Assembly (NCBI GenBank): GCA_030614005.1
Contig: JAUWKS010000008.1
Location: 1-32,000 of the forward strand
Direction: 5' to 3'
From: Candidatus Heimdallarchaeota archaeon
Lineage (GTDB): Archaea; Asgardarchaeota; Heimdallarchaeia; JABLTI01
DNA length: 32,000 bases
In this document: piece after piece, positions 1 to 32,000 of the stretch
How positions within the stretch are numbered: position 1 is the stretch's first letter
How the letters are laid out: every line of letters starts with the position of its first letter
Program-made: the position numbers and the translations under genes
Notes under the pieces: model-generated
Seen by the model: the letters and a program-made list of their open reading frames with translations, nothing else
The model's database searches: none
What the model was told of the DNA's origin: nothing

Positions 1-244
1 ACTTATGAAATATTCTTGGGTAGTTTACTAGATTAAACTGTAAATCTAGTATATTTACTATTTATTATTAGTTTATATTGTATTCTCTTTCTGCAATTCT
101 ATGAAATTTTTCTTTTAATATTTTTTTCTATTTAGGTGGTTAATCTTTCATTTAAAATTAAAGTATCAATAAAATTTAATTGCTAGTTAGCTTGTTAGCA
201 CTATATCTGAAATTTAGTTTAAACAACATTTACGTGGGAAATTA

Positions 245-1054
245 ATGACAACAATTAGAAAAAAAATTTTGCTTACAAATGATGATGGCATTCGCAGTAG
301 TGGTATTCTAACTCTCTATACAGAGCTCTCAAAGTTTGCAGATGTCACAATTATTGCTGCTGAAACACAGAGAAGTGCCGAGGGTAAAGCAATAACAATC
401 AACAATATTATTCGTTCAGAGAAAATTAACATCACTGAATCAATTGTAGGTTATTCAATTTCAGGAACAACAGCAGATGCAGTTATACTTGGAACGAATA
501 TCCTAGAAGAAGGACCATTTGATTTTGTAGTTTCAGGGATAAATCAGGGTCTCAATATTTCAAATCATATTGTGCTTACAAGTGGAACTTGTGCTGCCTG
601 TTTTGAAGCATCATTCTATAATATACCCGCTGTTGCTTTTTCAATGCATGTTTCTGAGAAAAATTTCTTTGTTTCACCTGATCACAACACCTTTCAAAAA
701 GCGGCTGAAGTTTCTGCTCAAATTGTTAAAGAGTTGCTGCTTAGCACCTATCCAGAAAACCTTGCTTTTATCAATGTAAACTATCCTCAAGATGTTTCTT
801 TAGAGACTGAAAAAAGAAACTCTTTTATGGCAAATAAATTCCTTGATTTTAAACCGGAAGAAAGGCAAGATCCAAGAAATAATAATTACTATTTTATTTG
901 GGGAGATATTGTAAAAGATATACCTCCAGGCAGTGATACAGACACATTAATGCAAAAAAAGGTCAGTATTTCTGCTGTTACAGCAAATCTAAATCTAAAC
1001 GTCAAATCAGAGAATGAACAGTTTGTTGATGATCTAATACAAAAAGTGAAATGA
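245..1054 (+). CDS. surE: 5'/3'-nucleotidase SurE
   Basis: N-terminal ILLTNDDGI motif, QRSAEG, SGTTADAV, VVSGINQGLN, SGT, PAVAFS and DPRNNNYYFIWG all follow the SurE pattern; 269 aa. Confidence 0.93.
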   Translation: MTTIRKKILLTNDDGIRSSGILTLYTELSKFADVTIIAAETQRSAEGKAITINNIIRSEKINITESIVGYSISGTTADAVILGTNILEEGPFDFVVSGINQGLNISNHIVLTSGTCAACFEASFYNIPAVAFSMHVSEKNFFVSPDHNTFQKAAEVSAQIVKELLLSTYPENLAFINVNYPQDVSLETEKRNSFMANKFLDFKPEERQDPRNNNYYFIWGDIVKDIPPGSDTDTLMQKKVSISAVTANLNLNVKSENEQFVDDLIQKVK

Positions 1055-1065
1055 GAGCTAAACTC

Positions 1066-2469
1066 TCATTTTTTTGCTTTTTTTAATGGCCCTATTTTAT
1101 GAAAACGATTTCGCTCGTAGTAGAGATCTATTTGTCCTGTTTTAGTATTTTCTTCGAAAACTATAGGGAGTTTTATTGTCCCCATCGGAAAGTAGAAATT
1201 ATAATCATCAATTGCATCTGATAATGGTATGATTGGAAAAATAGTTTCAGGGTAGTCTTCAAATTTACCAAATAATGCTAATCCTTGTTTTGAAACTGAA
1301 ATTTTTGTTAATCCTTTATACGTTTGATATTCTCCAACAAATTTACCTAATTTATTATCAAGTTGCAATGCAGGGTGATCAGTTTGTGGATTTTTCCCTA
1401 ATAATGCAGCTAAGAATACTTGAGTAAGTAAATCACCTTGAGTATTACCAACATTACCTAGCACAATTACACCTATTTTTTTCTCAGGTATCATTGCAAG
1501 CATGGCACTAGAAACACCAGTAGAGCCCCCATGCTGAACAATTGTCTCACCGAAGAAATCCTCTATTGTTGACCAACCAAGAGCATATTGCTGTTTACCA
1601 AAGAATCCAGGCAAAGTTTCTATTTGAGGTTTCCACCATTGTTTTTGTGCTGCTGCTTTGATGATTTGTTTATCTTTGAATTTCCCATCATTCATACACA
1701 TTATCAAATAATTACTTAGTTCATTAACTGAGCTAATAAGACCCCCTGCGGCATATATCAAATTATCAAAAGGGTGAATCGTTTCTTTGAATTTCTTATC
1801 TTTATCTGTAAAATAGGCAGTCATAGTATCCCCATCTTTTTCAAATTCCGCTCTAGTAAAAATAGAACGGGTCATTTCAAGAGGAGCTAAAATATTCTTT
1901 TTGATATAGTCTACATAGGGTTCACCTGATAGTTTCTCTATGATTAGTCCTAACATTGCAAAAGCAGAATTATTGTAAAAGTATCTCTTTCCTGGGATAT
2001 CTGCAATTTCATTTTGAGCATTATTTACATGCATCATAAAATCATCTATATTACTCATAGGAACAAACGTTTCTTCAAAACCTGAAATCCTTTTTATAAG
2101 AACAGTTGCCATTCCCAGACTTGGTATTCCAGATGAATGAGACATTATGTGTTTAATTTTTATTGGATTATCTTTCATACCTATTTTTAGAGGCAAGTAT
2201 TTACTTACTGGATCGTTGATATCCAGTTTACCTTCATCAGCTAATTGTAGAATTGCGAGAGTAGTAAATGATTTTGTACAAGAACCTATTCCATATAACG
2301 TATCAACCGTTGCAGGAGCATTTTCTTTCAACAGCTTTCCACCAAAGGCTTTGGAATAAATCATCTTTCCATCTTTTACCACACCGATAACAATGCTAGG
2401 AATTTTTGATTCCTGCATTAAAATTGGTATTAATCCTTCTATTTGTTCAAAAACATTTATTTCGGACAT
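1066..2469 (-). CDS. Serine hydrolase, beta-lactamase class C/AmpC-like family, with C-terminal extension
   Basis: SxxK (GSCTKSFT), MSHSSG, YxN (YFYNNSAF), AGGLISS and HGG motifs in the expected order; about 100-aa extra C-terminal domain. Confidence 0.88.
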   Translation of the reverse strand: MSEINVFEQIEGLIPILMQESKIPSIVIGVVKDGKMIYSKAFGGKLLKENAPATVDTLYGIGSCTKSFTTLAILQLADEGKLDINDPVSKYLPLKIGMKDNPIKIKHIMSHSSGIPSLGMATVLIKRISGFEETFVPMSNIDDFMMHVNNAQNEIADIPGKRYFYNNSAFAMLGLIIEKLSGEPYVDYIKKNILAPLEMTRSIFTRAEFEKDGDTMTAYFTDKDKKFKETIHPFDNLIYAAGGLISSVNELSNYLIMCMNDGKFKDKQIIKAAAQKQWWKPQIETLPGFFGKQQYALGWSTIEDFFGETIVQHGGSTGVSSAMLAMIPEKKIGVIVLGNVGNTQGDLLTQVFLAALLGKNPQTDHPALQLDNKLGKFVGEYQTYKGLTKISVSKQGLALFGKFEDYPETIFPIIPLSDAIDDYNFYFPMGTIKLPIVFEENTKTGQIDLYYERNRFHKIGPLKKAKK

Positions 2470-2627
2470 TTCAAACCACCAAAAATACTATTGATTATTG
2501 ATTTAATTAGCTATTAAATTTTTCTCAGAATAAATGAAAAGGTCACTATCAAAAGGGTTTTAAAAACTAAAAAACTCTTTTCAATTGTGTTTAGTAATTT
2601 ATTATACTAAGGAGACCAAGAAGAACT

Positions 2628-3113
2628 ATGTCGAAAGCTAGTAAATTATCTGTTGAAATTGAGAAGAAATTAGCAAAAAATGCTACCTGTTCTCGAAGTC
2701 AAATGTTATCAATTATTATAGAAGAATTGGTTAAAGCTGGAAAACTGCGTTCTTGTGTTATGACTGATGAGAATGGTTTGTTTATGTCTGAAAAAATTCA
2801 TCCTCTTGCAGAAGAGGAAAATCTTTCCGCAGTTAGTGCTCTTTCCGGAGAATTCTCCGAACGTGTTAGTGATTATTTAAAAATCGGATTATTAAATTAT
2901 TTATATATTGAATCAGGAAATACCAAAGTTTGGACCAAAGTTATTAAATTGCCACATACAAATGAACAATATATTTTAATGGCTACAAAAGATAATTCAT
3001 TACTTGAAAAACTTAGTAAAGCTGATGCTGAAACACTACATAGAAGGAAAAAACTTGTTGCAGCACTATTAGATGTTGCTGCAGAATGGATTAAAACTGC
3101 TTGTAAAGATTAA
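2628..3113 (+). CDS. Roadblock/LC7 (MglB-like) domain protein
   Basis: Helix followed by CVMTDENGLFMS, EENLSAVSALS helix and beta strands (YLYIESGNTKVW...YILMAT) matches the roadblock/profilin-like topology; AAGGAG upstream. Confidence 0.7.
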   Translation: MSKASKLSVEIEKKLAKNATCSRSQMLSIIIEELVKAGKLRSCVMTDENGLFMSEKIHPLAEEENLSAVSALSGEFSERVSDYLKIGLLNYLYIESGNTKVWTKVIKLPHTNEQYILMATKDNSLLEKLSKADAETLHRRKKLVAALLDVAAEWIKTACKD

Positions 3114-3222
3114 TTTTTTCTTTCCTATCACTCCTTTTTTCTGTGTTTATTTTTTCATTAAATTTTAGATTCATTGTAAATATATTAACTAAATGTTTAT
3201 ACAAATATCGAATTGATATATT

Positions 3223-3285
3223 TTTAAAAAACTTAATTAACTTTTTATACATCACCAACTATCGTCGATAAATCGACGAAGATTT
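3223..3285 (+). repeat. Left copy of a 63-bp inverted repeat containing the palindrome TCGTCGAT-AA-ATCGACGA (3262-3279)
   Basis: Manual alignment: 61/63 identical to the reverse complement of 10543-10605; weaker similarity continues outward to about 3195 and 10629. Confidence 0.95.
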
Positions 3286-3307
3286 AAGTCTTAAAAAAAT
3301 AGGACTT
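3286..3307. repeat. Palindromic module B, copy 1: AAGTCTTA-N6-TAGGACTT
   Basis: 8-6-8 inverted arms with one mismatch; related copies at 6273-6294 and 10323-10344. Confidence 0.8.
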
Positions 3308-3344
3308 GAGCGTAACAAGAAAAAATGAAAAGGGTTAAGCTAAA

Positions 3345-5516
3345 TTACATTATTAGCTCATCAATTTCTTTTTGAAGCCATTTATAAAATGGTTGACTTT
3401 CATTTAACACTTTATTTAGTTCTATTTTCTCTTCACTTAAATATTGAACAATTTCTTTTGATAAAGTGTTAAGTTTCATAATCGAATCATAATTTTCTTG
3501 AGATACAATAAAAGCTAAATCTAGATCTTCATTGACCTTTTGGAATAAGATTATATTATTGCCTCGACTTATTGAAAAGTAAGATTCTGTTGTACCGAAT
3601 AGTTGTTTCCCAAATGAATCTATAGCAGAAATAAAGTTAGAGATTAATTGTTGGTTCATTTTTTGAACATCAAAAACTTTTGTATAAATGGTCAAACCTG
3701 CTGAATTAATCAACAACATTAATTTTATATCTGCTTTTATTGGATCTACTTGTTGAGGTAAGGAAACGAGTTCTTGTAAAGATTTTTCTATTATATACAT
3801 AATGAAGACTTGTTGTGCATCTTTGTTATTTGCTATTTCATTTATTATTGCTTCAGATGAAATATCTGCTGACTCAGCATCATCCTCTGCGTCCATACTT
3901 TTCTTTGAAAATTCGAGGAGTTGTTCCATCATTTCTTTATTTCTTCTGATTGAGTCACTCTTTATTTCAGGTATTTTTTCTAATAAGCTTGCTACTTTGT
4001 CAAAATTTTTGTTCAATAATTCATACCCTGCTAAAATAATATTTTTTGCTGCAATAAATTCCGGTAGGTCCAATGCGCCAATTAAAGTAAACAACTCGTT
4101 AAATCTTTTTCTAGCAGATTTCAAAAATCGTTCTTTTCCAGTTAACTTGTAGAAGCCTAAATCCATTTCAGTTAAGTTAAAGAGAGAGCCTAATGCATTA
4201 AGATAATCCTTTTGTTTATTGAAATTGTAAAGGCATTCTTCACCCCACATGTATGCTTCTTCTGAATTTATCTGAGCTCCTAGATAAAAGCCCATTTTTG
4301 CTCCTGCTAGAATAGCCTTATTGAATAATGTGGGTTGTTCTCCAACTTTTTCTTCTAACTTTGTTAGATATTTTTTAGCAAGTAAGTTTTCATCTAATGC
4401 TAATGCATTGGATGATACTGCGTAAGCTCTAAATGGCGTAATTAAATCTTCACTAGATTCAAGAATTTCTACTAATTGCATTAAGTACTTTCTAGCATCT
4501 GCTTTTTTGTTTGCTTGTTGATAAAGACCAATCAAATTACTAAGTGTTGAAGCTATTGATTGCAAATCTTCTGTACTTTCCAAAAGCTCCAATGCTTTAT
4601 GATAAGCATCCAAACACTTTTCTGGACTAGTCAAAGAATGCATATAAGCAAGATTGTGGTAAAATGTTGATTTCCAAGAATTTCTACTATGTACTTTTTT
4701 ATGAAGTTTAATTGCTTTTTCTAAACGCTTAACCGCTTTAGTTGGTTGTCCAGCTTGATAATACAACATTGCAGCTACATGTAAAACGTTAGCTTTCATG
4801 ACTGCACTTTTACACATATTCAATACTTCTTGATTCTCAGGTTTTTCAAAATATGCTATTGCAGAATCAAGATTTTTTGAGGTCATTAAAAATTGAGTTT
4901 GTTGGGTGATTATCCGTGAAGCAAGTTCAGTAATATAAATAATTTCTTTCTCTTGGACCCATTTTAAAACACGTCTGCAAATAGGTTCAACTTTTTCATA
5001 AATATCAGGTACCTTTTGGAATTCCTGTTTTAATGAGTAGAACATCATTTCTAAGCTAAAGCTCTGTAAATCAAGAATTATTTTCGCTAATTTATCTGCA
5101 GCAACTAATCTAGTAAGGATAGTATTTCGATCAGCATCATTGAGTCTGATAATATTTATGACTTCATCAATGCCATCAAAAATCCCTTTATTAACATCTT
5201 GCAGGATTTTATAGAATTTCAATTCAGGGGAATTGGGATAGAATTCTAGCATTTCAATTATCAGATTGTCTTTTTGTAAATCAGTTGCAATTTGTGAAAA
5301 CATAATAAAAACTATGGAGGAAATATCATCTCCTTTGTATTTCTCCAAATACTTTTGTAAGCCAAGTAGATATTTCTCATAATTGTCTTTTAAATCAACA
5401 AAATCTGTTTTTATAATCTTTAATATTCCTGATTTTTCAAGCGGTGAAATAATATTGAATATTGATTGATATTCTATAGGTATGATGTCTTTTGCTTCAA
5501 AACTCATATAATTCAA
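3345..5516 (-). CDS. TPR-repeat protein with C-terminal longin-like domain
   Basis: TPR-like helices (e.g. FYHNLAYMHS...CLDAYHKALELLE, ASTLSNLIGLY); C-terminal IKLMLLINSAGLTIYTKVF...LISNFISAIDSFGKQLF...IILFQK...LAFIV is a longin pattern. The real start may be ATG 5507 (GAGG 9 nt upstream). Confidence 0.75.
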   Translation of the reverse strand: MNYMSFEAKDIIPIEYQSIFNIISPLEKSGILKIIKTDFVDLKDNYEKYLLGLQKYLEKYKGDDISSIVFIMFSQIATDLQKDNLIIEMLEFYPNSPELKFYKILQDVNKGIFDGIDEVINIIRLNDADRNTILTRLVAADKLAKIILDLQSFSLEMMFYSLKQEFQKVPDIYEKVEPICRRVLKWVQEKEIIYITELASRIITQQTQFLMTSKNLDSAIAYFEKPENQEVLNMCKSAVMKANVLHVAAMLYYQAGQPTKAVKRLEKAIKLHKKVHSRNSWKSTFYHNLAYMHSLTSPEKCLDAYHKALELLESTEDLQSIASTLSNLIGLYQQANKKADARKYLMQLVEILESSEDLITPFRAYAVSSNALALDENLLAKKYLTKLEEKVGEQPTLFNKAILAGAKMGFYLGAQINSEEAYMWGEECLYNFNKQKDYLNALGSLFNLTEMDLGFYKLTGKERFLKSARKRFNELFTLIGALDLPEFIAAKNIILAGYELLNKNFDKVASLLEKIPEIKSDSIRRNKEMMEQLLEFSKKSMDAEDDAESADISSEAIINEIANNKDAQQVFIMYIIEKSLQELVSLPQQVDPIKADIKLMLLINSAGLTIYTKVFDVQKMNQQLISNFISAIDSFGKQLFGTTESYFSISRGNNIILFQKVNEDLDLAFIVSQENYDSIMKLNTLSKEIVQYLSEEKIELNKVLNESQPFYKWLQKEIDELIM

Positions 5517-5653
5517 CCTCGAATATGCTCTTCTATTGCAGTAATTCCCTTTTACATTAGCTATTATTATTTATACTCTTTCGGTAACCGCAAAAAGCTA
5601 AAAAACAGCTAATTTGACATAAAAAAAGTAGTTATTCTACAAGTGCAAGTGAG

Positions 5654-6208
5654 TTATACTTTAGTTATATACCCAGATAAATCTCGAGAACAAACAGGAC
5701 AATCTTTATCATTGATTAGCCATTTCTCTAAATGGTTTTTGTGAAAGAGTGATTCACAGAACGGGCAAGTACAAATTAACTGATCCTCACTACAAGTTAA
5801 TTTACAAATGCTACATCTTTGTCTATCAATTTTCCCAGCATAAATTAAGGAATCTAGTCTAATTTTACCAGTTGATTTACTAAGTGTTCTAGGTTTAACA
5901 CTTGATGTACTATTAGCTTGTTCTGTTGCTCTTTGCTGTCGCGTCCTAGCGCTTGTTTGACGTGCAGCTGCTTTTTGCTCTTTGAGAACTTTTTTCTTTT
6001 GTTTATTCAACAAGAAGATTATTCCCCAAATACTTAACCCGATTAATGCTATCCCTATAGATACATATAGAACTATATTTGCAATTAGAACATCAATAGC
6101 TAGAATTTCTAAAAATACTAAGAAAACAAAGAGAAATACCGCAACATAAACCGTGAGTATAACACCTGTAATTATGGTTCTCTTTTTCTTATCGCTCTTC
6201 TGTGACAT
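5654..6208 (-). CDS. Membrane-anchored RING-variant zinc finger protein (putative E3 ligase)
   Basis: Two N-terminal hydrophobic helices, basic linker, then C-x2-C-x12-C-x2-C-x4-H-x2-H-x10-C-x2-C with the RING-typical LxxW and CPVC. Confidence 0.85.
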   Translation of the reverse strand: MSQKSDKKKRTIITGVILTVYVAVFLFVFLVFLEILAIDVLIANIVLYVSIGIALIGLSIWGIIFLLNKQKKKVLKEQKAAARQTSARTRQQRATEQANSTSSVKPRTLSKSTGKIRLDSLIYAGKIDRQRCSICKLTCSEDQLICTCPFCESLFHKNHLEKWLINDKDCPVCSRDLSGYITKV

Positions 6209-6272
6209 AATATCTCTAATTAAATCGGGATACTATCCAATAAAAAAGTATCTTTTTACTAAAAAAAGGTTA

Positions 6273-6294
6273 AAGTCTTAAATTTTTAAGACCG
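6273..6294. repeat. Palindromic module B, copy 2: AAGTCTTA-AATTTT-TAAGACCG
   Basis: GTCTTA-N6-TAAGAC core, intergenic between the two RING genes. Confidence 0.6.
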
Positions 6295-6329
6295 CCACTT
6301 TTTTCAGCTATATTTCTTTCAAAATATTC

Positions 6330-6887
6330 CTACTCTTTGAGTGAGTTATTGCATACAGGACAAACATCGGCCATTTGTAGCCAATCTAGTAAATGTTCTT
6401 CATGAAAATATGATCGGCAAAAAGGACATATCAAGGTTTTTTGGTTTTTTCTAAGAGCTAATTTGCAAACCATACACAAATAATCCTCTGAAACATCAAT
6501 AAAAGCTAATGAGTGTAGAGGAATAATCTTTTTCTTAGTATACTTCTTCTTCTGATCTAATCGTCTTCTACTCGCATCTACTTGTTGATTGTAGCTGTGT
6601 CTATTTCTAAGATTTGTAGAAGATGTGGAGGATTGAGTGCGAGAACGTATCTTATTTTCTTTCTCTCTTCGATTTAAAACGATTAAACCAATCAAAAATA
6701 CTATTAAAAATATCCCAGAAATAGCTGCTGTAACGATTCCAAATACAAAAGTTGTACTAAAAACGGATAAACGCAGAACAATAGCAACAAAAGAAATAAT
6801 TATACAAATGGCCATAAAACTATAGAATTTCGGATTATCCTTTCTATTTCTCATAAAATTTATCTCAATCTTTGCATTTAAATTCAT
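6330..6887 (-). CDS. Membrane-anchored RING-variant zinc finger protein, paralog 2
   Basis: Two hydrophobic helices, basic linker, same Cys/His spacing as 5654-6208 (CMVC...CPFC...FHEEHLLDWL...CPVC). The start may be ATG 6854. Confidence 0.85.
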   Translation of the reverse strand: MNLNAKIEINFMRNRKDNPKFYSFMAICIIISFVAIVLRLSVFSTTFVFGIVTAAISGIFLIVFLIGLIVLNRREKENKIRSRTQSSTSSTNLRNRHSYNQQVDASRRRLDQKKKYTKKKIIPLHSLAFIDVSEDYLCMVCKLALRKNQKTLICPFCRSYFHEEHLLDWLQMADVCPVCNNSLKE

Positions 6888-7316
6888 TAAAGTATGCTTC
6901 TAGCTATATTTACTAATCATTTGGTCTACCCTTTTTCTTAGTGAATAGGTTCCGTCTTATATATAAATGCCTTTAAATAGAGCCTATTTGATAATGGGTA
7001 TTATCATATAACCATAAAAAAACGAAAAAACTGATATTTTTTGCTTTTTTCTTTTCCATGTCCAGCTAAATCTGATTAATCTAATTGGGAAAATAATACT
7101 CACTATATTTAAGAAGAAGAACAGTTTTTCTACTGAGATTTCTAAACGATAGAAAAAAATAATTGGACAAAAACTCGAATTTTTTTTATTTTTTGCAAAT
7201 ATTTTTTGTCCTTCGACGTAATTGGTTTTTTTGAGAAATGATTTTATACTCTCATCGCTTTATTATTCAGATTACTTCTCTTTGGAGAGAGAAAATCAGA
7301 GAAAGAAATTTGACTT

Positions 7317-8918
7317 ATGATATTTATGCTTGCAATTTTCGCATTAATACCCATTACATCAGTCATTGCTGAAGCAGTAAAAGTGGGTGACCCAGCAATT
7401 GAATATGTATCTTCTAAGTTAAGGGTACCTGAAGAGATACAAAAATTATCTGCTAATGAGACTGTGACAGATGCAGTATATTATCTCGATGTTGAATTGC
7501 AAACGACAAGAAGAATGGCAGCGTATGTGAATGGTACTTTATCATTTAGAGAAAACTTACGTGATTATGGTATGGAAAGTGGTATTCGTTTGAATAGAAA
7601 CCTGTCTATCACAAAAGATTTCAGCGTTTGGTCGAGTTTAAGTGTAGCTGAGGTGAAAACTACAACAACGCCTTTTGTTATTACCGGTCTAAATTCAATA
7701 CCCGAAAAAATGGTTTTTGTTTTAGAACTAAACAGTACTAATCCATACGATGAAAAAGCATATAGTGAAACAATAGAATTTACCGTACTGACATCATTAA
7801 CAACTATTGATATCACAACTATAATGAGTCCAAGTGATCAATATAAAGGAATTCAAGTACCAATCAATATTTACATTAAAAATACAGGCCCTTATGCTAC
7901 AAGTGGTTATGTTACTTCTCATGTAAGGGTAACATCAACAAAAGCAGGTCGAACGAATGATCCTTTTGAAAACACCAATGGACCTATTGTTCTCATTGAT
8001 GTTAAAACATTCTCACTTACTATCAACCCAAACCAAATTAAATCGGTCTATTTCAAAATAGATTATAGTGGCTATAGTAATAGGGCAATGAATATTGGTG
8101 AGTGGAAAATCTCAAGGGTAACCATTGATACCGGCAATGCTTGGGATGATGTAGATGAGGATTATGCAAACTTCGGTCAACATATTAGCGACCCATATTA
8201 TGAAGTGCTTAATAGACCTAAAACCATGCAAGCTCATCCTGTGTTCATGTATTTTCTTTGGAATTCAGGAGGAACTGGTGCTGATTGGGGTGGAACAAAT
8301 CCGAAACCATGGATCATTAATGGTAATGGTGATGGAGATGTTTCTGCAGGTTTGTGGCGTTTTGGAACTGTTGCCAGTAACATCCCCGTTGTTTTTAACA
8401 TAATATTTTGTTACGAAGATTCATCTTGGAGCATTCCATTATCTTGTGGTAAATCCAGTGAAATGTTTGATCATGGTGAAGATTATGTTGGTGACCAATT
8501 GAATACTTGTTTTCCTGATGGCACTTGGAAAGAAAGTGGAGCATATTTATGTAGGGATAATTGTGGCTTTGATATACTTCTCATGGTTGCAGGCAGAAGT
8601 GGAGGTTGGGATGCTATGGGATTGGCTCAGAGCAATAGAGCAATCGTTTGTAAAGATGGCAAATCAACTTCAACCATTTATTGGAAAAGAAACATTGATG
8701 GTGTAGCTCAACATGAGATTTCCCATTTATTTGGATGTGAAGATTATCCGCCTCATCCAAGAACACCGTGTATTATGTACTATAGCGCTTCTTGGCCATG
8801 GGCAGATTATGTTCATGAGAAATCTATATTATCTTGGGCACAGCAATACCCTTATTGGTGCTCTGACTGTCAAGCTTTCTTTGACTCTAATTGGGATAGA
8901 TTTAGCAGTGTAAATTAG
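7317..8918 (+). CDS. Secreted zinc metallopeptidase, metzincin (reprolysin/M12B-like), with Ig-like N-terminal region
   Basis: Hydrophobic signal-like N-terminus; beta-rich middle (VPINIYIKNTG); DILLMVAG...GLAQ...IVC, HEISHLFGCED (HExxHxxGxxD), Met-turn CIM and WCSDC. Confidence 0.75.
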   Translation: MIFMLAIFALIPITSVIAEAVKVGDPAIEYVSSKLRVPEEIQKLSANETVTDAVYYLDVELQTTRRMAAYVNGTLSFRENLRDYGMESGIRLNRNLSITKDFSVWSSLSVAEVKTTTTPFVITGLNSIPEKMVFVLELNSTNPYDEKAYSETIEFTVLTSLTTIDITTIMSPSDQYKGIQVPINIYIKNTGPYATSGYVTSHVRVTSTKAGRTNDPFENTNGPIVLIDVKTFSLTINPNQIKSVYFKIDYSGYSNRAMNIGEWKISRVTIDTGNAWDDVDEDYANFGQHISDPYYEVLNRPKTMQAHPVFMYFLWNSGGTGADWGGTNPKPWIINGNGDGDVSAGLWRFGTVASNIPVVFNIIFCYEDSSWSIPLSCGKSSEMFDHGEDYVGDQLNTCFPDGTWKESGAYLCRDNCGFDILLMVAGRSGGWDAMGLAQSNRAIVCKDGKSTSTIYWKRNIDGVAQHEISHLFGCEDYPPHPRTPCIMYYSASWPWADYVHEKSILSWAQQYPYWCSDCQAFFDSNWDRFSSVN

Positions 8919-8987
8919 AAAAGAGAAGAGTTTTTGTTCATTATGAACAAACATTCTCTTCTTTTTATTATTGGAGGTCGTTTAGCC

Positions 8988-9629
8988 TTGAATGAAAAAG
9001 AAATGGAACAAAAAGAAAAACAAGCAATAAAGACTATACAATGGAGAAAAAGAATATTTTTTCTTTTAACGATATGCCTTGCATTACTATTATGTAATTC
9101 ACAGATAACAAACCATTTGTCTATTATTTCCAATAGTTTTGGTGCTGAGAGCTCTTTCACAAATGAAAGATTAGCTACAAACGAAGAGATACATAAGGAA
9201 TTTCTCTATGAATGGAACGATGGTGAATGTTATTTGGGTACAATAATGCTTCCAATTGGATCCGTTATTCAAATTAACTATACTGTTTTATTGTCTTCGA
9301 ATTCAAGTGTCTTTTTTGTGCCTGTCTTTAAAGACAAAGTAGACAGATTGTGGGATCCCGTACCAAGTAATCTTACACTTGCTCCTGGAGATTCTTTTGC
9401 AGAAATATACACAGTACTTGTAGGAACTTCATCAGGTAGTTCTGAATTTGCATATTACGCTTCAGTAATAACAGAAAATTCTTCTGCTACTATTCATTGG
9501 TGGTATGAAGTGCATAAAACAGGTAAAATATCTGCTGCAGGCATTCTTGTTTTAAGTGGTACGCTAATCCTAATATCCTTTGTAACAATTTTACACTCCA
9601 AAAGAAAAACTATTAAAATTAACGGGTAG
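8988..9629 (+). CDS. Membrane protein of unknown function (N- and C-terminal hydrophobic helices, beta-rich central domain)
   Basis: In frame with track ORF 8934-9629; TTG at 8988 is preceded by GGAGGT; RRIFFLLTICLALLLC and AAGILVLSGTLILISFVTILHSKRK segments. Confidence 0.6.
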   Translation: MNEKEMEQKEKQAIKTIQWRKRIFFLLTICLALLLCNSQITNHLSIISNSFGAESSFTNERLATNEEIHKEFLYEWNDGECYLGTIMLPIGSVIQINYTVLLSSNSSVFFVPVFKDKVDRLWDPVPSNLTLAPGDSFAEIYTVLVGTSSGSSEFAYYASVITENSSATIHWWYEVHKTGKISAAGILVLSGTLILISFVTILHSKRKTIKING

Positions 9630-9792
9630 TTTTTCTTCTACATCTTTTTTTTTATCCTTTAATCGTCATTCCTTTTCCCCTCAATAACTCTATCAAATAT
9701 CTATTTCATTGTGTATATCTTTTTTGCTTCTCTGTCCTTTTATACTCCTCTAAGCATTTCAAAGTAATTATTGACTTAATAAACCAAAACCT

Positions 9793-10182
9793 ATGGAGGT
9801 CTATCCGATAACTGCAAAAAAAGATTGGAAGCAAAAACAAGCTGATCTCAAAGAGCAGATAACAGATGCTATTGACGAACTTGCCAACCAAACTGAAAAA
9901 GCTCGTATCTCAGAGGAAATGCAAAAACACTTGCAATTAATGTCCAAGTTCCACAAATACTCCTACCATAATATTCTGTTAATTCTTTGTCAGCAACCGA
10001 ACGCTTCCCTTGTTGCCGGATGCACTCCTCAAAAAGTTGTCAGAATCAACAAATGGAAAAAGCTCAATTGATTATTCAGAAAAAGTAAGAAAGGTATTAC
10101 TATCTTAAAAACAAGGCCATACCTGAAGAAACGCCTAGAAAACCAAACAAGTGAAAAAGTCAAGCTATATCTAGTAAAATAG
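9793..10182 (+). pseudogene. ArdC-like ssDNA-binding (DUF1738-type) N-terminal domain pseudogene
   Basis: FHKYSYHNILLILCQQPNASLVAG...NKWKKLN*LFRKSKKGITIL follows the ArdC N-terminal consensus across an in-frame TGA (10069-10071); about 8 extra codons after VAG; the frame ends at TAG 10180-10182. Confidence 0.75.
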
Positions 10183-10322
10183 ATTAGATACCAGATTTAA
10201 TTTTGATAATTTAGCCAGTTTGTTTTTCTGCAGTTCTACTTTAATTTGCTCTAAAAATTTATTTGTGGTTTATCTTGCGAATTTCATAAAGGTATTTAAT
10301 ATAGCATTTTAAACAAGGAATT

Positions 10323-10370
10323 AGGTCTTATTTTTTTAAGACCTCAATCATTCGTCGATAAATCGTCCAT
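10323..10370 (-). repeat. Module B copy 3 (perfect AGGTCTTA-N6-TAAGACCT) plus a degenerate module A
   Basis: The reverse complement aligns to 3261-3307 at 39/48 columns (8 mismatches, 1 gap). Confidence 0.85.
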
Positions 10371-10542
10371 ATGTGGTAGTGAAAAAAAGATTAATTAAAT
10401 ATTTTATAGATAAAATATATTCATTTTTAAATAATCATTCGTTTAAAAGTATTTGATTAAATATCTTTACCCTAGAATTATGATCAGGAAATTTCTTTAT
10501 GTGTGCGTATTGATACGTAAGTGGCTATTCTTTAAAAATGAA

Positions 10543-10605
10543 AAATCTTCGTCGATTTATCGACGATAATTAGTGATGTATAAAAAGTTAATTAAGTTTT
10601 TTAAA
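10543..10605 (-). repeat. Right copy of the 63-bp inverted repeat
   Basis: The reverse complement matches 3223-3285 with 2 mismatches; palindrome at 10549-10566. Confidence 0.95.
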
Positions 10606-10763
10606 CATATAAAAAATATTTATATAAACTAACAATCTATTATTATAATAATAGACAGAATTAATAAACAGCATATATACATCTTCAGTTAAATTTTAAA
10701 TATAATAATATCTAGACATACAGCAAAGTAATGTAGACCTAAACAATCTGAGGATTTATTTAT

Positions 10764-11210
10764 TTGTCAAAAATAAGAAAACTGTTTGATAGTAGAAAAA
10801 AAGAGCAAGCTGTAGAGGATTCAGCAAGCAAGGCTCTAGCAAAAACACCTAAAGATGTTAATGAGATATTTTCTGAAGTTACATCTATGAGAGGGGTGTT
10901 AAGTTTAGATATTTTTGATTGGTCAGGGAATGTACTTTATTCTTATTATCGCTGGGGAAAGTCAGATAATATTTTAGAAGAACAAGATCTAATTGAACTT
11001 GTAAACTATATTACAAAACGACTCAAAAAAATAGGGCAAAAAAAATTACAACACTTAATTATCAAATCTGAAGATATGAATATCGTTGTAAACTCAACTG
11101 AAAAGATAATCACTGTCATCCATTGCGAAGGCAAAACTAAACTTCCTCTATTAACGATTCATACAAAGAGAGCAACTATCAAATTATCAAAATTAATTCT
11201 TGATAGATGA
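10764..11210 (+). CDS. Roadblock/LC7 (MglB-like) domain protein
   Basis: IFSEVTSMRGVLSLDIFDWSGNVLY, helix, LQHLIIKSEDMNIVV...ITVIH...LPLLTIHTKRATIKL is a classic roadblock pattern; TTG start with GAGG upstream. Confidence 0.8.
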   Translation: MSKIRKLFDSRKKEQAVEDSASKALAKTPKDVNEIFSEVTSMRGVLSLDIFDWSGNVLYSYYRWGKSDNILEEQDLIELVNYITKRLKKIGQKKLQHLIIKSEDMNIVVNSTEKIITVIHCEGKTKLPLLTIHTKRATIKLSKLILDR

Positions 11211-11943
11211 AATATCACATATTTTACTTCTTAACAAAAACAAAGAAGTTAAAAAGCTAATGTATCTAAATAGTGTTATGCCCAAGAGAAAGAGAAAAGC
11301 AACTAGAACGCTTACTCAACAAAACCTTCAGAAGGATCTTCCACTCGAAAAAGCTGATAAACCAATTGTTAAGGTTTCTATAGCAGGGGTCGGTGGCGTA
11401 GGCAAAACCACTTTATGCCAAAGAGCCATGGGAAGTATCTTAGATGACTATTTTTCAAATTATAAGATAACTATTGGAGTACAATTCTTTACTCATAGTG
11501 TTATTACTGATAATGGAGAAGTTGTTTTGAGTGTGTGGGATCTCGCAGGGCAAGATCAATTTCAGCAAATTGTCAATCGATTTCTAATTGGTAGCAGTGG
11601 AGTAATTTTAGCCTATGATAGTACTGATATTAACAGCTATTTCTCTTTACACCACAAATGGATACCCTTAATTGAGGAGTTTTGTGATCCAAATATACCA
11701 ATAATTTTAGTTTCAACTAAAAATGACTTAGAAGATGAGAAAGAAGTAGATCCTTCATTGGTTCGTAATTTTATATCTTCAAAAGAAGAGCACAATCAAA
11801 ATATCATAGGCTTTTTAGAAACCTCATCAAAGAGTAATGTGAATGTAAGAGAAACGTTTGATTTTTTGGTCAATACAATAGTGAAGGGAAAAATTGAAGA
11901 GCATCTTAAGAAGATTGGTAACAAAAAAAGAATGAAACGATAA
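11200..11943 (+). CDS. Rab-like small GTPase
   Basis: G1 GVGGVGKT, G2 TIGVQF, G3 WDLAGQ, G4 TKND, G5 SSK. The start is uncertain (11200, 11260 or 11278). Confidence 0.92.
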   Translation: MIDEISHILLLNKNKEVKKLMYLNSVMPKRKRKATRTLTQQNLQKDLPLEKADKPIVKVSIAGVGGVGKTTLCQRAMGSILDDYFSNYKITIGVQFFTHSVITDNGEVVLSVWDLAGQDQFQQIVNRFLIGSSGVILAYDSTDINSYFSLHHKWIPLIEEFCDPNIPIILVSTKNDLEDEKEVDPSLVRNFISSKEEHNQNIIGFLETSSKSNVNVRETFDFLVNTIVKGKIEEHLKKIGNKKRMKR

Positions 11944-11944
11944 A

Positions 11945-13642
11945 TTAATCAACGCAAGTTTCTTGGGCTTTTTTGATAATTGAAGAAAAGACCTTATAAA
12001 TTTCTAAGAATGGATTTGTATATTCAAAACCTAATTTGTAATCAGAAGGGTCAACAAATAATTCTAATACGATGTCTATTAGTTGTGAAGGATCTCTTTC
12101 TGTTATCAGAAAATTAAAATTAAAACCGATCTTAATTTTCTCATCTGCAGGTATCTTATCATTTTGATAATTAGAAATTACTTCTTTTATTACGTAAAGA
12201 TTATTGTAATGGAAAATTTTTGGATCGAGATACTTGTATTTTTTAGAAATTAGTTCAGTAATTTTTTCAGTAAATTTCTTCAAATTTTTCCGGCAAATTA
12301 GTGAGCTAATGTAATGCCGTTCTAGTACAGCAAAGGGAGTATTATCCTGTAAAACTTCTTTCATTTTTGTATAAACGCTTTTTTCTGTTGCATCTGATCT
12401 ATTTATTTCTTCAAATTTAGCTATCAAATAGCTCTCATTTAATTCAGTAATTACTTTACTTTCACTGAAAAAGGTTAAATTCTTATTTAGTATTCTTAAT
12501 GTGTTATTAAACAAAATATTTTCTGAAATAGTTCTAGCATAATTGAAGGAATAGAAATCATAATTATCAAAAAAAGAGATGGTGTAGGATAATGGTGTAA
12601 TATATTCAACAATATCTTCATCTTCTAGTTTGACAGTAGATATTTCTTTTAGCGTATCTATATGAAGATCTTCTCGAGTATAAATTGGTAGCTTCTTTGT
12701 ATTAAGGATGAATTCTTTAATTTCATTTGTCGTCTTTCGATAAGCCCAAGCAGTCATTGGTTCTACTGATTTCTTCTCAGTATCTTTATTGCTATCAATA
12801 AATTTTCGATAATAATTTGCTATATGATAATTCATTTGGGAAGCAATAGGTAAAATAATAGTAAGAAGGCCTTGTTCTAAGCCATCTATTGCTAAAACAG
12901 TTAGAAAATCCTCTGCCTCTTCGAGTGAATCTACAGTAGCAAATTCATTACAATAATTTAAAATTAATTTAATTTGTTCTTCAATTATTGCAAAAAAAGA
13001 ATCTTTATCTTCCGCTAAATATAAGTTTTGGAGCATGGTTGAACAGTAACTATTTTCAATTCCATTTATAACATAGTTTTTTGGTAAGTTTACCACAAGA
13101 GAACTCTCATATAATCCAATATTTTTGGGTTTAGTTCCAACAATTGATGCAGTACTTTTCTTAGTAGCCCAACAATCTACTCGAGTAATTCTGTGTTTAG
13201 TAAAAGCAGATATTGCTAAGCAGGTAGGTTCTACTTCGGTTTTTTCACCTAGAAAGACTATTTGCTGACCAATAATCACTCCATAAATTACTTTAGCCAA
13301 TTGTGAACCTAATTTTTTATGCAGATAAATAAAAGCGTTATATTGTCTTGTATCGTGAAATTGTGCTTTGTCTAATAAATTTGTTTGATGTAGTTCTGCA
13401 ACAGTTACTGGACAGCTTACCTTTTGTCGTAATGCTAAATTTTCATCAAAATAGAGCATAAAAGCTATTTGCTCATCCAAACATTGGTGGATAACAACTA
13501 CCCTGAAAATCCCACCAATAGCACTATTTTTTTCAGATTTTTTAATGGGGACCTCTATGGAATTACCACATCTCTCACAATGAATGTGATGAATGTAACT
13601 TATTCCATTTTCACTTTTAGCATGAATCCCATTAATTTTCAT
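11945..13642 (-). CDS. Putative DENN/folliculin-like domain protein with N-terminal Cys/His zinc-binding domain
   Basis: HCERC...IHQC N-terminus; central KVIYGVIIGQQIVFLG...VEPTCLAISAF...SIVG...SLVVNL resembles the folliculin/DENN core from memory; ATG 13642 has GAGGG upstream. The CDS is secure and the domain call is tentative. Confidence 0.55.
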   Translation of the reverse strand: MKINGIHAKSENGISYIHHIHCERCGNSIEVPIKKSEKNSAIGGIFRVVVIHQCLDEQIAFMLYFDENLALRQKVSCPVTVAELHQTNLLDKAQFHDTRQYNAFIYLHKKLGSQLAKVIYGVIIGQQIVFLGEKTEVEPTCLAISAFTKHRITRVDCWATKKSTASIVGTKPKNIGLYESSLVVNLPKNYVINGIENSYCSTMLQNLYLAEDKDSFFAIIEEQIKLILNYCNEFATVDSLEEAEDFLTVLAIDGLEQGLLTIILPIASQMNYHIANYYRKFIDSNKDTEKKSVEPMTAWAYRKTTNEIKEFILNTKKLPIYTREDLHIDTLKEISTVKLEDEDIVEYITPLSYTISFFDNYDFYSFNYARTISENILFNNTLRILNKNLTFFSESKVITELNESYLIAKFEEINRSDATEKSVYTKMKEVLQDNTPFAVLERHYISSLICRKNLKKFTEKITELISKKYKYLDPKIFHYNNLYVIKEVISNYQNDKIPADEKIKIGFNFNFLITERDPSQLIDIVLELFVDPSDYKLGFEYTNPFLEIYKVFSSIIKKAQETCVD

Positions 13643-13737
13643 TAGAAAATAACCCTCGAACATGTGCAATAATGTGTTTGAATACTAAAAAGTATAGAAA
13701 TAGCTATTTTATACCCTTTGTTAACATCATTTAGTAA

Positions 13738-14604
13738 TTATTCAGATAAATTTTCCGTTATTATTTTCCATATTTCTTTTATCTCTTCAGCAACGTTATT
13801 TTTAGGCATCTCTAAAATACTTTTATGGGCAATAATACTTTCAGGAACAATTGTGTTATAGGGTATTTTTCCTGTAAGAAGAATGTCCTTTTCATTACAG
13901 AATTTCTCTATACTTTGAGTTATTCTTTCATTCAAATCGCTTTTATTTATACATACAAGTGCTTTCACACCAAAATGAATTGTAACATCTAAAACTCGTT
14001 TTAAGTCATGAATACCACTTAACGTTGGTTCAACAACAATGAGTGCTAAATCTACACCAGTAATTGAAGCGATAACCGGGCAACCAATACCGGGAGATCC
14101 ATCAACGATAACGTATGGTAGATTTTTTTCTTCGGCGATTTTACGTGCTTCTTTTCTTACTGTATCAACTATTCGACCTGAAGAACCCTCGCCAATTTCC
14201 ATATTTGCATGAACAAAAGGACCGAAACGTGTATTTGATGTTAATATTCTCGCTGATAGGAATGCTTTAAGAGTTAATGCTTTTTCAGGGCAAACACGTA
14301 CACAAAGGCCACATCCTTCACACCGATACCTTTCATAGGTATCTGCAGTTATAGCATCAAATTGACAATGTTCTCCGCACAAATTGCATTTTTTGCATAA
14401 GTCTTCATTGCGAATAACTTTATTAGAAATATTCAAATCGGTTGAAGAAATAATATCAGGATGTAGTATTAGATGCAAATCCGGCGCATCCACATCTGCA
14501 TCAGCCATTACAGCATTACCTTGTGCTAGATAAGCTATTCCTGCTGCAACTATTGTTTTTCCGGTGCCTCCTTTCCCACTTATTATCGTGATTTGTTTAA
14601 CCAT
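13738..14604 (-). CDS. MinD-superfamily P-loop ATPase with inserted 2x[4Fe-4S] ferredoxin domain
   Basis: SGKGGTGKT, DADVDAPD, CKKCNLCGEHC, CEGCGLCVRVCP, DGSPGIGCP, VEPT. Confidence 0.9.
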   Translation of the reverse strand: MVKQITIISGKGGTGKTIVAAGIAYLAQGNAVMADADVDAPDLHLILHPDIISSTDLNISNKVIRNEDLCKKCNLCGEHCQFDAITADTYERYRCEGCGLCVRVCPEKALTLKAFLSARILTSNTRFGPFVHANMEIGEGSSGRIVDTVRKEARKIAEEKNLPYVIVDGSPGIGCPVIASITGVDLALIVVEPTLSGIHDLKRVLDVTIHFGVKALVCINKSDLNERITQSIEKFCNEKDILLTGKIPYNTIVPESIIAHKSILEMPKNNVAEEIKEIWKIITENLSE

Positions 14605-15445
14605 GAGATTTGACTCTCCGCTCTATTTCAGCAAATAGTTTTTGGAATTGTTTTTTCCATTCAGGTTTTAACTCCACTAAAGATATTCCTTCTGAATATG
14701 CTTTTGCAATTTCTTTATCAAAAAGAATTTTCATCAAAATTGGGATACCTTCCTTTTTACAGAACTCTTCTACAGAAAGATCTCCACCCAATCCATCACG
14801 GTTAATAATTACTCCAAATGGTATTCCTAAGCTTCTAACTACCTCTACTGCAATTGTTAGATCATATAAACCAAATGGCGTTGGTTCAGTAACCAATATG
14901 CAATAATCTGTATCACTTATCGTTTCGATAACTGGACAAGAATTTCCAGGTGGAGCATCTAATATCGCAATCGAGTTTTCTTTTATTTTTGATTTTACGG
15001 CTTGAATAACAGGTATTCCTCTAGGTATCCCGATATTTAACAATCCATTAACAAATTCAATAGAATTATGCGCTTTTCCTATAGAAATTTCCCCTACAGT
15101 AAATCTTTGTTCTGAGATTGCATCCTCAGGACAAACAAATTCACATGCCTTACAACTCATACACAATTCTTTGAAAAAGATGATAGTATTTTGTAGAGCT
15201 ACTAACGAATTAAATTCACAAGCTTCAGCACAGAGCCCACACTTTGTACATTTTTCATCATCTATTAAGGGGTTATAAACAGTAATATCTTCTGTTGTTT
15301 CTATTTTTGGTTTAAGGAAAATATGCGCGTTAGGTTCTTCCACATCACAATCGAGAAATTGACATTCTTGAAGTGAGAGCGCGAGATTGATTGCTACTGT
15401 GGTCTTTCCAGTACCACCTTTGCCACTTGCTATACTAATTTTCAT
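14597..15445 (-). CDS. MinD-superfamily P-loop ATPase with inserted ferredoxin domain, paralog
   Basis: ASGKGGTGKTT, DCDVEEPN, CTKCGLCAEAC, CMSCKACEFVCP, DAPPGNSCP, TEPTPFG; overlaps the next gene by 8 bp. Confidence 0.9.
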   Translation of the reverse strand: MKISIASGKGGTGKTTVAINLALSLQECQFLDCDVEEPNAHIFLKPKIETTEDITVYNPLIDDEKCTKCGLCAEACEFNSLVALQNTIIFFKELCMSCKACEFVCPEDAISEQRFTVGEISIGKAHNSIEFVNGLLNIGIPRGIPVIQAVKSKIKENSIAILDAPPGNSCPVIETISDTDYCILVTEPTPFGLYDLTIAVEVVRSLGIPFGVIINRDGLGGDLSVEEFCKKEGIPILMKILFDKEIAKAYSEGISLVELKPEWKKQFQKLFAEIERRVKSHG

Positions 15446-15506
15446 ATTTTTTGCCTGCTACTTTTGAATTTTTAACTAAAGAAAATAAAGAAAAAAAAGT
15501 TATAAT

Positions 15507-15872
15507 CTAGTGTTTACGTTTGCTTTCAGCACAACCATCTGTTTCAGAGGCTTGTGTGAGTTCCCCTTTATTATAGGATTCTAAAGCATCCTTTACAATA
15601 GTACTTTGGGTAACGAACACTCCTATTCCAAGTTCATCAAATAAATTGATAGCTTTTCTTCCAAGCCCTCTACAAATTAGAACATTGATTTTGCTATTTT
15701 GTAAAGTAACAGGTGCAGAGTGTTTTCCTCCAAAATGTTCGCCAATATTTTCAAGAACAGAAGCACTATTGGTTTCTGTATCAACAACCGTATAAAGTGG
15801 TGCACGACCAAAATGGTCTGCAATAGTTGCTTCTAATTCTTTATTATTCATTACTGGAAATGCTATTTTCAT
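15507..15872 (-). CDS. NifB/NifX (dinitrogenase FeMo-cofactor biosynthesis-like, orange protein-type) family protein
   Basis: MKIAFP...HFGRAPLYTVVD...NVLICRGLGRKA...GIGV; 121 aa. Confidence 0.88.
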   Translation of the reverse strand: MKIAFPVMNNKELEATIADHFGRAPLYTVVDTETNSASVLENIGEHFGGKHSAPVTLQNSKINVLICRGLGRKAINLFDELGIGVFVTQSTIVKDALESYNKGELTQASETDGCAESKRKH

Positions 15873-15895
15873 GATTAATCAAAACCGTTTTTTTG

Positions 15896-16288
15896 TTAAT
15901 TTCGTCCTCGTCCTATTCCTCGACCGCCACCCATTCCGGGTCGTCCACTATTAGATGGTCCATCTGCTTGAGGTAACTCTTTATTTTTTAGCTTAGCTAA
16001 TGCATCACTTATTGTACCTCTAAATATGAAGAGTTCGATATTTGCTGCTTTAAGAGTCATAAATGCATTTGGTCCAAATTGATTAGAAATAACTGCATCT
16101 GCCTTATGATTAACGATGGCTTGGGCAGCCATAGTTCCTGCTCCGTGTCCCTCGTATTGAGCTTTATTTTCGAATGCTTCAAATGACATATCGTTTAATT
16201 CAACGATAATAAAATGATTACATCGTCCAAATCTTGAATCTATAGATCCTTCTAGATTATTACTTGTTGCGGGTATTGCTACTCTCAT
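15896..16288 (-). CDS. NifB/NifX family protein with Gly/Arg-rich tail
   Basis: MRVAIP...SRFGRCNHFIIV...GHGAG...DAVISNQFGPNAF; C-terminal GRPGMGGGRGIGRGRN. Confidence 0.9.
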   Translation of the reverse strand: MRVAIPATSNNLEGSIDSRFGRCNHFIIVELNDMSFEAFENKAQYEGHGAGTMAAQAIVNHKADAVISNQFGPNAFMTLKAANIELFIFRGTISDALAKLKNKELPQADGPSNSGRPGMGGGRGIGRGRN

Positions 16289-16369
16289 TCATATCACCTT
16301 ATAATAAATAGTAAATTACAATATTAATTAGTATGTTAGATAGAAATTGTGCTTTTATTAATTTTAATA

Positions 16370-16726
16370 TTATCTTAAGCGTTTAAGTTTTTGTTTCAAA
16401 TCTTTTAAATCATTTTCCAAATCATCTATTCGGTCAACTAGTCTATTTTTTTCTTGTTCAGGATTTTCTTCAGCAAAAGTTTGGTATGTTTGTTGCCAAT
16501 ATTTTGCGCTCGGAGTTCCTTCAGAAAAATCTTCAAGAAAATTACTCATTTGACCAGTTTTTTGCAAATATGCTGCACAAGGTCCCATGCCTCTTCCAGG
16601 ACCCATTCCTCGTCCTCCACGTGCAAAGCCGGGGGAATTTCCATATCTAATCCATCCAGGCGTACCAGTTAATTCATACATTCTTCGGTTCCGTCCTGTC
16701 TGATTGTTTCCTCTACGATAACCCAT
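16370..16726 (-). CDS. DUF5320-like Gly/Arg-rich coiled-coil protein
   Basis: GFARGGRGMGPGRGMGPC followed by C-terminal coiled coil EQEKNRL...LENDLKDLKQKL; typical neighbour of NifX/DUF134 genes. The track start is 16735. Confidence 0.7.
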   Translation of the reverse strand: MGYRRGNNQTGRNRRMYELTGTPGWIRYGNSPGFARGGRGMGPGRGMGPCAAYLQKTGQMSNFLEDFSEGTPSAKYWQQTYQTFAEENPEQEKNRLVDRIDDLENDLKDLKQKLKRLR

Positions 16727-16786
16727 GATGTTCACATAGCATTATTTTTGTATAATAATACATAAATACCTTTAACTATTTAAGAG

Positions 16787-16808
16787 TTTTTGTGCATATG
16801 AACAAAAA
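16787..16808. promoter_or_regulatory. 22-bp palindrome TTTTTGTGCATATGAACAAAAA, candidate operator
   Basis: Inverted symmetry with one mismatched pair, lying in the divergent intergenic region between DUF5320-like and DUF134 genes. Confidence 0.55.
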
Positions 16809-16870
16809 GAATTAAAAATTCTAAAGAGTTAATTAAATAAGTATAAGGACGAAATAGTAGTTGTGATTAA

Positions 16871-17215
16871 ATGAGAAACTATCGCTGTCGAAGAGGTCAA
16901 AGAAGGGGTCCAAATGCCTCTGAAGATTTTATGCAACCAATGCGAGGGAGACCTCTAAAAGAAATATTAATTGAAGACTACCCAAAAGTAGAGAAAGTAG
17001 TACCAAGTCCCCTAATATCTGATGAGACAATTCTTTTGTCCATCGCAGAATATGAAGCTCTACGTTTAGTGGATCTTGATGGTTTAAATCAAGATCAAAC
17101 AGGTGTTTTAATGAACATTTCTAGAGGAACAATCTGGCGTTTATTAGATTCAGGCAGAAGAAAATTAATTCAAGTAATTGCTGAAGGTAAGAGTCTAGAA
17201 ATTGAGAAACAATAA
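16871..17215 (+). CDS. DUF134 (UPF0251) putative HTH DNA-binding protein
   Basis: MRGRP...EYEALRLVDLDGLNQDQTGVLMNISRGTIWRLLDSGRRKL is the DUF134 pattern. Confidence 0.9.
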   Translation: MRNYRCRRGQRRGPNASEDFMQPMRGRPLKEILIEDYPKVEKVVPSPLISDETILLSIAEYEALRLVDLDGLNQDQTGVLMNISRGTIWRLLDSGRRKLIQVIAEGKSLEIEKQ

Positions 17216-17351
17216 TACTGTAAAGAACAAGTATTCTTATAAAGAAATTCTCCATCCAAATATTATTTACCAATTTAGGTAAGTTAAAAAACAAATGAAG
17301 TATCTGTCAAATACTAAACTTTACCTATTACTTGTCAATTTGGGGATTTTA

Positions 17352-18134
17352 ATGACACCTAGGAAGAATGAGCAAAATAGCAATGAGAGTTTGAAAGAGA
17401 ATATTAGAAATCTAATTGGTAATAAAGATGAAATAAATTTAGAGTGGTTAAAAACAGTCACTCAAGCGTCAGCAGCTGAAATATCAAAGCTTATTATACA
17501 AGAATTTGGATTAGTAGTGTTAGATGGAATGATTTATTCTAAGGAAAAAGCTGAAAGAAAATTAAAGCAGATGCAAGAATCAGCTCAGACTGTTGTCGAC
17601 AGAGAATCTTTTCGCACAGGCCGTGTAAATATTGATATGATGCAATTACGTGAAAAACTGTGGACTGCTAGGTTTCCAGAAAAAGTTTTAGGACAAAATA
17701 GACATCAATTCTGCCCCATTTGGGCTTTTTTGGAAGGACAAAGTAGCAGTATTGTTCTTAGGTATGATTGGATATCTCGATTAGATAAAGCAGTTAAAGA
17801 TGGGCTCTATTCCAAAATTAAAAATTATGATTTAAAAGAACTCATTAATGAAATGGGTGAGAATTTTAAAGGAAAAGCTAGGGTTGTTTTCGCAAAAACT
17901 CATCCAAGAGACACTACATTATTTAAAAACAAGTCCATGTGGGTTCTCTTTTTAGTGGCGGAAGCTGAAGGAGGAATTAGACTAGAAGGATTAGATATGA
18001 TTAATATCCTCACTCTTTCCACCAAATTTAAATCTCGGGAAATTGCCTTTAAATGTCTAAATGAATATATCGAATTTATTAATTTCATTGTAAATGATCC
18101 TTCAATATTCGAAGAAATAATAATTGCAAAATAA
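17352..18134 (+). CDS. Hypothetical protein, possibly with an N-terminal winged-helix-like segment
   Basis: Long ORF (track 17295-18134) with no competing gene; ATG 17352 follows GGGG; no family recognised. Confidence 0.6.
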   Translation: MTPRKNEQNSNESLKENIRNLIGNKDEINLEWLKTVTQASAAEISKLIIQEFGLVVLDGMIYSKEKAERKLKQMQESAQTVVDRESFRTGRVNIDMMQLREKLWTARFPEKVLGQNRHQFCPIWAFLEGQSSSIVLRYDWISRLDKAVKDGLYSKIKNYDLKELINEMGENFKGKARVVFAKTHPRDTTLFKNKSMWVLFLVAEAEGGIRLEGLDMINILTLSTKFKSREIAFKCLNEYIEFINFIVNDPSIFEEIIIAK

Positions 18135-18173
18135 CTCTCTCTAATATATATTGGATGAAAAATAACAAATAGC

Positions 18174-18686
18174 TTATTCTTCTACAAAATTCTTTAGCAA
18201 TGTATTAAAAAACAAACGCAATTCAATTGGTGTGTGTTTTTTTTCGCGCATACAATAAATAGCAATGTTATTACAAAGATAACACTTACGCTTAGTTCCT
18301 CTCTCAATATGTTGATCAGAATGAGGACCCAATACATCAATATCTAATAATCGACCTATAATATAGCTTTCTTCAAACTTGATTGATAATTTTTTTATTT
18401 TTGCAGGATCTTCTTTTGCTAAGAAAAATGCTTCAGGTCCTAGAATGGTTTCATTTTGCTCTAAAAGAGAGAGCTCTTGGTGGTTATTTTTCATATAACT
18501 ACAAAAACCAAATCTACTTTTCTGAAATGCTTTTTTTATTTCAATAGAGTTCTTAGGCCAAGAAGGGATATTAAATTTGAAGCTAATAATGGTGGACTCA
18601 TATTCACGTTTGAGATTATGTTGCTTAATCCAACGAACCTCTTTAGCTTGAAGAATCTGTTTTTGAATAGCTTCAATTTCAGTCAA
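18174..18686 (-). CDS. citX: Citrate lyase holo-ACP synthase CitX
   Basis: ILQAKE.RW..Q, NIP..PKN, GPEAF, KKL.I.FEE....GRLLDIDV, RKCYLC...A..C.R...H; follows citF. Confidence 0.88.
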   Translation of the reverse strand: MTEIEAIQKQILQAKEVRWIKQHNLKREYESTIISFKFNIPSWPKNSIEIKKAFQKSRFGFCSYMKNNHQELSLLEQNETILGPEAFFLAKEDPAKIKKLSIKFEESYIIGRLLDIDVLGPHSDQHIERGTKRKCYLCNNIAIYCMREKKHTPIELRLFFNTLLKNFVEE

Positions 18687-18740
18687 AGAAATTACTCCTT
18701 ATAACACTAAACAAAACAAGTCTTTAGAAATTTATCTGAG

Positions 18741-18771
18741 AAAATAAAAGGAAAAAATCCTTCTGGATTTT
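18741..18771 (-). terminator. Hairpin plus T-tract downstream of citF
   Basis: AAAATCC-4nt-GGATTTT (18754-18771) followed by TTCCTTTTATTTT on the minus strand. Confidence 0.4.
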
Positions 18772-18779
18772 CTCTCTAT

Positions 18780-20330
18780 TCACTCTTTAATTTGACATAC
18801 AACATCAAGTATTGTTCCATCACGATGCTCTATAATTGCCACAATTCTCTCTTCAAAAGGAATAGGGTCTGGAGCTCCACCAACCAATTCGTATGCAATA
18901 TCGCGGAGTTCTTCGATTTTCATATAATTAATGCCCTTTAATTTCATTAACTTATTATAAAACTTGCATTCGGGATTGACTGCAACGCCATAATCAGTTA
19001 CCACAACATCAATATTCATACCTGGTGAAGTTACAGTAGTTACACGATCAATAATAACGGGATTGCGCCCTCGCAAGAGAGGCAAAGCAACAATCGTTAA
19101 TTTTGCTCCTTCTGAAGTGTCTTGATGACCACCAATACCATGTAATATTCTACCATCAGATTCAGTAACGACATTGACATTAAAGTTTATATCCACTTCA
19201 GTTGCACCTAAAACAACTGTATCAAGAACATTGACTGCTGCACCACTACTATGAATATTAGCGTACTGTGAAGCACCAATTCCAATGTGATTTGGGTTAT
19301 TTTTTAGTGACTGAATAGCCACTTTATCAAAAGCTTGGACATCTAATATACGAGTAAACAAACCAGATTCAAGCATTTCAACAAGAGCAGAAGTAGAACC
19401 GCCCATACCAAAAGAACCTTTGATGTCTAAATCCTTCATTCGCTCACTTAGGAACTTTGTTACTGCTAAAGTAATGCCTCCAGCACCACTTTGAAATGAG
19501 AACCGATCTTTTAACAAACCAGATCCTTCAATTACTTTAACACAGGTTTTAGCAATGCCTAATCGAATAGGGTCTCGAGTAATTCTTGTTGTTCCAGAAA
19601 CAATGCCATCAGGATTACCGATTGGTTCCTTTATCTTAACAACGTAATCAACATGATTTTGATTGATAAAGATATTATTACAAGGAAATGGTACAAGATT
19701 ATTAGTAACTGCTATTACCATGTCTGCAAATTGTGCATCTGGAACCATATAACCTAGAGGTCCACAAGCTTGTTTGCCATCTACTCCATTAAGATTACCA
19801 AATTCATCCGCGGTTGGTGCACCAATAAAGGCAACATCTATCCTACAATCTCCATCCTCAATTGAGCGAGCTCTTCCTCCATGAGATCGAACTGTAAGAA
19901 TGCCTTTCAGCTTTCCCCGAGAAATTGCATCTCCAACGGGACCTGTAACTCCACAACAGATGTTTGTAATTGTTCCATCTTCAACATATTTTACTAATGG
20001 AGCATGAACAGGGTGAATGGAAGAAGGTGCTAAAGTAATATTCTTTATTCCTTTTTCAGCAATTTTCTTAATTACTAAATTCATCAAATTGTCTCCACCT
20101 CTAAAATGATGGTGAAAACTGATAGTCATTCCGCTTTTTAATTCTGATTTTTCAATAGCTTCATCGATTGATTGCAAAAGCTTTGTTTCACCTGATAATC
20201 TTCTTCTTATTCTAGTAGCTGCTTTGTGAGTTGGCATTGTATATTGCCCTAAGCCCATAAAGGGTTGAAGTTTGCGACCATTGATTTTTTTAGGAATTTT
20301 TCTTCCAACAATATTCTCAGTGAATTCCAT
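18780..20330 (-). CDS. citF: Citrate lyase alpha subunit / citrate CoA-transferase
   Basis: GMTISFHHHFRGGD, RSHGGR, DVAFIGAPTAD.FGN, SFQSGAGG, GIGGHQD; 516 aa. Confidence 0.96.
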   Translation of the reverse strand: MEFTENIVGRKIPKKINGRKLQPFMGLGQYTMPTHKAATRIRRRLSGETKLLQSIDEAIEKSELKSGMTISFHHHFRGGDNLMNLVIKKIAEKGIKNITLAPSSIHPVHAPLVKYVEDGTITNICCGVTGPVGDAISRGKLKGILTVRSHGGRARSIEDGDCRIDVAFIGAPTADEFGNLNGVDGKQACGPLGYMVPDAQFADMVIAVTNNLVPFPCNNIFINQNHVDYVVKIKEPIGNPDGIVSGTTRITRDPIRLGIAKTCVKVIEGSGLLKDRFSFQSGAGGITLAVTKFLSERMKDLDIKGSFGMGGSTSALVEMLESGLFTRILDVQAFDKVAIQSLKNNPNHIGIGASQYANIHSSGAAVNVLDTVVLGATEVDINFNVNVVTESDGRILHGIGGHQDTSEGAKLTIVALPLLRGRNPVIIDRVTTVTSPGMNIDVVVTDYGVAVNPECKFYNKLMKLKGINYMKIEELRDIAYELVGGAPDPIPFEERIVAIIEHRDGTILDVVCQIKE

Positions 20331-20347
20331 TCTAAATACCCTCTAAG

Positions 20348-21265
20348 TTATTTTCTTCTTCCTGCTTCTGCGCGTTTCAGAATCCTTTCAGATCTCTTCA
20401 CAACTGGAACATCGATCATTTTATTGTCAACACAAATAACACCTACTCCTTGTTCTTGAGCAATTTTATAGGCACCAATAATTCGCTCTGCTCTTTCTAT
20501 TTGTGCTTCAGTTGGCATAAATGATTTATGAATTAGTTCAATTTGACTTGGATGAATACACGCTTTTCCATCGTATCCTAAACGAATTATTTTCTTTGTT
20601 TGAAGTAATAAACCAACATTATCTCTAACGTTCGTGTATACAGTATCGTAAACTTGAACACCAGCTCCTCGTGCTGCTAGGAGCAGTTTTGAACGGATGT
20701 ACAACAATTCTTCCCCCTCAATTGTTCGTTCTGCACCTAAATCTGCAGTTAAATCTTCACCACCGGGACTTATTCCAACGATTCTATCACTAGCTAAAGC
20801 AATTTGTTCTGCTTGCAATACTCCCAAAGCAGATTCTATTATGGGTGCCAGTTTAATAGTACCAATTGGCATTCCATTTCTTTCTTCGAAAGCAGCTATT
20901 TTATCACATATTTGTAGTATTTGTTTATGTGTTTCTGCTTTAGGTAAAACTATTGCATAAGGTTTCGTAGGGATAATTTCTTTCAAATCATCTTCAAAAA
21001 ATTCTGTCCCTAAGGGGTTGATTCTTACAGTTACTTCTGTTTCACCAAAATTCAGCGATTTAAGCGCATTACGAACTAATATTCTTGCTGAATCTTTCTG
21101 ATTTATTGCTACACCGTCTTCCAAATCGAATATTACTTGATCTGCTCCAAAGAGAGGTGCATTACGAATCATAGCAGGGTTATTGCCAGGAATGTATAGA
21201 CGTGTTCTTCGTATTTTAGTAACATCTTCAATAGTGCGTTTTACAATTTTAACATCCTTTGACAT
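20348..21265 (-). CDS. citE: Citrate lyase beta subunit (citryl-ACP lyase)
   Basis: RRTRLYIPGNNP, FDLEDGV, VRIN, IES, GGEDL, GKACIHPSQI; lies between citD and citF. Confidence 0.95.
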   Translation of the reverse strand: MSKDVKIVKRTIEDVTKIRRTRLYIPGNNPAMIRNAPLFGADQVIFDLEDGVAINQKDSARILVRNALKSLNFGETEVTVRINPLGTEFFEDDLKEIIPTKPYAIVLPKAETHKQILQICDKIAAFEERNGMPIGTIKLAPIIESALGVLQAEQIALASDRIVGISPGGEDLTADLGAERTIEGEELLYIRSKLLLAARGAGVQVYDTVYTNVRDNVGLLLQTKKIIRLGYDGKACIHPSQIELIHKSFMPTEAQIERAERIIGAYKIAQEQGVGVICVDNKMIDVPVVKRSERILKRAEAGRRK

Positions 21266-21267
21266 TC

Positions 21268-21546
21268 CTACGACTCCTTTTTAATAGCTCGTTTTATTGC
21301 TGTCTCTGTTCGAGCTTTAATTGTGAACCCTAATGCCCCTTTGTCAATTGCTTGAACTTTAACATCCTCTATTTCGAAATCCTTTATTACAAATTCAATT
21401 TCTTCGTGGATTTTCCTGCCGTATTGTACTAAAGAAGGTGAATCTAAATTTATAATAATGCCAGTACCAGCTTTCCCTTTTTTTACTGTAACCAAAATAT
21501 CTTGTGATTCAAGGGAACCTGCTTGTGCAGATCGTAGAATTTTCAT
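21268..21546 (-). CDS. citD: Citrate lyase acyl carrier protein (gamma subunit)
   Basis: MKILRSAQAGSLESQD with the conserved prosthetic-group Ser, DKGALGFTIKAR; ATG 21546 has GGAG upstream, so the track start of 21621 is too long. Confidence 0.93.
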   Translation of the reverse strand: MKILRSAQAGSLESQDILVTVKKGKAGTGIIINLDSPSLVQYGRKIHEEIEFVIKDFEIEDVKVQAIDKGALGFTIKARTETAIKRAIKKES

Positions 21547-21631
21547 AATGATTTTCTCCAAATGATTATTGAGCAAATTATTTTTTATTCTTGAAAGAGC
21601 TAAAGTTAAGTGGTTAACCACCTAACACTCT

Positions 21632-23719
21632 TCAATTGTTTACTTGTTGATTTCTTACCTTTGCTTTAACTAAAGGTAGTGCTCCACCTTGTTTGAGCAT
21701 TTCAATTTCTTTGAATGAAAGGTTTACGTTTGTTGCAAAAATGAATCCTTTCGTTGTATTTTCAACTTCAATTTCAGAGATACCCTCTTTCAATTGAACT
21801 AAATTCTTTATTGTTAAAACGTCGCTTTGGTCTATTTTGTCATAGATGTTTTCATCTGAAAATTCTAATGGAAGCATACCCCACTGAATTAAATTATCAC
21901 GGTGTATTCGTGCAATGCTTTTAGCAATCACTGCACCAAGACCAAGCCACATAGGTGCAATTGCAGCATGTTCACGACTTGAACCTTGACCGTAATTGCT
22001 CCCACCAACAATAATGAATACTCTTCGTTTGTGTTGCGGATTTAAATCTAGGGCGCGTTTTACGAAAGTATTGTCAACAGGATTGAAAACAAATTGGGCA
22101 ATTGCCGGAATATTTGACCTCAAAGGAAGTACTTGCGCTCCTGCCATCATAATATCATCAGTGGTGATGTCATCACCAGTTTTAAGCAATACTGAACCGG
22201 TTATTTGATCTGCTAAAGGATCATTTATTGGACAATCAATAATATTAGGCCCTTTTACAATTGCAACAGCAGCTCTTTCTTTAGCGTCTTTTGAAGGATA
22301 AATGAACATATTCTTTGAAGTTATGAATTGCTCTGGTTCGCTGAATATCTCTGGTTTAATGTCTTTCTCTTGTAAAGGATCAACAAATTTTCCTTTAATA
22401 GCAATTAATGCCGCTGAGGTAGCACTCATAAGATATGTGCCAGCTGATTTTTCTCCAGATCGTCCAAAGAAGTTTCTGTTGAATGTTCGACAAGAAATAC
22501 TATTTGTATTAGGTGTTTGACCCATACCTATACATGGTCCACAAGTACACTCTAGCATTCTTGCACCAGTTTCAAGTATATCCGCAAGTAATCCCTCTCG
22601 AGCAATTTGAGTTACAACATTCTTAGATCCTGGGGATACTGTTAAGCTGATGTGTTGAGCTACAACTTGTCCTTTCATAACAGATGCAGCAGTAGCTAAA
22701 GCTAAATAAGAAGCATTTGTACAAGAGCCTATACAAACTTGATCTACTTGTAACTCTCGAGAGTATAAACGCTCAACGTGCTCTTTGATATCCGCATGAA
22801 CTTTTTCTGGCATATTTTTCACAATTGATTCAATAGGAGTACGTTCGACAAGCTCACGAATGGAAACAACGGAACCAGGACTATGAGGCAATGCAACATT
22901 AGGCTCAAGTTTTGACAAATCTATTTCTATGATTTCATCGTATACAGCATCTTTATCTGCTTCTAGTGGTGAATAATCATTTTCTCTTCCTTGTGCTTTA
23001 AGAAAGTGTTGAGTTAATTCATCGCTTGGAAAAATAGATGTAGTTGCTCCTAATTCTGCACCCATGTTAGTAATTGTTGCTCGTTCTGGAGCAGTTAAAT
23101 CTTTAACACCAGGACCAGAATACTCGAATATTGCCTTTCTACCACCTCGAACTCCTTTCATTTTTAGAAGCTCAAGAATAACATCCATTGCAGTAACCCA
23201 TGGTTTTCGCAATTTGCCTTTGAGATGAACCTTTATTACCATTGGATATTTGAGTTCAAAGGGTTCTCCAGCCATTGTTGTAGCAATAACTAGTCCACCA
23301 ACGCCGATAGCCATTGAACCTACTCCTCCAGCAGTTGGGGTATGTGAGTCAGAACCTAATAGAATTTTCCCTGGTGCAGCAAAATTTTCAAGATGAACTT
23401 GATGTATGATACCATTTCCGGGACGAGATAAAATAGCACCTTTCTTTGCTGCTATTGCTCGCAAAAATTGATGATCATCTGCATTTCTAAAGTCAGTTTG
23501 TAAAGTATTATGATCAATATAAGATACTGCAAGAGGCACTTTAATATCTGGAATGCCAATGGCTTCAAATTCTAGCCAAGCCATAGTTCCAGTAGCATCT
23601 TGAGTGATACACTGATCAACTTTAACAAATACTGGGTCACCTGGTTTATATTCTTCAACTTTCTTTTCAGAGATATCATGAGCTTCCAGTATTTTTTGGA
23701 CAATATTCTTACCAGTCAT
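21632..23719 (-). CDS. acnA: Aconitate hydratase (compact Aquifex-type)
   Basis: QDATGTMA, DHN, GSDSHT, GAELGAT, IGSCTN, CGPCIGMG, NRNF.GR, NYGQGSSREHA; adjacent to icd. The symbol is approximate. Confidence 0.9.
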   Translation of the reverse strand: MTGKNIVQKILEAHDISEKKVEEYKPGDPVFVKVDQCITQDATGTMAWLEFEAIGIPDIKVPLAVSYIDHNTLQTDFRNADDHQFLRAIAAKKGAILSRPGNGIIHQVHLENFAAPGKILLGSDSHTPTAGGVGSMAIGVGGLVIATTMAGEPFELKYPMVIKVHLKGKLRKPWVTAMDVILELLKMKGVRGGRKAIFEYSGPGVKDLTAPERATITNMGAELGATTSIFPSDELTQHFLKAQGRENDYSPLEADKDAVYDEIIEIDLSKLEPNVALPHSPGSVVSIRELVERTPIESIVKNMPEKVHADIKEHVERLYSRELQVDQVCIGSCTNASYLALATAASVMKGQVVAQHISLTVSPGSKNVVTQIAREGLLADILETGARMLECTCGPCIGMGQTPNTNSISCRTFNRNFFGRSGEKSAGTYLMSATSAALIAIKGKFVDPLQEKDIKPEIFSEPEQFITSKNMFIYPSKDAKERAAVAIVKGPNIIDCPINDPLADQITGSVLLKTGDDITTDDIMMAGAQVLPLRSNIPAIAQFVFNPVDNTFVKRALDLNPQHKRRVFIIVGGSNYGQGSSREHAAIAPMWLGLGAVIAKSIARIHRDNLIQWGMLPLEFSDENIYDKIDQSDVLTIKNLVQLKEGISEIEVENTTKGFIFATNVNLSFKEIEMLKQGGALPLVKAKVRNQQVNN

Positions 23720-23747
23720 TATATTGTCAACCTTCAGAGTAATTATT

Positions 23748-25049
23748 TCATAGATTAGCTATAATTGCATCAGCAAATTCTGAAGTGCCAATTGGTTCAA
23801 CATCAGCTAATTGTCTAGCAATATCGTAAGTAACCTTCTTTTGAGCGATTGCTTTTTCTACACCAGCTTTGATTGTTTCTGCTGCTTCAGTCCAACTCAT
23901 GTAATCAAGCATCATAATTGCTGAATAAATTACTGAACCAGGATTTACTTTGTTTAAACCAGCATGCTTTGGTGCTGTACCATGTGTAGCTTCAAAAACA
24001 GCTGCTTTATCACCTACATTTGCTCCTGGTGCAAATCCTAAGCCACCTACTTGTGCTGCAAGCGCATCAGAAATATAATCACCATTTAAATTAGGTAAGG
24101 CAAGAACACCATATTCTGCTGGGCGGAGAAGTATTTGTTGGAACATTGAATCAGCGATTCTGTCATTAATCATAACTTTTCCTTCGGGTATTTTACCATC
24201 ATATTTATCGTAGACTTCTTTTTCGGTTATGACTGAATCAGCGAATTCTTGTGCAGCTAATTTATAGCCCCAATCTTTGAATTTACCTTCTGTAAATTTC
24301 ATAATATTACCTTTATGAACTAAAGTAACTTTATCATATCCTTTCTCGAAAGCAAAATTGATTGCCATACGAACTAATCTTGAAGTATTAGCCCAAGACA
24401 TTGGCTTAATACCAATACCTGATTCCATCGTAATATTCTTTCCAAGTTCATCATTAAGGAAAGTTATTAACTTCTTTGCATCAGCAGATTCAGGTTCAAA
24501 TTCAATCCCAGAATAAACATCTTCGATATTTTCTCTGAAAATAACCATATTAACATTTTCAGGATGCTTTACTGGAGCAGGTACACCTTTGATGTGCTTT
24601 GCTGGTCGTATACAAGAATAAAGATCTAATTTTTGCCTAATTGCAACATTCAGACTTCTAAATCCACCACCTATTGGTGTTGTCAATGGTCCTTTTATAG
24701 CAACGATATGATCCATAATAGCCTTTAGTGTGTCTTTTGGTAAGTAAAGATCTCTCAAAACTGCTGGATCGAGCTCACTTAATTGTTCATCTGTATATTC
24801 TGCAGCATAGATTTTTCGTGCTTTTTCACCGGCAAATATTTCAAACCAAACGATTTCCTTTTTGCCATCATATACTTTTTTAATTGCTGCATCAACTACT
24901 TTTCTCATTGCATCCATAATTTCTGGACCTATTCCATCACCTGCAATAAATGGAATAATAGGTTTATCAGGAACAACGAGTTTCTGATTATAATCCTTTG
25001 TTATTTTTTCTCCAGTTGTTGGAGGAGTTATTTTTTCATAGCTGCTCAT
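23748..25049 (-). CDS. icd: Isocitrate dehydrogenase, dimeric prokaryotic type, probably NADP-dependent
   Basis: [70 protein letters not shown]. Confidence 0.96.
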
Positions 25050-25332
25050 AAGATTCCCTCGTACAGAAAACTTAATTTATTGAATACAATAGTGCCAAGC
25101 TATATGTATCCGAATGACCCTTTCAAAACGTGTTGCCTTTAAAATTATCCATTGATATTCATTAAAGAATATTTGAAGTCATATACTTAGATAAATATTT
25201 AATTAAATAAATTATTGTTAAATGAATATCTATCTGTTTTTTATGTGAAATAATCTTTCTTTAACAATAGAAGTCTCGAAGAGGTTTTTCCATCATATTT
25301 AGTTGTAATTTGACATTCCCTTCTTGTTAAAT

Positions 25333-25360
25333 AAAAAGGAAAGTGTAGAGAAATCTACAC
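25333..25360 (-). terminator. Hairpin plus T-tract downstream of degV
   Basis: GTGTAGA-4nt-TCTACAC (25343-25360) followed by TTTCCTTTTTAT on the minus strand, 16 nt past the stop codon. Confidence 0.55.
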
Positions 25361-25376
25361 AATTTTACTCTTATTA

Positions 25377-26276
25377 TTATTTAGTTTTTAGAAGCCATTC
25401 AGGATCAAAATCACCAATATAACCAAAAGCAAGCAATTTCTTCCCTGTGTAGAAAGCATTTATTACTCCTGTTTCTTGGATGAAGATCTCTTTATTATCT
25501 GGATTGTGCTTCTCCATATGGGCTTTAATCTCTTCAGCGGCTTCAGGCCATCTTGAGTGTGCAATGTAAAGTGTTTTATTATCCTTCACCATACTTACCA
25601 ATGCTTTTTCACCAAACTTCTTCATTTGTCCGATAATTAATTCATCATCAGCTTTTATGTTGCCATGAACATGAATTTCTTCGTCAATGAAAGAAACCAC
25701 TGGTTTAAACTTCAAGATGTCTGCAAAGAATTTCTTGGTCTTAGATAATCTGCCTGTTCGTACAAGATTCTCTAATTTATTTATGATACCTGCGTACTTT
25801 GTTTTCTTTGTCCATTCTTCAACTTTTGCAGTCACTTCTTCCATTGAAGCTCCTTGAGCTGCAAGTCTAGCTGCTTCTAATACGACTATTCCAACACCAA
25901 CACTATTTGCTGGAGCATAAAACGTCTTGATATCTTTATCCGCCAAGTACTGTTTTACAACCGTTGTTGCAGTATTATAGACACCTGAAAGTTTGTGTGT
26001 AATGAAGATACCAATTGCAGAGTCAGCAATTTCCAATGCTTTTTCGAATGTCTGCATGAATACCCCTGGTCCAGGAATTCCTGAAGTGGGGACTTCTTTT
26101 TCAGTCACCTTGTAGAATTCATCCCAGGTCAAGCCTTTTTCTATTCCTAAAGATTTGTAAGATTTCTCTTCAAAATTCAATAATATTGGAACAATTGTGA
26201 TATTATATTTTTCTTCAAATTCTGGTGGAATATCACTAGAAGCGTCTGTTACTATTGCTACTTTTTGTTTTGCCAT
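25377..26276 (-). CDS. degV: DegV family fatty-acid-binding protein
   Basis: IVTDASSDIP, PTSG.PGPG, I..KLSG.YN.A, LENLVRTGRLS, LKFKPVV. Confidence 0.92.
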   Translation of the reverse strand: MAKQKVAIVTDASSDIPPEFEEKYNITIVPILLNFEEKSYKSLGIEKGLTWDEFYKVTEKEVPTSGIPGPGVFMQTFEKALEIADSAIGIFITHKLSGVYNTATTVVKQYLADKDIKTFYAPANSVGVGIVVLEAARLAAQGASMEEVTAKVEEWTKKTKYAGIINKLENLVRTGRLSKTKKFFADILKFKPVVSFIDEEIHVHGNIKADDELIIGQMKKFGEKALVSMVKDNKTLYIAHSRWPEAAEEIKAHMEKHNPDNKEIFIQETGVINAFYTGKKLLAFGYIGDFDPEWLLKTK

Positions 26277-26418
26277 TTCTTACACTTTCCTATTTATTTT
26301 TGAATTGACTTTATAATTAGAATTGATATTACAATGATTCTTGCATTTTTAATTTTTTTGTCCGAACTTTAACAGATAAATTTCTTGAAATTATATACTA
26401 ATTGTTTAGTAATTATCT

Positions 26419-26564
26419 ATGTCAACCCAGTGAATATTCAAAAGCTAATTCTTGATCCTAAAGAGAATTTATGGTAAAAGGGGTAGCAAATTATCAACAA
26501 AGAAAAGTGTACTTTGATAGCCTTCAAACTTAACATTACTTCTTGGCCTAAAAATACCACTTGA
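26419..26564 (+). pseudogene. citX: Decayed 5' fragment of a second citX
   Basis: Frame 26436-26555 reads IQKLILDPKENLW*KG*QIINKEKCTLIAFKLNITSWPKN, 20/40 identical without gaps to CitX residues 7-46 of this window; two internal stops, and a 1-nt deficit after ATG 26419. Confidence 0.85.
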
Positions 26565-26613
26565 ACTCATATGATTTTCTTTATTTTATTTGATATCAAG
26601 CTAGTTTTGAAAA

Positions 26614-28719
26614 TCATAAAGGCAGATTTGAAATAAAATCAAATAGTCTTTCTTTCTCATATGAAAAATCATTTTTATCTTCAGTCAGCAATAAAGGAAG
26701 GAAAATTTCTTTGATATTGTCTTTGGAAATTTCTAATTCTTTTGAGATTAGTTTCAATAATTTAAGAATCTCAGTAAGCTTCTCATTGATGAAAAAATCA
26801 AAAATTTCCAGAGCTTGATTTGAGATGTCCTCTTGGTCATGAATAAATTCATCTTTCACAATAAGAACTAACTCGTTAATCAATCTTATCAATGTTAGTA
26901 AATCATGAGCTGCTATTTCGGGATAACGATGCATCAAAAATTGAATAATAGAAACTTTATTTTCTTTTCCGAAATGTAAACTAATAGACAACATTAGTGG
27001 AATATCAATGTGTTCAAGATCTAAATCTGCATAATAAAGAACCATTTTATTTAACCAATTTTCAATTGTGAGACTTTTCAGCATCTTAGGTAATTTCTTT
27101 GGCATTTCATTCTTGATTAATTCTAACAATTTTATAATAACAATAACCGAAGATTCTAGTGCAATTTTCTCTCCGATGATTTTTTCATTTCGATTTAGTG
27201 TTTTTCTTAATAATTTTGAATCCGTTTCAGAAATAGTATTTAGGAATTCATAAATAGTTAATAGTTTCTTTTCAACTTCAATTTTTGAATATATTCTGTC
27301 AATAGTTAGCTCGTTAATCAAAGCAACTCGGTCATCAAAAGATAATTCTTGCATTGAAATATTCACTAAATCTAATTCACTTAGACCTGAAAACAGTTCT
27401 ATTCTAGCAGCTTCCTTTTTTGAGTATGCACCTATTTCCAAAGATGATTTCAAAGGACTATCCTTATCACTTGTAGTATCATCAACTTTATCCAATTCCT
27501 TTTCAGCCAAATCACGAATTTGGTTTTTGCTTTCTTCTAGAATTTCTAGGGTCATTGCTTTCTTAATTGAAAATATGGTTGCAAAAAGACAACTAATTTC
27601 AAATAGTGTTTCCTTTTTTTTACGTTCATTCTCCATTTCAGAAACATATCTGATTATATCAATTAATTGTGAATCCCCGGAGTTAGCAGCTTGAATAATT
27701 TCCATGGTCGATGAATGAGTATAACTTGCGATAATTGTAGAAGCAATCCAAGCCTGGGCTATTTTTTTAGCAAGAAGGTTCGTTGGTAATTTAGCTAAGA
27801 ATTTTACTAGTAAATCAGTTTCACCTTTACTAAGTTCTTTCAACAAAAGATTGATTTCCCGCAGATTCTTTTCTTGTTTAACTTTTTCAATCAGATTGTC
27901 GAAAGAAAGATCTATTAATGTTCTTGCAAATTGCAAATCTATTAAACGAAGTGTAGTTATTAAAGCTGGTATACTTGTTAATTGCTCTTGGGTTTTGAGA
28001 AGTTGTTCCAAGAAGCTAGTCAAGTTATACAATAATTCTATTATAGATTTCTTCTTTAACTTACTTAAACCAAACAAAATTTTGTTGATATAAACAATAT
28101 CACTTTCGCTAGTTATGAGTGATTCAAAATTCTTTAGAGTGCCAGTTCGTAATTCTCCTAATTTTGGATTTTTCAAATGCTCAATACTCATATTGCCAAT
28201 TGCATTTATTACCTCCTCAATTTCAGAACCCTTACCAGATACATTGAAGTTTTCAATTGTTAACTCCCAAGAAGTCTTCTTATTTTCTACTAAAGCTTCA
28301 ATTTCAGCTTTCTTTGATTCTATCTTGCAATCTATTAGATTTTTACCTACTAAGACTATTGGAATATTTCCACAATTAACCACTACCTCAGTTATCCATT
28401 TTTCGAGATTTATTAGGAAATCTGAGCAAGTAAAGTCGTAAATCAATATACAACTATGAGCATGATGCAACATAAACCTACGTGTCGATTCAAATCTAGG
28501 TGAGGTATCTATATCAGATACAACAAATTGTATACCATCTTGATTATTTAATGAACGCCAATTTATAAGAAGTATATCAACTCCAATGAATTCCTTTTGA
28601 TTGGAACCAAATCCCTTTTTTACTTTTGGGTGATTTATAAGAAAATCACGATTGACTAATGGATCACTAAGAATAATCATTTTTCGTTTGAAAAAATCAG
28701 TGGTTTTTTTTTCAGCCAT
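26614..28719 (-). CDS. Degenerate Rab-like GTPase domain fused to about 40-aa helical repeats
   Basis: The N-terminal ~170 aa keeps small-GTPase order (IGVD, CILIYD, LEKWITE, IPIVLVG, SGK) but G1/G3/G4 are altered; the Leu/Ile-rich C-terminal ~500 aa has recurring L.EKI..E..L..I..LL units. Confidence 0.7.
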   Translation of the reverse strand: MAEKKTTDFFKRKMIILSDPLVNRDFLINHPKVKKGFGSNQKEFIGVDILLINWRSLNNQDGIQFVVSDIDTSPRFESTRRFMLHHAHSCILIYDFTCSDFLINLEKWITEVVVNCGNIPIVLVGKNLIDCKIESKKAEIEALVENKKTSWELTIENFNVSGKGSEIEEVINAIGNMSIEHLKNPKLGELRTGTLKNFESLITSESDIVYINKILFGLSKLKKKSIIELLYNLTSFLEQLLKTQEQLTSIPALITTLRLIDLQFARTLIDLSFDNLIEKVKQEKNLREINLLLKELSKGETDLLVKFLAKLPTNLLAKKIAQAWIASTIIASYTHSSTMEIIQAANSGDSQLIDIIRYVSEMENERKKKETLFEISCLFATIFSIKKAMTLEILEESKNQIRDLAEKELDKVDDTTSDKDSPLKSSLEIGAYSKKEAARIELFSGLSELDLVNISMQELSFDDRVALINELTIDRIYSKIEVEKKLLTIYEFLNTISETDSKLLRKTLNRNEKIIGEKIALESSVIVIIKLLELIKNEMPKKLPKMLKSLTIENWLNKMVLYYADLDLEHIDIPLMLSISLHFGKENKVSIIQFLMHRYPEIAAHDLLTLIRLINELVLIVKDEFIHDQEDISNQALEIFDFFINEKLTEILKLLKLISKELEISKDNIKEIFLPLLLTEDKNDFSYEKERLFDFISNLPL

Positions 28720-28735
28720 TTTCCTTTTTTCACCT

Positions 28736-30478
28736 TTATTCCAAGGGAAAAGAGGTTAATTCTGAATAATAGTCTATTGCTTGTTGAATGAATTCTCTTT
28801 CAATATATCCATGAGGAGATTCTACACTAAACAACCTATCAGCAAGATGTTTCACAGACATTTTTTGCCCGGCAGCAATTTTCCATTCGTTTTTCTTTCG
28901 GTATGTTTCTTGTCCTAAATTGATTAGATCTTTTTTGGAAATTTTAAGTCCAATTGCATTTAAGCTTTCCAAAGAACGTGAAACATTGTATACTTTTCTA
29001 GCGAAAAGACAAACTACTAAAGAATTTAATACTTGACGCCATTGCTCTTCTTTAACCAACGAGTCAACTAAATCTTTGTAATCTAATTCTTTACCAAGAT
29101 GTTTCTGGTCATAGCTATACCCTGCATTACAGAGATGCGAATGTCTTTGTCCAATTAAATGACCAATAATACTCCCTGGACCGGTAAAATACCCTGCTGG
29201 TGTTTGCCCTCCAATAATTATTGCGAAATCTTTCCCACCGTACTTCTTTACGCAAGCATCTAATCCTTCGCCAAGAGTTTCATAAAATTCATTCGCTCTT
29301 CGAACAATCAGTTCTATTGCCGTAAGATAATTCATTGTACTGCCATATTCGAAAACTACGCCCATAGTTTCTTTATGAGTAATTAATTCTTGTTGAAAAG
29401 CATCTGTAGCCCAACCTAAGATACCACCGAGAGTAATAATATCCATACCATTGCGATCTGTGATTTCAATTAAACGCAAAACATCGCTTGCATTTTCAAT
29501 GCCAAGATTAGACCCAACAGCATAGAGTAATTCATAATCATATGGAACGAAAGTTGTTTCAACATCATATTCTTCTTTTTTATATGGTATACGCAAATAC
29601 GCAACGTGAATACAACCAACAGGACATTGAGAACAAGCGATTTTTCTTAATAGTAAGTTTTCAGCGAAATATTCCCCAGAAATATTATCTGCAAATTCAA
29701 AACGTCCTGAACTAAAATTCCTTGTTGGTAAACCACCAATAACATTCATTGGTTGTATACCTGCAGAGGTGCCAAGAATATGGTATTTATCCATATCATC
29801 GCTGTCTTTGATATGATTGAAGATAGTTTTGTACACTTTTTTGTAAGCTTTCATATCAGGAAAAGTAATATCTTGTGTACCTTCAACTACGATTGCTTTA
29901 AGATTCTTAGAACCAAAAACAGTGCCTAAACCTAAGCGACCAAAATGACGATAGTTGTCAACATTGACGTATGAGTATTTTATTAATCTGTCACCAGCGC
30001 GTCCAGTACGAATGAAACTTCTTCGTCCTGGTCCTTGAGGTTCTGCATCTCGAAGAATTCTCCCAACAGAAAAAACACTTCGCAAATTCCAAAGTAATTC
30101 AGCATTCTTTATTGTAATACTATCATCATGAATTGCAATATAAACAGGATGAGATGCCTTCCCCCGAATAATCATTCCATCGTAACCCGAAAAGCGTATT
30201 GCCGAAGCAAGTCTCCCTCCAGCATAACTTTCGCCTAATTCGTTATTTAATGGAGATTTAAACATTGCAACCGTCTTTGCGGCAGTAGGATATGCAGCAG
30301 TTAGAGGGCCTATAGCAAATACAATAACATTTTCAGGAGAAAGAGGGTCAACTTTAGGGTCACAACTTTTAGTAAAAAGTTCTGTAGCTAAAGAAACACC
30401 GCCAAGAAATTGATTTAACTTTGAGTCCTCTACTACCTTTACTCTTCTTTTTGTTAGATCAATATCAATAATTCTCAA
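28736..30478 (-). CDS. Aldehyde:ferredoxin oxidoreductase (tungstopterin AOR/WOR family)
   Basis: FLGG..LA, KSPLNN.LGES.AGG, GYDGMII.GKA, GLGTVFGSKNLKAI, C..CPVGC, DYELLY; the likely TTG start at 30478 overlaps the upstream TGA (TTGA). The track start is 30547. Confidence 0.92.
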   Translation of the reverse strand: MRIIDIDLTKRRVKVVEDSKLNQFLGGVSLATELFTKSCDPKVDPLSPENVIVFAIGPLTAAYPTAAKTVAMFKSPLNNELGESYAGGRLASAIRFSGYDGMIIRGKASHPVYIAIHDDSITIKNAELLWNLRSVFSVGRILRDAEPQGPGRRSFIRTGRAGDRLIKYSYVNVDNYRHFGRLGLGTVFGSKNLKAIVVEGTQDITFPDMKAYKKVYKTIFNHIKDSDDMDKYHILGTSAGIQPMNVIGGLPTRNFSSGRFEFADNISGEYFAENLLLRKIACSQCPVGCIHVAYLRIPYKKEEYDVETTFVPYDYELLYAVGSNLGIENASDVLRLIEITDRNGMDIITLGGILGWATDAFQQELITHKETMGVVFEYGSTMNYLTAIELIVRRANEFYETLGEGLDACVKKYGGKDFAIIIGGQTPAGYFTGPGSIIGHLIGQRHSHLCNAGYSYDQKHLGKELDYKDLVDSLVKEEQWRQVLNSLVVCLFARKVYNVSRSLESLNAIGLKISKKDLINLGQETYRKKNEWKIAAGQKMSVKHLADRLFSVESPHGYIEREFIQQAIDYYSELTSFPLE

Positions 30479-30882
30479 CTTTCCACTTCCTCCATTTCTA
30501 AAATGCCATGAGGACAGAAAGGTACGCAGAGTCCACAGTGAATACAAATAATCGGCATACCATTTTGAGAATCAAGTTTTATCGCCCCAATAATACAAGC
30601 ATCCTTACAAAGACCACATGCATCACACTTACTTTTATCCAAAATAACTCCTCCGCCTTTTCTTTTTCGTAAAGCTCCTGAAGGGCAAGCTCTCAAACAA
30701 ACTGGATCTTTACAACCTCTACAAACAACTATACTATAATACGCGGTCTGTCCTGCAGCAATTACAGAAATTGCTGATTGATCAACGGATAGTGTATTAA
30801 ATCTCTCTCGAGCACAAGCCATAACACAACAAAGACAACCAACACATCTTTCGATATGGCGAACAGTAATTTTCTTTGGCAT
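30475..30882 (-). CDS. Multi-[4Fe-4S] ferredoxin-like subunit of the AOR
   Basis: CVGCLCCVMAC, CRGCKDPVCLRACPSGA, CDACGLCKDAC, CIHCGLCVPFCP; translationally coupled to the AOR. Confidence 0.92.
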   Translation of the reverse strand: MPKKITVRHIERCVGCLCCVMACARERFNTLSVDQSAISVIAAGQTAYYSIVVCRGCKDPVCLRACPSGALRKRKGGGVILDKSKCDACGLCKDACIIGAIKLDSQNGMPIICIHCGLCVPFCPHGILEMEEVES

Positions 30883-30970
30883 AGATTACTATTAGTGATA
30901 ATGTTTTATTAGGATTTTCAAGTCCAAACAACTTTAGAACAATATTATTTCTGAATAAATCTAATCTCTG

Positions 30971-31002
30971 AAAAAAAAGGAAATTAGATAAAATCTAATT
31001 TC
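30971..31002 (-). terminator. Hairpin overlapping the stop codon plus T-tract
   Basis: GAAATTAGA-5nt-TCTAATTTC (30980-31002) followed by CTTTTTTTT on the minus strand. Confidence 0.5.
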
Positions 31003-32000
31003 TTCGTTTTCTGATTATAACTAGTGTAACTATGAAAGCAAAACTTGTTGTGAATGCTAGAATTGTAAATCCTGGTAAAATAATTGTTTCTGGTATTGCT
31101 GTTGTTGTTGTTGGATCTTCTGGTACAGGGTCTAAATTACAATCAACTAAGGCTATTCTCAATCCGCCAAAACCACTTGCAATGTAAATAGTGTCATCTA
31201 TAACGTCTAGACCATAGAAATATTCACTACCATTAGCTGCAAATGATCCTATTTGCTTGATGTCATATGCACTTCGAACATCGAGAACCCTAAGACCTTC
31301 GAAACCCAGAGCTATATAAAACAAACCATCATGAATACAAATATCTTCCATATACCATGATGTAAGATCGGTAAAATTCGCTATATAGATTGGATTGGTA
31401 GCATCTGAAACATCAATAATTTCTAAGAAGCCATTGCTAGATAAGAACAATGAATCTAAGTAATAATGCATACTGTAAGCATAATCAAGTGTCTCATAGC
31501 TACTTATAACACTTATATCATTCAAGTTAGAAGCATCTAAAATATGCACGGTTTTAGTATTATCTAACAAATAAACAGTTTCACTAACAACTTGTATATC
31601 TCTAAGATAAACATCAAGATCCGTAAAAGTAGGATACACAGATATCATTGTTGGATTAGCTATATTCATAACATGTAGGTCTTGTCCTTCGAGTACGTAT
31701 AATATATCGTTGTTAATATAGAATGAATTTGCAAAAGTCATTCCAGTAATATTCATTACAAGTTGTGGAAACACTGGATCAGTAACATCAAAGATTAGGA
31801 TACCAGTCATATCTAAAACATAGACATAACTCTCATAGTATTCTATTTGTGTTGTAAAGGTATAACCATCCCATTGCCCTAATCCTTGTGGATTATTTGG
31901 GTTTTGAACGTCAACAGTACTTAGAGTGATATTCCCATTTGAGATATAAGCGACATCATCACCTATTGCTAAATCAAATGCATAACCTATAATACCATAA
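30995..32000 (-). CDS. LVIVD-repeat (beta-propeller) cell-surface protein with PGF/TM/basic C-terminal sorting signal; 5' end outside the window
   Basis: Repeats such as GILIFDVTDP, LEIIDVSDATNP and GLRVLDVRSA; the frame stays open from 31810 to the window edge; C-terminus PTTTTA...LPGF-hydrophobic helix-RKRRN. Confidence 0.88.
   Translation of the reverse strand, partial: YGIIGYAFDLAIGDDVAYISNGNITLSTVDVQNPNNPQGLGQWDGYTFTTQIEYYESYVYVLDMTGILIFDVTDPVFPQLVMNITGMTFANSFYINNDILYVLEGQDLHVMNIANPTMISVYPTFTDLDVYLRDIQVVSETVYLLDNTKTVHILDASNLNDISVISSYETLDYAYSMHYYLDSLFLSSNGFLEIIDVSDATNPIYIANFTDLTSWYMEDICIHDGLFYIALGFEGLRVLDVRSAYDIKQIGSFAANGSEYFYGLDVIDDTIYIASGFGGLRIALVDCNLDPVPEDPTTTTAIPETIILPGFTILAFTTSFAFIVTLVIIRKRRN

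Follow-up and report, generated by a model that had tools for sequence, protein, structure and literature searches.

Linked icd, aconitase and citrate lyase genes in a Heimdallarchaeia genome: a possible reductive C6 branch without ATP-citrate lyase

We describe six linked genes, icd-acn-citD-citE-citF-citX, in a 32,000-nucleotide stretch of DNA (the window) from a metagenome-assembled Heimdallarchaeia genome, probably of the Gerdarchaeales, from cold-seep and marine sediment habitats. We propose, with a probability of roughly 0.45, that the block constitutes a reductive C6 branch that converts 2-oxoglutarate, via isocitrate and citrate, to oxaloacetate and acetate without ATP-citrate lyase (ACL). 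The parts are all known enzymes, and our literature search found no paper describing the icd-acn-cit operon.

Results

Organization of the block

The six genes are intact and, as the first-pass annotation had reported, co-oriented, here on the minus strand, with gaps from icd to citX of 28, 85, 2, 17 and 93 bp when the citD start is taken as the ATG at 21546 (92 aa, Ser14 in a GSLES motif). The gene icd (23748..25049, minus strand; 433 aa) encodes a dimeric NADP-type isocitrate dehydrogenase (IDH) that scores 628 bits on NCBIfam TIGR00183 (cut-off 567), and the genome encodes no other IDH of this type. Besides passing the family cut-off, the protein has the residues of a prokaryotic NADP isocitrate dehydrogenase: the isocitrate motif SLN and the NADP-side residues K344, Y391 and R395 (E. 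coli numbering) are conserved, and one NADP-side tyrosine, Y345, is His. The product of acn (21632..23719, minus strand; 695 aa) is a predicted aconitate hydratase of the single-chain PRK07229 type (NF005558/PRK07229, 856 vs 612) that also exceeds the TIGR01342 cut-off, falls below the homoaconitase (163 vs 530) and IPMI cut-offs, and has mitochondrial aconitases as its closest structures. It is the sole intact aconitase proper in the genome, where AcnA is reduced to a relic.

All three structural components of an ACP-dependent citrate lyase (EC 4.1.3.6) are intact. The acyl carrier protein gene citD (21268..21546, minus strand) scores 71 on TIGR01608 (cut-off 63.5), and its product aligns with E. 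coli CitD, the GSLES around the prosthetic-group serine, Ser14, matching GTLES. The acyl-ACP lyase (beta) subunit gene citE (20348..21265, minus strand; 305 aa) is followed by citF (18780..20330, minus strand; 516 aa), for the ACP transferase (alpha) subunit (TIGR01584, 620 vs 501; PDB 2HJ0 and 1XR4). The last gene, citX (18174..18686, minus strand), encodes a holo-ACP synthase of 170 aa from a TTG start, in a frame open to about 18707, and is just above its cut-off (TIGR03124, 107.4 vs 105.25). The other activation genes, citC and citG, were found on a different contig, and with citX they complete the activation set; citC is above its cut-off, and citG is above the Pfam cut-off but reaches only 254 vs 272 on TIGR03125.

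The block is predicted to be co-transcribed, with one qualification. A hairpin with a T run in the citF/citX gap (18751..18774, minus strand) could be an attenuator or transcript end, so citX may receive only partial read-through; similar stem-loops lie 3' of citF in four relatives (G072, G078, G076 and L221). Approximately 90 nt 5' of icd, a TATA-like box (25136..25150, minus strand), aligned in 10 of 10 compared upstream regions, is a candidate promoter in an AT-rich genome whose relatives have a divergent degV at the site. A sigma-70 promoter scan, a model unsuited to archaea, gave chance-level results (26 vs 29 +/- 5). A hairpin at 25343..25360 ends the upstream degV gene and parts it from the block. 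Further upstream, in a region rearranged only in this genome, there is a decayed citX copy with stops (26412..26651, plus strand; tblastn within the region, 41-51% identity over 41-68 aa, E ~1e-8), which an independent contig also covers. On the other side, synteny makes a convergent open reading frame (17295..18134, plus strand; no Pfam or NCBIfam match) the closing boundary of the block; it is also present in relatives without citDEFX and marks the boundary of their deletion.

The block belongs to this genome. The same gene order is found in five further genomes of the family and in GCA_019058195.1, and an independent 7,457-bp contig spans 20896-28354 with 39 differences; together these rule out chance and misassembly. 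GC3 of the block (0.18-0.24) is close to the genome mean (0.24 +/- 0.03), consistent with native genes, and synteny, GC3 and the independent contig rule out contamination.

Citrate synthases, ACL and citrate carriers

No Si-citrate synthase was found in the genome (the PF00285 search was empty); its Si-synthase/AcnA cassette has been deleted, leaving a relic. Queries from relatives for AclA, AclB, CCS-like proteins and CCL matched only SucCD and ACD. A PF16114 search was also empty, as were its controls, and was replaced by tblastn with a relative's verified AclB. Neither ACL nor CCS plus CCL, by which rTCA1 and rTCA2 are recognized, was thus found in the genome.

The first-pass annotation saw no citrate synthase or carrier in the window, and none is present among the scanned flanking reading frames; genome-wide searches put candidates on other contigs. 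It also held that a carrier and a synthase elsewhere could explain ordinary citrate use, an objection that stands in part. Re-type citrate synthases have been reviewed (PMC12016533). The candidate here, on contig C74, is below all HCS, LeuA and CimA cut-offs, and one 70% homolog is named Citrate (Re)-synthase. It may resemble the Dehalococcoides enzyme. Its nearest atlas clusters are mostly from Chloroflexota, LysX was not found, and the neighborhoods of three bacterial homologs contain no icd and no aconitase. In this genome and in G078 the candidate could feed icd-acn oxidatively, which argues against the reductive reading; of the 12 family genomes, only 2 have an intact copy of the gene.

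The carrier is a VcINDY/SLC13-like DASS protein (C9:90607-92520), unlinked to the block and present in 12 of 12 family genomes, which also argues against the reductive reading. It raises the leading alternative, possible if on balance improbable: citrate, isocitrate or aconitate is imported, most of which the lyase would ferment, yielding acetate and oxaloacetate, and aconitase and IDH would oxidize the rest to 2-oxoglutarate and NADPH. Citrate fermentation is the known job of CitDEF, and import would account for retention of the block without a synthase. The genome has two malic enzymes, unlinked to the block, that resemble CitM; an aconitase-family gene is joined to citDEF in loci of Sporomusa and Pelosinus; and both branches are simultaneously feasible at 0.1 mM citrate (MDF +4.8). 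However, the carrier is retained in the three genomes from which the entire Cit system has disappeared, and no carrier gene lies in or beside the block in any locus read, as the reductive reading would have it. Nor did these loci contain the linked citrate carrier and oxaloacetate-decarboxylating gene of a citrate fermentation locus. No homolog of CitP, TctA or TctC was found, and free citrate would be no obvious substrate in cold-seep or marine sediment.

Distribution, linkage and loss

Among 399 Asgard genomes, citD occurs in only 10, from the block's family plus one sister. The system is restricted to a single Asgard lineage, and eukaryotic ACLY does not derive from it. Six genomes of the family have the block linked, and the linkage has been maintained across two genera. 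It was lost once, in a single clade of three citF-less genomes, and citC went too: of the 9 family genomes that have citF, 8 also have citC, as against 0 of the 3 that lack citF, which favors the reductive reading. Of six aconitase homologs whose loci were read, only that of family member L221 is tied to cit genes, and the other five, all more distant, are not.

Several relatives favor the reductive reading. G080 and G081 keep icd-acn-citDEF, and no Si-citrate synthase, HMGL-family synthase or AcnA was found in them; the only such genes in G072 are a LeuA-like one adjacent to leuC and a disrupted remnant of the Re-type gene. Completeness of these synthase-lacking genomes is 75-90%, which tempers the absences. 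An analogous aclB-aclA-idh plus aconitase cluster was found in one genome of another Heimdallarchaeia family, f6 (probably Hodarchaeales). In four genomes the block occurs together with a Si-citrate synthase, and in some relatives a separate Si-citrate synthase/AcnA cassette lies beside the block, suggesting two directions with two aconitases. Pointing the other way, icd-acn persist without citDEFX in G074 and G079.

Identity of the lyase

The best match of CitE is the curated citrate-lyase model TIGR01588, but the score is 324, below the cut-off of 443. Control proteins scored 468 (Enterococcus CitE), 303 (citramalate context) and 282 (homocitrate context), and CitE is equally distant from CitE proteins of citrate, citramalate and homocitrate contexts (40-47% identity); both points weigh against the reductive reading. 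Because CitE is below the cut-off, citrate is a substrate predicted from gene context, and we file the enzyme, by sequence, as a putative ACP-dependent lyase of the citrate-lyase family rather than as a proven EC 4.1.3.6. Trees and diagnostic columns of CitE and CitF assigned no substrate; the trees are quick ones from a query-biased sample with a midpoint root, and we therefore claim no donor lineage.

These scores bear on another explanation, which we consider unlikely: that icd and acn run in the oxidative direction for glutamate synthesis, together with a Si- or Re-citrate synthase, and that the lyase shares only their address and cleaves, for example, homocitrate or citramalate. CitE is nearer to the citramalate- and homocitrate-context controls than to the Enterococcus enzyme, and CitDEF homologs of methylaspartate clusters, annotated as citrate lyases, are putative citramalate lyases (PMC4682846). 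The candidate Re-citrate synthase and the relatives with icd-acn alone also fit this explanation. Against it, neither a glutamate mutase large subunit nor methylaspartase, as a methylaspartate pathway with citramalate lyase would include, was found in this 90% complete genome. The scarcity of intact Re-type genes, the lack of a synthase to feed icd-acn in G080, G081 and G072, and the long-lived linkage speak against it as well, and a second citDEF (copy 2), outside the block, is free for another substrate.

The single intact citX would serve both citDEF copies. The two copies would allow a broader scheme, doubtful as a whole, in which chain elongation runs backwards in two steps and two paralogous ATP-free ACP lyases degrade 2-oxo acids in this Asgard family. 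In the first step, copy 2, a LeuB-like dehydrogenase and two LeuCD pairs would convert 2-oxoadipate to 2-oxoglutarate and acetate; in the second, the icd-acn-cit operon would convert 2-oxoglutarate to oxaloacetate and acetate. No LOR/SDH N-terminal domain was found in the family, which leaves lysine entry to the C7 module unsupported.

Thermodynamics and connecting metabolism

With textbook energies and assumed concentration bounds, the reductive branch is feasible: its MDF is +7.7 to +14 kJ/mol by itself and +4 to +9 when transamination is included. IDH and NADP-type GDH on one NADP pool give -4 to -7, which argues against the reductive reading. By this estimate, direct coupling to the genome's GDH, which is NADP-type, is infeasible, and 2-oxoglutarate would need another source. 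A candidate KOR is present, as are two NfnAB-like pairs that could keep NADP reduced and a histidine-to-glutamate pathway; the latter two favor the reductive reading.

The first-pass annotation also suggested that the genes could feed citrate towards glutamate. This is possible with imported citrate. Running the lyase backwards as a citrate synthase substitute, from acetate and oxaloacetate through citrate and 2-oxoglutarate to glutamate, is very unlikely. In its favor, the Si-citrate synthase/AcnA cassette was deleted, NADP-IDH and NADP-GDH would balance, and the full sequence to glutamate has about -40 kJ/mol at standard state. However, the condensation to glutamate is infeasible (MDF -0.5 to -9.7 kJ/mol, negative up to 50 mM acetate), and equilibrium citrate would reach only 2 nM to 10 uM across the acetate and oxaloacetate concentrations considered. 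In addition, the block coexists with Si-citrate synthase in four genomes, and KOR is an alternative route to 2-oxoglutarate.

Candidates for KOR, fumarate reductase, fumarase, MDH and succinyl-CoA ligase are all present, with Tfr and MDH below cut-off. No LDH/MDH-family malate dehydrogenase above cut-off and no GTP-PEPCK were found. It is quite unlikely, in our estimate, that the block completes a reductive TCA cycle that fixes CO2, in which CitDEF and ADP-forming acetyl-CoA ligase would replace ACL at the same cost of one ATP. The genome encodes candidates for every step (including an Ldh_2-family MDH-like protein, fumarases, SucCD, ACD-like ligases and PEPCK) and a conserved korDABG-hdrA-mvhDGA-hdrCB-frdB-tfrA operon, and the cycle has been suggested in general terms for Heimdallarchaeia (PMC11193907). 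Against it, MDH, Tfr and ACD are assigned on scores under the curated cut-offs, the operon also occurs in family f3 without CitDEF or an IDH of the block's type, no close AMP-forming acetyl-CoA synthetase was found, and release of free acetate would fit fermentation better than assimilation.

Discussion

The reductive reading of the first-pass annotation is the best supported: no ACL, CCS, CCL or Si-citrate synthase was found, the branch is feasible, and relatives in which no citrate synthase was found keep the block. The carrier and the candidate Re-citrate synthase weigh on the other side. In an anaerobic, probably amino-acid-fed metabolism, NADP-IDH would carboxylate 2-oxoglutarate with CO2 and NADPH to isocitrate, aconitase would convert isocitrate to citrate, and the ACP-dependent lyase, armed by CitX and the distant CitG and CitC, would split citrate into oxaloacetate and free acetate without ATP. 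This conversion of a C5 compound to oxaloacetate would bypass anaerobic succinate oxidation and consume NADPH. From oxaloacetate the cell could make PEP (by PEPCK), pyruvate (by malic enzymes), aspartate or succinate. The 2-oxoglutarate might come from transamination, from KOR, or from a module of the homocitrate type with the second citDEF as its last step.

The chemistry is that of the seven-component systems of E. coli (citCDEFXGT) and Enterococcus (citM-citP-citCDEFXG) (EC 4.1.3.6), with CitD (Ser14), CitE, CitF, CitX, CitG and CitC; the block's CitD, CitE and CitF are 32-46% identical to the E. coli subunits. Unlike those citrate operons, the block has no carrier, decarboxylase or regulator and is led by icd and aconitase. 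It also differs from fermentative citrate lyase operons in that citC and citG are located on a separate contig, the activation genes are shared with a second citDEF, and CitE is below cut-off. In anaerobes, icd and aconitase are linked in glutamate-synthesis operons with a Si- or Re-type citrate synthase, whereas here a lyase takes the synthase's place.

As proposed, carbon would flow from 2-oxoglutarate to oxaloacetate and a C2 unit, just as it does with ACL in Chlorobium, CCS/CCL in Hydrogenobacter, and IDH-aconitase-ACLY reductive carboxylation in eukaryotes. In contrast to those, the lyase route would be ATP-free, would yield acetate rather than acetyl-CoA, and would use an unrelated enzyme. 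Homologous CitDEF, CitC and CitX occur with the citramalate lyases of Clostridium tetanomorphum and Peptoclostridium acidaminophilum, where glutamate carbon also ends in acetate and a C3 or C4 unit; those belong to the methylaspartate pathway, whose mutase large subunit and methylaspartase this genome lacks, whereas the block's neighbors are icd and aconitase. Uncharacterized homocitrate-type operons of Ignavibacteria (HICDH-like protein, HD protein, homoaconitase, PrpD, fused CitDE, CitF) likewise combine a dehydrogenase, a hydratase and an ACP lyase with no synthase, but the block has IDH and aconitase above cut-offs, separate CitD and CitE, and CitF and CitE of different clades. Acidaminobacter hydrogenoformans reportedly degrades glutamate via a reversed citric acid cycle; our literature search did not confirm this.

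If correct, the reductive reading would give close prokaryotic relatives of eukaryotes a B12-independent, ATP-free anaerobic conversion of 2-oxoglutarate to oxaloacetate and acetate. Gerdarchaeota TCA genes have been taken as support for aerobic respiration (10.1101/858530). The reading of IDH and aconitase genes would change: this genome deleted Si-citrate synthase and AcnA and yet kept the lyase block. Marker-based rTCA surveys rely on ACL, CCS and CCL only (PMC9802188) and would miss the lyase route, a form of citrate cleavage. Under the doubtful two-lyase scheme, the block's step, combined with the Kor-Hdr-Mvh-Tfr operon, could in addition complete a reductive TCA cycle that needs no ACL and is invisible to current marker sets. 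Finally, the two paralogous lyases, with their common activation genes, are a well-matched pair for testing what determines substrate choice among these enzymes.

The block and its host

The block lies on contig C24 of a Candidatus Heimdallarchaeota MAG (G000) of 3.6 Mb that is 90.4% complete. The six genes that the first-pass annotation had described as co-oriented are all intact and on the minus strand: icd (23748-25049), acn (21632-23719), citD (21268-21546), citE (20348-21265), citF (18780-20330) and citX (18174-18686), separated by 28, 85, 2, 17 and 93 bp. Five score over their curated cut-offs, icd as IDH and acn as aconitase; citE falls below (best match TIGR01588, 324 versus a cut-off of 443). 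Some 90 nt 5' of icd lies a TATA-like box that is aligned in ten relatives, and the citF/citX interval holds a hairpin and a T run. An independent contig of another strain covers the stretch from citE to past icd, and codon composition is ordinary for G000. Heimdallarchaeota MAGs are the closest named records, with CitF 92-94% identical, and the DNA is also found in cold-seep and marine-sediment metagenomes.

Heimdallarchaeia comprise three orders (PMC11193907). By elimination from family sizes, we infer that the family of G000 (f1, 12 genomes) corresponds to Gerdarchaeales (JABLTI01) and a second family, f6, to Hodarchaeales. A record titled Bathyarchaeia, DATKZI010000061.1 (L005), matches G080:C61, from G000's genus, in gene content and is probably mislabelled.

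Relative to congeners, window positions 25377-28719 carry an inverted degV, then a citX relic and, ahead of the AFOR gene, an inserted 701-aa ORF with a Roc/Ras domain; G000 has at least 18 DegV-family genes. Downstream, a conserved cluster (13738-17215) encodes two ParA/MinD-like Fe-S ATPases, two NifB/NifX-like (Nitro_FeMo-Co) proteins and DUF134.

Origin and loss of the lyase system

On contig C68, citC and citG are arranged tail to tail, and citX exists as one intact and one decayed copy (26412-26651). A second, stand-alone citD-E-F operon (copy 2; C69:19743-22533, L113), with a CitF 60% identical to that of the block (copy 1), occupies a locus conserved in f1, with an insertion interrupting it in G075. 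The two copies fall, together with the single copy in the sister genome G001, into one clade in trees of CitF and of CitE (support 100 and 98), which points to one acquisition followed by duplication. citD occurs in 10 of 399 Asgard genomes, each in f1 or G001, and the distribution of citC within the class matches this. The f6 CitF proteins, with neither CitD nor CitC found in their genomes, are a different system, possibly a carrier-free lyase. Some f6 homologues (L175, L182, L183, L186) adjoin a citryl-CoA-lyase-like gene or a SucD/CCL fusion; in Thermoplasmatales (L008, L010, L056), citF has no adjoining citD or citE and a LeuC-like large subunit directly follows it.

icd-acn-citD-E-F is linked in G000, G071, G072, G076, G080, G081 (of a second genus) and GCA_019058195.1; contig ends divide it in G075 and G078. 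In G074 and G079 citDEFX is gone and a convergent downstream ORF directly follows acn; citD, citF and citC were found nowhere in G074, G079 or G077. These three genomes form a single clade nested among block carriers. Thus, the block is ancestral in f1 and the whole lyase system was lost once.

Supply of citrate

G000 has no citrate-synthase-family match. In G071 and G074, Si-citrate synthase and AcnA genes lie between two genes whose spacing in G000 is 145 bp; this gap still encodes the last ~40 AcnA residues (C30:11860-11976, L200; 63-70% identity), so deletion of the cassette is real and not an assembly gap. AcnA tails of this kind also occur in G075 and G078, suggesting that acnA was lost repeatedly. 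The one HMGL-family synthase of G000 (C74:31161-32396; L122:9162-10397), about 70% identical to bacterial proteins, is a plausible candidate Re-citrate synthase. G000 and G078 alone have this gene intact; in G072 the same locus holds a broken relic. Among block-keeping genomes that are 75-90% complete, neither synthase family was found in G080 and G081, and a LeuA-like gene is the only synthase candidate in G072. The sole tricarboxylate-carrier candidate, a VcINDY-like DASS protein on C9, is present in 12 of 12 f1 genomes, with or without the lyase. No ACL, CCS/CCL, PrpD, isocitrate lyase, glutamate mutase or methylaspartase was found in G000. The proposal of citrate cleavage without ATP-citrate lyase gains from the absence of ACL, CCS/CCL and Si-citrate synthase, and is weakened by the candidate Re-synthase and the DASS carrier. 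In the f6 genome G057, a citrate synthase II is fused to a PduL/phosphate propanoyltransferase domain (L188:9435-11279, 614 aa), and ORFs of comparable length are found repeatedly in f6.

Direction of the lyase

We estimated max-min driving forces (MDF, in kJ/mol), using textbook formation energies and concentration bounds that we assumed. Towards 2-oxoglutarate or glutamate, condensation of acetate with oxaloacetate gives -0.5 to -9.7 and is negative at all acetate levels up to 50 mM. This argues against the lyase running in reverse as a synthase, which we consider highly improbable, and against the earlier suggestion that the run feeds citrate towards glutamate, in so far as this means condensation by the lyase. 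The reductive branch from 2-oxoglutarate gives +7.7 to +14, or +4 to +9 with transamination-derived 2-oxoglutarate and +3.5 to +7 with NAD-linked GDH; if the branch and an oxidising GDH draw on a single NADP pool, the result is -4 to -7, and the GDH of G000 looks NADP-type. Imported citrate feeding both branches gives +4.8. With condensation negative and the reductive and import branches positive, the lyase very probably works as a cleaver. Imported citrate as its substrate is energetically feasible; we regard it as somewhat unlikely. The companion proposal, reductive carboxylation and then cleavage, is partly supported by its positive MDF: an internal route in which citrate is made from 2-oxoglutarate and then cleaved is our main reading (probability roughly 0.45).

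A possible homocitrate-type module

The two CitE copies share 40-47% identity with enzymes from citrate, citramalate and homocitrate contexts alike, and CitE sequence cannot fix the substrate. A lyase that acts on a different substrate, next to an icd-acn pair working oxidatively, is a reading that we find quite unlikely. In a small sample of related, incomplete genomes, copy 2 and an ATP-dependent enzyme made up of a SucC-like part and a SucD/CCL fusion have largely complementary distributions: the fusion is carried by G071, G074, G077 and G075, where copy 2 is interrupted, copy 2 or its relative by G000, G072, G073, G078, G080, G081 and G001, and both by G076. In family f3 this enzyme shares an operon with genes for an HD protein, a LeuB-like dehydrogenase and a pair of LeuC-type hydratases; these partner genes all occur, scattered, in G000. 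The order in L246 and L247 is HD protein, LeuB-like, LeuC, LeuD, fused LeuC, SucC-like, SucD/CCL fusion; judged from its genes, this operon would be the ATP-dependent counterpart of a homocitrate-type lyase module. As a lead only, these patterns suggest that copy 2 serves a homocitrate-type module, with the citrate step falling to copy 1. In Ignavibacteria and others, an operon ordered HICDH-like, HD protein, homoaconitase, PrpD-like, fused CitDE, CitF recurs in about 40 loci (L016-L082).

Place in metabolism

The block is built from a lyase of the fermentative type, and in working it would resemble the part of a reductive TCA branch where citrate is cleaved. Unlike citrate fermentation loci, it has no linked carrier, and it is not a member of the methylaspartate pathway. 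Nor is it rTCA1 or rTCA2, since ACL, CCS and CCL are missing. That the block closes an autotrophic rTCA cycle seems very doubtful. In a literature search short of most subscription papers, ATP-citrate lyase was the only citrate-cleaving enzyme mentioned for Asgard archaea (10.1101/385732; PMC11976288). G057 carries canonical aclB-aclA, then an IDH-family gene, with aconitase convergent (L189).

At C4:77890-90088 (L223), G000 has thirteen co-directional genes (korD-A-B-G, hdrA, mvhD-G-A, protease, hdrC, hdrB, frdB-like, tfrA-like). Together with KOR, they are candidates for a soluble fumarate reductase linked to a hydrogenase. Its flavoprotein occurs in 9 of 12 f1 and 28 of 30 f3 genomes, and the order of the genes is conserved wherever it was read.

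G000 is equipped as a peptide fermenter, with several 2-oxoacid oxidoreductases, ACD-like ligases, a histidine-to-glutamate pathway and two NfnAB-like pairs. Under the internal, reductive route, oxaloacetate would be taken up by the PEPCK and malic enzymes that G000 encodes, and the anaerobe would gain a branch that avoids succinate oxidation and consumes NADPH.

What the first reader, a model, noticed from the sequence alone, without database searches (positions are those of the whole stretch)
26614..28719. Pseudo-GTPase: Rab-like fold with broken G1, G3 and G4 motifs fused to helical repeats
Seen: G1 is SDPLVNRD instead of GxxxxGKS/T, G2 is FIGVDI, G3 is SDIDTSPRF instead of WDxAGQERF, G4 is GKNLID instead of GNKxD, and G5 is SGK, while the scaffold segments (CILIYDF, LEKWITE, IPIVLVG) are kept. 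About 39-40-aa helical units follow (e.g. SFDNLIEKVKQEKNLREINLLLKELSK, TIDRIYSKIEVEKKLLTIYEFLNTISE, NEKIIGEKIALESSVIVIIKLLELIK). Known: eukaryotic pseudoGTPases (CENP-M, dynein LIC, p190RhoGAP domains) act as scaffolds. Inference: a nucleotide-independent archaeal scaffold or decoy with a solenoid arm.
Basis: partly seen in the sequence, partly recalled or inferred. Interest (0 to 1): 0.62.

Follow-up and report, generated by a model that had tools for sequence, protein, structure and literature searches.

The report
Archaeal dead Rab-like GTPase with helical arm
A Heimdall-group Asgard archaeon encodes an intact, conserved 701-residue protein whose front end keeps the shape of a Rab GTP switch but has lost every GTP-binding motif, joined to an uncharacterised helical-repeat domain; it is probably a fixed binding scaffold, a kind of "dead enzyme" described in print only for eukaryotes and bacteria.

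Summary

The C-terminal 515 residues are all-helical and match no Pfam, NCBIfam or PDB sequence. They contain an internal ~130-residue duplication (199-331 ~ 440-570, E 3e-7) built from weak ~40-residue units. Resemblance to ARM/HEAT solenoids is only at noise level. Among reference genomes the full protein occurs in one Heimdall-group genus (5 of 11 genomes). Gene neighbourhood is not conserved.

Best reading: a class-i-type, nucleotide-free pseudoGTPase scaffold. Nucleotide binding is untested.

I found no paper on archaeal pseudoGTPases. This scan has already flagged at least 22 Asgard pseudoGTPase candidates on other DNA, none of this family.

The parts
26614..28719 (-). Whole gene, 701 aa plus stop (protein P0001)
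   Evidence: Intact ORF. Full-length homologs at 64, 56, 41 and 38% identity, and more distant ones at 26-33%.
28165..28692 (-). N-terminal Rab-like pseudoGTPase domain (res ~10-185)
28645..28668 (-). G1/P-loop remnant SDPLVNRD (res 18-25): both Gly lost, Lys to Arg, Ser/Thr to Asp
   Evidence: No family member has GK[ST].
28573..28590 (-). Switch I / G2 remnant FIGVDI (res 44-49): Phe stands where the Mg-binding Thr should be
   Evidence: The canonical consensus of 60 Ras-like sequences is TIGxDF.
28492..28518 (-). G3 / switch II remnant SDIDTSPRF (res 68-76): Asp kept, DxxG Gly to Thr, catalytic Gln to Ser
   Evidence: D69 is nearly invariant. The Gly position is T, A or I in all relatives.
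28330..28347 (-). G4 remnant GKNLID (res 125-130) in place of GNKxD
   Evidence: No relative has [NT]KxD.
28231..28239 (-). G5 position, SGK (res 161-163); not conserved in the family
27727..28125 (-). Helical module 1 (res 199-331), about three units of ~40 residues with three short helices each
   Evidence: hhalign self-hit to res 440-570, prob 93%, E 3.2e-7. Helix pattern.
27403..27726 (-). Long-helix connector (res 332-439), including a charged loop around res 411-421
   Evidence: helices 313-345, 350-383, 387-410, 422-444
27010..27402 (-). Helical module 2 (res 440-570), a duplicate of module 1
26617..27009 (-). C-terminal helical tail (res 571-701); its homolog occurs as a stand-alone 129-aa ORF in a congener
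   Evidence: (P0014, P0106)
28720..28735 (-). 16-nt spacer after the stop of the upstream aldehyde:ferredoxin oxidoreductase gene, holding a Shine-Dalgarno-like AGGTGA
   Evidence: The same tight spacing occurs in two close relatives.

Best explanation
The gene encodes a conserved, lineage-restricted pseudoGTPase. Its N-terminal domain descends from a Rab-like small GTPase and keeps the fold. It has lost the residues that hold phosphate, magnesium and guanine and that catalyse hydrolysis, so it most likely binds no nucleotide (class-i type). That domain is fused to, and probably docked on, a ~515-residue all-helical repeat domain of unknown family that arose partly by internal duplication. I infer that the protein acts as a nucleotide-independent protein-binding scaffold or adaptor. 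In that role the fixed G-like domain and the helical arm would each offer interaction surfaces and would not switch. Shown here: the fold, the motif loss, its conservation, selection, the internal duplication and the phyletic range. Inferred: absence of nucleotide binding, cis-docking and the scaffold role.

For: Motif loss: G1, G2, G3, G4 and G5 all lack their key residues, and they lack them in all 10-12 family sequences down to 26% identity. The remnants at G1, G2 and G3 are at least as conserved as the rest of the domain (entropy 1.11, 1.45 and 1.53 against 1.66), which suggests a new constraint and not drift.

Selection: intact ORFs occur in several species. NG86 dN/dS is 0.31-0.45 in both domains.

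Contrast within the genome: 36 of 44 Ras-family matches keep GxxxxGK[ST]. This is the only above-cut-off match that lacks G1, DxxG and NKxD together.

Conformation: the three best structural matches are Rabs in GEF complexes (TRAPPII, Fuzzy-Inturned, Sec2). From general knowledge, such complexes hold the nucleotide-free state. They score 2-3 Z units above nucleotide-bound Rabs.

Cis-docking: pTM is 0.89 for the whole chain. Complex prediction of the C-domain against the N-domain gave weak support: score 0.51, best of 3 controls 0.00. That mark was reached by 58 of 80 solved complexes and 2 of 110 mismatched pairs, but at 0.60 or under by only 7 of those 80 and by both mismatches. The runs agree in at least 91% of contacts, and partner pLDDT is at least 81.

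Precedent: class-i pseudoGTPases such as AAGAB psGD, CENP-M and p190RhoGAP pG1/pG2 work as protein-binding modules (PMC12490416, PMC10211241, PMC5593906).
Against: No biochemical test exists. An Arg stands at the P-loop Lys position and an Asp at the Ser/Thr position, and the G3 Asp is kept, so some non-canonical phosphate or metal contact cannot be excluded. dN/dS of 0.3-0.45 shows only moderate constraint, and dS (0.6-1.4) is partly saturated. No conserved gene neighbour or known partner points to what is scaffolded. The fold of the C-domain has no confident match. The AF2 confidence for it rests on only about 12 family sequences.
Confidence: 0.65

Rival explanations
1. It is a non-canonical but working nucleotide-binding protein. 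The altered pocket (Arg24, Asp25, Asp69, Asn127) would still hold a nucleotide or another phosphorylated ligand, so the protein would still switch or sense.
For: The substituted positions are conserved rather than random: NRD in 4 of 7 G1 remnants (5 of 8 rows, P0138 being a near-duplicate of P0003), D69 nearly invariant, G1 entropy 1.11 against a domain mean of 1.66. Arg can contact phosphate and Asp can contact a metal (general chemistry).
Against: Both P-loop glycines are replaced (Ser, Asn). The guanine-specificity motif NKxD and the SAK motif are absent in all members. P0010 has QAPSIVSG at G1 with neither Arg nor Asp. From general knowledge of Ras, single changes at G15, K16, S17 or D119 already cripple binding.
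Confidence: 0.15
2. It is a decoy for regulators. The G-like domain would be frozen in a nucleotide-free-like shape and would sequester GEF-type proteins (DENN, longin, roadblock) of the genome's many Rab-like GTPases, as a natural dominant negative. This is a special case of the main reading.
For: The best structural matches are GEF-bound Rabs. The genome holds about 36 canonical Ras-family genes.
Against: There is no genomic linkage to any regulator gene. The switch regions may instead be buried against the protein's own helical domain. I could not inspect model coordinates, and AF2 conformations are not reliable guides to ligand state.
Confidence: 0.1
3. It is a decaying or mis-called gene whose motif losses reflect relaxed selection in this copy alone.
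For: dN/dS is not very low (0.31-0.45). The full protein was found in only 5 of 11 genomes of the genus. MAG completeness is 64-92%.
Against: Intact ORFs of about 700 aa occur in several species with the same substitutions. There are no internal stops. The fold prediction is confident. Conservation is equal across both domains.
Confidence: 0.03
4. It is a divergent ROCO-type protein (Roc followed by COR) or another known multidomain GTPase.
Confidence: 0.03

Closest known systems
Eukaryotic class-i pseudoGTPase domains (AAGAB psGD, CENP-M, p190RhoGAP pG1/pG2; PMC12490416, PMC10211241, PMC5593906)
   Same: A small-GTPase fold is kept. All G motifs are lost. The domain is conserved and sits in a larger protein. 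The presumed role is protein-protein binding without nucleotide.
   Different: No detectable sequence relationship to any of them. This one derives from an archaeal Rab-like lineage. It is fused to a different, unknown helical domain. Absence of nucleotide binding has not been shown experimentally.
Canonical Asgard Rab-like small GTPases (e.g. Thor-Rab, PDB 7EZB; PMC10933270) and eukaryotic Rab35, Rab23 and Rab7
   Same: They are the best sequence and structure matches. They share core motifs such as the alpha3 Trp (LEKW) and the beta5 strand IPIxLxG.
   Different: Those proteins have intact G1-G5 and are about 180-200 aa long. This protein has none of the motifs, has no C-terminal Cys, and carries a 515-aa extension.
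ARM/HEAT alpha-solenoids that partner small GTPases (mDia DID, FMNL2 GBD-FH3, importin-beta, KAP3, beta-catenin)
   Different: The scores lie below the tool's noise mark for helical repeats (about 13) and come from a model with mean pLDDT 60. There is no sequence similarity. In those systems the GTPase is a separate, active protein.
Other Asgard pseudoGTPase candidates noted earlier in this scan (Thorarchaeia tandem pairs, Roadblock-Rab-pseudoGTPase fusions, a small Heimdall-group motif-dead Rab)
   Same: Rab- or Arf-derived G folds with lost motifs, conserved within Asgard lineages.
   Different: They have other architectures. A sequence look-up found no other window with this family. Several of those candidates keep the guanine pocket, whereas this one has lost it.

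Membership tests
Ras-superfamily small GTPase fold (Pfam PF00071 / PF08477) | Sequence match above the curated cut-off, and a six-stranded alpha/beta G-domain fold | tested here: met
Functional small GTPase | G1 P-loop GxxxxGK[S/T] | tested here: not met
   SDPLVNRD here. No family member has GK[ST].
Functional small GTPase | G2 Thr of switch I, and G3 DxxG with a catalytic Gln | tested here: not met
   FIGVDI and DIDTS here. The DxxG Gly is T, A or I in all members. The G2 Thr is present in only 2 of 10 rows.
Functional small GTPase | G4 [NT]KxD and G5 SAK guanine-recognition motifs | tested here: not met
   GKNLID and a non-conserved SGK here. Both motifs are absent in all members.
Class-i pseudoGTPase | G fold kept while the G motifs are lost, with the loss conserved among orthologs under purifying selection | tested here: met
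Class-i pseudoGTPase | No nucleotide binding and no hydrolysis, shown biochemically | not testable with these tools
   Needs purified protein: mant-nucleotide binding, ITC, thermal shift and a GTPase assay.
Rab family proper | C-terminal prenylatable Cys motif | tested here: not met
   The protein ends ...SNLPL with no Cys near the end. Published Asgard Rabs also lack the prenylated C-terminal extension (PMC10933270).
ROCO proteins | COR domain directly after the Roc domain | tested here: inconclusive
   No Pfam match in res 190-701 at E up to 10. The region is predicted all-helical. The C-domain could not be folded and searched on its own.
ARM/HEAT alpha-solenoid | Tandem ~40-residue units of two or three helices stacked into a superhelix | tested here: inconclusive

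The most novel reading that the evidence does not exclude
The protein is a natural, permanently 'nucleotide-free' Rab mimic held on its own ARM-like arm. In an Asgard archaeon it would either trap GEF-type regulators (DENN, longin, roadblock) or act as a pre-assembled GTPase-effector unit. That would be an archaeal precedent for the pseudoGTPase scaffolds and GTPase-solenoid pairs of eukaryotic trafficking.
Probability: 0.1. Interest if true: 0.8.

Novelty: new variant of a known kind. Interest (0 to 1): 0.5.

Why it matters
PseudoGTPases are an emerging class of scaffolds in eukaryotic trafficking, kinetochore assembly and Rho signalling. My full-text searches found no paper describing one in archaea. 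[quoted passage not shown] A conserved, selected, motif-dead Rab-like domain fused to a repeat arm would show that 'dead switch as scaffold' evolved within that expansion too. It also gives a tractable protein for binding and structural studies. The weight is limited because this family is narrow (one genus plus a few metagenomic sequences) and its partners are unknown.

Tried and rejected
C-domain identity. Pfam at E up to 10 gave only a chance-level DUF1283 hit. NCBIfam gave nothing. The PDB profile search with the C-domain alignment returned only designed helical proteins at E 0.02 or worse. ESM Atlas by features gave nothing usable. Atlas by shape returned only G-domain rows.

More homologs. 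Two further word-index searches with alignments added nothing beyond the exhaustive search.

Forty-residue repeat. A unit HMM seeded on two units found further copies only at iE 0.01-0.3, so the periodicity is weak at sequence level.

Gene context. The AFOR-gene-DegV-IDH order holds only in the two closest relatives. The neighbourhoods of P0004 and P0010 are unrelated. No operon-based inference is possible.

Split form. The repeat-only relatives in another Asgard family have neither a G domain nor an adjacent one.

dN/dS of the closest pair (P0003 and P0138). The counts are too small, and the 3' end of P0138 runs into a contig end, so the C-part value of 0.93 was disregarded.

Decay, ROCO membership and a working GTPase were considered and rated low (see rival explanations).

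Full report
THE GENE. window 26614-28719 on the minus strand is an uninterrupted ORF of 701 codons. It starts 16 nt after the stop codon of an aldehyde:ferredoxin oxidoreductase gene (28736-30547, preceded by a 4Fe-4S ferredoxin gene). A Shine-Dalgarno-like AGGTGA lies in that spacer. Downstream lie degV, icd, aconitase and citDEF.

ALL FIVE G MOTIFS ARE BROKEN, FAMILY-WIDE. I compared the family with the consensus of 60 canonical relatives.
- G1: GDxxVGKT becomes SDPLVNRD.
- G2: TIGxDF becomes FIGVDI.
- G3: WDxAGQxxF becomes SDIDTSPRF. The Asp is kept, the Gly becomes Thr and the Gln becomes Ser.
- G4: GNKxD becomes GKNLID.
- G5: ETSAK becomes NVSGK, and this position is not conserved.
The exhaustive search of 1.84 billion representatives found only about ten family clusters. 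Everything beyond them is a weak hit to the G domain alone. All members down to 26% identity lack GK[ST], DxxG, NKxD and SAK. One ortholog was annotated with a truncated N-terminus. Its upstream open frame still encodes a conserved beta1 strand and a STPLVSND remnant. The G1, G2 and G3 remnants are at least as conserved as the domain average. In the same genome, 36 of 44 Ras-family matches keep a canonical P-loop. This gene is the only above-cut-off match that lacks G1, DxxG and NKxD together. The loss is therefore ancient, shared and specific to this family.

SELECTION. Nei-Gojobori dN/dS for four ortholog pairs is 0.31-0.45, similar in both domains. dS is 0.6-1.4 and partly saturated, so these values are upper-side estimates. 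Together with intact ORFs in several species, this excludes a decaying pseudogene, though the constraint is moderate.

DOMAIN ARRANGEMENT. The whole-chain pTM of 0.89 implies a defined arrangement of the two domains. Folding the two domains as separate chains gave weak support for docking. The score was 0.51 and the best of three controls 0.00. That mark was reached by 58 of 80 solved complexes and 2 of 110 mismatches, but at 0.60 or under by only 7 of the 80 and by both mismatches. The runs agree in at least 91% of contacts, and partner pLDDT is at least 81. No contacts were released, so I cannot say which face of the G domain is covered.

DISTRIBUTION AND CONTEXT. Among 399 reference genomes of the phylum, the full protein occurs in one genus only, in 5 of its 11 genomes including this one. 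MAG completeness there is 64-92%. One NCBI record calls a homolog Heimdallarchaeota. Four of six genomes of another Asgard family have 350-407-aa proteins that share the repeat module (hhalign prob 86%, E 5e-6) but have no G domain in the protein or next to it. The AFOR-gene-degV-icd order is kept only in the two closest relatives and is unrelated elsewhere. Context therefore gives no functional clue.

INTERPRETATION. The protein meets the sequence and structure criteria for a class-i pseudoGTPase, defined as incompetent for GTP binding and hydrolysis (PMC12490416). The biochemical criterion is untested. By analogy with AAGAB, CENP-M and the p190RhoGAP domains (PMC12490416, PMC10211241, PMC5593906), the most likely role is a fixed protein-binding scaffold. 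A regulator-decoy role and residual non-canonical ligand binding remain open.

LITERATURE AND EARLIER NOTES. Full-text searches found no paper on archaeal pseudoGTPases. The structural study of Asgard small GTPases covers canonical Rabs and roadblock and longin fusions (PMC10933270). A 2026 preprint reports that Asgard proteomes hold more alpha-solenoids than most other prokaryotes and fewer than eukaryotes, without treating this architecture (10.64898/2026.10.28.762692). This scan has already logged at least 22 Asgard pseudoGTPase notes on other genomes, none of this family. The phenomenon looks common in Asgard genomes, and this is one more architecture of it.

Noticed in passing
window 25329-25347 and 26281-26299 (flanking degV, 25377-26276): A 19-nt inverted repeat, 95% complementary, brackets degV almost exactly. 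Here degV is co-directional with the pseudoGTPase and icd genes, but it is on the opposite strand in the two closest relatives (L040, L047). This suggests an inversion of the degV cassette between the repeats.
   Followed up: partly
L044:3478-3636 (-), genome G074: The ortholog annotated as 666 aa (P0005) has 53 further in-frame codons upstream that encode the conserved beta1 strand and G1 remnant. There is no ATG, GTG or TTG before them. Possible causes are a non-canonical start, a sequencing error or a mis-called start.
   Followed up: partly
L050:1483-1872 (+), genome G073; also P0014 and P0106: A stand-alone ORF of about 129 aa is homologous to the last ~120 residues of the protein (35% identity, E 2e-10). 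No trace of the rest of the gene lies nearby. The tail looks like an independent module.
   Followed up: partly
L051:959-2002 (-), L053:1111-2169 (-), L054:892-2115 (-): Proteins of 350-407 aa in another Asgard family (4 of 6 genomes of one genus) share the helical repeat module, with no G domain and no Pfam match. This is an uncharacterised Asgard helical-repeat family.
   Followed up: partly
own genome: C16:13845-14225, C57:31906-32247, C7:9331-9657, C9:14981-15274, C125:22700-22981: Other Ras-family matches begin late in the profile and show no GxxxxGK[ST] by a crude regex. One of them has an in-frame TGA. They are possible further pseudoGTPases or fragments.
   Followed up: no
window 28720-28738: The pseudoGTPase gene starts 16 nt after the AFOR stop codon, with AGGTGA in between. 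Close spacing recurs in relatives: 16 nt in L040, whose upstream gene has no Pfam entry, and 41 nt after a confirmed AFOR gene in L047. This suggests co-transcription with the ferredoxin-AFOR genes in this sub-lineage only.
   Followed up: partly
P0004 / L039 / G080:C57: NCBI labels this homolog 'Candidatus Bathyarchaeia archaeon'. However, a 722-aa ORF of the same length and similarity lies in a reference genome of the window's own genus. The taxon label is probably wrong or outdated.
   Followed up: no
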